61,845 nucleotides of DNA from Chitinophagaceae bacterium (GTDB taxonomy: Bacteria; Bacteroidota; Bacteroidia; Chitinophagales; Chitinophagaceae). The DNA lies in contig JBPPMM010000719.1 of the NCBI GenBank assembly GCA_051306075.1, forward strand, positions 1-61,845, given 5' to 3'. This document shows positions 1-61,845 of the stretch, piece by piece. The position numbers were made by a program, and so were the translations under genes. How positions within the stretch are numbered: position 1 is the stretch's first letter; each line of letters opens with the position of its first letter. The notes below the pieces were generated by a model. It saw only the letters and a list, made by a program, of their open reading frames with translations, was not told the origin of the DNA and searched no databases.

Positions 1-1
1 G

Positions 2-1945
2 TTATTTTGGAAAACCAATCCGATCCAATAATTTTTGAAAGCGTGGGTCATTTCTGAGCAAAGCAGGAACATAAGGTGCATATTTAATGTCATAAATAAT
101 GTCTTTTCCCTCATAAGCTTTTTCCAGGTAATCGAAAGCGGCATCTGCATCCCCTAACCAGGCGGCAGATAATCCAAAATAAGTGCCTGCTATATATTCT
201 TTTGCAGACCTTTCTTTTAATTCATGCATAAGCGCCTTTGCTTCTTCAAAGTTTTCATTGCTGCAATAAGCCCAGATAAGGCCATTGACGGCAAGCTGAT
301 GCCTGTTTGAAATTTTCAATAAATACTTAAAAGTATCAATGGCTTCTTCATAACGTTTTAAGGCGATATAGCATAAGCCTGCTATGCGGTGTGAGAGAAA
401 GGAATTAGCATCCAGTTCAATACCGGTTTTGGCAAATGTCAGCGCTTCTTCAAACCGATTTGCTGTAAGAAGGGTCCAGGCTAAATCGGCATGATCAATT
501 GCGCTTAAAGGTTCCAGCTTGATGGCTATTTGTCCATGCTTTTCCGCTTCTTTAAAATCCCCTTCTATAAATGCAAGATACAACATGCCAAAAAAAGAAT
601 GAGCTTGCGCATTCTTTGCATTAAGCTCAATTGCTTTAAGGTAATTTTTCTTTGCTTCCACCCAATTCCATTCCATTACATAATAAGTTGCCAACGAACA
701 ATAAGATTCACAAAGAGAACTATCAAGTTTTACTGCAGTTTCCGCAGCTTGCTTTGCCTGCTTCAAAACTTCTATGCCTGGTTTAAAATTGTACCCTACT
801 GAAAAAAGGTTTGCATCAGCATAGCCTGCATAAGCCAGGGCATAATCAGGATCAACTTCTATAGCTTGTTTAAAAAATTGTAAGCCAATTAGAATAGAAC
901 TACCACGCCGGTTAACATGAAACCTTCCTTTTAAATACAATTGGTACGCCTCAGCATTTTGTGTGTGGGTTTTGGTTATCAATTCACGGTCTTTCTCAAA
1001 CAATGTTATTTTTAGATGCTCCGTAATGGATAAGGCGATTTCATCCTGAATGGCAAAAATATCATCCATTTCACGGTCGTATTTTTCAGACCAGAAATGA
1101 AATCCATCCTCTACATTGATCAACTGAGCTGTTATGCGAAGGCGATTGCCCTGCTTCCGAATACTGCCTTCCAACACAGTATTGACACCAAGTTTTTTAC
1201 CCAGTTCACGCAGGTCAATATTTTTTCCTTTAAATTGAAAGGAAGAAGTGCGGCCGGCAACTTTCAAATCTTTCAAGTGTACCAGGGAATTGATGATTTC
1301 TTCGGCTATTCCATCACTGAAATATTCCTGCTCAGGGTCATTACTCATATTGACGAAAGGCAAAACAGCAATTGACTTATCAGTAATTTTTTTTTCGGAA
1401 GCCTTTTCACCTTTTCCTTCCACGTTATTGTTTCCAGGAACAATTATTCCCGGATTGCTGACAGCAAAAATCTCTACCTGCTCTTTTACATTCTTCAGTG
1501 CGTATTTCCCAAGCGAAATAGTTTGAATGTCTTTCTGATTTTTTATATCATCATAAACTTTGGCAGAAATAAAAATGCTGCCGGGTATGGCAAAAGATTC
1601 CATCCGCGATGCAATATTCACACCGTCACCATAAATATTATTGCCTTCAAAAATTACATCTCCTGTATGCATACCAATACGCAGCGGCACAACAGGGCTT
1701 GTTTGCATATCTAATTGTAAAGTAAGACCAGCTTTTACACACTGAATAGTGCTTGTAAAACTGCACATACCCCCATCACCACGAAATTCAATTATCCTTC
1801 CCTGGTGCTCCGCTACTACTTCTTCCAATTTTTGTTTTAGTTTTTGTCTGCAATTCATTGCTGCCATTTCATCTTCTTCCATCATAGCCGTGTACCCGGC
1901 GATGTCGGTAAACATTATGGCGGCAAGTTGGCGGGTTTGGGTCAT
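2..1945 (-). CDS. Class III adenylate/guanylate cyclase + TolB-like domain + TPR repeats (cytoplasmic)
   Basis: Cyclase motifs AAIMFTDIAGYT, EFRGDG and IYGDGVNIASR; TolB-like SIAVLPFVNMSNDPEQEYFSDG; TPR repeats ending LRNDPRFQ. Confidence 0.92.
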   Translation of the reverse strand: MTQTRQLAAIMFTDIAGYTAMMEEDEMAAMNCRQKLKQKLEEVVAEHQGRIIEFRGDGGMCSFTSTIQCVKAGLTLQLDMQTSPVVPLRIGMHTGDVIFEGNNIYGDGVNIASRMESFAIPGSIFISAKVYDDIKNQKDIQTISLGKYALKNVKEQVEIFAVSNPGIIVPGNNNVEGKGEKASEKKITDKSIAVLPFVNMSNDPEQEYFSDGIAEEIINSLVHLKDLKVAGRTSSFQFKGKNIDLRELGKKLGVNTVLEGSIRKQGNRLRITAQLINVEDGFHFWSEKYDREMDDIFAIQDEIALSITEHLKITLFEKDRELITKTHTQNAEAYQLYLKGRFHVNRRGSSILIGLQFFKQAIEVDPDYALAYAGYADANLFSVGYNFKPGIEVLKQAKQAAETAVKLDSSLCESYCSLATYYVMEWNWVEAKKNYLKAIELNAKNAQAHSFFGMLYLAFIEGDFKEAEKHGQIAIKLEPLSAIDHADLAWTLLTANRFEEALTFAKTGIELDANSFLSHRIAGLCYIALKRYEEAIDTFKYLLKISNRHQLAVNGLIWAYCSNENFEEAKALMHELKERSAKEYIAGTYFGLSAAWLGDADAAFDYLEKAYEGKDIIYDIKYAPYVPALLRNDPRFQKLLDRIGFPK

Positions 1946-2374
1946 ATAATTTTATTCATACTAAAAGTATCGAATAAAAATCTACTAAGGAAAGTTCCTT
2001 CATTCTATAAGCGATAGAAATCTCAGATCATTAAGAAGTATGACTAAATGAAGATGCTAATTGAGAGAATTCATCCAGCCAACTTTTATTTTAAATTAGA
2101 ATCATAACCAAATACTACAATTTCTGCGGTACTACTTAGTCAAAGAAAATGGGTGGCAGCAATACTGTTACCCGACAGGAATTATTTAAAGAAATCTGTA
2201 AGGTGATTTAAAATTGTCGCTAACTTTATTTGCGTTAACTCTCACTTCCGTACACCCAATCAGAAATTTGAAAACTGAGAATAGCTATTTGAGTACGGTG
2301 TCAAAATCTTACAACAAAGGATTTATTAAATAAAGAGTTGCTGAGTTTAGATAAATTAAACAAAATAAAATAGT

Positions 2375-3805
2375 ATGGAAGATTTAAAAGTTACCTCAAA
2401 AACGGGAGGATCAACCGTACTTGCAGGAGCCACAGTGGAGGAGTTTAAATCCGGTTTTCGTGGCGACTTACTTACAGCTAATGATAAGGGCTATGATGAA
2501 GCCCGTATCATCTGGAACGGCATGCATGACAAGCGTCCGGCACTAATAGCCCGATGCACCGGGGTTGCCGATGTTATTGACGCTGTCAATTTCTCCCGCA
2601 ATCAAAATCTGTTAGTAGCAGTACGTGGCGGTGGGCATAATGTGGGGGGCAGCGCTTCCTGTGATGGCGGAATTATGATTGACCTGTCCCTGATGAAGGG
2701 GATCCGGGTGGATTCAAAGGCACGCACTGTTCATGCCCAGGGTGGTGCTACCTGGGGCGATCTGGACAGGGAGACACAGGTTTTTGGATTAGCGGCGCCC
2801 GGCGGTGTAGTTTCCACCACTGGTATAGCAGGGTTAACGCTTGGTGGTGGACTAGGGTGGCTTCGCAGGAAGTATGGCTTAAGTATTTACCATTTATTGT
2901 CGGTAGATATTGTAACAGCTGACGGGCAGTTTTATACTGCCAGCGAGAGCGAAAACACCGACTTGTTTTGGGGTGTCCGCGGTGGTGGCGGAAATTTTGG
3001 AGTGGTGACCTCCTTCGAATATCGTCTACACCCCGTTGGGCCGATGGTAACCTTATGTGCTCCATGGTATCCGGTTGAAATGGCTAAAACCCTGCTACCA
3101 GCCTGGCAGGAATTTATGAAATCAGCCCCTGAAGAGTTGTCTTCTTCAGCTATGTTCTGGACAGTACCTCCAGCACCTCAATTCCCTGTAGAAACTCATG
3201 GCAAAAGAGTGATTGTTTTTGCTGCAGTTTATATTGGCCCGGTTGAGGATGGGGAACGTATTACCAGGCCGCTTCGGGAATTGGCTACACCTTTGTTGGA
3301 TCTTAGTGGACCTATCCCATGGACAGCAGTGCAATCGGCATTTGATCCTTTTTTTCCAAAGAAAGTACAGCTTTACTATTTTAAGTCGCTTTATTTAAAC
3401 AATCTCAATTCAGAAACGATTGATACGATGCTACCCCTTGCAAGTAATCCTCCCGCACCAATGGTCTTGATTGCAATCTGGCATTATGGTGGCGCTATGA
3501 GCCGTATCGGGGAAGATAAAACAGCCTTCACTGGCCGGGATGCCCCATTTCTTTTTAGTGTAGATGCCATCTGGAACAATCCAAAGGACACCCAAAAAGT
3601 TGTCGCCTATTCCCGTAATTTCCTTAAAGAAATGGAACCTTATTCAACAGGCGGGATGTATGTTAACTTCGCAGGTCTTGGGGAAGAAGGTGAGGCTCTT
3701 GTAAAATCGGCTTATGGTGCTAACTATGAAAAATTGGTTGCGTTAAAAAATAAATACGATCCCACTAATTTATTCCGTCTTAATCAAAATATCAAACCTT
3801 CATGA
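2375..3805 (+). CDS. FAD-binding oxidoreductase, berberine bridge enzyme (BBE)/VAO family
   Basis: RGGGHNVGG covalent-FAD His motif, GLTLGGG, RGGGGNFGVVT, C-terminal KNKYDPTNLF BBE domain. Confidence 0.92.
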   Translation: MEDLKVTSKTGGSTVLAGATVEEFKSGFRGDLLTANDKGYDEARIIWNGMHDKRPALIARCTGVADVIDAVNFSRNQNLLVAVRGGGHNVGGSASCDGGIMIDLSLMKGIRVDSKARTVHAQGGATWGDLDRETQVFGLAAPGGVVSTTGIAGLTLGGGLGWLRRKYGLSIYHLLSVDIVTADGQFYTASESENTDLFWGVRGGGGNFGVVTSFEYRLHPVGPMVTLCAPWYPVEMAKTLLPAWQEFMKSAPEELSSSAMFWTVPPAPQFPVETHGKRVIVFAAVYIGPVEDGERITRPLRELATPLLDLSGPIPWTAVQSAFDPFFPKKVQLYYFKSLYLNNLNSETIDTMLPLASNPPAPMVLIAIWHYGGAMSRIGEDKTAFTGRDAPFLFSVDAIWNNPKDTQKVVAYSRNFLKEMEPYSTGGMYVNFAGLGEEGEALVKSAYGANYEKLVALKNKYDPTNLFRLNQNIKPS

Positions 3806-4185
3806 GTGAATCAACTACAACCAGCCCTGAACTTTCGCTTTATGAAAGGTTAGGAGGAGAACCAGGTCTACGTAAAATAGTAAACGATATATTGGATAAA
3901 AATTTCAACAATCCACTTATAGGGCACTATTTCAGGAATATTGATATGGGCAAGCTCAAGCAATTGGTATTTGAATTCTTCTCTATGGGGATAGGGGGGC
4001 CACATCAATACACCGGCAGGGATATGCGGAGTTCCCATGCTGATTTGAAAATATCCCATGCAGATTTTGAAAGTGGAAACGATGATGTATTGCTGGCTTT
4101 AGAAGAGAATGGAATTGGAGAAGCGGAACAAAATGAAGTGATAGCTATTCTTAATTCTATGAAAGGAGATGTTGTCAGGCAATAA
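3802..4185 (+). CDS. Group I truncated haemoglobin (trHbN/GlbN-like)
   Basis: SLYERLGG start, GGPxxYTGRDMxxxH with proximal His; start overlaps the oxidase stop (ATGA). Confidence 0.9.
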   Translation: MSESTTTSPELSLYERLGGEPGLRKIVNDILDKNFNNPLIGHYFRNIDMGKLKQLVFEFFSMGIGGPHQYTGRDMRSSHADLKISHADFESGNDDVLLALEENGIGEAEQNEVIAILNSMKGDVVRQ

Positions 4186-4186
4186 A

Positions 4187-6136
4187 CTACACCGGAAAAC
4201 CAATCCTTTCTAATAAATTTTGAAACCGTGGATCATTTCTTAGTATAGCCGGAATATATGGTGCACATTTAATGGTGAGTATATGGGGGTCAAGATCATT
4301 ATAAGCTTTTTCAAAAGCGTCAAACGATATATCCAGATCACCGAGGTAAGCGGCAGATATTCCGAAATCAATGTGGCCTATGTGTTCCATAGCTGATCTT
4401 ATTTCTAATTCCTCTTTAAGCTTTCTGGCTTCATCAATATTTCCATTACTGCAGTAAGCCCAGATCAAGCCAGTGATGGCCTGCTGATGCCGGTTTGAGA
4501 GGTTTATTAAATACAGGAACTCAGCAATGGCCTCATTGTACCGTTGCAATACGATATAACAAAGACCAGCAATGCGATGCGAAAGAAACGAGTTGTTATC
4601 TAATTCAATACCTGTTTTAGCTATAGCTAGCGCCTCATCAAATTTACGGGCCATTAACAGTGTCCACGCAAAATCAGCATGATCAATAGCACTTAATGGT
4701 TCCCTTTTGATGGCTATTCGTGCCTGTTCTTCCGCCTCATCAAACTTCCCTTCCACCCAGCCTAAGCAAAGCATGGCATAAATAGATCGTGCCTGTACAT
4801 ATTCCGGATTTAGCTCAATCGCCTTAAGAAAGTTTTTCTTCGACTCCTTCCATTTCCGCTCTAAACAGATATAATAATATCCTAACGAAAAGTAAGCTTC
4901 ACCCAGTGTATCATCAAGTTTGATAGCCGTCTCTGCCGATTGTTTTGCCTCCTTTATTACTTCTTTTCCCGAAAAAAAACCATAAGCCGCGCCAATTATT
5001 AATGCATCGCAATGGCCTGCATAAGCTAAGGCATAACCGGGATCAAGAGCAATAGCCTGTTTAAAAAATTGCAGTGCTGTAAGGATAGAGCTGCCCCGCC
5101 TGCTTAAATGAAACCGGCCTTTTAAATTTAACTCATAAGCTTCTGAATTGTATGTTGCGGTTTTTGTGATCTTCTCCCGGTCTTTTTCTAACAGCGTTAT
5201 CTTCAATTGTTCAGTAATAGCTAAAGCAATCTCGTCCTGTATGGCAAAAATGTCGTCCATGTCGCGGTCGTATCGTTCACTCCAGATATGAAAACCATCT
5301 TCCACACTAATCAATTGCGCAGTAATACGGATACGACTACCTTGTTTGCGGATACTTCCTTCCAATACAGTTCCCACTCCTAATTTTTCTCCTACGTCCC
5401 TTAAATCAATATTCTTTCCTTTAAAACGGGCGGAAGAAGTTCGTCCTGCAATGTTCAGGTCTTTTATGTGTACAAGTGAGTTGATGATTTCCTCCGCCAT
5501 ACCATCGCTGAAATATTCCTGCTCCGGATCATTGCTCATATTGACAAAAGGCAAAACCGCGATTGATTTTTCATTGTTCCTATTTGCCATAACTTTCTGC
5601 CCTTTTCCTTCCAGGATATCTTTCCCCGGAATCTTTATACCCGGATTACTGATGGCAAATATCTCCACCTGCTCCTTCACATTTTTAAACTCATACATGC
5701 CAAGCGAAACGGTTTGAATATCTTTTTGATTCTTGATATCATCAAACGCTTTTCCTGAAATAAAAATGCTACCGGGCAGGGCAAAGGATTCCAGCCGGGA
5801 TGCAATATTTACACTATCTCCATAAATAGCATCTTCTTCAAAAAGAACATCACCGCTGTGAAGACCTATGCGAAGCGGCACGACAGGATCTGTAAGCATA
5901 TCCAGTTGAAGAGCCAAAGCCGCTTTTACCGCTTCAATAGTGCTGCCAAAACTACACATAGCCCCATCTCCCATAAACTCTATTATTCTTCCCTGGTGTA
6001 TATTGATCAGCTCCTCCAATTTTTTTTTGAATTTATGACGAAGCATCAGGGCCAGCGATTCATCCTCCTGCATCAGGGAAGTATAACCCGATATATCGGC
6101 AAACATGATAGCAGCGAGCTGGCGGGATGAAGGCAT
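4187..6136 (-). CDS. Class III adenylate/guanylate cyclase + TolB-like + TPR (cytoplasmic), paralog of 2..1945
   Basis: FADISGYT, EFMGDG, IYGDSVNIASR, SIAVLPFVNMSND; ATG at 6136 preferred over TTG at 6142. Confidence 0.92.
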   Translation of the reverse strand: MPSSRQLAAIMFADISGYTSLMQEDESLALMLRHKFKKKLEELINIHQGRIIEFMGDGAMCSFGSTIEAVKAALALQLDMLTDPVVPLRIGLHSGDVLFEEDAIYGDSVNIASRLESFALPGSIFISGKAFDDIKNQKDIQTVSLGMYEFKNVKEQVEIFAISNPGIKIPGKDILEGKGQKVMANRNNEKSIAVLPFVNMSNDPEQEYFSDGMAEEIINSLVHIKDLNIAGRTSSARFKGKNIDLRDVGEKLGVGTVLEGSIRKQGSRIRITAQLISVEDGFHIWSERYDRDMDDIFAIQDEIALAITEQLKITLLEKDREKITKTATYNSEAYELNLKGRFHLSRRGSSILTALQFFKQAIALDPGYALAYAGHCDALIIGAAYGFFSGKEVIKEAKQSAETAIKLDDTLGEAYFSLGYYYICLERKWKESKKNFLKAIELNPEYVQARSIYAMLCLGWVEGKFDEAEEQARIAIKREPLSAIDHADFAWTLLMARKFDEALAIAKTGIELDNNSFLSHRIAGLCYIVLQRYNEAIAEFLYLINLSNRHQQAITGLIWAYCSNGNIDEARKLKEELEIRSAMEHIGHIDFGISAAYLGDLDISFDAFEKAYNDLDPHILTIKCAPYIPAILRNDPRFQNLLERIGFPV

Positions 6137-6295
6137 ACGCAAATGATTACATTGAAAGGTAAGAAAACACGAACATAAGAAGGAGAAATGTTAACAGTTC
6201 AGGTAATTTTTTCACCCTTCCTCAAATAATTCATTTGAATTCTGATTTGGGGTATGGGAATATTGGGATTCCAAAATAACCATAAGAACATTTTA

Positions 6296-8332
6296 TTAAT
6301 ACTTATTAAAACCATATTGATTATATAGTTTTTGATAGGCGGGATTATTTCTTAACAGGCTGAAAGCAGGATCAATTTTCAAAAGCTTAAAAGCTGGTTC
6401 TGGTTTGTCAATGGATTTTTTAAGCCATGCAAAACAGGAATCCGGTTGGTTGCGTGCTGCATAAATGACCGCTGTATAATAATTACCATTTTTATTCTTT
6501 TCAATCGGAAGCGTTTGCAGTTGTCTTAAAACAGAATCGCTTTTTTGCATCCGGTTTGTTTTATAATACGCAATACCAAGCTGTGCCATACCGGCTTCAT
6601 TTATTAGTTGATTTTTTTCCAAAATGGAATTGCATTCACGAATTACAAAAGCATAATTGCCTTCCAGGAACTCATTATATAGCCGCATGTTCTGAAACTG
6701 GTTATTATCGGGAAAAAGCCTGACCGCTTCAAGAATATATTCCTTAGCTTTTTTTAATTGCCCGGTATATTGATTTACCATAGCCAGAATAATATAACTA
6801 TTATAATCAACCGGGTCCAGTTCCAGTGCATCCATACCAAATTTTGTAGCCTTTTCAAAATCACCCATCCAGGTAAGAAAATATGCATACCTGTTTTTTA
6901 TTAATGATGAACCGGGATTAAGTTCTACCGATTTTTCAAAATTATCTCTTGCTTTTGAAAAATTAAGCTCTATAGACCATGCCAGCAAAGCAAGGGCAGA
7001 ATATCCCTCCGCCAATCCGGGAGAAAGTTTTATTGACTGTAATGCAAAACTTTCTGCTTCCCGGAAAGCCTCAGCGTTTTTGAAATCGAGATTTTGATTA
7101 ATAATCCAGGTTTTGGCAAGGGCTATATATGCATATGGTATTGCGTATGCAGGATCAAGTTTGGTGGCTTGCGTATTAAAGTCAATGCTTTGCTCATATT
7201 TAAGTTCCCGGTAGGCATAAAGACCTTTCAGGTATAAGGTATACGTTTCAGGCGAAGTTGCAGTTTTATTCAATTGATGACTTTCCGATTCGGATAAAGT
7301 TATTTTCAAAAGGTTGGTAATATGTGCTGCAATTTCATCCTGTATCTTAAAAATATCTGCCATTTCCCGGTCATATTTTTGTGACCACAAATGCGTATGA
7401 TCTTTCACCCTGATCAACTGAGCTGTAATACGAAGTTTATTACCAAATTTTTGTACACTTCCTTCCAGGATGGTACCCACATTCAATTTCTTACCTAATT
7501 CCCGCAGGTCCATTTTTTGTCCTTTAAATTGAAATGAGGAAGTTCTACCAATTACCTTCAGGTTTTTAATACCCGATAAGGTCGTAATAATTTCTTCGGC
7601 TAATCCATCTCCAAGGTATTCCTGATCCTTTTCGGGGCTCATGTCAACAAAAGGAAGTACAGCAATAGATTTATCTAAAATTTCACTCTTATCGTTTTGC
7701 CAAACATTATTCTTAAAAATAAATATAGCTGCAACAACAATCAAAATTGGAAGAATAATCCAAAACACATTTTTTTTCTGACTATTATTCTTCTTCAGTT
7801 TCCCTTCCATCATACTTCTTTTGGGAACGGGAAAGCCGTCATTGGCAAGTGCAAATACTTCAATAGACTCATTTACATTTTTGAATTCAAATGTGCCCAG
7901 TGAAATCGTATGAAATTCAGGTTTGTTCTTTATTTCATCTGTTACTTTTTTGGAGAAAAGAATGGCGCCGGGAATAGCCAGGGTTTGAATACGTGAAGCA
8001 ATATTTACAGCATCGCCGTAAATATCATTATTCTCAAAAATAATTTCTCCCTCGTGAATGCCAATCCGCAGAGATAACTCATTTGATGCTTTGCAGGCCT
8101 GTTGAATTTTCATAGCGGCAAATAATGCATCGGAAACGGTGGAGAAACTGGCCAACACGCCATCACCTAATTCTTTAATAAACTTTCCATGGAATTCTTC
8201 AATGATGGGTTTTTGTATTTCCAGATTTTTTTTAAGCAACTCAAATGCATTCTGTTCATTACTGCCCATTAAAGCCGTGTACCCAACAATGTCAGTAAAC
8301 ATTATAGCAGCGAGCTGGCGGGACTGGGACAT
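6296..8332 (-). CDS. Class III adenylate cyclase + single TM helix + TolB-like + TPR
   Basis: FTDIVGYT, KELGDG, DIYGDAVNIASR; hydrophobic VFWIILPILIVVAAIFIF between the cyclase and TolB-like domains. Confidence 0.92.
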   Translation of the reverse strand: MSQSRQLAAIMFTDIVGYTALMGSNEQNAFELLKKNLEIQKPIIEEFHGKFIKELGDGVLASFSTVSDALFAAMKIQQACKASNELSLRIGIHEGEIIFENNDIYGDAVNIASRIQTLAIPGAILFSKKVTDEIKNKPEFHTISLGTFEFKNVNESIEVFALANDGFPVPKRSMMEGKLKKNNSQKKNVFWIILPILIVVAAIFIFKNNVWQNDKSEILDKSIAVLPFVDMSPEKDQEYLGDGLAEEIITTLSGIKNLKVIGRTSSFQFKGQKMDLRELGKKLNVGTILEGSVQKFGNKLRITAQLIRVKDHTHLWSQKYDREMADIFKIQDEIAAHITNLLKITLSESESHQLNKTATSPETYTLYLKGLYAYRELKYEQSIDFNTQATKLDPAYAIPYAYIALAKTWIINQNLDFKNAEAFREAESFALQSIKLSPGLAEGYSALALLAWSIELNFSKARDNFEKSVELNPGSSLIKNRYAYFLTWMGDFEKATKFGMDALELDPVDYNSYIILAMVNQYTGQLKKAKEYILEAVRLFPDNNQFQNMRLYNEFLEGNYAFVIRECNSILEKNQLINEAGMAQLGIAYYKTNRMQKSDSVLRQLQTLPIEKNKNGNYYTAVIYAARNQPDSCFAWLKKSIDKPEPAFKLLKIDPAFSLLRNNPAYQKLYNQYGFNKY

Positions 8333-8352
8333 TGTTTATTAATTGATGATTT

Positions 8353-8977
8353 CTACTTTAAATACTCACTGACTTTTGAGCTAATGAATTCTTTCACACC
8401 TTCCATGTTTGCTTTTTCAAACTTATCGGTTCTTCACTTTCCTCAGCATCGGCAAAATATGTAATTGCCTGCGGCACTGTCATCATTAAATTTTGTGTAA
8501 CATATTTCTCTTTATGCAGTATTATAAAATCCTGTATTGAAAAATGATTTAACAGCTCTGCAACATCCCAAAAATCTTTTTTTCTTCCCCTACCTAATAT
8601 AGCCTGCACTTTCATGGCGATAATATCTTCTGGTGAAAACATTCTTATGTCATATATCTCGAGTTCAGGCCTGATTAACGATGCTGATGACGGATAATGT
8701 CAATTTTCACATCATCAACAAAACCAAAAATACCGAAACGTGGATTTGTTGACCTGCTTACAAATGATGATTCGAATTTTTTTTCCAGTGCAGCAATAAT
8801 ATTTGTATTATCAAATGGTTTATTTGAAAATAAATCCAAATCAACTGACTTCCGGTGCCCATAGCAAAGTGACAATGCTGTGCCGCCAACTAATGAGAAA
8901 TCCTTTAGTTCAGGAATTTCCATTAACTGTTTTAATATGGAAAAAGCGCGGGGTTCGACTGTTTCAAAGTGAAGCAT
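8353..8977 (-). pseudogene. AbiEii/AbiGii-family nucleotidyltransferase toxin, two single-base frameshifts
   Basis: LVGGTAL..HRKSVDLDLF and MKVQAILGRGRKKDFWD motifs in different frames; adding a C near 8679 and a G near 8403 gives one ORF ending EGVKEFISSKVSEYLK* (TAG 8353-8355). Confidence 0.85.
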
Positions 8978-9234
8978 CTGAATTCATTTAACGGTTTGTT
9001 TATTACAGCGCTTGCCAGGTACATTGTGTACTCAGGTAAAAATTTAGCATTCAACAATGCTTCCGTTACTTTTTCATCACCATAATAGCGGCGGCAATTG
9101 CGGATATCGTCCACATCACCACGTTCAAAAACCCGTTCGATTACGAAATTGGCTTTAGTATCGTAATTGATATTCTCAAATACAACATCCCAAAAAATCC
9201 GTTTGTTAAATATGGGTATTGGTTTATCAGGCAT
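8932..9234 (-). CDS. DUF6922-type small protein, putative antitoxin partner of AbiEii
   Basis: IFWDV...VIERVFERGD...YYG signature; overlaps the toxin start by 46 nt. Confidence 0.75.
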   Translation of the reverse strand: MPDKPIPIFNKRIFWDVVFENINYDTKANFVIERVFERGDVDDIRNCRRYYGDEKVTEALLNAKFLPEYTMYLASAVINKPLNEFRCFTLKQSNPALFPY

Positions 9235-9299
9235 GTTATAAAGGTATTATTAAATTAATTTTATTTGCTCTTTCGTTACAAGTTACGAAAGGGCCGCCG

Positions 9300-9419
9300 C
9301 TACAAACATTCAACATTTAATGCATTGGAAAATGATTGTTGTTCATCAACGCCCACCAAAGCAGTGAACCCGACAATATCGGTGAACATGATGGCAGCGA
9401 GATGGCGGGACTGAGCCAT
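9300..9419 (-). pseudogene. Truncated N-terminal stub of a fourth cyclase-TPR paralog
   Basis: Translates MAQSRHLAAIMFTDIVGFTALVGVDEQQSF then diverges and stops after 39 aa; matches the N-termini of the three intact paralogs. Confidence 0.85.
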
Positions 9420-9627
9420 TATCTTAAGTTGATCATTCTACATTACAAGTTATTCAATTCTTATTTGGGGACTAATAAATACTGGTTAATACCGCCCGGA
9501 TCTTAAAGTTTGAGTAAGAGGTTTTGCCCAGAGTATGGCGCCAAGATCAGAATTTAAAAAGTTAAACTCACATTTATAATTTACCTTTTATAAATTGACC
9601 GGCACAATTAAAATACCTTGCTAACCA

Positions 9628-10935
9628 TTATTTCTTTTTCATCTCCATATAATCCAGCACCAGGTTTGCCAGGGCATTCAGGCCAGTTATAAATCCACTG
9701 TCGTCAATAAAAAATCCCGGCGTATGATGTGGTGCTGAAACCAATGGATCCTTACCTTTCGGCAGGCCCCCAATAAAGAAAAATAGCCCCGGTATTTTAT
9801 TAGCAAAAAATGAAAAATCTTCAGCTCCTGTTTCTGCAGGTACCAGTAATACATTATCTGATCCTGCTGTTTTTTGTAAAGAAGGCAACATAGCAGCCGT
9901 AAGAGCTATATCATTAAATGTAACAGGATAATGACTGGAATAGGGTAATTCCAGCAAAGCTGTGGCTCCTGCAGCTTCTGCCGTTTTTTCAACTACCCGG
10001 CGGATACGATCATATACCAATTTCTCATCGCTATCACTCAGGGTACGCACCGTACCCAACATTTCTACTTGCTCCGAAATAATATTAGATCGTGTGCCGC
10101 CGTGAATAGCACCAATGGTTACCACTGCGGGGTTTTCAGTAATATTTACATTGCGGCTGACAATTGTTTGAAGACTGTTGATGATTTGTGCGGACACAAC
10201 AATGGGGTCTACAGATAACCAGGGTTCTGCTCCATGAGAAGGTTTACCCTGCACAGTAATTTTCATATCTCCTACTGCCGCCAGCATTCCCCCCGGGCGG
10301 TACGTTATTTTACCAACCTCCACCTGTGCGTTTATATGCAGACCAAATATTACATCGACCTTCGGATTGTCCAGTACTCCTTCTTTTACCATCAGTTCCG
10401 CTCCGCCTTCTTCACCAACAGGTGCACCTTCCTCTGCCGGCTGAAAAATAAATTTTACTGTTCCCCTCAACTCCTTTTTCATACCCGTTAATATTTCAGC
10501 TACTCCCATTAGAATGGCTACATGTGAATCATGGCCGCAGGCATGCATAACCCCGGTTTCCCTTCCATTATAACTGGCTTTTACTTTGGAGGCAAAAGGC
10601 AGTGATGTTTTTTCCTCTACTGGCAATGCATCCATATCAGCCCGCAAGGCCACAACGGGACCCGGCTTATCTCCTTTTAATATTCCTACTACACCTGTTA
10701 CCGCAATCCCTGTTTTTACTTCCAGCCCCAGCGACTTTAAATGAGTTGCAATTAATTCTGATGTGCGAACTTCCCTGTTACCCAATTCAGGATGTTCATG
10801 AATATCATGCCGCCAATCAATGACCTTTTGCTCTATCTTACCGGCCGCTATACTTATGCTTGTTCTGTTTTTCTGATTTTGTGCTCCAGCTCCCCCGGCT
10901 ATTACTATGAGTAACAAAAAAATGATCTTATTCAT
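9628..10935 (-). CDS. M20D family amidohydrolase, secreted
   Basis: HPELG, ALRADMDAL, MHACGHD, FQPAEE; signal peptide from MNKIIFLLL (ATG 10935). Confidence 0.9.
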   Translation of the reverse strand: MNKIIFLLLIVIAGGAGAQNQKNRTSISIAAGKIEQKVIDWRHDIHEHPELGNREVRTSELIATHLKSLGLEVKTGIAVTGVVGILKGDKPGPVVALRADMDALPVEEKTSLPFASKVKASYNGRETGVMHACGHDSHVAILMGVAEILTGMKKELRGTVKFIFQPAEEGAPVGEEGGAELMVKEGVLDNPKVDVIFGLHINAQVEVGKITYRPGGMLAAVGDMKITVQGKPSHGAEPWLSVDPIVVSAQIINSLQTIVSRNVNITENPAVVTIGAIHGGTRSNIISEQVEMLGTVRTLSDSDEKLVYDRIRRVVEKTAEAAGATALLELPYSSHYPVTFNDIALTAAMLPSLQKTAGSDNVLLVPAETGAEDFSFFANKIPGLFFFIGGLPKGKDPLVSAPHHTPGFFIDDSGFITGLNALANLVLDYMEMKKK

Positions 10936-10975
10936 GTATTTTTTTTGATTTAATATTTCCTTTTTAATTCCCATG

Positions 10976-12298
10976 TCACTTTCTAAATAATTCCAATAAG
11001 GCCGTTGTTCCAATAAGCGTTCCCAATGGAATGGCGGCCAGGTCAACCTGGTAGTTACCACTGTGATTAGAAAATGGATAAATTTTCCCTTCCAGTGCAG
11101 CTTTAGCCACCAGGTCTGCACTGGCGGTTCCTACCAGTATAAAATCATAAACCGTTTTTTTGTTGTGTATCACCAGGTGATGAAAATCTTCTGATCCCAT
11201 GACGGCAGGTGTATTGGTAAATATTTTTCCCGGTTCAAGGATGCTGGAAAGGGATCGGTTTATTTTATTAACCAGCGTGGTATTATTCACCAGCGGGTAA
11301 ACCATGCTTTTCATTTTAATTGTTGGATACATTTCTTTCGGAAGCCCATTGGCCACGGCAATACCTTCATTGATACTTTTAATTCCATCCAGTAATGTAT
11401 TTCTGTCTTTTTCATTGAACCAGCGCAGGTTTAATTTTAGCAGGGCCGATGGAGGTATAACATTATTTTCAATGCCTGCCTGGAATGCACCTACCGTCAG
11501 AACGGCGGCGTCCTGCGCGGCAATACTCCTGCTTATGATGGTTTGATATTGCATCACCGCCATGCTTGCCATCACTATGGGATCTTTTGTCAACTGCGGT
11601 GATGAGCCATGGCCGCCTATACCATAAAAGGTAACGTCCAATTGGTCGCTGCCTGCCATACGTTCTCCAACACCATTATAAATTGTGCCAACAGGAATGG
11701 GCCAGGTGTGCAGGCCAAATAAATAATCAGGGACGGGAACCCCTCTTTCGTACATTTTATCGGCCACCATAGCTTCTGCACCCAGCATGGGTTCCTCAGC
11801 CGGCTGGGCTATAAATACAAGTGTTCCCTTCCAATTCTTTTTTTCATCTGCCATGATTTTTGCGATTCCTAACATCCAGGTTATATGCGCATCATGCCCG
11901 CAGGCGTGCATCACCGGCACTTCGGTACCATCTTCCTTCTTCATGGTTTTGGTGCTGGCATACGGGAGCCCCGTAATTTCTTTAACCGAATTGCAATCCA
12001 TATCGGCACGGTACATCACCACAGGTCCGTCCCCATTTTTTAATACTCCCGCAATGCCTGTTTTAGCAATGCCGGTTATCACTTCATAACCCAGCGATTT
12101 GAGTTCTTTGGTAACAATACCTGAGGTGCGTACTTCCATAAAACCCAATTCAGGATTTTGGTGCAGGTCTTTAAATATTTCTACCAGGCGCAGGGAATCT
12201 GCATAAGCCATTTGCTTTACCTGCTTTCCAGGTTGAGCCTGCAAAACGGAAACGACCCACTGCAATGCTATAAAAATGTATGTTGCTTTTGTTTTCAT
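10976..12298 (-). CDS. M20D family amidohydrolase, secreted
   Basis: NPELGF, YRADMD, MHACGHDAH, QPAEE, GSEDF; N-terminal signal peptide. Confidence 0.9.
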   Translation of the reverse strand: MKTKATYIFIALQWVVSVLQAQPGKQVKQMAYADSLRLVEIFKDLHQNPELGFMEVRTSGIVTKELKSLGYEVITGIAKTGIAGVLKNGDGPVVMYRADMDCNSVKEITGLPYASTKTMKKEDGTEVPVMHACGHDAHITWMLGIAKIMADEKKNWKGTLVFIAQPAEEPMLGAEAMVADKMYERGVPVPDYLFGLHTWPIPVGTIYNGVGERMAGSDQLDVTFYGIGGHGSSPQLTKDPIVMASMAVMQYQTIISRSIAAQDAAVLTVGAFQAGIENNVIPPSALLKLNLRWFNEKDRNTLLDGIKSINEGIAVANGLPKEMYPTIKMKSMVYPLVNNTTLVNKINRSLSSILEPGKIFTNTPAVMGSEDFHHLVIHNKKTVYDFILVGTASADLVAKAALEGKIYPFSNHSGNYQVDLAAIPLGTLIGTTALLELFRK

Positions 12299-12329
12299 CT
12301 TAATAATTTAACCGAATACCTGCCGTCAA

Positions 12330-13169
12330 TTATTTTGAATGCATCTCCATTTTTTCCAGTTCTCCTGATTCAATCCTTTTAATCTTTATAAAAGGGCTTC
12401 TTATTAGATACCAGAAACTTTGTTTTTGATCTTCTTCAAACTCTTTCAAACCGAATTTAATAGTTTCAACCGGCTTGTATTTAAAAGTCCCGAATATTCT
12501 ATCCCAGATTATAAAAATATCCGCATAATTTGAATCAGTATAATGCTGATCCTGGTCGTGGTGAACCTTATGTATGTTGGGCGTGGTAAAAACAAGTCCG
12601 ATTGTTTTATCCAGCCATACCGGAAATTTTATGTTGGAATGTTCCAGGAAAACATAGGGTATGATAATAAGAAAGAAAACGCCCAATGCTATAAGATCCA
12701 ATCCAAATAAAGTGGAAGCAATTATATTGGATATACCAAAATAAACGACCAATTCTACAGGATGTGAACGCAGGTTGGTGGAAGCATCCATTATTGTATC
12801 GCTGTGATGCACCCTGTGAAAACGCCATAATATGGGAACGCGGTGTGCGGTGCGGTGAAACCAATAATTAACAAAATCAAACAACACAACACCTAATACC
12901 AATTTTGACCATAAGGGGATCTGAATCAGAAACAAAAGTCCGACCTCATTTTTGTTCAGCCACTCAATAGTGAAAACAGTTACGAATGCAAATAAAAGGT
13001 TGCCCAAATAAAATACCACCTGGAACAATATATTGTGAAAAAGATGTTGGGGCAGCTTATTGAATTTGAACTGGGTGGTTAACAATTGTTCCATCGTATA
13101 AAAAACGATAATGAGCCCGATGATAATATAATTAATATCAATAGCAAGAAGTTTGTTTAAGGTTTCCAT
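12330..13169 (-). CDS. Sterol desaturase/fatty acid hydroxylase family membrane di-iron enzyme
   Basis: His boxes HRTAH, HRVHH, EH and HKVHH; multiple TM segments. Confidence 0.9.
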   Translation of the reverse strand: METLNKLLAIDINYIIIGLIIVFYTMEQLLTTQFKFNKLPQHLFHNILFQVVFYLGNLLFAFVTVFTIEWLNKNEVGLLFLIQIPLWSKLVLGVVLFDFVNYWFHRTAHRVPILWRFHRVHHSDTIMDASTNLRSHPVELVVYFGISNIIASTLFGLDLIALGVFFLIIIPYVFLEHSNIKFPVWLDKTIGLVFTTPNIHKVHHDQDQHYTDSNYADIFIIWDRIFGTFKYKPVETIKFGLKEFEEDQKQSFWYLIRSPFIKIKRIESGELEKMEMHSK

Positions 13170-13185
13170 TTTTGTTCTTTTTGTA

Positions 13186-14379
13186 TTACAAATAACTCAA
13201 CCACCATTTTTCTTTATGACGGGTTTTATATTGATCATACCACTTGCATAAAGGGTAAAGCAATAGTACCACTATTATCCAAACCAAATAAGTTGCCCCC
13301 AATGAAAAGCCATAACCGGCTAGCCAGGGGCTATCTTTGGGGTTCATGTTAGTTACAAAAATCATATCCGTCCATGGTCTGCCACTTAAAACCACAGCTC
13401 CGATAGCCAGCAGGTGAATAAAAAAAAGATGAATGATGTAAAAAAACAACGGCACCCGTCCAATTCTCAGCAGCATATTCTCCAGGCGGTTCAGGGGTTT
13501 TTCAAAAAGCAGTAAAAGGAGCAAGGCTGGTCCCAGTGTCATCAATGTGTAGAGCAATGATGGCGGATATTTTGTGACATTTAAAAATGAACAGACCGAA
13601 AGAATAAAAGAATGCTGTACTTCCCATGGCTTCATGTCCCCGTAATTATTTATTCCCCGTATCAGCAAAAAGAGTGCTATGGCAGTAAATCCGATAACCA
13701 GAAGTACTTTTTTCCGCAACGCCGGATTCATTCCTTTTTTATACAGAGCACCAAAACTATAGCCCAGCATCATAATGCCCAGCCAGGGAATGATTGGATA
13801 ACCTGTGGAGATAAGATGTCCGCCAATGATGAAGCGTTTCCGCTCATGTAATTCCCCCCACAAAATATCCCGCCAGCTATTTCCTGTTGCATGAATATTG
13901 TCTAACAAATTATGCCCAAACAAAATGAGCAACCCGGTTACTAAAATTATTTTTAGTGGCAGATAAATAAGTATACTCATGATTACCATTCCCAGGCCCA
14001 ACACCCAGATAACCTGCAGGCGAAAGAAAAAAAAGTTGGGATCGAAATTCCAGGCAAAACTAATAACCGTGAGTTCCAGCAGCATCAGCCACAATCCGCG
14101 TTTTAATAAAAATAAAGAAAGCTCTCTTTTTAATCTTCTTTCCCCAATCAAAAAGGCTGAGGTCCCTGCCAGGAAAACGAAGACCGGTGCACAAAAATGG
14201 GTAATCCATCTTGTAAAAAATACGGGAGCATTAGTGTTCGCCATATCATCAGGATTGTATAAAAAATTACCCGCATGAAAATAATCCCTTACATGGTCCA
14301 ATGCCATGATTACCATAACCATCCCACGAAGCAGATCAATTGATTCAATACGTTTTGTCCTTGTTAAGGTTTGCTGCAT
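13186..14379 (-). CDS. DUF1624/HGSNAT-like membrane acyltransferase, copy 3
   Basis: SIDLLRG..MALDHVRD, TRWITHFCAPVF, KYPPSL, WWLSYL. Confidence 0.85.
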   Translation of the reverse strand: MQQTLTRTKRIESIDLLRGMVMVIMALDHVRDYFHAGNFLYNPDDMANTNAPVFFTRWITHFCAPVFVFLAGTSAFLIGERRLKRELSLFLLKRGLWLMLLELTVISFAWNFDPNFFFFRLQVIWVLGLGMVIMSILIYLPLKIILVTGLLILFGHNLLDNIHATGNSWRDILWGELHERKRFIIGGHLISTGYPIIPWLGIMMLGYSFGALYKKGMNPALRKKVLLVIGFTAIALFLLIRGINNYGDMKPWEVQHSFILSVCSFLNVTKYPPSLLYTLMTLGPALLLLLLFEKPLNRLENMLLRIGRVPLFFYIIHLFFIHLLAIGAVVLSGRPWTDMIFVTNMNPKDSPWLAGYGFSLGATYLVWIIVVLLLYPLCKWYDQYKTRHKEKWWLSYL

Positions 14380-14436
14380 AGATGGCTTGATTGTTACTCT
14401 TTATAAACTTATTGATCCGGATAACTTATTGTGCTT

Positions 14437-15642
14437 TTACAAATAACTAAGCCACCATTTTTCCTTATGGTGTTGTTTATACCTGTCATACTTTTTACAT
14501 AAGGGATATAAGGCAATAACTACAGAAAGCCAGACCAGGTAAACAATTCCCAGCGAATAACCGGAACCTTGCAATGAATCATTAAACCACAAAGGTTGAT
14601 GCAATATCCAGTTTCGCCAGTCGATGCTGGTGAACCATTCAGAAAAAATCATGGCCAGCAGGTGAATAAGATAAATATGTATTAAATAATAAAACATAGG
14701 CACCCGGCCGTATACAGACACAACCTTAGCAAAAGCATTATTTGTTTTTTCCGTAAAAGCAAGAAATAAAACAGCTGGTCCCAGCGTCATTAACAGATAT
14801 AGTAAGGAGGGTGGATACTTTGACGTTTTGAGAATAGAAAGGAAAGTAAATAAGAATGAATGCTGCCGACTCCAGTGGGATGAGTCACCATACCAATTAG
14901 TGAGCCGTAATAAAAAAAACAATCCGATGGCAGATAGACCGAGGATCATCAATATTTTTTTTCTTCTGGTCGCATCGAAACCCGAAGTATATAATTGGCC
15001 CAGGCAATAACCCAGGGCCATTACTCCTATCCATGGCATAGCCGGATAACCAACAAATACGCTTCTACCCTGCCAGCTGAAAAAATTGGGTTCATGCAGG
15101 ATGGACCAGCCAAATGCCTGCAGATTATTTCCAGTTACATGAATTCCATCCAGCAGGTTATGCCCCGCTACTAAAATAATTCCGATAACAAGTATTAACG
15201 TTTTGGGAAGATGTATTAATGCAGCGAGAACGATCATACTGATTCCTAAAGCCCATATTACAATAAATAAAATAGTGGGAAAGCCAATGGCAAAATTCCA
15301 CCCAAAATTGGTTACGATTAATTCAATGAATACTAACCATAGACCCCGCTTTAATAAAAAGAGAGATAATTCTTTTTTCGTTTTTCTTTGCCCGGAAAGA
15401 AAAGCGGAGGTACCAGCCAGGAACACAAATACCGGGGCGCAAAAATGAGTGATCCAACGGGTAAAAAACAAGATGACACTTGTTTTATCCAGGTCAAGCG
15501 GGTCATACAAAAATGCACCGGCATGAAAATAATCCCGAACGTGATCCAGCGCCATAATAATCATGGCCAGGCCACGTAACAGATCGATGGAATAAATTCT
15601 TTTTTTGACGAGAGCATTGTCCAAGGCAATAGCGGTTGACAT
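14437..15642 (-). CDS. DUF1624/HGSNAT-like membrane acyltransferase, copy 2
   Basis: Same motifs: SIDLLRG, MALDHVRD, KYPPSL, WWLSYL. Confidence 0.85.
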   Translation of the reverse strand: MSTAIALDNALVKKRIYSIDLLRGLAMIIMALDHVRDYFHAGAFLYDPLDLDKTSVILFFTRWITHFCAPVFVFLAGTSAFLSGQRKTKKELSLFLLKRGLWLVFIELIVTNFGWNFAIGFPTILFIVIWALGISMIVLAALIHLPKTLILVIGIILVAGHNLLDGIHVTGNNLQAFGWSILHEPNFFSWQGRSVFVGYPAMPWIGVMALGYCLGQLYTSGFDATRRKKILMILGLSAIGLFFLLRLTNWYGDSSHWSRQHSFLFTFLSILKTSKYPPSLLYLLMTLGPAVLFLAFTEKTNNAFAKVVSVYGRVPMFYYLIHIYLIHLLAMIFSEWFTSIDWRNWILHQPLWFNDSLQGSGYSLGIVYLVWLSVVIALYPLCKKYDRYKQHHKEKWWLSYL

Positions 15643-15720
15643 AAAAAATGTTTATTGCGAAAAAATAAAATCCTGTTTTTCTAAAATTCAATAAATAAAT
15701 CCTTACCAAGGAACTCCATT

Positions 15721-16917
15721 CTACAAATAACTCAGCCACCGCTTTTCTTTATGATGAGTTTTATAAGTATTGTACCGTTTGCACAACGGAAATAATGTAA
15801 CGACTACAAAAGCCCACACAACATAAACTCCCGCCAATCCAAAACCTTCGCCAGGTACCACAAAATAAAATGGGAACTGCCCCGTGTTCGTTGCCTCCTC
15901 AAGGTTATAACCCCGAATAAAAAAGAATATCATATCCAGCAGGTGGATCAGGTACAGGTGAAGGATATAATAGAAAAAAGCCGCCCTGCCGTAAATTCTT
16001 ATTATACCGGTGAAGGCATTTTTGATTTTCTCAAAGAAAGCCAGGAGAAAAAAAGCAGGGCCAATGGTGATGCATAAAAACAGGAGCGATGGAGGATATT
16101 TATGAACATTTATAAATGACAGAAAAGTAAAGAATCCATTTTTCTGTACCATCCATGGATAAGGATCTCCATAGATATTCATACTCCGCAAAGCAATAAA
16201 GATGACAATGAGTAATGAACCTATGGAAATAAATATCTTTCTCCTTTGTTCGGGAGAATAATTTGATTTAAAAAAAATACCGGTACAGAAGCCCAGCATC
16301 ATTACACCCAACCATGGCAAGAACGGGTAAACAATGATTACATTATGGCCGGGTGCAAAAGAATAAGGAGTAAAATATGCGTGGTGAACGAGATCCCACC
16401 AAAAGCCGCTAGCCCATGCTTCAGTATCATACCTGTCGAGCCAGTTATGACCCCATACAATCATAAGGCCCAGCAGTAATATTATTTTATACGGAAGCCA
16501 TATCAGTAAGCCAAGTAGTATCATACAAATGCCAATAGCCCAAATAACCTGCAGTGGTATAAAATTGTACTGCGGGTTAAATGTCCAGGCCAGGGAAATA
16601 ACCGCGAATTCAATAAATATTAACCATAGTCCCCGGGTTATTAAAAAAGTGCTTAGTTCCTTTTTTGTTTTACGAAGACTTTGCAGGTAAATAGAAGTGC
16701 CCGAAAGAAAAACAAATATGGGTGCACAGAAATGGGTTATCCACCGGGTGAAAAATAAAAAGGGAGTGGTGGTAGCAAAATTCAACGGATCATCTGTATT
16801 GGCGGAAAAATGAAAATAATCCCTGACGTGGTCCAAAGCCATTATAATCATGGCTAAGCCACGCACAATGTCGATAGATTCAATCCGGTTTGATTTGGCA
16901 GTTAATGATGGTTGCAT
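15721..16917 (-). CDS. DUF1624/HGSNAT-like membrane acyltransferase, copy 1
   Basis: SIDIVRG, MALDHVRD, KYPPSL, RWLSYL. Confidence 0.85.
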   Translation of the reverse strand: MQPSLTAKSNRIESIDIVRGLAMIIMALDHVRDYFHFSANTDDPLNFATTTPFLFFTRWITHFCAPIFVFLSGTSIYLQSLRKTKKELSTFLITRGLWLIFIEFAVISLAWTFNPQYNFIPLQVIWAIGICMILLGLLIWLPYKIILLLGLMIVWGHNWLDRYDTEAWASGFWWDLVHHAYFTPYSFAPGHNVIIVYPFLPWLGVMMLGFCTGIFFKSNYSPEQRRKIFISIGSLLIVIFIALRSMNIYGDPYPWMVQKNGFFTFLSFINVHKYPPSLLFLCITIGPAFFLLAFFEKIKNAFTGIIRIYGRAAFFYYILHLYLIHLLDMIFFFIRGYNLEEATNTGQFPFYFVVPGEGFGLAGVYVVWAFVVVTLFPLCKRYNTYKTHHKEKRWLSYL

Positions 16918-17069
16918 GATACCAGTATTGGAATATTATTTTATTGATCAAGATGATACTTTCTTTTTAAGAAAGCCATCAATTCTTCCGCATTCTTTTT
17001 CAGTGTCTCCAATATCAATAATTTCGGTCGCCGGGAGCCATTCATTTGTAAGGCGTGAAAACCCATTAC

Positions 17070-17912
17070 CTACTTATTGGCCCCCATACCTCCGATGATC
17101 AGCCAGCCCTTACCTGTTTTTTTCCAGGTATGAGTGATTTTGATATTACTTCTTTTAACCACTTCTCCCTTGTCATTGGTCCATGTTTGTGCTACATCGT
17201 AAAGGGCAATAACAATATCTTCAAACACATTTTCTACTTTGCGTGTCAGTTCATAATTATACAAACCACTATTGTCCTTGTATAATTCCGTCAGCCAATC
17301 AGTAATATGTGCTTTGTCGCCAATGATATTGTTACTGGGGTAACCTATAAACTTTTCATCCCATAAAGTAATATAAGCTTTGATGTCTTTTGTTTTTACA
17401 TATTTCCAATAGTTCTCTTCCAGTTGCCAGATCTCATTTTTGATTTGTTCCTCTGATACATCATTTAAACTATTCACCTCGATCCAGTAGCCATCCGGAT
17501 CCCGGAAGAATATCTGTTTAATACCATCAGCCCGAGTATTTACCATACCTGCCTGACCTGGCCAGTCAGAATAAGGGATGTTTAAACCGGTAATTCTGTT
17601 TAAAAAACTATTAAAATCATTGCATGACAAACCTATATGGATCGCTTTGTTCACCATAACCTTTTCCTTAATAACGGAAATCAGGTGCAACTCTCTTCCA
17701 TCGGCCAGTAAAAACCAACGAATGCCTTCAATTTTTGACCGATTGGTGATCTCCGGTAACATGAGAACCTCTTTGTAAAACCCGGCAGAACGGTCAACAT
17801 CTTTTACCGACAGGGCCAGGTGATCAACAGAAAGTTTAAAGCCCATACCGTCCTGTGCCTTCAGTAAGCTTGCAAAACACATAACAAGGAAAAGAATAGT
17901 AACTTTTTTCAT
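17070..17912 (-). CDS. Secreted VOC (glyoxalase) domain fused to an NTF2-like/DUF4440 domain
   Basis: Signal peptide; DHLALSV..FY..ELHL..HIG..FFRDPDGYWIEV (VOC); C-terminal half ends ITHTWKKTGKGWLIIGG (NTF2-like). Confidence 0.75.
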   Translation of the reverse strand: MKKVTILFLVMCFASLLKAQDGMGFKLSVDHLALSVKDVDRSAGFYKEVLMLPEITNRSKIEGIRWFLLADGRELHLISVIKEKVMVNKAIHIGLSCNDFNSFLNRITGLNIPYSDWPGQAGMVNTRADGIKQIFFRDPDGYWIEVNSLNDVSEEQIKNEIWQLEENYWKYVKTKDIKAYITLWDEKFIGYPSNNIIGDKAHITDWLTELYKDNSGLYNYELTRKVENVFEDIVIALYDVAQTWTNDKGEVVKRSNIKITHTWKKTGKGWLIIGGMGANK

Positions 17913-17948
17913 ATCATCTAATGGTTGATTATACCTGTTTAATTAAAA

Positions 17949-19826
17949 TTATAATTCTCTTCCCACCGGGTATAATAAATACCGGTCATCGTAATATTTT
18001 GTTTTGCTGTAAAACCAGGTGAGGATGGCGTTCTGGTTACTGGCAAATTCTTTATCTGCTGCTTTCTTTGCTTCAAATTCCTTTTGTAATTCAGGCGAAT
18101 CGTCCAGCATTTTTTTTGCCATGGGCTCCATCACATAGGCTTCAATATATTCAGTGCGTTGAAAAATAGCATTAAAAAATCCCCAGCTGAAATAAGAATC
18201 CTTTGAAATGGGTTCAAGTAGATACATGGCAAGATCCCCCAATGGCTGGTCAGTTGAAATAAAAACAGAGCCTGCTGCAAATAATTGTTCCCGATTTTCG
18301 GCCCGGGTAGTGCCACTCAGCTGCATATGCCCTTCAAAAGGCAGTGGTTTATGATCTTCATTTCCGAACACGACATTTTCAATCCGGTACATTTCAACTT
18401 TTACTACGCGGGGCTGATCCAATGCTGTCATTTTGATTCCATGCATTTTTAATCTTGCAATCACCTCATCACAGGAGGCGGGTACCCAATATTTTTTAGG
18501 CCGAAGGATAAAATCTGTAGGTTCGGTGGCTCTGTAATTCACAATCTTCATCGCTTCCGGTTTTCCCAGCCATTCAATATAATTCGTATTGGTTACCGGT
18601 GATTTTAAAATTCTTGATGCTATACCCAATAAATTAAGACTGTCGGGTACTGTAGCCGGTGTATTTGATGTTTTCAGTTCCGCAGCCTTTTCAAAGTTTA
18701 CTGCGTTTTGCATTTGGGGAACTTTCCAGGCCATAGGAATTTTTGCAGACCTGATGTCTTTATCTTTTCTTGTAATTTCTTTAAGTATTTGGCTTTGCGA
18801 TGCTAATAGTTTTAAAGTACTTTCCAGCAGAATATAAGTGCCCAATACCCTTTGCTTAAAGGGTTTTAAAGAATGGTTTTCTACCAGTAAGGTGGGCATA
18901 TGACGAAGGTTGCCATAACTGTCCGAAAACCGGGGTCCGCCTGCTATTAAAACATTCCCTTTTGTAAAATCCATGTCATTTAATGCAAATAATAACTGGC
19001 CGGGTATGTGTCCGTTTGCAGTCAGGTCTTTATCTGCAAAGGGTTTATACGTTGCCTCCAGCCATTGTGCAATACCCGGTGAATTTCCCTGCAGGCCAAA
19101 TCCCCCAAAAGTGATATCGTACTGGTAATCCGCTCCGTCGGTAACATGAATATCCATGTAAAAGCTGGGATCGTATTCATTCATCACTTTGACAACTGAT
19201 CGCACTTCCCTTGTATCCAGTTTTGCATAATCCCTGTTCAGATTTAGATTTTGTGCGTTGGTGCGCCAGCCCATATTCTGAGGTCCACGCTGGTTCGGCC
19301 TGTTAAATGGCGAAGACCGTTCATGAGCATCCACACTTAATATTGGAATGAACAGGAAGTTTACTTTATCCAGTAAGGATTTTTTATTTCCGAAAGCTAT
19401 ATCACGCAGTAACATCATGGCGGCATCCTTGCCATCTATTTCGCCGGAGTGAATACCTGCCTGTGCAAGGAAAAGCGGCTTGCCGGATGTTTTTAATGCA
19501 GCGGCAGTTATATTTTTTTCGGTGGAAGCAATGATCATAAATATATCGCGGCCTTCTACACTTTTCCCAATAGAAACCATTTTTAGCAATAGTGAGGCAG
19601 CAGATAGTTTTTGAAACCAAATCATGGTTTGATTATAATCAGGCGTGGTTACAAAGCCTGATTTTTCTGCGGGAGTAATCCATGGGTGATCCGCTTTTGC
19701 AATTAAAGTTTCACTTTTTCCATGCCATTCCATAATGGGGGGAAGGATAGACTGTGCAACGGATGATAATGTAACCAGGATATAAAGGCAGCAAATTGCA
19801 AAGCGAGATATTCTTATTTGTATCAT
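17949..19826 (-). CDS. M14 family zinc carboxypeptidase, secreted
   Basis: GIHSGEIDG (HxxE), NLNRD, DIHVTDG. Confidence 0.88.
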   Translation of the reverse strand: MIQIRISRFAICCLYILVTLSSVAQSILPPIMEWHGKSETLIAKADHPWITPAEKSGFVTTPDYNQTMIWFQKLSAASLLLKMVSIGKSVEGRDIFMIIASTEKNITAAALKTSGKPLFLAQAGIHSGEIDGKDAAMMLLRDIAFGNKKSLLDKVNFLFIPILSVDAHERSSPFNRPNQRGPQNMGWRTNAQNLNLNRDYAKLDTREVRSVVKVMNEYDPSFYMDIHVTDGADYQYDITFGGFGLQGNSPGIAQWLEATYKPFADKDLTANGHIPGQLLFALNDMDFTKGNVLIAGGPRFSDSYGNLRHMPTLLVENHSLKPFKQRVLGTYILLESTLKLLASQSQILKEITRKDKDIRSAKIPMAWKVPQMQNAVNFEKAAELKTSNTPATVPDSLNLLGIASRILKSPVTNTNYIEWLGKPEAMKIVNYRATEPTDFILRPKKYWVPASCDEVIARLKMHGIKMTALDQPRVVKVEMYRIENVVFGNEDHKPLPFEGHMQLSGTTRAENREQLFAAGSVFISTDQPLGDLAMYLLEPISKDSYFSWGFFNAIFQRTEYIEAYVMEPMAKKMLDDSPELQKEFEAKKAADKEFASNQNAILTWFYSKTKYYDDRYLLYPVGREL

Positions 19827-19850
19827 GGCAGTTTATACTAAATTTTAATT

Positions 19851-21188
19851 TTATACTATCTCTTTTTCGATCTCTTTATCTACTTTCTCCTTTTTTAATT
19901 TCTGCATCACAAAATAGATAATACATATGGCTGCAATAAAAATAATTGTTGACAAGATTTCCCATTTGCTCAAACTACTGAGTAACCATAGAATAGCAAC
20001 AATGCCAATAATAGGGGTAATCCAACCACCCGGAGCCCGGAATGTTTTTTCAGCTGCATCCTGTTTCTGCTTTCTTATTTTGATAGTTGCTAAAATAACA
20101 GCGAGGTAAACAAGCAGTATGGCAGCACTGGCCAGTATGGCTAATTGTTTAAAACCACCGGATACAGAGATGATAAATATCAATACAGCAAAAGCAATGA
20201 TTGCCCGGTATGGAGTGGCGAATTTTGGATGTACCTTAGCCAGGAACTTAGGGAAGACTCCATTTTTTGCACCGGCAAATAATACACGGGGGGCGTTAAG
20301 TGTATCAGCACTTACTGTACCAAAACAGGAAATGGCTGCAGCCATCAACAGTAATGTACCTCCAACAGAACCTACTAGTTTTTCTGCTACCGCGGCCAGA
20401 GGGGCGTCTTTAAAGTCTGCCATTTGTGATCCCAGAATTCCCTGTGTTACCGTCTGCAACAGCAAATAAATAATTAGTACCAATATACCTCCCACTAAAA
20501 TACCGAGGGGTACCGTGCGTTTGGGATTTTTAATTTCGCCACTTGTACTCAATGCTGATTCAAACCCTGCAAAGGCAAAAAACAAAATGAGTACCGTATT
20601 ACCAAATATGTTGATAGTGGGCAGATGATCCCATTGAAGGTTGGCCGTATCGATCTTGCCGATGCCAAAAATGATTATACCAAAAAGTGGTACCAGTTTA
20701 ATGATGGTAATTATTTTTACCATGGTTACACCCTGTTTTGCACCATGAATATTTACCAATACCATAAAGCCAAGCAATACAAAAAAAAGAAGTCCACGAA
20801 GCCATGGATTTAATAATACGGGATAAATTATTGCCAGTGAATCAGCAATGATATTCATAATTGCAGCGTCTGCAAGTATGCTCCATCCAATAAAGAAGAT
20901 CCAACTGATAACAAATCCGGCAAATTGGCCAAATGCAGCTTCTACATAAGCATAACTTCCGCCGGTGGAGGTAACACGGCTCCCGATTTCGGCATAGCAA
21001 AGCATGATAGCTGCCAGCATAATGCCGCAAAACAAATAGCCGAATACAGCAAATGCACCTAACTCTACGCCAACAATGGCTGGCAAGGCAAAGATTCCCG
21101 AGCCAATGGTAAAGCCTACTATTGTTAATGCAAGTCCCGGGACACCTACTACACGTTTTAACCCTTCATTCGTTTTTTCAATCGCCAT
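19851..21188 (-). CDS. APC family amino acid permease
   Basis: IGSGIF, YAEIGS..GGSY, FAFAGFE..GEIKNPKR, many TM helices. Confidence 0.92.
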   Translation of the reverse strand: MAIEKTNEGLKRVVGVPGLALTIVGFTIGSGIFALPAIVGVELGAFAVFGYLFCGIMLAAIMLCYAEIGSRVTSTGGSYAYVEAAFGQFAGFVISWIFFIGWSILADAAIMNIIADSLAIIYPVLLNPWLRGLLFFVLLGFMVLVNIHGAKQGVTMVKIITIIKLVPLFGIIIFGIGKIDTANLQWDHLPTINIFGNTVLILFFAFAGFESALSTSGEIKNPKRTVPLGILVGGILVLIIYLLLQTVTQGILGSQMADFKDAPLAAVAEKLVGSVGGTLLLMAAAISCFGTVSADTLNAPRVLFAGAKNGVFPKFLAKVHPKFATPYRAIIAFAVLIFIISVSGGFKQLAILASAAILLVYLAVILATIKIRKQKQDAAEKTFRAPGGWITPIIGIVAILWLLSSLSKWEILSTIIFIAAICIIYFVMQKLKKEKVDKEIEKEIV

Positions 21189-21322
21189 GCTTAGGTGGTT
21201 TTGGTTAATTATGTTGCTATAACTATTTTTTTCTTTTTAAAAAAACGATTGCAATGGATTGTATATTCTGATCCATAAATAAGTAGCATCTGTTGCACAG
21301 CCGCAGACCTGTATCCGTTTTG

Positions 21323-21669
21323 TGGTGATGGGTTTAAACTCATCGCAGGTTTGCTTACTTCTATATATTCCGAGCCTACGGCTCTCTGTTTTATAGTTTA
21401 TTTTAATCAACGGATTGAAATCCGTTGTTACAATATTTATCGAGCCTAAGGCTCTTTGTATCAACTCAAGTTATAATCAGCGGAATAAATTCCTTTCTTA
21501 TAATATCTATCAGGCCTAAGGATCTTTGTTTTACCTCCCGTTTTTATCAGCGGAATAAATTCCATTCTTATAATATCTATCAGGCCTAAGGATCTTTGTA
21601 TCAACTCAAGTTATAATCAGCGGAATAAATTCCTTTGTTATAATATCTATCAGGCCCATGGCTCTTTGC
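21323..21669. repeat. REP/BIME-like palindromic tandem array, four ~54-bp units at 70-bp period plus a degenerate upstream unit
   Basis: Units start at 21406, 21476, 21546 and 21616 (ATCAGCGGAATAAATTCC...CAGGCCTAAGGATCTTTGT). Unit 1 has hairpins AACGGATT-G-AAATCCGTT and GAGCC-TAA-GGCTC. Linkers are 16 bp and linker 1 = linker 3. Confidence 0.85.
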
Positions 21670-21703
21670 CAGCAATCTTATTCTCCAATTGCAATTGCAG
21701 TTT

Positions 21704-22873
21704 TTATTTTGATTCATTGGCTTTTAAAACCCTTAACAAGTTTCCGCCGAGAATTTTATTTATATCATTTTTTCTGTATCCTTTTTCAACCAATGCCTTT
21801 GTAATTAATGGATAAGTTGTAACATCATCTAAAAGTTGAGGGGTAAGATTTATTCCGTCAAAGTCGGAGCCCAGACCCACATAATCAATACCCACCAATT
21901 TGATGATGTATTCAATATGATCGGTCAGCATAGACAATGGAGGCCGTATTGCATTTGCTTCTGCCGGATATTTTTTATACAGGTAGTCCATCATATACCA
22001 GTCACCCAATCCCCTTTTTAAAAGTGAATCGGCCTCAGCAGCATGTTCTTTAAAAAAAGCTGCCTCTTTTCTATCAAAACTGCTGTCAATAAATCCCGGG
22101 TGAAAATTCACCTGTATCACACCCCCGTTTTTAGCGATCGCTTTTATCTGGTCGTCTTTTAAATTGCGTCGGCTGGCTACCAGGTTGTACACCGAACTAT
22201 GTGAAGCGATAATTGGTTTTCTGGTAATATTTATTACATCCCAAAAGGTTTGGTCACCCACATGGCTTACATCTATCATCATGCCCAATGCATTCATTTT
22301 TTGCACTACTTGTTTGCCAAAATCCGTTAGTCCTTTTTGCGGCAGGTTTGGATTGGTTGTTTCGTCGGCAGCACTGGTGGCCCAGGAGGGGGCAATATTA
22401 TGCGTTAAGGTTAAATACCTGGCACCGCGGTTATAAAGTGCTTCCAATTTGCCGAGATCGTCTTCTATCATATGGCCGCCTTCCACACCAAACATGGCAG
22501 CTATTTTATGTTGCTTTACAGCTTTTAACAGTTCAATATAGTTGGCAACTTTTACAATCTTATCGGGATTGCGGGCTACTACAGCATCCAGGCTATCCAT
22601 TTCCCTGTTGGCATAAGCATATGGATTTTTTGCATCACCATCACAGTACACAGAAAATATTTGTACATCCAGCCCTCCTTTTTTCCAGCGGTTTAAATCA
22701 CTATGTGTTTTTCCTGAAAGGTCCTGGTCAAAAACTATTCCTGCATCCGCCGCCTTCATCAGTATGTCATTGTGTGTATCGACAACGATAGCCTTGCTGT
22801 GAATTTTTTGCCATGATTGAGCATGCATCTGTTGCGTAAATAGAATACTGAGGAATATTAATTTTATTTTCAT
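21704..22873 (-). CDS. M19 family (renal-type) dipeptidase, secreted
   Basis: DTHND, GVEGG, TLTH, IDVSH, ASHS, GSDFDG. Confidence 0.92.
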   Translation of the reverse strand: MKIKLIFLSILFTQQMHAQSWQKIHSKAIVVDTHNDILMKAADAGIVFDQDLSGKTHSDLNRWKKGGLDVQIFSVYCDGDAKNPYAYANREMDSLDAVVARNPDKIVKVANYIELLKAVKQHKIAAMFGVEGGHMIEDDLGKLEALYNRGARYLTLTHNIAPSWATSAADETTNPNLPQKGLTDFGKQVVQKMNALGMMIDVSHVGDQTFWDVINITRKPIIASHSSVYNLVASRRNLKDDQIKAIAKNGGVIQVNFHPGFIDSSFDRKEAAFFKEHAAEADSLLKRGLGDWYMMDYLYKKYPAEANAIRPPLSMLTDHIEYIIKLVGIDYVGLGSDFDGINLTPQLLDDVTTYPLITKALVEKGYRKNDINKILGGNLLRVLKANESK

Positions 22874-22904
22874 TCGTGGGTTATAAGTAAAAAGAGAACT
22901 GTTT

Positions 22905-23540
22905 TTATAAGAATACTAAATGAAAAACTATTTGATGAATAACAAATCCGCCTTAGGCAATCAGGTATGGTTGAGATTTTCTATTGTTTTTACGGTCATA
23001 CAAAATGAGACCGGCCAAAATGAAATAAATAATCCCGTACTCAACATTCTGTGTCAGCAATTCACTCCATCCAAACAGATGTGGACCTATGCGCCCCAAG
23101 GTTGGCCCTAATAACACCAGTGCTGAAGCGATCATGTACCGCATGTGCCTGGCCGTTTTTCTTTTGTAATAAATAGCCAGTGAATAAAAAAGTATCAACA
23201 ACAGGCCATCGCCAATGGGGAAGAATAGAAATGGATAATCTCCGGCATTGTACGTTTTTATTATACTTGGAATAAATGAAAGGATGAGTAATGGGAAAAC
23301 AAAATAAGAGAGTTTACCCACCCTGCGATGCCAGGCGACTTTTTTATTGACGATTAAAAAAGGTTGAACAATTAGAATCGCTACCCATATAGCGGCAATG
23401 ACAGCATGTGTATGAAGAACGGCTTCAATGTTTTCACCGAAATTGGGGAATGTTTTAAAATAGCTGTGGTAAAACCCGGCAAATATTAATGGAATCAATA
23501 AAAGCAGGAAGTAACCAAGGTATTTATATGTTCTGTCCAT
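22905..23540 (-). pseudogene. Conserved-type membrane protein with a premature TAA at 22953-22955
   Basis: Multi-TM ORF (HRRVGK, HMRYMI); beyond the TAA the frame continues GGFVIHQIVFHLVFL*, completing a hydrophobic helix. Confidence 0.6.
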
Positions 23541-23564
23541 AGTGTTTCGGATTGATAATTTAAA

Positions 23565-24404
23565 TCAATTCAGCATGTCCATCCCTTTTATTACCCGGTA
23601 AGGTGTTTTAAAAAAATCATTGATAGTTTCATTAAACTGCTTGCTATAATTAATCGGTGTTGCATGTCCTGAATTAGGAATGATCCATAAATAGGATTGC
23701 GGGATATTTTCTGCAATGATTAATGTATGCCTTGGTAACAGGGCATCATGATCGCCTCCGATAACCAGTGTAGGGCATTTTATGGAATGCAACTGCTGCA
23801 GCGTAATATTTGGCTCCCTGGTCATCATCTCCAAAAGTTTATATTGGTTTTTTATTTCGGGGGTTTGCTGTACCGTTTTTAAAGAATCAACATAGCCCGC
23901 CAGCCAGCGATGAAGTGACGGCTCCACAGCGGTAGTGTCGGGCCATAAGTTAGCGCCGGTAACGGCCAGTTTTTTTACTTTTTCAGGATGGCGAATAGCA
24001 AGCAACAAGCCGTTGATACCTCCATCACTCCATCCTATGACATAGCAAGAATCCAATTTAAGAACATCCAGCAAGGCATTCAAATCATCAGCCATCAATT
24101 CGTAATTCAGCGAATCACCGGGATCGACCGATTTTCCCTGCGCCCTGCTGTCTGCAAGAATTACTTTGTATTCTTTGGAAAAATAGGGTATCTGCTTGCT
24201 GAAATCTTTGATGCTTCCCCCATTGCCATGAATGATCAGTAAAGGTTTACCTGTGCCATATACTTCGTAATACATATTAATGCCCCGGATGCTAACCTTA
24301 TGTCCTGCTTTTGGATTATTGCCATAAACCATTTTTTCGGTTTGCGCAAAAGCCTTCAAAGAAAAGAGTATGGTTAAACTGAAAAACAAACATTTCCTGA
24401 ACAT
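23565..24404 (-). CDS. Alpha/beta hydrolase, secreted
   Basis: HGNGG, GWSDG nucleophile elbow, GDHD, SGH; signal peptide from ATG 24404. Confidence 0.9.
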   Translation of the reverse strand: MFRKCLFFSLTILFSLKAFAQTEKMVYGNNPKAGHKVSIRGINMYYEVYGTGKPLLIIHGNGGSIKDFSKQIPYFSKEYKVILADSRAQGKSVDPGDSLNYELMADDLNALLDVLKLDSCYVIGWSDGGINGLLLAIRHPEKVKKLAVTGANLWPDTTAVEPSLHRWLAGYVDSLKTVQQTPEIKNQYKLLEMMTREPNITLQQLHSIKCPTLVIGGDHDALLPRHTLIIAENIPQSYLWIIPNSGHATPINYSKQFNETINDFFKTPYRVIKGMDMLN

Positions 24405-24501
24405 TTGATTTGATTTAAGTAAGCTTTTATAGAAAATCATCATTTTTATTTATTTATAAAAAAATCCGTGGGTATACCTTAAATACCACCTGAATATAAC
24501 T

Positions 24502-24540
24502 AAAAACCGGGGAGCTGTATTTAAAAAACAGTTCCCCGGT
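24502..24540 (-). terminator. Intrinsic terminator
   Basis: ACCGGGGAGCTGT/ACAGTTCCCCGGT inverted repeat followed by a T-run on the minus strand. Confidence 0.75.
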
Positions 24541-24572
24541 AGCCCACAACAATAATTAAAACCCATTAAAAA

Positions 24573-24805
24573 TTATTTTTCCTTCACATCGCTATTATTA
24601 ATATCGCTGATGCAAATATATTTCCCATCACGATTTTCCCATACAGCCATATATTTCCCAGCATAAGAATCCTTACCCGCCGCATCTTTAACCGTAACCT
24701 TGCCTATTTCTGTTTATGTTTTTATCACCAAATACATCCCGTGCATTATAAGGAACAGTGGAACCCTTTGCTCTTTTGCCAAGGTTTTCCGCATTGTCTT
24801 TACGG
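24573..24805 (-). pseudogene. 3' remnant of an NTF2-like/DUF4440 gene
   Basis: RAKGSTVPYNARDVFGDKNI, frameshift, then TEIGKVTVKDAAGKDSYAGKYMAVWENRDGKYICISDINNSDVKEK*; 5' half missing. Confidence 0.7.
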
Positions 24806-24816
24806 CTGTTTATTGA

Positions 24817-25326
24817 TCATTTGGATTTATGCACTTCCAGTTCTATCTCAATCATAAACTCAGGCAACGCCAGTTCCCTTACACCCAGCCATGATCCTGT
24901 TGGAAATTGTTTTTTGTATATCTCATTACGGTAGCCGGCATTCTCAAGAAATTTAGGCATGTTAGTCGTAAATACATTTTCTACAACCACATCATCAAAA
25001 GTGCAACCTTAATGTTTTAAAACTTTATCAAGATCTGCATAACAGTTTTTCATTTGTTGTAACAAGTCGCTTTTGGCTGTGGGATTGCCTGCATCATCCA
25101 TACTTACTGCGCCGGATATTTTTATATCATTGCCAATGCGAACGGCATGTGAATAACCATAAAGTTTTTCTACTTCCGGCCGTAAGAGAAAATAATCAGC
25201 GGTGTCTGTATGTGCCGGAACATTTTCGTTTGTTCCTGGTGGCCGGTTATGGCCGGTATCACCGCAGGCAGAAAGAAATAATAAACTAAATACTACAGAA
25301 AAGATAAAGGAAAAAAATCTTGTCAT
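24817..25326 (-). pseudogene. RidA (YjgF/YER057c) family lipoprotein with an in-frame TAA at 25009-25011
   Basis: LSAC lipobox, YGYSHAV, ISGAV; after the TAA the same frame continues GCTFDDVV...YRNEIY...PTGSWLGVRELALPEFMIEIELEVHKSK*. Confidence 0.85.
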
Positions 25327-25455
25327 AATGTTTTCTGTTTAAGTTGAAAAAGAAAGTCCGCATGTGTGAATTAACCCTTTTTAATTATCCGGATTTTTCT
25401 AATCTGATACGTTTTTTCGTTATCCTCTTGTTCCAAATTTTAATATTAGTAGTAA

Positions 25456-26229
25456 TTAAAGATTGATAAGCTTAGACATGTCATAGAAACCATACTCTCT
25501 GACGATTTTATTATTTACAAATTTCATGGCAAGATGTACGGGGATAATAATTTCTTTATTTGTTGCAGCTACTTTGCCTATCCAGGTTCCCCAGAAATAA
25601 ACCCAGATGTCCCCATCATTATCAACAATCCTTTCATAAAATATTTCCTTATCGGAAAAACGATAGCCGGATAATTTTGAAAGAGAACTTTTAAGCCCAT
25701 CCTGCAGCGCTGCAGGTGAAATTCCCTCAACTGAATTATGAAATGCTTTTGCCGTATCAGCATAATGACCTGACCAGGCACCCCAGTTACCATTCTCATA
25801 ATCCTTTACCAGCGATTTTACGGATTCAATTTCCGGAGCCTTAGTTGTCCAACGGGGAGGATTGCCCGATTTAAGTTCCACCTGTATCACCTCGATAGCC
25901 TTATTACCAATCTGAGGTAAATGTTTACCGGCCGGATTCATAACTACATCACCCGCTTTTCCATCTGATTTCATTGTTGACCCATCTTCTAATTTAAATT
26001 CACCTTTTAAATCTGTCATAAATACAGCAACACTTTCAGGATGGTAATGCATCACTGACTTTTCTCCGGCGCCATACTTTATTCGCAATACCCGAACCTC
26101 ATTATTTTCCAAAATAACTTTGTAATGCTTTGCATCAGCCTTTACAGGATCCTGAGCTTGTAACAAAGAAGCAGGAAGGCAAAGAAAAATGGCTATAATC
26201 ACGACTGCTACTAATTTTAATTTTTTCAT
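25456..26229 (-). CDS. Secreted cupin-like domain fused to an NTF2/SnoaL-like domain
   Basis: Signal peptide; DPV..HYKVILENNEVRVL..MHYHP (cupin); C-terminal WVYFWGTW..IPVHL..KIVREYGFYD. Confidence 0.65.
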   Translation of the reverse strand: MKKLKLVAVVIIAIFLCLPASLLQAQDPVKADAKHYKVILENNEVRVLRIKYGAGEKSVMHYHPESVAVFMTDLKGEFKLEDGSTMKSDGKAGDVVMNPAGKHLPQIGNKAIEVIQVELKSGNPPRWTTKAPEIESVKSLVKDYENGNWGAWSGHYADTAKAFHNSVEGISPAALQDGLKSSLSKLSGYRFSDKEIFYERIVDNDGDIWVYFWGTWIGKVAATNKEIIIPVHLAMKFVNNKIVREYGFYDMSKLINL

Positions 26230-26869
26230 GAGAATTTTTATTTAATGTGATGATGAATAAATTCTAACACGTAAACTGCATGATTCCGAATGCTAAAAAA
26301 AATATGTAGGTGGCCCATCGAATCCTTGTTTATATTTCAGTCTGGTACTCCCATGCTGCGCCTTGTCTTTGTTGCACGGGTGGCACAAAAGTGAAAAGGG
26401 AATTAAATTCGCCATCCCCTTTATTATCAAATGCTGCTCTTTCCTATGGGAAAGTTTCAATAGCAACAGGATGACATTTACATTCATGCTAAATTCAAAT
26501 AAGCGGAAACAAAATATCCTATGGCAGGAGAAACCATTTTTTCTCATATTCAAGTTTTGATTTTACAGAAGTTGTGATTTACAAGAAACGTTTAAAAACG
26601 AGCAGGATATAATAAACTTAACACCATAATTCAAGGAAATATTCAATTAAGGACGAACAGAGCAAAAAATTGTCCGAATAAGTGTTTTATTTACCTGGGA
26701 AAGGAAAAGAAGGTTTAAGAATGAGAGCAACAAAATTCCTGGCAGCCGAAAAATAATATGGGAAAATGTTATTTGCCTGGTAAAGTGCCCACTGAATTCT
26801 AAATAATGATGCAGGCAGGGAATTGGCAATAGTGGTTACTGTTAAGGAGTATCTTTCTCAATACAAAGG

Positions 26870-27967
26870 TTAGCCCTCCTGGCCCATCCATAAAGCTCCT
26901 CCTACAGTATTTCTATTAGCGCCGGTAACGGAAGAAAAAACATTTATTTCTTCACGCCAGCGCATCACACCTATAAGTGCCATGATCAACGCTTCTTTAT
27001 ATTTAACCAGGTTTTCATCAGGAATGATCACTTCAATGTTCAACTCATTTAAGTGCTCCTGTATCCTTTCTACAAGAAAAGTATTAAAAGCGCCTCCACC
27101 AGTGCAGAGAAGTTTGAAACCCGGGTACCGATCCCGGAAAATATCAGATGTGTTAATCGCTTTTTTTATTTGCAGGGCAATATGTTCAGTGTATGTTCTG
27201 AGGGCATCTTGAATTCCGCAGCCCGCATTTTTTAAAATTGGATATACTTTTTCAGTACCGAAGTCATTTGACAAGGACTTTGGCCCGGGTAGTTGGTAAA
27301 AATCCAATGCATTTAATTTTTCTAAAAGTTCATGTTCAATTTTTCCGGAGGCAGCTAAATGTCCGCCTTCATCAAATTTTTTACCAGCATCTCCCGCCAG
27401 CACATTCAACACCCGGTTCGCTGCACACACATCAAAAGCTATATACTGATCAGCATTGAAAGATATATTGGCAATACCACCAAGATTAAGGAAATAATCG
27501 TAATCGCTCAGTAGCCATTTTTCTCCTACAGGAACAATGGGAGCACCCTGGCCACCGAAAGCTATATCAAGTGACCGCAGATCAGATACCACGGGTAATT
27601 GTGTAGCAGCGGCAATTGCAGAACCATCGCCCAATTGAGCTGTCATTTTTTTTTCGGGCATATGAAAAGTAGTATGCCCATGCGACGCAATCAGGGCCAC
27701 CTGATATTGCAAATGATGTTGTTCTATAAATCGATTGACCTCAAGCCCAAGGTAATGTCCATAGGAAACATGAAGTAACTGATACTCTAACGCAGACAAA
27801 GTAGTAGCATTTTTCAATTTTTCTATCCATTCCTCAGAATAGGAATAACAATCCGCCTTAATAATTTCATAACTCCATTTTCCACCATTTTCATGCAGCT
27901 CTGCGAAAGCGATATCCAGTCCGTCAAGAGAGCTCCCACTCATTAAACCTATTGCCCTGTAAACCAT
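26870..27967 (-). CDS. anmK: Anhydro-N-acetylmuramic acid kinase
   Basis: IGLMSGSSLDGLD, SHGHT, GGQGAP, NLGGIAN, GGG, KEA. Confidence 0.93.
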   Translation of the reverse strand: MVYRAIGLMSGSSLDGLDIAFAELHENGGKWSYEIIKADCYSYSEEWIEKLKNATTLSALEYQLLHVSYGHYLGLEVNRFIEQHHLQYQVALIASHGHTTFHMPEKKMTAQLGDGSAIAAATQLPVVSDLRSLDIAFGGQGAPIVPVGEKWLLSDYDYFLNLGGIANISFNADQYIAFDVCAANRVLNVLAGDAGKKFDEGGHLAASGKIEHELLEKLNALDFYQLPGPKSLSNDFGTEKVYPILKNAGCGIQDALRTYTEHIALQIKKAINTSDIFRDRYPGFKLLCTGGGAFNTFLVERIQEHLNELNIEVIIPDENLVKYKEALIMALIGVMRWREEINVFSSVTGANRNTVGGALWMGQEG

Positions 27968-27992
27968 TAAACTGATTTTAGATTAGATTTGC

Positions 27993-28000
27993 CAAAAGTA
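27993..28000 (-). promoter_or_regulatory. Bacteroidota -7 promoter element for anmK
   Basis: TACTTTTG (TAnnTTTG) 25 nt upstream of the ATG. Confidence 0.6.
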
Positions 28001-28109
28001 AGGGAAGAAGGTTTAAATATTTGAGTGCCTGAGTTTATACCCCCTTAAGAAATTCCCTGATGGTATAATAACCATAAATCAAAAATGATAAACCATAAAC
28101 CTGCAAAAC

Positions 28110-28760
28110 ATGGTTATTAATTTAAGCGAGCAACATAGCCTAATGAGTAACTGGATCGGTGAACTCAGAGATGTGGAGTTACAAACTGACCGTATGAGGT
28201 TTCGCCGAAACCTGGAAAGGATTGGGGAAGTGGCTGCTTATGAAATAAGCAAAGTATTGCCATTTGCAGAAAAAGAAGTGCAAACTCCTATGGGAATAGC
28301 CACATGCAAAATATTATTAAACCATCCGGTGCTGGCTACTATTATGCGTGCAGGATTGCCACTACACCAGGGCTTATTAAATTTTTTTGACAAGGCTGAT
28401 AATGCTTTCATCTCCGCTTACCGAAAACATAATCCCGATGGAAGTTTTGAGATCAGCCTGGATTATATATCCTGCCCTGAATTAGAAGACCGGATAATTA
28501 TTGTATCAGACCCTATGCTGGCCACCGGATCCTCACTTGTAAAAACGATTCATTTTTTAAAGGAAGAAGGAAAACCAAAAGAAATTCATATTGTAGCAGC
28601 CATTGCCTGTACGGTTGGTATTGAATACGTATTAAGAGAAGAGCCTTCAGTAACGATATGGTGCGGAGATATTGACGATGAACTGACTGCAAAAGGATAT
28701 ATAGTTCCCGGCCTCGGAGATGCCGGCGACCTGGCATACGGAGTTAAAGTGCAAATGTAA
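28110..28760 (+). CDS. upp: Uracil phosphoribosyltransferase
   Basis: IMRAG, DPMLATG, GYIVPGLGDAGD. Confidence 0.95.
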   Translation: MVINLSEQHSLMSNWIGELRDVELQTDRMRFRRNLERIGEVAAYEISKVLPFAEKEVQTPMGIATCKILLNHPVLATIMRAGLPLHQGLLNFFDKADNAFISAYRKHNPDGSFEISLDYISCPELEDRIIIVSDPMLATGSSLVKTIHFLKEEGKPKEIHIVAAIACTVGIEYVLREEPSVTIWCGDIDDELTAKGYIVPGLGDAGDLAYGVKVQM

Positions 28761-29022
28761 ACAGGGGCGTGACAAGAGTTACATGAAAGTGTGCAAAAGA
28801 CTTCATGTACCAGCCAATGCCAGGAAGTATAGTTTTTTTTAAAAGCAGCATTAAGCCCCTTTCACAAGTCTTTTATTTGTTGTATTTTCCCGTTTCGGAT
28901 CTATTTTTATCATTTTATTTCCGGATAGAACTGAAAAAACTAAATATCTGAATTCCCTGTATTAAACCCATCCGGCTTCGGTTTGCAGATAGTTTGAATA
29001 GTGAAAAAACTCAATTGCTGAA

Positions 29023-30036
29023 ATGAAAAAAATTCTCTCTCTACTGGTTGGTTGTGTAGCAGTAGTAAGTGTAGCAATCGCTCAGGATCCTAATTTTTCC
29101 CAATTTTTTGCATCTCCTCTTACTATGAACCCGGCTATGACGGGCAAATTTGATGGTGTCTATCGCTTTGCCGCCAATTATAGAAATCAATGGCCCACAA
29201 TCAGTAATGCCTATACTACCATGACCGCTTCTTTAGATATGGGAATATTAAAAGATCGTGTGCCTGATTTCGATCAATTTGGAGTTGGCTTCATGGCTTA
29301 CAGCGACAAAGCCGGAGATGGTGCTCTTAACAGTACCTATTTTGGTGTTTCACTGGCCTACCATAAAGCACTGGATGAAAATGGTTATCATCAAATTGGT
29401 GCCGGCTTCCAGGGAACCTATATGAACAAGCGACTGAACACAAGTAAACTTTTGTTTGAAGATCAACTAACCCCGTTTGGATTTACCGGTGTTACTAATG
29501 AAAGTTTTTCGGCCAACCAGGTGAACCTGAATTATTTTGACCTGAATACCGGTTTTATTTATAATGGCACTACTAACGGATATAATAATTTTTACCTGGG
29601 AGCCTCCATGTATCATATTAACCGGCCAAAGGAAAGTTTTCAGAAAGGAGATTTTGTGCTAAGTGCAAGAACAACCATACAAGGCGGAGCCAGGATACCT
29701 GTAGGCACTTACAATTCTTTACATCTTGCAGCCAACCATAGCATGCAGGCAAAAGCACAGAATACAATGGTTGGAGGCGCATTCAGTCTTAATGTAAATA
29801 ATGATGAAGACAACCCCACTAATTTTTACCTGGGTAGTTGGTATCGTTTAAAAGATGCTATTATTCCTTATGTAGGATTGGAATTCGGAGAGTGGCACTT
29901 TGGAGCTTCTTACGACGTTAATACTTCCTCACTTAAAGCTGCATCCAACTCCAGGGGTGGAGTAGAAATTTCTATTATTTTTATAAAGAAGCCTACGGAT
30001 CCCAATGCAAAAAAACTAAACTGTCCCAAATTTTAA
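29023..30036 (+). CDS. PorP/SprF family T9SS outer-membrane protein
   Basis: AQDPNFSQF..NPA, YRNQW, SYD..GGVEISI. Confidence 0.88.
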   Translation: MKKILSLLVGCVAVVSVAIAQDPNFSQFFASPLTMNPAMTGKFDGVYRFAANYRNQWPTISNAYTTMTASLDMGILKDRVPDFDQFGVGFMAYSDKAGDGALNSTYFGVSLAYHKALDENGYHQIGAGFQGTYMNKRLNTSKLLFEDQLTPFGFTGVTNESFSANQVNLNYFDLNTGFIYNGTTNGYNNFYLGASMYHINRPKESFQKGDFVLSARTTIQGGARIPVGTYNSLHLAANHSMQAKAQNTMVGGAFSLNVNNDEDNPTNFYLGSWYRLKDAIIPYVGLEFGEWHFGASYDVNTSSLKAASNSRGGVEISIIFIKKPTDPNAKKLNCPKF

Positions 30037-30236
30037 TAGTTATTGTATATAGTAATGTTTGAATTAATTGGTGTACTATCCCGCCTGTTTAAATCATTTT
30101 ATCTATCAGTAAAAATTATACTTCATAAAAAATTCTTCAGTGATCTAATAAAGAATACTCATTAATCTTACAAGTATTTTCCGAATCAACTACTTCAACC
30201 CATTCAAATTCTAAAAAGCGGAGCCTAGAGGATGAA

Positions 30237-31706
30237 TTATATTTTTATCAATATGGGAAGCAGGAACCAGCAAAAAAGTGTAATTAAAATAATGGCCATA
30301 ATATTTATAAAGAAACCAGCTTTTGTCATTTGGTTCAACCGGATATGACCGCTGGCAAATACAATAGCATTTGGCGGAGTACCCATGGGCAACATGCTGG
30401 CACAGCTGGCTGCCAGGGTCATTGGTATACCCAACAATAACGGGTTCATACCAATTGCATCAGCAAGGGAAGAAACCACAGGTGCAAAAACAATTACCTG
30501 CGCCACATTACTCATTACTTCGCTGAGAAACATAGTAACTATTGTTACTACCAATACGAGTACAAATTGATTGCCTGCAAACCCCGCCAGCCACTGGCCT
30601 AGCTGTTGCATCAACCCGGCATTTTCCAATCCATTGGCCAGTGAAATACCTCCACCGAATAAGATCAGGATTCCCCAGGCCATCTTCTTTGTATCATCCC
30701 ATTCCAATATGGAATCACGTTTTTCTCCTTCGGCAGGACAAATAAATAAAGCCAGAGCACCCATTATTGCAATAATCGTATCATTAAGTTTCATTACCGC
30801 TTGAGCCGAATTAATTATGTCCTTGGTGATCCACAATAGGGCAGTAGAAATAAAGATAACAAGTACTCTTTTTTCATTGACTGATACCGGGCCCAATTTG
30901 TCCAGTTCACCTTTTATTAATTGTTTGGTAGCAAGATCAGATTTGATACGATTCGGAAACAGCCATTTTACCATCACCCAATATAAACCGATCAATAAAA
31001 GCAAAGCCAGGGGCGTACAGATCAGCATCCAGTTTAAAAAATCCACATTATAGTGATACTTTTTTTCGATATAGGCCACATAGGCTACATTGGGCGGAGT
31101 GCCGATTATGGTAGCTATGCCGCCTATGTTGGCTGCATAGGCAATAGCAAGCATGATGGTGAGTGAAAAATTCCCTATGTTCCCGATACCTTTATTATTC
31201 TCCTTCATCACATGAATAACCGATACGGCAATGGGAAACATCATCATGGTTGTCGCCGTATTACTCAGCCACATACTAAGCAATCCCGAAGCCAGTATAA
31301 ACCCCAGTACGATCCTGTCTCCGCTTGTGCCGGTGAGCCGGATAATATTCAGAGCTATCCGCCTGTGCAAATTCCATTTTTCAATTGCCAGTCCCAGCAT
31401 AAACCCTCCCATAAACAAGAATATAACCGGGTTGGCATAAGGAGCGGCCGTTTCTTCCATGGAAGCAATTTTCCAAAGCGGAAAAAGGATCAATGGCAAT
31501 AAAGCAACCACTGGCATTGCCAGCGCTTCTGTTACCCACCAGGTTATCATCAAACCCGCAACTGCTAAAACCTTACTGGCATTTGCATCAACACCGAATG
31601 GATTAAAAAAATATAGAAAAGAAGCAACTGCTACGCCGGCAAATAAAGAAAGGAATTTTATTTTTTGGAGAGAAATCTTAAACAAGCTGTCAGTTTTGTT
31701 AGTCAA
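30237..31706 (-). CDS. SLC13/DASS family sodium-coupled anion symporter
   Basis: SNTAT and GTPPN motifs (twice); highly hydrophobic. Confidence 0.92.
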   Translation of the reverse strand: MTNKTDSLFKISLQKIKFLSLFAGVAVASFLYFFNPFGVDANASKVLAVAGLMITWWVTEALAMPVVALLPLILFPLWKIASMEETAAPYANPVIFLFMGGFMLGLAIEKWNLHRRIALNIIRLTGTSGDRIVLGFILASGLLSMWLSNTATTMMMFPIAVSVIHVMKENNKGIGNIGNFSLTIMLAIAYAANIGGIATIIGTPPNVAYVAYIEKKYHYNVDFLNWMLICTPLALLLLIGLYWVMVKWLFPNRIKSDLATKQLIKGELDKLGPVSVNEKRVLVIFISTALLWITKDIINSAQAVMKLNDTIIAIMGALALFICPAEGEKRDSILEWDDTKKMAWGILILFGGGISLANGLENAGLMQQLGQWLAGFAGNQFVLVLVVTIVTMFLSEVMSNVAQVIVFAPVVSSLADAIGMNPLLLGIPMTLAASCASMLPMGTPPNAIVFASGHIRLNQMTKAGFFINIMAIILITLFCWFLLPILIKI

Positions 31707-31805
31707 GATACATCTTAGCTGTCAAAAAAATAATGCTGTAATAAATTCTTTATGTGAAGAGGCTGCTAACATATATAATATAGTGGGATGATGATGCTTG
31801 ATAAA

Positions 31806-32420
31806 CTATTTTATCTTTCCGCTAACAAAGGGATTTCCTTTTATATAAAATCGATAGGGTAGCAAAGCATCATTTCCGGCATAATCCACTCCAATTCTTG
31901 GTGATGAAAAAATCTCTTTCCTGGTATAACTAAATCCGTCATCAGCCAGGAAAATACTTTTGCCCGTTAATAATGTACCACTGTCTGATGTATGAATACC
32001 CAACGCTTTGGATACATTTCCCGGTCCCCTTGTCAATGAATTATCCATTTGTAATTTCCCTGTTCTGCGAAGCATAGTAGCTATTCCTTTTACTGGTTCC
32101 AGCGATCGGATCAGGATAGCGTGGGGAATTCCTTCAGCATGAGTAACCACATTAAACAGGTGATGAATACCATAGCAAAGATATACGTAGGCCTTTCCTC
32201 CATCACCATACATCACCTCATTTCGTTTCGTTCTTCTTCCTCCAAATGCATGCGAAGCTTTATCCGGCACACCATTATATGCTTCACATTCTACTATGCG
32301 GCCTGAAACCTCTTTGTCGTCTTTTTGAGTAACCAACAATTTCCCCATGAGCTCCTTTGCTATTTGTAAAACATTATCACGTTGATAAAATGATAATGGA
32401 AGTTTTTTGATTCTTGTCAT
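31806..32420 (-). CDS. DNA-3-methyladenine glycosylase (MPG family)
   Basis: GRIVECEAY, AYVYLCYGIH, AILIR, GPG, PRIGV. Confidence 0.92.
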   Translation of the reverse strand: MTRIKKLPLSFYQRDNVLQIAKELMGKLLVTQKDDKEVSGRIVECEAYNGVPDKASHAFGGRRTKRNEVMYGDGGKAYVYLCYGIHHLFNVVTHAEGIPHAILIRSLEPVKGIATMLRRTGKLQMDNSLTRGPGNVSKALGIHTSDSGTLLTGKSIFLADDGFSYTRKEIFSSPRIGVDYAGNDALLPYRFYIKGNPFVSGKIK

Positions 32421-32516
32421 TCATTAAGTAGTTAAGCGGCCGCCATAATTTTACAACACATATAACACTTACAATTTATCTCTGTCTTTCCTATATTTAC
32501 CATTCAAATTTAAGTC

Positions 32517-33263
32517 TTGCTTAAAGAAATTGTAATAACCATCCAATCCTGGGGAGAAGCACATCGTTTTATATCAGAGCATAAGCTTTGGAAATGGGTG
32601 GTTATTCCGGGGCTTATTTATACTCTTTTATTTATCACAGCCATGTATTTTTTTGGCCGGTCTGCTACGGCTGTCATAGAATACTTCACGCATATCATGC
32701 ACCTTAGTGACTGGATTCAAAAATTTGAAAATAGTTTATTGGGATTTCTCTTTACGTTCACAGGTATTATTCTTTGGATGGTGCTGATACAGTTTTATTT
32801 TTCTTTTTTTAAATATATCTGCCTGATCATCGGTTCACCTGCATTTGCCTACCTGAGCAGGAAGACAGAATTTATTATTGAAGGCAATGATCATAGCCCC
32901 TCCTGGTCCGAAATAAAATCTGAATGTGCAAGAGGAGCTTTTATCGCAATCAGAAATTGTGGATGGCAAACTATATACCTTCTTGGACTGATGTTGTTAG
33001 CCCTTGTTCCTGTTATAGGATGGATAACACCCCTGATGGTGTTGGGAGTAGAATTTTATTATTATGGATTCTCTATGCTGGATTATGGCCTTGCCAGGAA
33101 CAAGTTTTCTACATCTAAAAGCATTCAATTCATTTCACAGCATAAAGGGTTTGCAATTGGTAACGGCTTTTTATTTTATTTGATGCATGCTGTTATTGTT
33201 TTTGCACCGGCTTATGCAATTATTGCAGGCACATTGACTGCACACAAAGTAAAAAATGTGTAA
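32517..33263 (+). CDS. EI24/CysZ-like membrane protein
   Basis: IGSPAFAYLS, PVIG, YYYGFSMLDY; TM pattern. Confidence 0.75.
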   Translation: MLKEIVITIQSWGEAHRFISEHKLWKWVVIPGLIYTLLFITAMYFFGRSATAVIEYFTHIMHLSDWIQKFENSLLGFLFTFTGIILWMVLIQFYFSFFKYICLIIGSPAFAYLSRKTEFIIEGNDHSPSWSEIKSECARGAFIAIRNCGWQTIYLLGLMLLALVPVIGWITPLMVLGVEFYYYGFSMLDYGLARNKFSTSKSIQFISQHKGFAIGNGFLFYLMHAVIVFAPAYAIIAGTLTAHKVKNV

Positions 33264-33339
33264 TACAACTTCATGAACACAGAATAGTTGTAAGAAGAAG
33301 ACCAGCACTTTTTTGAAAACGAAAGATAAAATTCTGCAT

Positions 33340-34059
33340 ATGCAAAGTGGCCCGGTATATTTGATCCCCTCTCTTTTGGATGAAAACGGCTTGCATACTA
33401 TTCCGCCTTATATAATTGATGCAGTAAGAAATTGCAGGGTATTTTTTGTTGAGAATGAAAGAACGTCAAGGCGGTTTTTAAAACAGTTATGGAAGGAAAT
33501 AGTTATTGATGATTATGAATGGTTCCCTATTCATAAAGCCGAAGCCAGGGCCCTCCAATTTTTTAAACAGAAAATAAAAGAAGGAAAAACCATAGGCATT
33601 ATAAGTGAAGCAGGATGTCCCGGCGTTGCAGATCCCGGCCAGATGCTGGTTGGTGCTGCGCAGGAAATGAATGTTGACGTGATACCCCTGGTTGGTCCCA
33701 ATTCTATATTGCTTGCATTAATGGCCAGCGGAATGAATGGTCAGCAATTTCATTTTTGGGGTTACCTGCCCATTGAAATTTCTCCCCGGATGCAAGCAGT
33801 TAAAGACCTCGAAAATGAATCCAGGAAAAAGAACTGCACCCAAATTTTTATTGAAACTCCATACCGTAATAATCAATTAGCAGAATTAATATTGAAAGCA
33901 GCTCATCCAGCCACCCGACTTTGCATAGCAGTAGATATAACCGGAAAAACAGAATGGATCAAAACAAAAACTATAGCTGACTGGAAAAAAGAAAAAATAG
34001 ATATACATAAAAGACCAGCTATTTTCCTTTTGCTGGCTTCCGCTACTCTCCAGGTTTAA
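33340..34059 (+). CDS. Tetrapyrrole-methylase family SAM-dependent methyltransferase (RsmI-like)
   Basis: ISEAGCPGVADPG, VGPNS, FIETPYRN. Confidence 0.85.
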   Translation: MQSGPVYLIPSLLDENGLHTIPPYIIDAVRNCRVFFVENERTSRRFLKQLWKEIVIDDYEWFPIHKAEARALQFFKQKIKEGKTIGIISEAGCPGVADPGQMLVGAAQEMNVDVIPLVGPNSILLALMASGMNGQQFHFWGYLPIEISPRMQAVKDLENESRKKNCTQIFIETPYRNNQLAELILKAAHPATRLCIAVDITGKTEWIKTKTIADWKKEKIDIHKRPAIFLLLASATLQV

Positions 34060-34115
34060 AATTTCCTCAATTACCAAAAGCCGATTGTAAGCTGAGATAA
34101 TTGCACTTTGAATAA

Positions 34116-34541
34116 TTAATACCTGTTTTCCGGATTTCTCATGGATATGATGCTATCCACAATATATCTTGAATTTCCCCGCCATGGAATAACCCCATTG
34201 TATTCTTTATAATGCAGATCAAAAATTTTCCCGCTGTTTACCTTCAGCACATCAAAAACTTTTTTGTCTTTAACGGAAAATTCAAATTCATTGGATTCTA
34301 TAGCACCTGCAGTCCTGCTTCGTATCCCTTCCTGAATCAGCTTGCCTTCGTAAGTTTTAAATATCTGGCCTTTACGTACCGCGAAATTGAGGTAACCAGA
34401 TTTTACCCCATCACTTGTATACGGAAAATAAAATTTCCAATATATATATCCCGCGAAAATCAATACCAGAATAATAACAAACGTTCGAAAAACTTTTTTC
34501 ACACCTGATGTCTTTCGCCTCCCAGTTTTTAATTCTTCCAT
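34116..34541 (-). CDS. Conserved Bacteroidota hypothetical protein with an N-terminal membrane anchor
   Basis: KG.IFKTYEGKL, FEFSV, PWRG..Y.VDSI pattern; one TM helix. Confidence 0.7.
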   Translation of the reverse strand: MEELKTGRRKTSGVKKVFRTFVIILVLIFAGYIYWKFYFPYTSDGVKSGYLNFAVRKGQIFKTYEGKLIQEGIRSRTAGAIESNEFEFSVKDKKVFDVLKVNSGKIFDLHYKEYNGVIPWRGNSRYIVDSIISMRNPENRY

Positions 34542-34563
34542 AAATAGTATTTATAACAAAAAA

Positions 34564-34597
34564 TTTGGCTCTTAAATGAATATAAATTATACATTTG
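34564..34597 (+). promoter_or_regulatory. Bacteroidota housekeeping promoter of the arg leader/operon
   Basis: TTTG (34564-67), 22-nt spacer, TACATTTG (34590-97). Confidence 0.7.
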
Positions 34598-34625
34598 TGC
34601 CTCAATTTACAATTAGTTTGTAAGC

Positions 34626-34748
34626 GTGAGTAATATTTTGACACATACCAAGCAAATGGCATTTCATGCACCCATCACCAGTGGCGTATATGCAGTGGGT
34701 TATGACCTGTTTACTTTTTGCCGCCCACGACGCCGCCCTGAGTGCTGA
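34626..34748 (+). CDS. Putative Arg-rich leader (attenuator/arrest) peptide of the arg operon
   Basis: GTG 34626 or in-frame ATG 34656 to TGA 34746-48: (MSNILTHTKQ)MAFHAPITSGVYAVGYDLFTFCRPRRRPEC*; all four Arg codons lie in CGC CCA CGA CGC CGC. Confidence 0.7.
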   Translation: MSNILTHTKQMAFHAPITSGVYAVGYDLFTFCRPRRRPEC

Positions 34749-34780
34749 CAGGACGAACCCTTTACCACGGCCCCTGTCAG
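34745..34780 (+). promoter_or_regulatory. Leader RNA hairpin overlapping the leader stop codon
   Basis: CTGACAGG (34745-52) is the exact complement of CCTGTCAG (34773-80); no U-tract follows. Confidence 0.6.
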
Positions 34781-34841
34781 TGAATCCTTCTCCGGAAAAA
34801 TTATCAGGACTGGTCATCCGACACTATTCAATTATTTAAAC

Positions 34842-35555
34842 GTGGACAATCAAGAAATCATCATAAGGGTAGCTACCCAGGATGATAAAAAATATTCAAC
34901 TATCATTACTGATGAAATGGAGTCCTCTGCCAATGCAAGAGGTACAGGTATTGCCAAAAGAAGCCCTGAGTATGTTGAAATGAAAATAGACGAGGGAAAG
35001 GCTGTTATTGCCGTAACGAAACAAGGCACCTGGGTAGGTTTTTGTTATATAGAAACCTGGAGTCATGGAGAATATGTTGCCAACAGTGGTCTCATTGTTT
35101 CACCTGAATTCAGGAAAAGCGGTGTAGCAAAATCTATCAAGCAAAAAATATTTAATCTTTCAAGACAAAAATATCCCGAAGCGAAAATATTTGGGTTGAC
35201 AACCGGTCTCGCTGTTATGAAAATTAATTCGGACCTGGGTTATGAACCCGTTACCTATTCAGAGCTTACCCAGGATGAGGCTTTTTGGGCTGGTTGCAAA
35301 AGCTGTGTCAATTATGATATACTGATGAGCAAAGAACGAAAAATTTGTATGTGCACGGCTATGCTTTTTGATCCTAAAGACCATTATGAACCCGAACAAA
35401 CCAAAGAATATTTCAAAGAAAATGTAAAAGGTTTTGAGCGATTGCTTCGGTTCAAACAATGGAAACTGCTAAAACCTTTCAGGAAAAAGGAAAAAAATAC
35501 AAATAGTGGAAGCAGCAATCTGAAAGCCTTGCTTTATCATTTCTTCCATTTATAA
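34842..35555 (+). CDS. GNAT acyltransferase, putative N-acyl(succinyl/acetyl)glutamate synthase (ArgA role)
   Basis: VSPEFRKSGVAK acyl-CoA motif; first gene of the arg operon, which has no other ArgA/ArgJ. Confidence 0.75.
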   Translation: MDNQEIIIRVATQDDKKYSTIITDEMESSANARGTGIAKRSPEYVEMKIDEGKAVIAVTKQGTWVGFCYIETWSHGEYVANSGLIVSPEFRKSGVAKSIKQKIFNLSRQKYPEAKIFGLTTGLAVMKINSDLGYEPVTYSELTQDEAFWAGCKSCVNYDILMSKERKICMCTAMLFDPKDHYEPEQTKEYFKENVKGFERLLRFKQWKLLKPFRKKEKNTNSGSSNLKALLYHFFHL

Positions 35556-35574
35556 TATAAGATAAATTAATACG

Positions 35575-36786
35575 ATGACTAAAAAGGTTGTACTTGGTTT
35601 TAGCGGAGGTCTGGATACTTCATATTGTGTAAAATACCTGACAGAAGATAAAGGTTACGAGGTTCATAGCATCATTGTAAATACGGGTGGCTTTACTGAA
35701 GAGGAATTAAAGCAGGTAGAAGCTCATGCATATAAATTGGGAGTTACTTCGCATAAATCAGTTAATGCCATAAAAAGTTATTATGACAGCATTATCAAAT
35801 ACCTGGTTTATGGTAACGTACTTAAAAATAACACTTACCCGTTAAGCGTATCTGCCGAAAGGCTTAGCCAGGCACTGCATATTGCTGACTATGCTGAGGA
35901 ATTAAAAGCTGACATAGTAGCTCATGGCAGCACGGGAGCCGGTAATGACCAGGTGAGATTTGATATGATTTTTCATATTATGATCCCTGGCATTGAGATC
36001 CTGACTCCTATCCGCGACCAGAAGCTTAGCCGCGAAGAAGAAATAGAATACCTGAAAGCAAAAGGTGTTGAAATGAATTTTGAAAAGGCCGCATACTCTA
36101 TTAATAAAGGATTATGGGGCACCAGCGTAGGAGGCCGGGAAACTCTTTCAAGTAAAGGCATTTTACCCGAGGAAGCATGGCCCACCCAAATCACAAAAAC
36201 CGGAACAGAGGAAGTGGTGTTGCATTTCGAAAAAGGTGAACTTAAAAAAGTAAATGACCATTCATTTTCCCATCCTTCACTAGCTATTCAGTATTTACAG
36301 GAATTAGCAGGGCCTTATGGTATAGGAAGAGATATTCATGTTGGTGATACCATTATCGGTATAAAAGGAAGAGTAGGTTTTGAAGCCGCTGCGCCGATGG
36401 TAATTCTTAAATCTCATCATGCCCTGGAAAAACATGTGCTTACAAAGTGGCAACTCAATTGGAAGGACCAACTGGCACAATTTTATGGTAACTGGTTACA
36501 CGAAGGACAAATTCTGGATCCGGTGATGAGAGATATAGAAGCTTTATTAGAAAGCAGCCAGCGAACAGTTACAGGTGATGTGTATGTACAATTATTTCCT
36601 CACCGTTTCCAGGTAACTGGAGTTGACAGTAAATATGACCTCATGAATACACGTTTTGGAAAATACGGGGAAATGAATACAGGCTTTACAGGTAATGATG
36701 TAAGAGGATTCACAAGAATTTTCGGCAATCAAACGATGATGTATCATTTGGTAAAAACAGAAGCTACTACGAAAAACGGCCAGTGA
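35575..36786 (+). CDS. argG: Argininosuccinate synthase
   Basis: FSGGLDTS, HGSTGAGNDQVRF. Confidence 0.96.
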   Translation: MTKKVVLGFSGGLDTSYCVKYLTEDKGYEVHSIIVNTGGFTEEELKQVEAHAYKLGVTSHKSVNAIKSYYDSIIKYLVYGNVLKNNTYPLSVSAERLSQALHIADYAEELKADIVAHGSTGAGNDQVRFDMIFHIMIPGIEILTPIRDQKLSREEEIEYLKAKGVEMNFEKAAYSINKGLWGTSVGGRETLSSKGILPEEAWPTQITKTGTEEVVLHFEKGELKKVNDHSFSHPSLAIQYLQELAGPYGIGRDIHVGDTIIGIKGRVGFEAAAPMVILKSHHALEKHVLTKWQLNWKDQLAQFYGNWLHEGQILDPVMRDIEALLESSQRTVTGDVYVQLFPHRFQVTGVDSKYDLMNTRFGKYGEMNTGFTGNDVRGFTRIFGNQTMMYHLVKTEATTKNGQ

Positions 36787-36849
36787 ACTTAAATAAAGCA
36801 AATACACAAAAGAGTTGACTGGTTTTCGAAATTGAATGAGGATGATATT

Positions 36850-37929
36850 ATGAAAAAGGAAGATTCAATAAAAAATAAAATTATTAGTAAATCTTCTTCT
36901 CCGAAGGAGGGAATTCGTTCGCCAACCATTAAAGCAGGTATAATCGGCGGAGCTGGTTATACCGGGGGAGAACTTATTCGCCTGCTGATCAACCATCCTG
37001 ATACAACTGTTTCCCTGATTCATAGCCGTAGTAATGCTGGTAAATTCGTATCTGAAATTCACCAGGACCTGATTGGTGATACAGTCCTCAAATTTTCCAA
37101 TGAGAATAAGCTATTTGAGGAAGGGAAATTAGATGTACTCTTTCTTTGTTTGGGCCATGGAGAATCCAAAAAATTCCTTACCGAAAATAAAGTACATGAA
37201 AAGATAAAAATTATTGATCTCGCTAATGATTTTAGATTAACGCCGGCCTCAAAATTAAAATCACGCAGTTTCGTTTATGGATTACCGGAGCTTAACCGGG
37301 AAAAAATTAAAACAGCAAACAATATTGCTAATCCCGGATGTTTTGCAACAACCATTCAGTTAGGTTTGCTTCCGCTTGCAAAGGAAGGATTGCTGAATGA
37401 AGTATATACCACTGGTATTACAGGATCTACAGGTGCAGGACAATCGCTTTCCGCCACTTCTCATTTTAGCTGGCGGGCAAATAATATACAGGCTTATAAA
37501 ACACTCACTCATCAGCACCTGGGTGAAATTTACCAATCTCTTAATCAATTGCAGAAATCCCACCAGGGAAGCCCTCTTGAAGAAGGAGGAATAAGCTTTG
37601 TACCCTGGCGTGGCGACTTCACAAGAGGAATTTTTGTGAGTTCAACAGTTCATTGTGATATGAGTCGCGAGGAACTGACTAAATTATATACCGGCTTTTA
37701 TTCCGGTCATCCTTTTACACATGTAAGCAAGGATTCTATTTTTTTAAAACAAGTTGTCAACACCAATAAAGCAATTGTACAATTAGAAAAAGTAGGCAGT
37801 AAGTTAGTGGTTCATACAGCACTTGATAATCTACTAAAAGGCGCATCAGGGCATGCGGTACAAAATATGAACCTGATGTTTGGTTTGGAAGAAACAACAG
37901 GTCTTAAATTGAAATCCCCGGGATTTTAA
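36850..37929 (+). CDS. argC: N-acyl-gamma-glutamyl-phosphate reductase
   Basis: GGAGYTG, YGLPE, ANPGCF, DNLLKGASG; start uncertain. Confidence 0.95.
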   Translation: MKKEDSIKNKIISKSSSPKEGIRSPTIKAGIIGGAGYTGGELIRLLINHPDTTVSLIHSRSNAGKFVSEIHQDLIGDTVLKFSNENKLFEEGKLDVLFLCLGHGESKKFLTENKVHEKIKIIDLANDFRLTPASKLKSRSFVYGLPELNREKIKTANNIANPGCFATTIQLGLLPLAKEGLLNEVYTTGITGSTGAGQSLSATSHFSWRANNIQAYKTLTHQHLGEIYQSLNQLQKSHQGSPLEEGGISFVPWRGDFTRGIFVSSTVHCDMSREELTKLYTGFYSGHPFTHVSKDSIFLKQVVNTNKAIVQLEKVGSKLVVHTALDNLLKGASGHAVQNMNLMFGLEETTGLKLKSPGF

Positions 37930-37931
37930 TA

Positions 37932-39104
37932 ATGAAAAAACTGCTGCACTATAATATTTTAAAAAAAGGCAGCCGGGTAGGATTACTGTGCAATCAAACA
38001 GCCTGGCATATTACTACCAAGGAATATTCTTTTGAATCGTTGATAAGGAAAGCTGATCTCAAAAAAATATTTATTCCCGAACACGGATTGTTTGGAGAAT
38101 TACAGGACCAGGAAAAGCTGGATATCACTTCATCCTATCATTTTTTTTCCAGCCAGGTAGAATGGATTTCTTTATATACAACTAATGAAACCTCCCTGGC
38201 AGCCAATGCCGGTCAATTATCGGGAATTGATGTACTGGTCATCGATCTGCAGGATACCGGCAGCCGCTATTATACATTCATTACCACCGTCTGGCTTTTA
38301 TTAAAATCCAATACCATTCATCATCTTGATATAACAATCATTGTATTAGACAAACCCAACCCGGCCGGCCGGCAGGTAGAAGGAACAAGAATGACCAGGG
38401 AGTATGCTTCCTTTATCGGAATTGAAGGATTGCCACACCGGCACGGGCTTACTATCGGGGAACTATGCCGGTATTTTAAAAATAAACTGGAAGCAGACTG
38501 GGAGCTCATTGTATATCCTATAAAGAAAAAGGATTATTACTTCGTTCCGCCCTCACCAAATATTCCATCGGCCCGGGTTTGTAGTTTATACAGCGGGCAG
38601 TGCCTTTGGGAAGGAACCAATATCAGCGAAGGCCGGGGCACTACCCTGCCATTTGAACTAATCGGGGCCCCATTTTTGGATTGGATATTCCGGGAAAAAT
38701 GGAATGATCCCGTGCATCCTGTTTATAACAAACATGTGTACACCAGGCCATTGATATTTATTCCATATTTTCATAAACATGTAAAGGAAGCCTGCAATGG
38801 ATTACACATCATGTTGAATAATAAAAAAAAATATCATTCGCTTTCTCACAGCATAAAACTATTAAAATACATAAAGGAAAAAACGCCGGAATTTGCATGG
38901 AGAGGTGGAAAGTATGAGGCGCTCAATGATAAAAATGCAATTGAATTGCTGGCAGGAGATCAACTGATACTGGATTATTTTGAAAATAGAAATTCATGGA
39001 AAGAATTGAAATCTAAATTCGGGGAAGAAGAAGCCGCCTGGATAAAAGAAGCCACTCCTTTCCTGATCTATAAACCTTCTTTACAACAATTGAAAATAAA
39101 CTAA
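37932..39104 (+). CDS. DUF1343/NamZ-like exo-beta-N-acetylmuramidase family protein, no signal peptide
   Basis: PEHG, DLQDTGSRYYTF, LDKPNP, RHGLTIGEL, PPSPNIP, SEGRGTTLPFE. Confidence 0.85.
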   Translation: MKKLLHYNILKKGSRVGLLCNQTAWHITTKEYSFESLIRKADLKKIFIPEHGLFGELQDQEKLDITSSYHFFSSQVEWISLYTTNETSLAANAGQLSGIDVLVIDLQDTGSRYYTFITTVWLLLKSNTIHHLDITIIVLDKPNPAGRQVEGTRMTREYASFIGIEGLPHRHGLTIGELCRYFKNKLEADWELIVYPIKKKDYYFVPPSPNIPSARVCSLYSGQCLWEGTNISEGRGTTLPFELIGAPFLDWIFREKWNDPVHPVYNKHVYTRPLIFIPYFHKHVKEACNGLHIMLNNKKKYHSLSHSIKLLKYIKEKTPEFAWRGGKYEALNDKNAIELLAGDQLILDYFENRNSWKELKSKFGEEEAAWIKEATPFLIYKPSLQQLKIN

Positions 39105-40267
39105 TGAATTTATTCGACGTCTATCCGCTCAATGACATCACCATTGTAAAAGCCAAAGGATCTTACGTATGGGATGATAAGGGCGAACAATACCTCGACC
39201 TGTATGGCGGGCACGCAGTTATCAGTATCGGTCATACCCATCCGCATTGGGTAAAACGCATAGAAGAACAATTGGAAAAAATAGCTTTCTATTCCAATTC
39301 CATCAAAATTCCACTGCAACAGCAACTCGCTGAAAAGCTCGGCAAAATTTCCGGAAAAGATTCTTACCAGTTATTCCTTTGCAATTCAGGTGCAGAAGCC
39401 AATGAAAATGCATTGAAGCTGGCTTCATTTCATAATGGGAGAAAAAAAGTTGTTGCGTTCAGTAAGGCATTTCATGGGCGAACCTCGCTGGCAGTATCTG
39501 CTACCGACAATAAAAATTACATTGCTCCGGTAAACGAAACAAACAATGTGATCTTTCTGCCTTTTAATGATGAGGAAGAGTTGGAAAAATGTTTCTCCAA
39601 AAATGGCAAAGAAATTTCCTCTGTCATCATTGAAGGTATACAGGGTGTTGGTGGTATTAATGTAGCGGATGATTCTTTCCTGAAAAAAATACGAAGTCTA
39701 TGTGATGAATATGGAGCTGTCTATATTGCAGACAGCGTTCAATGTGGGTATGGAAGAACGGGTAAATTTTTTAGTCATGATTTTTCCGGAGTAAGTGCAG
39801 ACATATATACCATGGCAAAAGGAATGGGTAATGGCTTTCCGGTGGCTGGTATTATCGTTGCCCCACACATTAAGCCAAAACATTTTCAATTAGGAACTAC
39901 TTTTGGAGGAAATCACCTGGCCTGCGCCGCAGCATTGGCTGTGCTGGAAATAATTGAAGAAGAAAAACTGATGGGTAATGCCGTAATGATCGGTAAATAT
40001 TTAAAAGACGAATTGAATGGAATTCCTGAATTAAATAATATCCGTGGCAAAGGACTGATGATTGGTTTTGATGTTCCCGAAGAGCTGAAAGACCTGAAGA
40101 AAAACTTGCTGTGGAATCAGAAAATATTTACCGGCGAAGCGAAACCTAATGTTATTCGTTTGCTGCCTTCGCTTGCCCTGAAGAAAAGAGATGCGGAAGA
40201 TTTTATTGAAGCGTTAAAAGAAGAGATCAGTGTTTCAAAGGTGAGTGCAGAAAATGTAGTATCATGA
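39104..40267 (+). CDS. argD: Acylornithine aminotransferase
   Basis: NSGAEANE, FHGRT, DSVQCG.GRTG, AKG, TFGGN. Confidence 0.93.
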   Translation: MNLFDVYPLNDITIVKAKGSYVWDDKGEQYLDLYGGHAVISIGHTHPHWVKRIEEQLEKIAFYSNSIKIPLQQQLAEKLGKISGKDSYQLFLCNSGAEANENALKLASFHNGRKKVVAFSKAFHGRTSLAVSATDNKNYIAPVNETNNVIFLPFNDEEELEKCFSKNGKEISSVIIEGIQGVGGINVADDSFLKKIRSLCDEYGAVYIADSVQCGYGRTGKFFSHDFSGVSADIYTMAKGMGNGFPVAGIIVAPHIKPKHFQLGTTFGGNHLACAAALAVLEIIEEEKLMGNAVMIGKYLKDELNGIPELNNIRGKGLMIGFDVPEELKDLKKNLLWNQKIFTGEAKPNVIRLLPSLALKKRDAEDFIEALKEEISVSKVSAENVVS

Positions 40268-40427
40268 AATAGGCTCGCCAATAAACGTGTTAGATAGTGA
40301 GGCAAGAATATTCCGGAAGTTTTTATAACCAGGCCGCAAACCAACAAAACGCTACCCTTATTTGTTCCCTGGTTCATGTACAGAACAAATTCCCGTTAAA
40401 GAAGATGGGAAAAATTTCAAATTCAGT

Positions 40428-41417
40428 ATGAATAATTTCATTTCGGCTCATGATGTAAACAATATGGATGCATTGGTGCAAAAGGCCCTTGCATACAAGG
40501 CCAATCCATTTGCCGATAAATTACTTGGCGCCAATAAGCGAATTGGTTGCTTGTTCCTGAACCCAAGTATGCGTACGCGGTTAAGTACCCAGATAGCAGC
40601 GCAGAATTTAGGAATGGAAGCTATTGTATTCAACGTAGGTAATGAAGGGTGGATGCTTGAATTTGAAGAAGAAGCCATTATGAGCGGCAGCACGGTGGAG
40701 CATGTAAAAGACGCCGCACCCATTTTCGGAAAATATTTTGACATCCTGGCCATCCGCACATTTCCGTCATTAAAAAACAGGGATGATGACTACAGTGAAC
40801 TGTATATTAAACAATTTATCAAATACGCTGGTATTCCGGTAGTAAGCCTTGAAAGTGCTACGCTGCATCCGTTACAGTCATTAACTGATATTATTACTAT
40901 TATTGAAACTGCAAAAACAAATCTGATCGGAACCACAAATGCTAATCCTAAACCCCGCATTGTTTTAACCTGGGCGCCCCATGTTAAACCCCTACCCCAG
41001 TGCGTTGCTAATAGTTTTTCTCAATGGATCAATGCGTGGGGTAAAGCAGATTTTGTTATCACGCATCCTGAAGATTATGAGCTGAGCGAAGAATTTACAA
41101 AAGGAGCTACCATTACTCACAACCAGGATGAAGCATTAGAAGGTGCCGATTTTGTTTATGTAAAGAATTGGAGTACTTATAATGATTACGGCAGAATTTA
41201 TTGCAACGATCCTTCGTGGATGCTCACCAATCAAAAATTAAAATTGACCAATAATGCAAAGGTGATGCATTGCCTGCCTGTAAGAAGAAATGTAGAACTA
41301 AGTGATGAAATACTGGACGGCCCAAACAGCATTGTAACGTTGGAAGCATCAAACCGGGTTTGGGCTGCCCAGGCTGTATTGAGTGAAATATTAGGCCCCC
41401 AACGAAGACCTTATTAA
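40428..41417 (+). CDS. argF: N-succinyl/N-acetylornithine carbamoyltransferase (ArgF')
   Basis: FLNPSMRT, HPLQ, WAPH.KPLP..VANS, HCLPVRRN; ATG 40428. Confidence 0.92.
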   Translation: MNNFISAHDVNNMDALVQKALAYKANPFADKLLGANKRIGCLFLNPSMRTRLSTQIAAQNLGMEAIVFNVGNEGWMLEFEEEAIMSGSTVEHVKDAAPIFGKYFDILAIRTFPSLKNRDDDYSELYIKQFIKYAGIPVVSLESATLHPLQSLTDIITIIETAKTNLIGTTNANPKPRIVLTWAPHVKPLPQCVANSFSQWINAWGKADFVITHPEDYELSEEFTKGATITHNQDEALEGADFVYVKNWSTYNDYGRIYCNDPSWMLTNQKLKLTNNAKVMHCLPVRRNVELSDEILDGPNSIVTLEASNRVWAAQAVLSEILGPQRRPY

Positions 41418-41430
41418 AAACAAGAAATCT

Positions 41431-42279
41431 GTGTTAGAGAAAATTGCTGAAACAATTAAAATGCTTCAAAGCCCCCCTTCAGGGGATGGGGGAAAACCTT
41501 CTCTTTTCATAATAAAGATCGGTGGAAATATTATTGATGATGCAACCAAACTTTCTTTATTCCTTAAAGATTTTGCATCCATCGGCAAAAATAAAATTCT
41601 GGTTCATGGCGGTGGAAAATTAGCTACCCGCTTAGCTGAGCAACTGGGAGTAACACAACAGTTAATTGACGGCAGAAGAATAACGGATAAAGAAACACTT
41701 AAAATTGTAACCATGGTGTATGCCGGTTATATCAATAAAAACATAGTGGCTTCTCTGCAGGCTAACCATTGTAATGCCATGGGACTCTGCGGAGCCGACG
41801 GGGATGTTATTCTTGCTCATAAGCGTAATCACCCGATATTGGATTATGGCTTTGCCGGTGATGTGGATGCTATTAATACAGGGCTTATAAAAAACTTACT
41901 TGAGCAAAATATTTCTTTAGTATTTGCGCCGATCACCCATGATCAGAAAGGTCAATTATTAAATACCAATGCGGATACAATTGCACAAGAGCTTGCAAAA
42001 GGCCTGAGCCATGAATTTGATGTGACATTGGTTTATTCTTTTGATAAAGCCGGCGTTTTACTGGATGCCAATGACGACAGCACAGTAATACACGAGATAA
42101 ATGCTTCCCGCTACAAAGAATTAAAAACGAAAAAAAAGATATTCGCCGGAATGATTCCTAAATTAGATAATGCTTTTGAGGCTTTAAAAAGCGGCGTAAA
42201 AAAAGTTATTATAGGCAAAGCGGAAAACCTGGCAGATCTTATATCAGGCAAATCAGGAACAACCATTATCAATGAATAA
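41431..42279 (+). CDS. argB: Acylglutamate kinase
   Basis: IKIGG, VHGGG, GRRITD, NTNAD, GMIPK; start may be ATG 41461. Confidence 0.94.
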   Translation: MLEKIAETIKMLQSPPSGDGGKPSLFIIKIGGNIIDDATKLSLFLKDFASIGKNKILVHGGGKLATRLAEQLGVTQQLIDGRRITDKETLKIVTMVYAGYINKNIVASLQANHCNAMGLCGADGDVILAHKRNHPILDYGFAGDVDAINTGLIKNLLEQNISLVFAPITHDQKGQLLNTNADTIAQELAKGLSHEFDVTLVYSFDKAGVLLDANDDSTVIHEINASRYKELKTKKKIFAGMIPKLDNAFEALKSGVKKVIIGKAENLADLISGKSGTTIINE

Positions 42280-43342
42280 TAAACTAAATACTTTGTATGA
42301 AGAAGCCATCGGCTTATTAAAAGAGCTGATCGCCACCCCCTCTTTCAGTAAAGAAGAAGATGAAACGGCCGGCATACTTTGCCGTTTCATAGGTGAAAAA
42401 GGCATTCAACATAGCCGGGTAGGCAATAACGTTTATGCATTGAACAAATACTATGACGTAAACAAACCCAGTATCCTGCTCAATTCCCATCATGATACCG
42501 TGAAACCAAACAAGGGTTATACATTTGATCCCTTCAGTCCATTCGAAAAAGACGGAAAATTATTTGGACTGGGCAGTAATGATGCCGGTGGTTGCCTGGT
42601 TTCACTGCTGGCCAGCTTTCTCTATTATTATGACCGTGAAGATCTCGATCATAATGTTGTATTTGCAGCCAGCGCAGAAGAGGAGATCAGCGGAGTTAAT
42701 GGTATTGAGTTGGTACTTCCCTATCTTGGCAAACTGGATTATGGAATTGTAGGCGAACCTACAAAATTAGAAATGGCCGTGGCTGAGCGGGGATTGATGG
42801 TGATAGATTGTACTGCCGAAGGCCGTTCCGGGCATGCAGCCAGAAACGAAGGAGAAAACGCACTATACAAAGCTTTGGATGATATTAACTGGCTACGCAA
42901 TTATAAATTTGAAAAGGTAAGTCCCCTGCTTGGAGAATCAAGACTGACCGCAACGGTAATCAATACAGAAAACCAGCAGCACAACGTTGTCCCATCGCAA
43001 TGCAAATTTGTTATTGATGTGCGGGTAAACGAATTATATAGCTTTGAAGAGATTCTCGATGCATTAAAAGCTAATATGAAAAGTAAATTTAAGCCGCGTA
43101 CTACCCGGATGAAATCCACCTCTATCGCTCTGGATCATCCGCTGGTAAAAGCAGGTGTAAATTTAGGCAGGGGTTACTATGGCTCCCCTACTACTTCGGA
43201 TAAAGCATTAATGCCGTTTGCAACTTTAAAAATGGGCCCCGGCGACAGTGCACGCAGCCATACTGCGGATGAATACATTTACCTGGAGGAAATAAAAGAA
43301 GGGATCAACACATATATTAAGCTTGTAGATCAGTTGGTTTAA
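42272..43342 (+). CDS. argE: M20 deacylase of the arg pathway (ArgE-like)
   Basis: NSHHDTV, GLGSNDAG, EEE, GEPT, GHAA, SHTADE; in the arg operon. Confidence 0.85.
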   Translation: MNNKLNTLYEEAIGLLKELIATPSFSKEEDETAGILCRFIGEKGIQHSRVGNNVYALNKYYDVNKPSILLNSHHDTVKPNKGYTFDPFSPFEKDGKLFGLGSNDAGGCLVSLLASFLYYYDREDLDHNVVFAASAEEEISGVNGIELVLPYLGKLDYGIVGEPTKLEMAVAERGLMVIDCTAEGRSGHAARNEGENALYKALDDINWLRNYKFEKVSPLLGESRLTATVINTENQQHNVVPSQCKFVIDVRVNELYSFEEILDALKANMKSKFKPRTTRMKSTSIALDHPLVKAGVNLGRGYYGSPTTSDKALMPFATLKMGPGDSARSHTADEYIYLEEIKEGINTYIKLVDQLV

Positions 43343-43419
43343 GAATGAAAATTTCCCGGCTATAATAGTTTGACAGAATGTTTACAAAGTATACCAACTA
43401 CCGAAAAATAAAATAACAG

Positions 43420-44751
43420 ATGAAATTGTGGCAAAAAGATAAATCCTCATTAAAAGAAGTAGAAACATTCACTGTAGGTAACGACAGGGAAATGGATATG
43501 TATTTAGCCCCTTTTGATATTTTGGGTTCACTGGCTCATATTGAAATGCTGGCCTCGGTTGGATTATTGACCAAAGAAGAACTTGCGCAACTTCAAACAG
43601 AGTTAAAAAAAATTTACGAGGTGATACAGAAGGGTGAATTTAAACTACAGGATGATGTAGAAGATATTCATTCGCAAATAGAGATGTTGCTCACAAAAAG
43701 TTTGGGTGACGTTGGCAAGAAAATACATGCCGCACGCAGCCGCAACGACCAGGTGCTGGTAGATATAAAATTGTATTTACGATCTGAACTGGAAAATCTC
43801 GTTCAAACCATATTACCCCTTTTCGACTTACTCCAGGCTCAAAGTGAAAAGTATAAAACGGATCTGCTGCCAGGCTATACACATTTACAATTAGCTATGC
43901 CTTCCTCGTTTGGCTTGTGGTTTGGTGCCTATGCAGAAAGTTTTATAGATGATATGGTGACAATAAAAGCGGCTTACGATGTGGTTAATAAAAATCCCCT
44001 GGGTTCTGCTGCTGGTTATGGCTCATCATTCCCTATCAACAGAACTTTAACAACAAAACTTTTAGGATTTGCTGACCTTAATTACAATGTAGTGTATGCG
44101 CAAATGGGACGCGGTAAAGCAGAACGGATAACAGCGACAGCCCTGGCAAATGTAGCAGATACACTGAGCAAACTATCTATGGATGCCACTTTGTTCTTAA
44201 ACCAGAATTTTAGTTTCATCAGTTTCCCCGGCGAACTGACAACGGGAAGCAGCATTATGCCGCACAAAAAAAATCCTGATGTTTTTGAGTTGATACGCAG
44301 TCATTGCAACCGCATCAAAGCCTTACCCAATGAATTAACATTGATGACCACCAATCTGCCATCCGGCTATCATCGCGATCTGCAATTATTGAAGGAACAT
44401 TTATTTCCTGCTTTTAAAACATTAAAGGATTGCATTGAAATGACCGGATTAATGATTTCCCATATTGAAGTAAAGAAGGATATTCTGAATGATGAAAAAT
44501 ACAAGTACCTGTATAGCGTAGAGGAAGTAAACAAACTGGTAAATAATGGAGTGCCTTTCAGGGATGCTTATAAAAAAATCGGGACCGACATTGAGTCCGG
44601 GCATTTCAATTATGACACAAAAATTAATCATAACCACGAAGGCAGTATCGGGAACCTATGTACAATAGAAATAAAGGACATGATGCAAAAAGTGCTGGAT
44701 TCGTTTCCCTTTACATCTGTCCGCACGGCCATTGACAAGTTAACCCGATGA
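43420..44751 (+). CDS. argH: Argininosuccinate lyase
   Basis: EDIH, RSRNDQ, PGYTHLQ, GSSIMPHKKNP. Confidence 0.96.
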   Translation: MKLWQKDKSSLKEVETFTVGNDREMDMYLAPFDILGSLAHIEMLASVGLLTKEELAQLQTELKKIYEVIQKGEFKLQDDVEDIHSQIEMLLTKSLGDVGKKIHAARSRNDQVLVDIKLYLRSELENLVQTILPLFDLLQAQSEKYKTDLLPGYTHLQLAMPSSFGLWFGAYAESFIDDMVTIKAAYDVVNKNPLGSAAGYGSSFPINRTLTTKLLGFADLNYNVVYAQMGRGKAERITATALANVADTLSKLSMDATLFLNQNFSFISFPGELTTGSSIMPHKKNPDVFELIRSHCNRIKALPNELTLMTTNLPSGYHRDLQLLKEHLFPAFKTLKDCIEMTGLMISHIEVKKDILNDEKYKYLYSVEEVNKLVNNGVPFRDAYKKIGTDIESGHFNYDTKINHNHEGSIGNLCTIEIKDMMQKVLDSFPFTSVRTAIDKLTR

Positions 44752-44783
44752 AGATAATTTCTCGTTCATTCACCATTTTTAGT

Positions 44784-46181
44784 TTAAGGTAACCCATATT
44801 GATCTACCAGATATGTTAGCGCCGCCATATTAACAGCGCCCAGTTCCAATTCTCTTTTGTTTACATTTTCAAATACATCACTGCGTGCATGATGAATATC
44901 AAAATACCTTTGTGTATCCGGTGCTAATCCGGCCAGGGGTGTTCCAAATGTTTTATTAAGCGGTCCTATATCAGCACCGCCCCCACCTCTTACAAAATCA
45001 CCGGCTCCATAGGGAGCTATAAGCTCACGCCACGATAATATTTTTTTAAACTGTTCGTCAGATACTACAAAACCAAATCCTCTTGGGGTAAATCCGCCGG
45101 CATCGCTTTCCAATGCAAAAATGTGTTTTTCATTTTTGGCCTTTGCTTCTTCTGCATATTTAGTAGCTCCTGCTAATCCATTTTCTTCATTGGCAAACAA
45201 AACAAATCGTATCGTTCGTTTGGGTTTATAGCCAATAGACTTGAATGCTCTTAATATTTCTATTGTCTGCACGCAACCTGCTCCGTCATCATGCGCACCT
45301 TCACTATTGTCCCAGCTATCCAAATGCCCTCCAACCGTGATGATCTCACCAGGAAATTCAGAACCTTTTAACTCCCCGATCACATTATGCCCGATGGCAT
45401 CCGGTAGAAACTTTCCATTAGTTCTGATGAAAACACTCACTTTTTCCTTTCCAAGCTTTTCACTTAATATATCAGCATCTTTTAATCCAATAGCCACAGC
45501 GGGGATTGAAGGATAGCTTGTATCATAATGAGTGGCTCCGGTATGAGGAATGTTGTCGGTACTATTACTCATACTCCTTACAATAACCGCAATGGCTCCA
45601 TACTTAGAAGCCCTTGACGGTCCCTGGCTGCGGTATTGGGCAGCATCACGATAAGCTAAAAAGTTATTTATGTACAATGGATTGAATTTATAGTTATAAA
45701 AAACAATCTTTCCTGCTACCTGGTCTTTCTTTTCTTCCAGTTCTTCAAAGGAATTTACCAGTACTACATTGTCAACAATGCCTTTGGCGCCAGTACCGAT
45801 TGAATTTCCTAAAGCAATTACTTCCAGTTTTTTCAACATCGTTGTTTTCCCGATTGCATTTGCCGTTGATTGAAATGTCATGATACCGGCTTCATCTTTT
45901 CCACCCCTTATCCAGTGTGGCACCAGGCATTGTTGTTTCCATATCTTGTCAGCACCGCTCTCCTGAAATGTTCTGAAAGCCCATTCCTCCGATTTGATCA
46001 TTCCAGCCGAACCTGCCAGCCTGGGCCCGATCTGCCTGGTAAGGAACCGAAGATTATCATAAGCCTTACTATTGATAAGTATTTCGCTGGCAATATTGCG
46101 GATGACCGCCGAATCTGCATTCTGTGCCGGGGAAACGAATCCACTAAAAAATAAAACAAAAAAAATTATTATAACCCTCAT
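44784..46181 (-). CDS. M28 family metallopeptidase (carboxypeptidase Q-like) with PA domain, secreted
   Basis: GPRLAGS, GGHLDSWD, GAHDDG, NEENG, ESD; signal peptide from ATG 46181. Confidence 0.88.
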   Translation of the reverse strand: MRVIIIFFVLFFSGFVSPAQNADSAVIRNIASEILINSKAYDNLRFLTRQIGPRLAGSAGMIKSEEWAFRTFQESGADKIWKQQCLVPHWIRGGKDEAGIMTFQSTANAIGKTTMLKKLEVIALGNSIGTGAKGIVDNVVLVNSFEELEEKKDQVAGKIVFYNYKFNPLYINNFLAYRDAAQYRSQGPSRASKYGAIAVIVRSMSNSTDNIPHTGATHYDTSYPSIPAVAIGLKDADILSEKLGKEKVSVFIRTNGKFLPDAIGHNVIGELKGSEFPGEIITVGGHLDSWDNSEGAHDDGAGCVQTIEILRAFKSIGYKPKRTIRFVLFANEENGLAGATKYAEEAKAKNEKHIFALESDAGGFTPRGFGFVVSDEQFKKILSWRELIAPYGAGDFVRGGGGADIGPLNKTFGTPLAGLAPDTQRYFDIHHARSDVFENVNKRELELGAVNMAALTYLVDQYGLP

Positions 46182-46303
46182 GTGATTCTTTTTGGCTAAA
46201 GATAAAAGAAACATGAAATGAAAATAAATATTTACTCTAACGGCAAACCTTCCTCCTGCAAAACTGTTAACTTAGGCATTATTAAAGAGCAATTATTTTT
46301 TAT

Positions 46304-47422
46304 ATGCGAATTGGAATTGTTTGCTATCCCACGTTTGGTGGTAGTGGCGTGCTGGCCACCGAATTAGGAAAGGCCCTGGCCCAGAAAGGTCATCACGTTC
46401 ATTTCATTACGTACCAACAACCCGTCAGGCTGAATGGTTTTATACCCAATATTTATTACCACGAGGTACAGGTACCCACCTACCCATTATTCGATTATCC
46501 TCCTTATGAAACAGCCCTGGCCAGCGCCATGGTAGATGTAATAAAAAACAATAACCTGGATTTGTTGCATGTTCACTATGCTATCCCTCACGCTTCCGCT
46601 GCCTTTATGGCCAAAAAGATACTGGAGCATGAAGGAAAAAATATCCCTGTTATTACTACGCTGCATGGTACCGATATCACGTTGGTAGGTCGTGATAAAA
46701 CCTATGCTCCGGTTGTTGCTTTTTCAATAAACCAAAGTGATGGGATCACCGCTGTATCCGAAAATCTTCGGGATGAAACTTATAAAATATTTACGATTGA
46801 GAAAGAAATAGAAGTGATCTACAACTTTGTAGATGTGGAGCGGTTTACACGCAAACCTATCGATGCATTTAAAAAAGTGATAGCACCAAACGGGGAACGT
46901 ATTTTATTACATGCATCTAATTTCAGAAAGATAAAAAGAGTGCAGGATGTAGTAAAAATATTTCACGAAGTACACAAAGAATTGCCCAGCAAATTATTAT
47001 TTGTAGGGGATGGACCTGAAAGACAGATGGCAGAAGAACTCAGCCGTTCATTAGACGTATGTGATGATGTCAGGTTTGTAGGCAAGCAGGAGCAAATGGA
47101 AGATATTCTGGCCATAGCCGACCTGTTCCTTCTTACATCTGACTATGAAAGTTTTGGGTTGGCTGCCCTTGAAGCCATGGCTGCCGGCGTACCTGTAGTA
47201 TCTACAAATGCAGGAGGATTAAAGGAAATCATGATCCAGGGTAAAACAGGATTTATGGCTGATATTGGAGATATCAGTTCGATGAGCAGTTTTGCTTTAG
47301 ATATCTTAAGAAATGCTGATGATCTGATTAAATTTAAAGCCAATGCTTCCAAGCATGCCAGGAAATTTGACATCAGCAATATCGTTCCGATTTATGAAAA
47401 ATTATACGAACGATTTCTTTAG
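46304..47422 (+). CDS. bshA: N-acetyl-alpha-D-glucosaminyl L-malate synthase (bacillithiol synthesis)
   Basis: CYPTFGGSG..ATELG, HVHYAIPHA, TTLHGTD, SNFR..KR, ESFGLAALEA. Confidence 0.93.
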   Translation: MRIGIVCYPTFGGSGVLATELGKALAQKGHHVHFITYQQPVRLNGFIPNIYYHEVQVPTYPLFDYPPYETALASAMVDVIKNNNLDLLHVHYAIPHASAAFMAKKILEHEGKNIPVITTLHGTDITLVGRDKTYAPVVAFSINQSDGITAVSENLRDETYKIFTIEKEIEVIYNFVDVERFTRKPIDAFKKVIAPNGERILLHASNFRKIKRVQDVVKIFHEVHKELPSKLLFVGDGPERQMAEELSRSLDVCDDVRFVGKQEQMEDILAIADLFLLTSDYESFGLAALEAMAAGVPVVSTNAGGLKEIMIQGKTGFMADIGDISSMSSFALDILRNADDLIKFKANASKHARKFDISNIVPIYEKLYERFL

Positions 47423-47513
47423 ATCGGTTATCGGTAATTATTTCTCCCCGAATATCATTAATCATTCCGGCGTCTTCTCTTATCAGAGCCTCCTGCTAAG
47501 TTCCCGTACATAA

Positions 47514-48851
47514 TCATCGCCGTAACCAACCGGCAGGATTCACATTATTGTTTTCAATCATCAGCATAAAATTTACCTGGCCACCGGAGCCATCGTCTGC
47601 TTCACCAGCGGTTCCTATTACCTGACCTGTTCTTACATTAGCTCCTTTGCTTACATTCACCCCTGAAAGATTACTGTAGGTGGTGATATATTTTCCGTGT
47701 CGAACTACCACAGCAGCTGCCTCACCATAGTTGTGAATGGCCATTATCTCACCGTCAAATACTGATTTTACAGCCGATCCAACCTGGGTGCCAATTGTAA
47801 GACCAGGGTTATCATCGTATATATTGGTAAATCCTTCAACTTTATATTTTCCGAATGGTACCTTGATAAAACTTTTATCTACCGGCCAGGGCAATTTGCC
47901 TTTATTATTTGAAAAATCTGCACCCAGCTTTACATCCCTTGCATTTAATTCAAGATAACTTTCAGGTTTTTTTTCAACCACCTCGGGTTTCTCCGCTATT
48001 ACTACAGGCGCAGCAGTTGGACTTGCAGGATTCTCAGCCGCTTCACTTTTCTTTTTTGCTTCAGCAATCCGGTTTCTTTCTTTCTTTTCTGCAGCTATCC
48101 TTTCTTCTTCTTTTTTCTTTGCTGCTTCTATCTCTCTTCTGACAATGGCAGTAAGCGCATTTTTAAGGTCGCGGTCCCGTTTCTTTTTTGCTGCAATTTG
48201 TTTCTGAAGATCGTTTCCCTGCAATTTTAATTTTGAGACCACAACGTCTTTTTCTTTTTTCTGTACCGATAACTCATTTCTTTCAACGGTCTGACTTTGC
48301 AAGGCTTCATTTTTCTCCTGCTTACGGCCCAGTTGCTGTTGCTGTCGCCTGGCAATCAATGCCTGCGTTTCATGGATGGTAGTCACTTGTTTTTCACGGT
48401 AAGCACGGTAGCTCTTCAGGTAAGCAACCCGGCGTATAGCATCATTAAAACTGTTGGCAGAGAATATGAAATTCACATAATCGAAACTGCTCCGGTTCTT
48501 GTATGCGTATACAATGGTGCGGGCATATTCAGATTTTAACGTATCCAATTGTTTTTGCAAACGATAAATTTCAAGGTTGCTCTTATATAAATCATCATCA
48601 ATCATTCTCAGCTCTTTGTTGATACTGCTGATATATCTCTCCTGAAGCGTAATTTTCCTGGCCAGCATATTTAACTGACCTAAGGATTGTTTGGTCTGGC
48701 CCTTTATTTTATTATACATCCCCTGAATTTCTTTCAATTCATTTTGTATCTCCCTTCTTTCTCTTTCCAGTTCGGATTTATCCGTAGACTGCGCAAAAAG
48801 AAAACCGGTAGCACTAAAAAAAAGAAAAATGATTAAGAGGGGTCTAAACAT
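47514..48851 (-). CDS. EnvC-like murein hydrolase activator (coiled coil + degenerate M23)
   Basis: Long coiled coil, KGKLPWPV, VVRHG.Y.T.Y; Zn ligands degenerate. Confidence 0.85.
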   Translation of the reverse strand: MFRPLLIIFLFFSATGFLFAQSTDKSELERERREIQNELKEIQGMYNKIKGQTKQSLGQLNMLARKITLQERYISSINKELRMIDDDLYKSNLEIYRLQKQLDTLKSEYARTIVYAYKNRSSFDYVNFIFSANSFNDAIRRVAYLKSYRAYREKQVTTIHETQALIARRQQQQLGRKQEKNEALQSQTVERNELSVQKKEKDVVVSKLKLQGNDLQKQIAAKKKRDRDLKNALTAIVRREIEAAKKKEEERIAAEKKERNRIAEAKKKSEAAENPASPTAAPVVIAEKPEVVEKKPESYLELNARDVKLGADFSNNKGKLPWPVDKSFIKVPFGKYKVEGFTNIYDDNPGLTIGTQVGSAVKSVFDGEIMAIHNYGEAAAVVVRHGKYITTYSNLSGVNVSKGANVRTGQVIGTAGEADDGSGGQVNFMLMIENNNVNPAGWLRR

Positions 48852-48923
48852 GATCCGAATTTTGAATTATTAATTGGTATGGCAGAGAAATTATAACGAG
48901 CCTGCTCCCGATAAATTATCCAC

Positions 48924-49736
48924 TTAGTTTCGTTTAAAATTTTTCGGTACTGAAAATGGGAAACTTAACGTTTCATTAAAATCATATGACTTAAAATCCA
49001 GTTTAATATCCAACTTGGATTTTTCAGCTACCGTTATTCTTCTTTTTGTAGAAAATAAAACTCCTTTTTTATTCTCATAATCTGAATAGCTCAGATTGCA
49101 GGTCCGGCTCCTGGTTTTATCTATATCATCAAGTTTACTGTTCTCAATCCTGAACATTTCATTTATAGTTAGCAAATTTTTGAACCAATTACCAATGCTC
49201 AATAATGAAATAGTATTTCCTGTTTTTGAATAGGATAATATTATACTATCAACAAAGACCGGGTTACCTATCAGTATTTCCTGCAACGAATGAAGATCTA
49301 AGGGCAAAGCGGTTACTTCCTGCAAATAAGCTACGCTCCGTGCCGTATATACTTTATCCTGCTTATTTAATATTTTGACTGAATCTTTCGTAATAAAAGC
49401 CCTTAGTCCCTCTATACCAAAAACCGCCGTAATTGAAATCCAGATTGCACTGTCTTTATACATCCTCAAATTGGCATTAACATCGTATTTCTTTCCATCC
49501 GTTCCCTGGTAGTCTACATTCACTTTTGCAGAAAAAGTAGTAAAATTAATAATACCGGCCTGCATTGTATCCACCGTTTGCCTTATAAATGTCGCTGAAT
49601 CATCGCCCGAACTTAAAGGGGGTGTTATTACCTGCAGAGAATCCTTTTTTGCTATTGCCGTTTGGATTTTTCTTGTTGACCTGCACGATGTCATTAAAAT
49701 AGTTCCTGTCAAAAGAATTAAAATCGCTCTGATCAT
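48924..49736 (-). CDS. DUF4292 family lipoprotein
   Basis: MTSC lipobox, LRMYKDSAIWIS, FPFSVPK; sits between dut and the envC-like gene. Confidence 0.8.
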   Translation of the reverse strand: MIRAILILLTGTILMTSCRSTRKIQTAIAKKDSLQVITPPLSSGDDSATFIRQTVDTMQAGIINFTTFSAKVNVDYQGTDGKKYDVNANLRMYKDSAIWISITAVFGIEGLRAFITKDSVKILNKQDKVYTARSVAYLQEVTALPLDLHSLQEILIGNPVFVDSIILSYSKTGNTISLLSIGNWFKNLLTINEMFRIENSKLDDIDKTRSRTCNLSYSDYENKKGVLFSTKRRITVAEKSKLDIKLDFKSYDFNETLSFPFSVPKNFKRN

Positions 49737-49748
49737 TTTTATTATCTT

Positions 49749-50192
49749 TTATTTCTTGCCGGTATGTCCAAAACCTCCATCATTTCTTTCCGTTATTTCC
49801 AACTCATCAACCAATTTCCAATTTGCCTGTTCCACTTTTTGAACAACCATTTGTGCAATTCGGTCTCCATGTTGAATGACTTGCTCTTCCTGCGAAAGGT
49901 TGATTAAAATAACCTTAATTTCTCCCCGGTAATCTGCATCAATAGTTCCCGGAGTATTCAGGCAGGTGATCCCGTTTTTTATTGCAAGGCCGCTGCGTGG
50001 TCGTATCTGCACCTCGTATCCTTCAGGGATCTCAATAAAAATGCCTGTGGGTATTAAGGCTCTCTGCATAGGTTGCAAGGATTGAGGTTTGTCGAGGCTG
50101 GCCCTTATATCCATACCGGACGATCCGCTGGTAGCATACCCGGGCAATGAATTAGATGAAGTGTTGACGATCTTTATTTCAATTGGTTTCAT
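49749..50192 (-). CDS. dut: dUTP diphosphatase
   Basis: [32 protein letters not shown]. Confidence 0.96.
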
Positions 50193-50357
50193 TTGTAAAT
50201 TTTATTTATACCCCTCAAATTAATCATCTGATAAAGGATCAATCTATTCATTATTTCGGCCTTGCACATTACTCAGTACATTCCTGCAAATATATAGGTT
50301 CAGGAAGTTTAGCCATTGAAAAATTGAGGTAACAAATAAAAAATATCCTCTTTATTT

Positions 50358-50864
50358 TCAAACGTTTTTATCAACATCCTGGCCTTCGTGTTTTTTTAAG
50401 AGGACAATCGCCTGAGCAGTTAACCCTTCCCTTCTTCCTACAAAACCCATCTGTTCAGTTGTAGTCGCCTTTATGGATATATCTTTTTCTGAAATAGAGG
50501 CTATGGTTGCAATTACCTGTCGCATCTGACCTGTATAGGACTTTATTTTGGGTTCTTCCAGACAAAGGGTGGTATCGATATTGACGATTGAATATCCTTC
50601 TTCTGCTATCATCTTTACAGTTTTCTCCAGTAAAATTTTGCTATCAATATTTTTATATGTTTCGTCCGTATCCGGGAAATGTACACCTATGTCACCCAAA
50701 CATAAGGCACCTAATAATGCATCGCAAATAGCATGCAACAATACATCAGCATCACTATGTCCTAAAGCTCCTTTATCATGAGGAATTTTCACACCACCAA
50801 TCCACAGATCTCTTCCGGCTTGCAATTGGTGAAAATCAATGCCCATACCTATTCTATACGACAT
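50358..50864 (-). CDS. ispF: 2-C-methyl-D-erythritol 2,4-cyclodiphosphate synthase
   Basis: RIG.G.DFH, HSDADVLLHA, GDIG.HFP, KATTTE. Confidence 0.95.
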   Translation of the reverse strand: MSYRIGMGIDFHQLQAGRDLWIGGVKIPHDKGALGHSDADVLLHAICDALLGALCLGDIGVHFPDTDETYKNIDSKILLEKTVKMIAEEGYSIVNIDTTLCLEEPKIKSYTGQMRQVIATIASISEKDISIKATTTEQMGFVGRREGLTAQAIVLLKKHEGQDVDKNV

Positions 50865-51014
50865 ATAATTATTTTAAGGTGCAAATATAGAATGTTGCTA
50901 CTTGTTGGATTTAGAATGGTTCAGGAAGGTTCTCTTGAAATTGATTGGATTAGATTCCTTCCTGGTAATCATCTCAATCTTTATATAAAAACCAATTAGG
51001 GAGTAAATATTTAT

Positions 51015-51044
51015 AAAAAAAATGTCTCCTGTTTGCAAGAGACA
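51015..51044 (-). terminator. Intrinsic terminator after porV
   Basis: TGTCTC/GAGACA stem followed by T8 on the minus strand. Confidence 0.6.
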
Positions 51045-51070
51045 ATTTCTTAATTAATTTAAATATGTTT

Positions 51071-52237
51071 TTAATTAGAATTTTCTACAGCACCTCCATC
51101 GAGGTCAAATAAAACGGAGAATCTAAGTGTATTTGACAATGGGTTTTGAGTGACGCCACTCCCTGAAGGCAACAGATAAGAAAAGTTAAGCCCGAAAATA
51201 TTATACTTCACACCCAGACCAACGGTAAAATACCGGCGGTTTCCCTTGGTTTTATCTTCAAAGAAATATCCGGCACGGAGAGCAAATTGATTTTGATACC
51301 AAAACTCCGCACCAGCAGATACCTGCAACTCTTTTACTTCCTCTTTAATGCCACCGGGCGCATCGCCAAAAGAACCAAACCAGCTTGCAACAAGGCCTTT
51401 CTTTCTATAATCAGCTATTGCATTTGGATCGCTAAGATCTGTAGGCGGAGTAGGCACTAATAATTTATTAATATCAAGTCCGAAAGTTAATTTGTTGTCT
51501 TCATTAAAATTTTTGGTCCAGGTAGATCCTAATCCAAGATTGGCAGGAATAAAATCCTTTGCATCTGCATTACCGGTATAAGATATTTTGGAACCCAGGT
51601 TGGTCAGCGTTGCTCCGTAGGCAAAACCATCTCCGGCACCATTCTTCCCATCGTAATAAAAACCGATATCCCCCGCTACAGAATTGCCTGCCTGGTATGT
51701 ATTCCCACTGGATACGGCTCCCGAAGCCAAATCTGAATTAATAAATCTTATGGCGATACCTAATCCTAATTTTTCAGAAAGTTTACGGGAATAACCAAAA
51801 TCAATTCCGAATTCTCTTGGTCGCCCTGTACCGTTAAGGTTTCCGCTTTGATCAGTAAACTGAATACTACCTAAACTGAAATATCGAAGGCCCAGGTTCA
51901 ATGCCTGTGTTTCATCCAATTTGTAATACCCGGATAGTGAAGCCAGGTAAACGTCATTAACAAGATTTTTTAACCAGGGAGTATAGGTAGCGGAAATTCC
52001 AACATTCGATTCATTAAATGCCACTTTCCCAATATTCCAGAAGCCGCTTCCCGCATCAGGCGAAGTAGCAACGCCAATATCACCCATACCACCGGCACGG
52101 GCATCCGGAGAAATTCTTAAGAAGGGGACAGCAGTAGTAACTACATTGATTGGTTGAGCATTTTGTGCTTTTGCAATGGATAAAAATTCACTAAAAAAGA
52201 AAATTACGGCAGCTAGCTTCCATGCGATTGGTCTCAT
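51071..52237 (-). CDS. porV: T9SS outer-membrane shuttle protein PorV
   Basis: TTAVPFLRISPDARAGGMGD, YTPWL, KGNRRY, NPLSNTLRF; upstream of ispF. Confidence 0.93.
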   Translation of the reverse strand: MRPIAWKLAAVIFFFSEFLSIAKAQNAQPINVVTTAVPFLRISPDARAGGMGDIGVATSPDAGSGFWNIGKVAFNESNVGISATYTPWLKNLVNDVYLASLSGYYKLDETQALNLGLRYFSLGSIQFTDQSGNLNGTGRPREFGIDFGYSRKLSEKLGLGIAIRFINSDLASGAVSSGNTYQAGNSVAGDIGFYYDGKNGAGDGFAYGATLTNLGSKISYTGNADAKDFIPANLGLGSTWTKNFNEDNKLTFGLDINKLLVPTPPTDLSDPNAIADYRKKGLVASWFGSFGDAPGGIKEEVKELQVSAGAEFWYQNQFALRAGYFFEDKTKGNRRYFTVGLGVKYNIFGLNFSYLLPSGSGVTQNPLSNTLRFSVLFDLDGGAVENSN

Positions 52238-52321
52238 TAGAATATACTTTTATAATTGAAACTTGAACAAAAAATAATAAAAAATAAATTGTGGCGAAAT
52301 TAATATGAACACCAGCTTTAA

Positions 52322-52560
52322 CTAAAATAGTACCAACTTTTATTTCACCTTTTTCTTAAATCGGGTCCATTTCCTGGCAAGCTGACCAATAATAAGGAAT
52401 CCTTATTTTACTTTCCTTATTGATCATACCCATCCCGCTCCAGTTCACATGAACGAATACAGGTAAGCTTTATTGCCCTTTGTTTGTTTTAATTAGGTTG
52501 ATTTGGAGGCTAATTACCTTGCTTAGTAGTGATATGTCTCCTCCTTGTTATTTTCCGCAA
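52322..52560 (-). pseudogene. porU: Degenerate relic of the porU C-terminal (CTD) region
   Basis: Fragments LIKT (52485-96), RSCELERDGYDQ*G (52414-55) and KLVLF* (52322-39) in CTD order, at the usual porU position between gldJ and porV; 5' limit uncertain. Confidence 0.6.
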
Positions 52561-52871
52561 TTTTATGGGCATATGACCGTTAAATTAATATAGGTAAAAG
52601 GCCAAAAATAGAAATCATTAGGGATATTGATTACCTGAGCCAGGTTCTCTTATTTATCCCTGATCAATAAGCATAATTGAACAAGTTCATTTTATTCCTG
52701 AAAACATGGAGACAATACCAATATTGGATAGGGAAAAAACACAGGCAAGAGAGTAAATACACTAATTTCTTTGGAAAGAAACTTATTAAGTTTGAATTTC
52801 GGCAGAAAATCCAATACCCGGACAATAATTTCATCTCAGTGGGCGTTAAATTTATTCCAATTCGTAGGTTT

Positions 52872-54437
52872 ATGCAAAAAACAATAAAAGTGAAAAACTT
52901 AGCAATTCTCCTGGCTTGTATGGTGTTTATGGCATCCTGCAAAAACTTTGGTCTTTTTAAAAAGAAAAAGGACAAATCGGATGTTACCGGCTGGAACTAC
53001 AATGATAAAGACATGGGTGGTTACCAGGTTGCCAAAGCAAAAGATCAGGCCACAGGCCCTGGGCTTGTGTTTGTTCAGGGTGGTACCTTCACAATGGGTC
53101 AAACGGATGAAGATGTAATGGGTGATTGGAATAATATTCCGCGCCGTGTATCTGTTCCTTCCTTTTATATTGATCGTACAGAGGTAGCCAATGTTCACTA
53201 TCGTGAATATTTATTCTGGCTAAATAAAGTTTTTGACCCCTCCGATCCTGTAAACTTGCCAATTATTGAAGGAGCATTGCCTGATACGTTGGTTTGGAGA
53301 AGTGAATTGAGTTATAATGAACCTTTGGTAGAGTTTTATTTTCGCCATCCTGGCTTCAATAATTACCCTGTTGTTGGGGTAAGCTGGCAGCAGGCAACAG
53401 ACTTTTGCCTCTGGAGAAGTGATCGTGTAAACGAAGGTGTTCTCCTTGAGAAAGGATATATTAATAAACAAGGTTTACAAGGTCAGCAGGGAAGTAATAA
53501 TTTTACAACAAAATCCTATTTGCTTGATTTATATCAGACAGCTCCGGGTAAAACAGCAACTTCTAAAAAGAATCCGTTGAAAACACCACAGGGCCAGCCT
53601 CGTACTAAAATTTCAATGGAGGATGGATTACTGATGCCAAATTACCGCTTGCCTTTTGAAGCAGAGTGGGAATATGCAGCGTATGGTCTTATTAACCAAA
53701 ATCCACGCCCCAGCAAAAAAGAAGGAAGACGTGGTGAAGAATTACAGTCTAACAAGCAAATATATCCCTGGTCACAAAATGTGAATGGACTTCGTGATAC
53801 ACGCCGCGGAAGCTGGCAAGGTCAGTTCCTGGCTAACTTTAAAAGAGGTTCTGGTGATAATGCCGGAGTTGCGGGTGGATTAAACGACCGTGCCTTCTAT
53901 ACTGCCGATGTAAAATCCTTCTTTCCCAATGGTTTTGGACTTTACAATATGGCGGGCAACGTAAGTGAGTGGGTTCAGGATGTGTACAGACCACTTTCTT
54001 CTATGGACTTTGATGATATGCCTGCTCCTTTCCGTGGTAATAAATACGAAAAATTGTATAAGAATGCCAACGGCGAAGCTGAAATAAATGACACCACCGG
54101 CCGGGTTAGAATGGTAGCCGTAACAGATGAAGAAAGTAAAAATCGCCGTAACTACCAAAGAGGTAATGTGATTAACTACCTTGATGGAGACACTGCATCA
54201 ATGGCAAGTTATGGATATGGAACTACTACTCTTGTAAGTGATAAATCGAGAGTTTATAAAGGTGGTAGCTGGAATGACAGGGCCTATTGGCTGAGCCCGG
54301 GAACCCGCCGCTACCTGGAAGAAGAACAGGCATTAAGCACATTAGGCTTCCGTTGTGCCATGGATCGTATGGGCAGCCCTGAAGGAAATGGCCGTAAAGT
54401 AGGACAACAGTTCCCAACCAAAAGACAGAAGAAATAA
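52872..54437 (+). CDS. gldJ: Gliding motility lipoprotein GldJ (FGE-sulfatase/SUMF1 domain)
   Basis: MASC lipobox, SDVTGWNYN, ALPDTLVW, YPVVGVSW, YRLPFEAEWEYAA; upstream of murF and divergent from porV. Confidence 0.9.
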   Translation: MQKTIKVKNLAILLACMVFMASCKNFGLFKKKKDKSDVTGWNYNDKDMGGYQVAKAKDQATGPGLVFVQGGTFTMGQTDEDVMGDWNNIPRRVSVPSFYIDRTEVANVHYREYLFWLNKVFDPSDPVNLPIIEGALPDTLVWRSELSYNEPLVEFYFRHPGFNNYPVVGVSWQQATDFCLWRSDRVNEGVLLEKGYINKQGLQGQQGSNNFTTKSYLLDLYQTAPGKTATSKKNPLKTPQGQPRTKISMEDGLLMPNYRLPFEAEWEYAAYGLINQNPRPSKKEGRRGEELQSNKQIYPWSQNVNGLRDTRRGSWQGQFLANFKRGSGDNAGVAGGLNDRAFYTADVKSFFPNGFGLYNMAGNVSEWVQDVYRPLSSMDFDDMPAPFRGNKYEKLYKNANGEAEINDTTGRVRMVAVTDEESKNRRNYQRGNVINYLDGDTASMASYGYGTTTLVSDKSRVYKGGSWNDRAYWLSPGTRRYLEEEQALSTLGFRCAMDRMGSPEGNGRKVGQQFPTKRQKK

Positions 54438-54465
54438 GAAATTGATTTTAATTGAATAGTTTTTT

Positions 54466-54496
54466 AAAACCCTCCTTTAATCAGAGGGTTTTTTTT
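54466..54496 (+). terminator. Intrinsic terminator after gldJ
   Basis: AAAACCCTC...GAGGGTTTTTTTT. Confidence 0.75.
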
Positions 54497-54537
54497 ATTC
54501 CCCTTAATTTTTATTGATTGCCGCTTATTTTTGCCCA

Positions 54538-55842
54538 ATGCAAATTGAACAACTCTATAAGATATACCAGCAAAATCCCTTTATTCAAACAGATACAAGA
54601 AAAATAAAAAAGGGTGAACTTTTTTTTGCATTAAAAGGTGACAACTTTAATGGTAATCACTTTGCCAGGCAAGCCATAGACAGCGGCGCTTCATTCGCCA
54701 TTATTGATGAAAAAGAATATGAAATTGCTGGTAAGACTATTTTAACTGACAATGTTTTAACCTCCCTTCAGGACATGGCCAGGTATCACCGTCAGCAATT
54801 TGAGATTCCATTTATCGCTATCACAGGCAGTAATGGGAAAACAACTACTAAAGAATTAATTCATGCAGTTCTTAACACAACATATAATACATATACAACG
54901 GAAGGAAATCTGAATAACCATATCGGTATACCACTAACTATTTTGAAAATTAGAAAAGATGCGCAAATAGCGATAATAGAAATGGGCGCCAATCATAAAA
55001 GTGAAATTGCATCCTATTGCAAATTTACATTGCCCACGCATGGCATCATTACTAATGTAGGTAAAGCTCACCTGGAAGGTTTTGGCAGCCTGGAAGGCGT
55101 TAAAAAAGGTAAGGGGGAATTATTTGACTTTCTTAGAGGACAACCTCATGGTTATGCTTTTGTGATGTGGGATTATGAATATTTGAGAGAAATGAGCAAG
55201 GGCATTAGTGGAATTATTAAATATGGTACCGGGGATGCACATATTACCGGGCATGTAAAAAAAAATGACCCCTATCTTGAAATGGAAATTACACAGGGTC
55301 TCGACGACCCAACAATCGAAACCCATTTGGTAGGAGATTATAATATGCCAAATATTCTTGCCGCAATTACCGTAGGCAAAACTTTTAAGGTTCCGGAAGA
55401 AAACATAAGATCAGCTATAAAAAATTATGAACCTACAAATAGCAGGTCGCAATTAATGCAGAAAGGGTCTAATTCATTTATACTTGATGCCTATAATGCC
55501 AATCCCAGTAGTATGCGGCTGGCAATTGAGAATTTCGGTAAATACAAATCTGCATTAAAAGTTGTAATGCTTGGAGCTATGGCAGAACTTGGAAAGGAGA
55601 GCCTTACTGAACATCAAACTATTTTAAATCTGCTTGGCCAATATCAGTGGACGGAAGTTATTCTTGTAGGTGGGGATTTTTTGAAATTAAACCATTCATA
55701 CCGCACATTCGAAAATGCATCGCAAACCAGGGAATGGTTTCAGCAACAACAATTTGAAAATACTCATTTTCTTATTAAAGGAAGCAGGAGCATGCAAATG
55801 GAAAAAGTTCTGGAAAATGAAATGGAAAAAATGAATGAGTGA
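54538..55842 (+). CDS. murF: UDP-MurNAc-tripeptide--D-Ala-D-Ala ligase
   Basis: DTR, ITGSNGKTTTKE, NNHIG.PLT, EMGA, DAYNANP, KGSR. Confidence 0.95.
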   Translation: MQIEQLYKIYQQNPFIQTDTRKIKKGELFFALKGDNFNGNHFARQAIDSGASFAIIDEKEYEIAGKTILTDNVLTSLQDMARYHRQQFEIPFIAITGSNGKTTTKELIHAVLNTTYNTYTTEGNLNNHIGIPLTILKIRKDAQIAIIEMGANHKSEIASYCKFTLPTHGIITNVGKAHLEGFGSLEGVKKGKGELFDFLRGQPHGYAFVMWDYEYLREMSKGISGIIKYGTGDAHITGHVKKNDPYLEMEITQGLDDPTIETHLVGDYNMPNILAAITVGKTFKVPEENIRSAIKNYEPTNSRSQLMQKGSNSFILDAYNANPSSMRLAIENFGKYKSALKVVMLGAMAELGKESLTEHQTILNLLGQYQWTEVILVGGDFLKLNHSYRTFENASQTREWFQQQQFENTHFLIKGSRSMQMEKVLENEMEKMNE

Positions 55843-55935
55843 ATTTGAGAGATCCCTGATCAACGCATCACTCACTAAACTCGTATTCAATTCCCCGGAG
55901 ATAATTATATTCACCAGCTAATTTTTAAATAACAT

Positions 55936-56742
55936 ATGGAAATTCTGGGATATTTTGCTTCAATACTGATTGGCATTTCACTAGGTATGCTGGGAAGCGG
56001 CGGTTCTATACTTACAGTTCCGGTTTTAGTGTACCTGATGAATATAAACCCATTACTTGCTACCACCAGTTCACTTTTTATTGTGGGATCTACCAGTCTT
56101 ATAGGCGGTCTGAGAGCCTATTCCATAGGACTGGTTGACTTCAGGGCCATAACTGAATTTGGAATTCCTTCCATTTTTTCCATTTTTATTACGCGGCATT
56201 ATATTCTTCCGGCTTTGCCATACCACCTGTTTTCTATTGGTGGCATCCAGGTGTCTACTGATATGTTTTTAATGGTAATATTCGCCATTCTGATGCTGGC
56301 GGCTTCATTTACCATGATTTTTAACAGCAATGAACCCACCACCAAGGATGAATTTGTTGAAAAAAATCGCCACAACAAAGTCTTTCCTCTTGTTATTCTG
56401 GGCATTTTGATTGGCTTTATTACCGGACTACTAGGTGCGGGGGGAGGTTTTTTAATTATACCCACACTTACACTGTTTTTAAAACTTCCGATGAAAAAAG
56501 CGGTAGGAACATCATTGCTGATCATAGCCATCAATTCCCTTTTTGGCTTTCTTTTTAGTTTAAAACAGTTTGAATATAACTGGACTATTTTGATTGTATT
56601 TACCGTCTTATCAATTGTAGGTATTTTTATAGGAAGCAGGTTTGCTGATAAAATCCCCGGCGCCTCTCTAAAAAAAGGTTTTGGATGGTTTGTATTGATT
56701 ATGGGTATTTATATCATAATAAACGAAGTTTTTATTCGCTAA
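55936..56742 (+). CDS. Sulfite exporter TauE/SafE family
   Basis: G..GSGGSILTVP and GLLGAGGGFLIIP repeats, AVGTSL. Confidence 0.9.
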   Translation: MEILGYFASILIGISLGMLGSGGSILTVPVLVYLMNINPLLATTSSLFIVGSTSLIGGLRAYSIGLVDFRAITEFGIPSIFSIFITRHYILPALPYHLFSIGGIQVSTDMFLMVIFAILMLAASFTMIFNSNEPTTKDEFVEKNRHNKVFPLVILGILIGFITGLLGAGGGFLIIPTLTLFLKLPMKKAVGTSLLIIAINSLFGFLFSLKQFEYNWTILIVFTVLSIVGIFIGSRFADKIPGASLKKGFGWFVLIMGIYIIINEVFIR

Positions 56743-56859
56743 ACTTAGATTGCCTGTAAAAAACCTAATATTAAATTTCTCCGCCAAAATTTATACAACT
56801 AATTATTCCGCTTTTTTATTTTGAAATTAATTTTTATTCTATTCTTCGCTTAATATCAA

Positions 56860-57140
56860 GTTTAGAAAAGCATCTTTCATCATCTTTCAAGAAAAAGAAT
56901 TTTGGGAATGCTCTGAATACAAATATTCCCTGAAATTCTGTTTCCCCATCTGAATAAACTTTATGAATCAAGATTTTTTCGTCTTAATCATTCGTTAGTT
57001 CTTCCAGAACGGGGCCACTGTTTTACAGAGTCCGCACCTTTCAGCATAAAAATTAATATAGTAGTTAGTTTCTTCGGGTATTTACAATTCTTTGCAGGAT
57101 CATAATTATATATCATTTTTTCAAATCCTGTTTAGTCTCC
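56860..57140 (-). pseudogene. Degenerate thioredoxin
   Basis: Fragments TKQDLKKMIYNYD..KY, INFYAERCGLCKTVAP, VLEELTND*DEKILIHKV and IQSIPKILF, with frameshifts; ends approximate. Confidence 0.75.
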
Positions 57141-57346
57141 TAAATTCTCGCCACGTTAAAAAATCTAAAACGCAAAAAAATAAGATATAATTCCTGTGGA
57201 ATTATTATTATAAAAAATATTATCCATAGTGTCCCCTATCTAACCTAATAAGTTGATGAGAATCATAGATAATAACTATTAAACCTGATTAAAGTTACCC
57301 TTACTCATTTCTGGTATAATTAGTTTAGCAAATAAATAATTTTAAT

Positions 57347-58543
57347 ATGGTGCATCAACATTTGATAGTAATTATTGGAGGAGGTAATGCCGGTATATCA
57401 ACTGCAGCGCAGCTTATGAATAAACAAAAGGGATTAGATATCGCTATTATTGAACCTTCTGATAAGCATTATTATCAACCTGCCTGGACGCTGGTAGGAG
57501 CCGGAGTTTTTGATATTAATAAAACCATCCGTGAAGAAAAAGACATAATACCCAAAAATGTTAAATGGATTAAACAGAAAGTTGTTTCGTTCGAACCAGA
57601 AAATAATATAATTACTCTGGACAATAATGAAACAGTAAATTATGAATACCTTATTGTAGCGCCGGGAATGCAATTAAACTGGGAAGCCATAAAAGGATTA
57701 AAAGAAACGCTTGGAAAAAACAATGTTTGTTCCAATTACAGTTTTGAACAAGCGCCTTACACCTGGGAATGTATTAAAAATTTTAAAGGTGGAAATGCGT
57801 TATTCACCAATCCAAATACTCCGGTAAAATGTGGCGGCGCTCCTCACAAAATTATGTGGTTGGCCGCAGATTATTTTAAGAAAAATGATGTATTTAATTT
57901 AACATCCATTCAATATTGGAGTGGAGGCACCCGTCTTTTTGGAGTGGATAAATATGAGAAGACATTAAAAAAAGTTGCTGAAAGGAATAAAGTACAGTTG
58001 ATTTTTTTTACAAAACTCGTCGAAATAGACGGGCCCAATAGGAAAGCAAAATTTATAGGATTTGGTGAACAAAATAAAGACAAAGAATATATTGTTGATT
58101 TTGATATGATACATGTAACGCCACCCCAAAGTGCGCCGGATTTTGTAAGAAACAGTAAACTGGCAAACGAAGCAGGTTGGGTTGATGTAGACAAAAACAC
58201 ACTACAGCATTCCCGGTATCACAATATATTTTCATTAGGTGATGCATCTTCGTTACCTACTTCCAGAACGGGTGCCGCAATTCGTAAGCAAGTTCCCGTG
58301 TTAGTAAAAAATTTATTGGCGGTAATGGAAGGAAAAACATTAACCGGAAGTTATAATGGATATTCAAGTTGTCCGGTAGTAACCGGCTATGGCAAACTTG
58401 TGCTTTGTGAATTTGATTATAACAATCAACCATTGGAAACTTTTCCAATAGATCAAAGCAAAGAAAGATGGTCGATGTACCAACTTAAAACCAAAATTTT
58501 ACCCTGGTTATACTGGCATAAAATTTTAAAAGGCAAAATGTAA
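57347..58543 (+). CDS. sqr: Sulfide:quinone oxidoreductase (type II-like)
   Basis: GGGNAG, HYYQPAWTLVG, VKCGGAP, YNGYSSCP catalytic Cys pair. Confidence 0.88.
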   Translation: MVHQHLIVIIGGGNAGISTAAQLMNKQKGLDIAIIEPSDKHYYQPAWTLVGAGVFDINKTIREEKDIIPKNVKWIKQKVVSFEPENNIITLDNNETVNYEYLIVAPGMQLNWEAIKGLKETLGKNNVCSNYSFEQAPYTWECIKNFKGGNALFTNPNTPVKCGGAPHKIMWLAADYFKKNDVFNLTSIQYWSGGTRLFGVDKYEKTLKKVAERNKVQLIFFTKLVEIDGPNRKAKFIGFGEQNKDKEYIVDFDMIHVTPPQSAPDFVRNSKLANEAGWVDVDKNTLQHSRYHNIFSLGDASSLPTSRTGAAIRKQVPVLVKNLLAVMEGKTLTGSYNGYSSCPVVTGYGKLVLCEFDYNNQPLETFPIDQSKERWSMYQLKTKILPWLYWHKILKGKM

Positions 58544-58835
58544 TACTCTATCTTTTTATCAAATAAAAGTATACTCAATAATGTAGTAATTATTCCTTAC
58601 CTACTAAATTCTCAATTTTCATTGCTGTCGTTTCTATACAATAATGAAGAGAATGCTATAAAGTACAAGAATATAAAATTGTACCAGGCGGTTCTGTTTA
58701 GTTAATTTTGTACTCATTATTGGAAACGAGTATGGAATACAATAGATGCCGGGTTGAGCACACTTAGGAAAACCAGGGTGGACCAATAATCTAATTAATT
58801 AAAAAATATCAGGCATATATAACCCACTATTTTTA

Positions 58836-59294
58836 ATGTCAAAAAAAAATGTGAATCGTGGCTATTTATCATCTGTGTTAAGTTGCCGGTGCCCTCGTTG
58901 CAGAGAGGGAAAATTATTTCAAAAATCTCTTAGCATCAGTTTAAAAAATAATCTGCTGATGAATAAGAATTGTACTTTTTGCGGTCAGCCCAGCGAGATT
59001 GAAGTAGGGTTTTACTATGGAACCAGTTATGTTAGCTATGTACTAACCGTAGCTATGAGTGTAGCAACTCTTATTTTATGGTGGGTAATAGTCGGTTTAT
59101 CAGTCAATGATAATCGGTTCTTTTACTGGATGGGATTCAATGCTGTCCTCCTAGTAGTTCTTCAGCCATGGCTAATGAGATTCTCAAGAAGCCTTTGGAT
59201 ATCCTGGTTTGTCCGGTATGATCCTGACTGGAAGCAGAATCAACCTGAGGATGTTTCTGAACGTATGAACACAGAACAGGCAAACAATTGGTAA
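58836..59294 (+). CDS. DUF983 family membrane protein
   Basis: CPRC..G.LF, CxxC, GFYYG..YVSY, two TM helices. Confidence 0.8.
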   Translation: MSKKNVNRGYLSSVLSCRCPRCREGKLFQKSLSISLKNNLLMNKNCTFCGQPSEIEVGFYYGTSYVSYVLTVAMSVATLILWWVIVGLSVNDNRFFYWMGFNAVLLVVLQPWLMRFSRSLWISWFVRYDPDWKQNQPEDVSERMNTEQANNW

Positions 59295-59303
59295 TACCAG
59301 AAT

Positions 59304-59636
59304 CTAAAAATTAGCTTTGTCAATGATATCATCCATCAATATTGCATTATGGCTCTTATCATATATACATGCCCCATTTTTGATTAGTAGTATTTGTGGA
59401 GATTCATGCTCAACCACAAATTCCTCAGCAATCCTGTCAGACAGGGATCGAAATGCTATTAAATCCAGAAAATGAAAATTTATTTCATCCGGAGCCTGTG
59501 CTTTTTCTAACCGGTTCTTGATCATGCTACTTATTGAACAACGGGTGCTATGTTTAAAAATAACCTGAGGTTGTTTAGCGGAACGTGATATGAGTGATTC
59601 TAAAGATTCAACATTTTTTAAATTATTCCAGATCAT
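59304..59636 (-). CDS. ytxJ: Bacillithiol-system thioredoxin-like protein YtxJ (DUF2847)
   Basis: IFKHSTRCSIS, HESPQ. Confidence 0.88.
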   Translation of the reverse strand: MIWNNLKNVESLESLISRSAKQPQVIFKHSTRCSISSMIKNRLEKAQAPDEINFHFLDLIAFRSLSDRIAEEFVVEHESPQILLIKNGACIYDKSHNAILMDDIIDKANF

Positions 59637-59691
59637 TAACTACTTACTTTGATTAAAAATTCTGCATTACTCTAAGGCCTAACAGATTATG

Positions 59692-59778
59692 CGGAGACTA
59701 AGGGATTCGAACCCTTGATACAGTTTCCCGTATACACACTTTCCAGGCGTGCTCCTTCAACCACTCGGACAAGTCTCC
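59692..59778 (-). tRNA. tRNA-Ser(GGA)
   Basis: GGAGACT/AGTCTCC acceptor stem, CCGAGTGGTTGAAGG D-arm, CTGGAAA anticodon loop, long variable arm, GGTTCGAATCC. Confidence 0.96.
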
Positions 59779-59810
59779 TTTAAAGGGTTGCAAAAATACG
59801 GTTTCACCCC

Positions 59811-60578
59811 TTAGAGACCGAATAATTTTTCAGCATTTGTTGTAGTAATAGTCGCTATTTCTTCCGGACTCAGATCCTTTATTTCAGCCAGTTTCCCGGC
59901 AATCCGGGAAATATAAGAACATTCATTTCTTTTGCCCCTGAAAGGAGCGGGTGCCAGATATGGCGAATCAGTTTCTAAAACAAAGTGGTTCAGATCAATT
60001 TCTTTTAAAATATGGTCCAGGCCCGCATTTTTAAAAGTAAGTACTCCCCCGATACCTAAATAAAACCCAAGTTCTATAAGTTGAAAGGCTTGTTCCTGGC
60101 TACCAGAAAAACAATGAAATACTCCTTTTAGCTTGCCTTTTTGATGTTGCCCAATTACCCTGATACAATCCTCAGTTGCATTTCGGGAGTGAACTGATAC
60201 CGGAATATCAAAGTGCATAGCCCACTCTAGTTGCCGGCTAAAGGCCTCATATTGTTGATTCTTAAAAGATATATCCCAATAAAAATCGAGACCTATCTCA
60301 CCAATAGCTATGAACTTTCGCAAACCAAGATATTCTTCTACTATTTGCAACTCCTTTAGAAAATTTTCTTTAACTGAACAAGGATGGAGTCCCATCATAC
60401 TTATACATGTATCCGGATATTCGCTTTGTATTTTCAACATGCCTTCATGAGATGCTGAATCAATAGCAGGCATAAGTATTTTATTTACCCCTTCTGCATT
60501 TGCTCTCTGCAAAACTTCATTTCGGTCTTTATCAAATTCGGCCAGGTAAATGTGAGCATGTGTATCAATTAAATTCAT
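59811..60578 (-). CDS. TatD family hydrolase
   Basis: IDTHAH, GLHP, IGEIGLD, HSR, HCF, ETDSPYL. Confidence 0.93.
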   Translation of the reverse strand: MNLIDTHAHIYLAEFDKDRNEVLQRANAEGVNKILMPAIDSASHEGMLKIQSEYPDTCISMMGLHPCSVKENFLKELQIVEEYLGLRKFIAIGEIGLDFYWDISFKNQQYEAFSRQLEWAMHFDIPVSVHSRNATEDCIRVIGQHQKGKLKGVFHCFSGSQEQAFQLIELGFYLGIGGVLTFKNAGLDHILKEIDLNHFVLETDSPYLAPAPFRGKRNECSYISRIAGKLAEIKDLSPEEIATITTTNAEKLFGL

Positions 60579-60686
60579 ATGAGTCAAAAATTATCGCGAA
60601 CGTGTTTAGAAAATAAATATTGTCCTTAGTTTATAAACACTTGTAAATTAGTTTGGATTAATGAAAAATTATTTTACCTTTAGAAC

Positions 60687-60746
60687 AGTTTTCATAGGGT
60701 ACGGATTAAAAACGGGCCAGGGTTTCTACCCAGGCCCTAAATTTTT
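60687..60746 (+). ncRNA. Candidate ~60-nt small RNA
   Basis: TTTG-N19-TACCTTTA promoter-like element, short ORF-less region, hairpin GGGCC-A-GGGT-TTCT-ACCC-A-GGCCC then TAAATTTTT; opposite strand to both flanking genes. Confidence 0.4.
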
Positions 60747-60816
60747 AACTGATAATCAAATATTTATAATCAATTCTTTATAAATTAATCTTTCCCTTTC
60801 TTTGATTCCGAATTGT

Positions 60817-61455
60817 TCAGAATACCTTTAATTTTTCGAAGCTGTAACCTTCTTTTTCAAAATATCTCAAAATTAAAGGGAGAAAATACTGAAGTTTTTC
60901 AAATGCTTTCTGACTGTCATGAAAAACAATTATTGATCCTTCTCTTGCGTTTAATAATACATTTTGTAAGCATTGTTCACCTGAAATACTTTCATCAAAA
61001 TCTCCGCTTAATACATCCCACATAATAATTTTTATTTTACCATTTTGCAATGTGGATTGTAAACCTTTTGCCTGAAAATTACTAATCCTTCCATATGGGG
61101 GCCGAAACAAATTGGAGTCAATATACTTTCCCGCTTCCCGTATATCGTTGAGATATATTTTATCTTTTGTTTTCCATCCGTTATAATGATTATGGGTGTG
61201 ATTGCCTATAGCATGGCCTTCATCAATTATTCTTTTATATATGTGAGGTTCTGCAATTACATTCTTGCCAATACAAAAAAAACTCGCACTGGCATTATAC
61301 CTTTTCAACTGATCCAATACAAAGGGGGTAGCTAAAGCATTTGGGCCGTCATCAAATGTGAGAAATAGTTTTTTTTCTTTTGTGCTTATACTCCATACAT
61401 AGGAAGGAAATATTTTTTTTAACCACCAAGGAGTTTTGACAAAATACTTTTTCAT
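60817..61455 (-). CDS. Polysaccharide deacetylase (NodB/CE4)
   Basis: LTFDDGP, GNHTHNH, FRPPYG, MWDV, FHD; ATG 61455. Confidence 0.92.
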   Translation of the reverse strand: MKKYFVKTPWWLKKIFPSYVWSISTKEKKLFLTFDDGPNALATPFVLDQLKRYNASASFFCIGKNVIAEPHIYKRIIDEGHAIGNHTHNHYNGWKTKDKIYLNDIREAGKYIDSNLFRPPYGRISNFQAKGLQSTLQNGKIKIIMWDVLSGDFDESISGEQCLQNVLLNAREGSIIVFHDSQKAFEKLQYFLPLILRYFEKEGYSFEKLKVF

Positions 61456-61544
61456 AAAAAGCAAATATAGCTTTGGATAAATAATTAAGCAAAATCACGG
61501 ACCGCCCGCATCCTGGTTTTTAAGTTCTTTAATAATTCAGTAAT

Positions 61545-61552
61545 TATCTTTG
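61545..61552 (+). promoter_or_regulatory. Bacteroidota -7 element for gltX
   Basis: TATCTTTG, 6 nt before the ATG. Confidence 0.6.
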
Positions 61553-61558
61553 CAAACT

Positions 61559-61845
<287 letters not shown>

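What the first reader, a model, noticed from the sequence alone, without database searches (positions are those of the whole stretch)
34564..34841. Unannotated Arg-rich leader peptide in front of the arginine operon: candidate ribosome-dependent arginine attenuator
Seen: a consensus promoter (TTTG-N22-TACATTTG) is followed by a 30-40 codon ORF (34626 or 34656 to 34748), then 93 nt, then the 9-gene arg operon. The peptide ends LFTFCRPRRRPEC*. Its only Arg residues are four CGN codons packed into five positions just before the stop, forming a GC-rich patch in AT-rich DNA. No argR is in the window. Established: his/trp/leu/thr attenuators use clustered cognate codons in exactly this way, while bacterial arg genes are classically controlled by ArgR. 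Arrest peptides (TnaC, SpeFL, fungal AAP) act at C-terminal motifs next to the stop. Inference: this is an arginine-sensing leader that works through Arg-tRNA shortage or a nascent-peptide arrest at RRRPEC*. I do not know of such a system described for Bacteroidota arg operons.
Basis: partly seen in the sequence, partly recalled or inferred. Interest (0 to 1): 0.88.

Follow-up and report, generated by a model that had tools for sequence, protein, structure and literature searches.

The report
Arginine-sensing leader peptide replacing ArgR
A tiny, unannotated but strongly conserved gene ending in arginine codons, followed by a conserved RNA hairpin, sits in front of the arginine-synthesis genes of a bacterial family in which no arginine repressor was found, and it likely lets a stalling ribosome switch those genes on when arginine runs short, a control not found described for bacterial arginine synthesis.

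Summary
The 40-codon ORF (GTG 34626, stop 34746-48) is a real leader. An Arg-ending ORF precedes the GNAT-argG operon in 82 of 88 family loci (shuffles 6.6; own-genome control 111 of 1459). The peptide is under purifying selection (dN/dS about 0.05). CGA, the rarest Arg codon (8% genome-wide), makes up 125 of 230 tail Arg codons. ArgR was found in 0 of 151 family genomes. New here: a covarying hairpin starts exactly at the stop codon, its loop likely pairs with a downstream element, the spacer is C-rich, and there is no intrinsic terminator, although the genome's trp leader has one. Best model (inferred, no expression data): Arg-tRNA shortage stalls the ribosome at CGA-CGY, the hairpin forms and blocks Rho; a ribosome reaching the stop melts it. 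Rivals: a translational or RNA-decay output, or an Arg-binding arrest peptide. No Rfam, Pfam, NCBIfam or PDB match; no paper found. This scan noted Arg leaders before argG earlier on other DNA, including other Bacteroidota. New variant of a known kind.

The parts
34564..34567 (+). -33 element (TTTG) of a Bacteroidota-type primary promoter
   Evidence: consensus TTTG/TANNTTTG in PMC6847099 (passages); a TTTG 15-25 nt before the -7 box in 19 of the 46 family leaders that have the box
34590..34597 (+). -7 element TACATTTG; predicted transcription start about 34602
   Evidence: fits TAHHTTTG with T at -12 (PMC6847099); TAnnTTTG-type box upstream of 46 of 84 family leaders. Start site is predicted, not mapped
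34626..34748 (+). Leader ORF, 40 aa, GTG start with A at -3, UGA stop
   Evidence: GTG/ATG swap, dN/dS about 0.05 in this frame versus over 3 in the other two frames
34722..34739 (+). Control codons R33-P34-R35-R36-R37-P38 (CGC CCA CGA CGC CGC CCT)
   Evidence: codon 35 is CGA in 69 of 72 orthologues and codon 38 CCT in 67 of 72; a CGA lies in the last 7 codons of 83 of 84 family leaders
34745..34780 (+). Hairpin H1 starting at the stop codon: 8-bp lower stem (34745-34752 with 34773-34780), ACGA bulge, 3-bp upper stem (one A-C mismatch in this genome), 9-nt loop 34760-34768
   Evidence: lower stem 100% paired in 43 loci, C-G to U-A swap in 13 of 43; upper stem 95% paired with two covarying pairs
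34781..34793 (+). Invariant UGRA after H1, then a pyrimidine/CC tract at fixed spacing (possible polymerase pause site or Rho-loading sequence)
   Evidence: UGRA in 110 of 110, pyrimidine at +11 in 110 of 110; function inferred
34807..34819 (+). H2 (GGA-loop-UCC) whose loop is predicted to pair with the H1 loop (ACCA 34764-34767 with UGGU 34811-34814): kissing loop or pseudoknot
   Evidence: 5 of 6 pairs change on both sides, 75% of cells paired; cognate duplex -5.9 versus swapped -4.7 kcal/mol over 47 loop types, but -3.7 versus -4.1 for this window
34842..35555 (+). GNAT acetyltransferase, first gene of the operon (likely N-acetylglutamate synthase, inferred from context)
   Evidence: PF00583; NF005840 below cut-off
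35575..44751 (+). argG, argC, namZ-like, argD, argF-type, argB, argE, argH: the regulated operon

Best explanation
This is a conserved 40-codon leader peptide with a hairpin starting at its stop codon, which likely acts as a ribosome-driven arginine attenuator of the GNAT-argG operon in place of ArgR, probably through Rho rather than an intrinsic terminator. Shown: the ORF, its selection at peptide and codon level, the hairpin H1 and its position, the lack of a U-tract terminator, no ArgR hit in the family, and a rho gene in the genome. Inferred steps: (1) when charged tRNA-Arg(ACG) is short, the ribosome stalls at CGA-CGY, helped by the conserved nascent peptide (His7, His14, aromatic residues 22-31) in the exit tunnel; (2) that stall leaves H1 just outside the ribosome footprint, so H1 and the loop-loop contact fold and hide the C-rich spacer; transcription runs on (ON); (3) with arginine plentiful the ribosome reaches the UGA stop, melts the 5' strand of H1, exposes about 80 C-rich nucleotides, and Rho terminates before the GNAT gene (OFF). 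H1 with its fixed UGRA-N-YCC tail may also be the pause hairpin that couples polymerase and ribosome.
For: Arg-specific conservation 82 of 88; 75 of 75 closest named loci with enough upstream DNA carry both peptide and H1. Codons read by the single ACG-anticodon tRNA make up 210 of 230 tail Arg codons versus 36% genome-wide; CGA 54% versus 8%. Arg is not enriched in the peptide body (50 of 2452 residues). The first CGA lies 21 residues after His14 in 45 of 58 class A1 peptides and usually 19-21 in class B (10 of 14), while His-to-stop is mostly 27 in A1 and 24-25 in B. Folding with a ribosome footprint: H1 holds about 8-9 pairs with the A site at codon -6 or -4, 2.3 at -2, and drops out at the stop (78 loci). 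Spacer C/G 1.51 and YC density 0.17 versus 1.07 and 0.088 in controls. Terminator-like site in 2 of 105 spacers, while the same test detects the genome's trp terminator. rho present. ArgR 0 of 151; two genomes with argR directly before GNAT-argG have no leader. 19 of 42 H1-bearing loci keep Arg codons and H1 but have a diverged peptide body, scattered on a weakly supported tree, so codons plus RNA look like the core switch.
Against: No RNA, Ribo-seq or reporter data. No conserved alternative helix appears when H1 is melted, so the OFF state is argued from absence of a terminator and from C-richness; this window's spacer skew is only at the 87th percentile. The spacer is not more stable than shuffles (z 0.53) and the loop-loop pairing is only 4 bp here and weaker than swapped loops. 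H1 could refold once the ribosome leaves. Classes B and C are less C-rich (C/G 1.38, 1.26). Two relatives keep the peptide but only one Arg (L020, L034), and four (L002, L158, L159, L162) carry a 7-codon insertion that breaks the His-to-CGA register. Family f25 uses CGG (78 of 87), not CGA. Several ArgR-less groups have no leader (g158 0 of 6; f6, f3, f33 0 of 2 each), and G254 has a leader plus a borderline ArgR hit. Genomes are kin, so counts overstate independence.
Confidence: 0.52

Rival explanations
1. Same hungry-codon stall, but the output is translation initiation of the GNAT gene or mRNA stability, not Rho termination: H1 and its loop contact would keep the initiation region open or protect the RNA from a nuclease.
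For: No terminator; H2 ends 22 nt before the GNAT start; Bacteroidota initiation is tuned by structure (PMC6847099, passages); in Salmonella orf34/speFL, pausing at Arg codons yields an RNase G-resistant fold (PMC6386406, abstract).
Against: Predicted openness of the initiation region does not change between ribosome positions (0.65 and about 0.49 in all states); control of one gene's translation would need polarity to govern nine genes.
Confidence: 0.2
2. The peptide is a metabolite-binding arrest peptide: free arginine (or a pathway intermediate) would arrest the ribosome at or near the UGA stop and hold H1 melted (OFF), as fungal AAP (recalled), TnaC and SpeFL arrest at their stops.
For: dN/dS about 0.05 over codons 2-32, far more than a codon counter needs; two invariant His plus an aromatic-rich proximal part resemble the layout of SpeFL (His sensor, Phe effector; bioRxiv 10.1101/604074, passages); stop is UGA in 74 of 86 versus 22% genome-wide; single-Arg variants keep the peptide; it would explain how H1 stays melted.
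Against: Synonymous constraint on CGA; the two last residues and the tail length vary; 19 of 42 H1 loci lose the peptide body; no sequence match to SpeFL or any arrest peptide; UGA is also part of the H1 stem.
Confidence: 0.17
3. H1-H2 is a ligand- or protein-binding RNA (riboswitch-like) that works alongside or apart from leader translation.
For: Seven of eight lower-stem pairs, UGRA and much of the ACGA bulge are invariant beyond what pairing needs; tertiary contact.
Against: It never occurs away from this leader (one hit per genome in 45 of 150; only family f1 in 150 phylum genomes); begins exactly at the stop; classes B, C and other families lack it yet keep Arg leaders; no Rfam match.
Confidence: 0.06
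4. The peptide acts in trans as a small protein, or the element is not arginine-responsive.
For: Strong peptide conservation in class A1.
Against: Arg cluster and CGA persist where the rest of the peptide diverges; fixed 90-140 nt position; a duplicated GNAT in G051 has a leader before each copy; three paralogous GNATs without argG lack leaders; no confident fold (pLDDT 57).
Confidence: 0.05

Closest known systems
Classical leader-peptide transcription attenuators (trpL, hisL, leuL, thrL; recalled), including Bacteroid-trp RF01692 (table row in PMC2864571) and the ilvE and hisG leaders of Flavobacterium psychrophilum (PMC9723704 supplement rows)
   Same: Short ORF with clustered cognate codons between promoter and biosynthetic operon; RNA structure placed at the ribosome footprint edge; the same genome has a Trp-Trp-Trp leader with terminator before trpE.
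   Different: Arginine; no intrinsic terminator or antiterminator pair; longer peptide under strong amino-acid selection; hairpin begins at the stop codon with a predicted loop-loop contact.
SpeFL/orf34 of enterobacterial speF (10.1101/604074 passages; PMC6386406 abstract)
   Same: Conserved 30-40 aa leader, rare Arg codons, hairpin at the ORF end unwound by the ribosome, Rho involvement, His and Phe residues conserved.
   Different: No sequence match; lacks the HIRRXXH motif; Arg codons are C-terminal; controls arginine synthesis, not ornithine decarboxylase.
rbfL of Staphylococcus aureus (PMC13009471, passages)
   Same: Leader peptide shown to sense arginine through slow Arg codons.
   Different: 8 aa, AGA/AGG codons, overlaps the downstream ribosome-binding site and represses a biofilm regulator on starvation; opposite sign.
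Fungal arginine attenuator peptide (AAP) and TnaC (recalled; TnaC also named)
   Same: Conserved nascent peptide upstream of an amino-acid pathway gene.
   Different: No detected homology; here control codons and an RNA switch are conserved too; arrest by free arginine untested.

Membership tests
Classical leader-peptide transcription attenuator | Translated short ORF between promoter and operon | tested here: met
   Promoter box, start-codon swap and dN/dS about 0.05; translation inferred from selection, not measured
Classical leader-peptide transcription attenuator | Clustered codons for the pathway's amino acid, conserved | tested here: met
   82 of 88, Arg-specific
Classical leader-peptide transcription attenuator | Intrinsic terminator (hairpin plus U tract) before the first gene | tested here: not met
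   0 found in the window; 2 of 105 class A spacers, trp control positive
Classical leader-peptide transcription attenuator | Mutually exclusive RNA structures set by ribosome position | tested here: inconclusive
   H1 present or absent by footprint, but no conserved alternative helix
Rho-dependent leader-peptide attenuator (tnaC/speFL type) | C-rich, G-poor Rho-loading stretch whose access depends on the ribosome; rho present | tested here: inconclusive
   C/G 1.51, YC twice control; rho over cut-off; no functional test
Rho-dependent leader-peptide attenuator (tnaC/speFL type) | Premature 3' ends lost on Rho inhibition | not testable with these tools
   No RNA holder listed
SpeFL family | Sequence homology and HIRRXXH sensor motif | tested here: not met
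   No Pfam, NCBIfam or PDB hit; motif absent from alignment A2
Metabolite-sensing arrest peptides (TnaC, SpeFL, AAP) | Peptide sequence conserved at amino-acid level | tested here: met
   Class A1 dN/dS about 0.05; not so in 19 class A2 loci
Metabolite-sensing arrest peptides (TnaC, SpeFL, AAP) | Ligand-dependent arrest at a defined codon | not testable with these tools
   Needs toeprinting or cryo-EM
Known riboswitch or Rfam leader family | Covariance-model match | tested here: not met
   None at gathering score; three chance snoRNA hits at E 2.8-7

The most novel reading that the evidence does not exclude
A family-wide replacement of ArgR by a two-part ribosome sensor: a conserved 40-residue nascent peptide that makes the ribosome arrest in response to arginine supply (a bacterial counterpart of the fungal arginine attenuator peptide, or a peptide-assisted stall at a hungry CGA codon), wired to a stop-codon-anchored kissing-loop RNA that gates Rho without any intrinsic terminator.
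Probability: 0.33. Interest if true: 0.84.

Novelty: new variant of a known kind. Interest (0 to 1): 0.66.

Why it matters
Bacterial arginine synthesis is the textbook case of repressor (ArgR) control rather than attenuation (recalled). Large non-gut Bacteroidota lineages have no detectable ArgR, and how they regulate the pathway was open; this gives a concrete, mutable answer testable in cultured Terrimonas species or by reporter in Flavobacterium johnsoniae. The class found here adds a candidate new arrest-peptide family for ribosome structural work and a terminator-less, pseudoknot-type attenuator architecture. The family also supplies natural variants (peptide kept or lost, one to four Arg codons, hairpin kept or replaced) that separate the parts.

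Tried and rejected
Sigma-70 promoter/terminator scan: no sense-strand site, expected for this phylum. Rfam, Pfam, NCBIfam, PDB sequence and ESM Atlas searches with the leader: no usable hit. AlphaFold model of the peptide: low confidence (pLDDT 56.8), not used. Sequencing runs: no RNA holder listed; no reads laid. Stop-codon readthrough or frameshift into GNAT: rejected, stop-to-start distance is not a constant frame (88-123 nt), although it is in frame in this window. ATG 34656 as start: rejected. H1 3' strand pairing with the GNAT start: no covariation and no change in predicted openness. Extra copies of peptide or RNA elsewhere: none above noise; the two RNA hits not adjacent to the GNAT hit are G017, shown to be at a contig break, and G063, whose GNAT hit starts at its contig edge. 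Arg leader before carA: not seen. hisG not found in this incomplete assembly. Pause consensus: G at -10/-11 and pyrimidine at -1 fit, G at +1 only 36 of 110, so left open. Trade-off between peptide conservation and Arg number: none (3.3 versus 2.8). The tree is the quick version with 5 of 81 branches well supported, so no order of events is claimed. Literature searches that found no description of an arginine-biosynthesis leader peptide in Bacteroidota or other bacteria: (listings only, plus passages of PMC8632094, and a supplement search of PMC9723704). Most subscription papers are outside the library; Russian-language attenuation surveys and later motif-discovery supplements (recalled) were not seen and could list this leader.

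Full report
Observation. Named relatives place the organism in Chitinophagaceae near Terrimonas.

Conservation. The GNAT gene was found in 123 of 151 family genomes. I fetched 90 loci (30 best, 60 picked down the ranking) and dropped two (L018 N gap, L030 contig end). 82 of the remaining 88 have an ORF with two or more Arg in its last six codons ending 50-160 nt before GNAT; one negative (L010) lacks upstream DNA. Shuffles give 6.55 on average, 1459 control regions of the own genome give 111, and no other amino acid exceeds 16. A further 18 family loci, read with a looser test, gave 14 positives and 4 negatives. Among the 80 closest named records, all 75 with enough upstream DNA carry the same peptide and hairpin. 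Profile searches find peptide and RNA once per genome, at this operon. These genomes are kin, so the counts are not independent events.

The ORF is a peptide under selection. In 72 unique 40-codon orthologues the start alternates ATG/GTG, 16 positions are invariant in residue, nearly all while varying in codon, and dN/dS is 0.052 against 3.4 and 5.1 in the other frames. That set was chosen by a peptide motif; repeating on 64 sequences chosen only by GNAT rank and length gave 0.054, and 0.052 without the first ten codons. The window's class (A1) aligns with class B (ending RRPRI) through His7, His14 and Arg-Pro. Class C (ending VRR) is different in sequence. In 19 of 42 hairpin-bearing loci the peptide body has diverged while Arg codons and hairpin persist.

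Codon choice. CGA is the rarest Arg codon in the genome (8.2%), and the genome has one ACG-anticodon tRNA gene and no UCG one among those assembled. CGA is 125 of 230 Arg codons in leader tails, CGA+CGT+CGC 210; codon 35 is CGA in 69 of 72. That CGA is decoded slowly through inosine wobble and that attenuators favour starvation-sensitive isoacceptors is recalled knowledge; PMC7829197 (passages) reports CGA-CGA and CGA-CCG stalling for yeast only. Part of the constraint could be RNA-level.

A hairpin (H1) begins at the base before the UGA stop. Its 8-bp stem is paired in all 43 aligned loci with one compensatory swap in 13; the upper stem covaries; the loop is predicted to pair with a downstream element (5 of 6 pairs change on both sides; 75% paired, with about ten rows misaligned there). 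Cognate loop-target duplexes average -5.9 against -4.7 kcal/mol for swapped loops, though this window's own contact is weak. UGRA and a pyrimidine/CC tract follow at fixed spacing. The whole spacer folds no better than shuffles. The RNA model hits 45 of 150 family genomes and no other family in 150 phylum genomes. Rfam has no match.

No terminator, no ArgR. A terminator-like site was found in 2 of 105 class A spacers, while the same test detects the classical trp attenuator of this genome. The spacer is C-rich (C/G 1.51, YC density twice control; this window at the 87th percentile) and rho is present. ArgR was found in 0 of 151 family genomes but in 87 of 201 phylum genomes, mostly in families lacking this GNAT. 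Outside the family, Arg leaders of other sequence precede GNAT-argG in f25 (19 of 19), f12 (5 of 5), f2 (3 of 3) and f5 outside genus g158 (5 of 5), but not in g158 (0 of 6), several small families, two genomes with argR adjacent, or three paralogous GNATs without argG. G254 has a leader and a borderline ArgR hit. The anti-correlation is therefore partial.

Mechanism. With a ribosome footprint imposed, H1 survives when the A site is at the Arg codons (-6, -4) and is lost at -2 or the stop. That is attenuator geometry with H1 as the starvation (ON) structure. No conserved alternative helix or change in start-site openness appears in the melted state, so the OFF step is most simply Rho loading on the exposed C-rich spacer (inferred). 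The first CGA keeps a fairly fixed distance from His14 across classes, suggesting that the nascent peptide assists the stall; a 7-codon insertion in four loci and single-Arg variants in two complicate this. I put ribosome-dependent arginine sensing at about 0.89 overall: stall plus Rho 0.52, stall plus translation or decay 0.20, arrest by free metabolite at the stop 0.17. No expression data could be had.

Comparison. It works like a leader-peptide attenuator but fails the classical family's terminator test. It resembles SpeFL/orf34 in layout (10.1101/604074, passages; PMC6386406, abstract) without sequence match. rbfL of S. aureus is a proven Arg-codon sensor of opposite sign on a non-biosynthetic gene (PMC13009471, passages). 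Bacteroidota trp, his and ilv leaders are on record (PMC2864571 table row; PMC9723704 passages and supplement rows), with no arginine entry in the file that lists them. Seven searches found no description of this system; subscription papers and unseen supplements could hold one. This scan's earlier notes report Arg leaders before argG in other Bacteroidota-related genomes (one with a classical terminator), a sulfate-reducer relative and archaea; they are unchecked AI notes, agree with my reading, and no look-alike of this stretch was indexed.

Verdict. Real, conserved and probably regulatory; a new variant of a known kind. Its distinctive features are the conserved long peptide, the CGA constraint and the terminator-less hairpin anchored on the stop codon. 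Interest 0.66.

Noticed in passing
L108, L116, L117, L120, L125 (family f5): All five carry two tandem Arg-ending short ORFs before GNAT-argG (stops about 210 and 70 nt upstream) and a shared sequence after the second; a possible double arginine sensor.
   Followed up: partly
19 loci of family f25 (for example L105, L113, L127): A different 21-23 aa leader, typically ending RRIPRRR, using CGG in 78 of 87 Arg codons; by eye its Arg codons and stop can pair with a downstream C-rich stretch; spacer C/G 2.17.
   Followed up: partly
L056, L275, L277 and other class C loci: Class C leaders (41-44 aa, ending VRR) show a short stem starting at the stop codon whose loop could pair downstream, a similar layout with unrelated sequence; seen by eye only.
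   Followed up: no
G000:C660, upstream of trpE (L285): Classical trp attenuator: 19-aa leader with three Trp codons and a U-tract terminator.
   Followed up: yes
window 37932-39104: A namZ-like exo-beta-N-acetylmuramidase gene (PF07075, PF20732) sits inside the arg operon between argC and argD.
   Followed up: no
L265 (G051:C23): Tandemly duplicated GNAT gene, each copy with its own Arg leader.
   Followed up: partly
L002, L158, L159, L162: A 7-codon in-frame insertion in the leader between the first RP and the Arg run.
   Followed up: partly
L100, L103, L109-L111, L114 (genus g158): GNAT-argG with neither an Arg leader nor an ArgR hit: regulation there is unexplained.
   Followed up: no
L161, L226: Records titled Citrobacter carry a Chitinophagaceae-type GNAT (79-84% identity) and leader, so the titles look mislabelled.
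   Followed up: no
window 34116-34541 (- strand): Divergent 141-aa gene with a predicted hydrophobic stretch and no family match.
   Followed up: no
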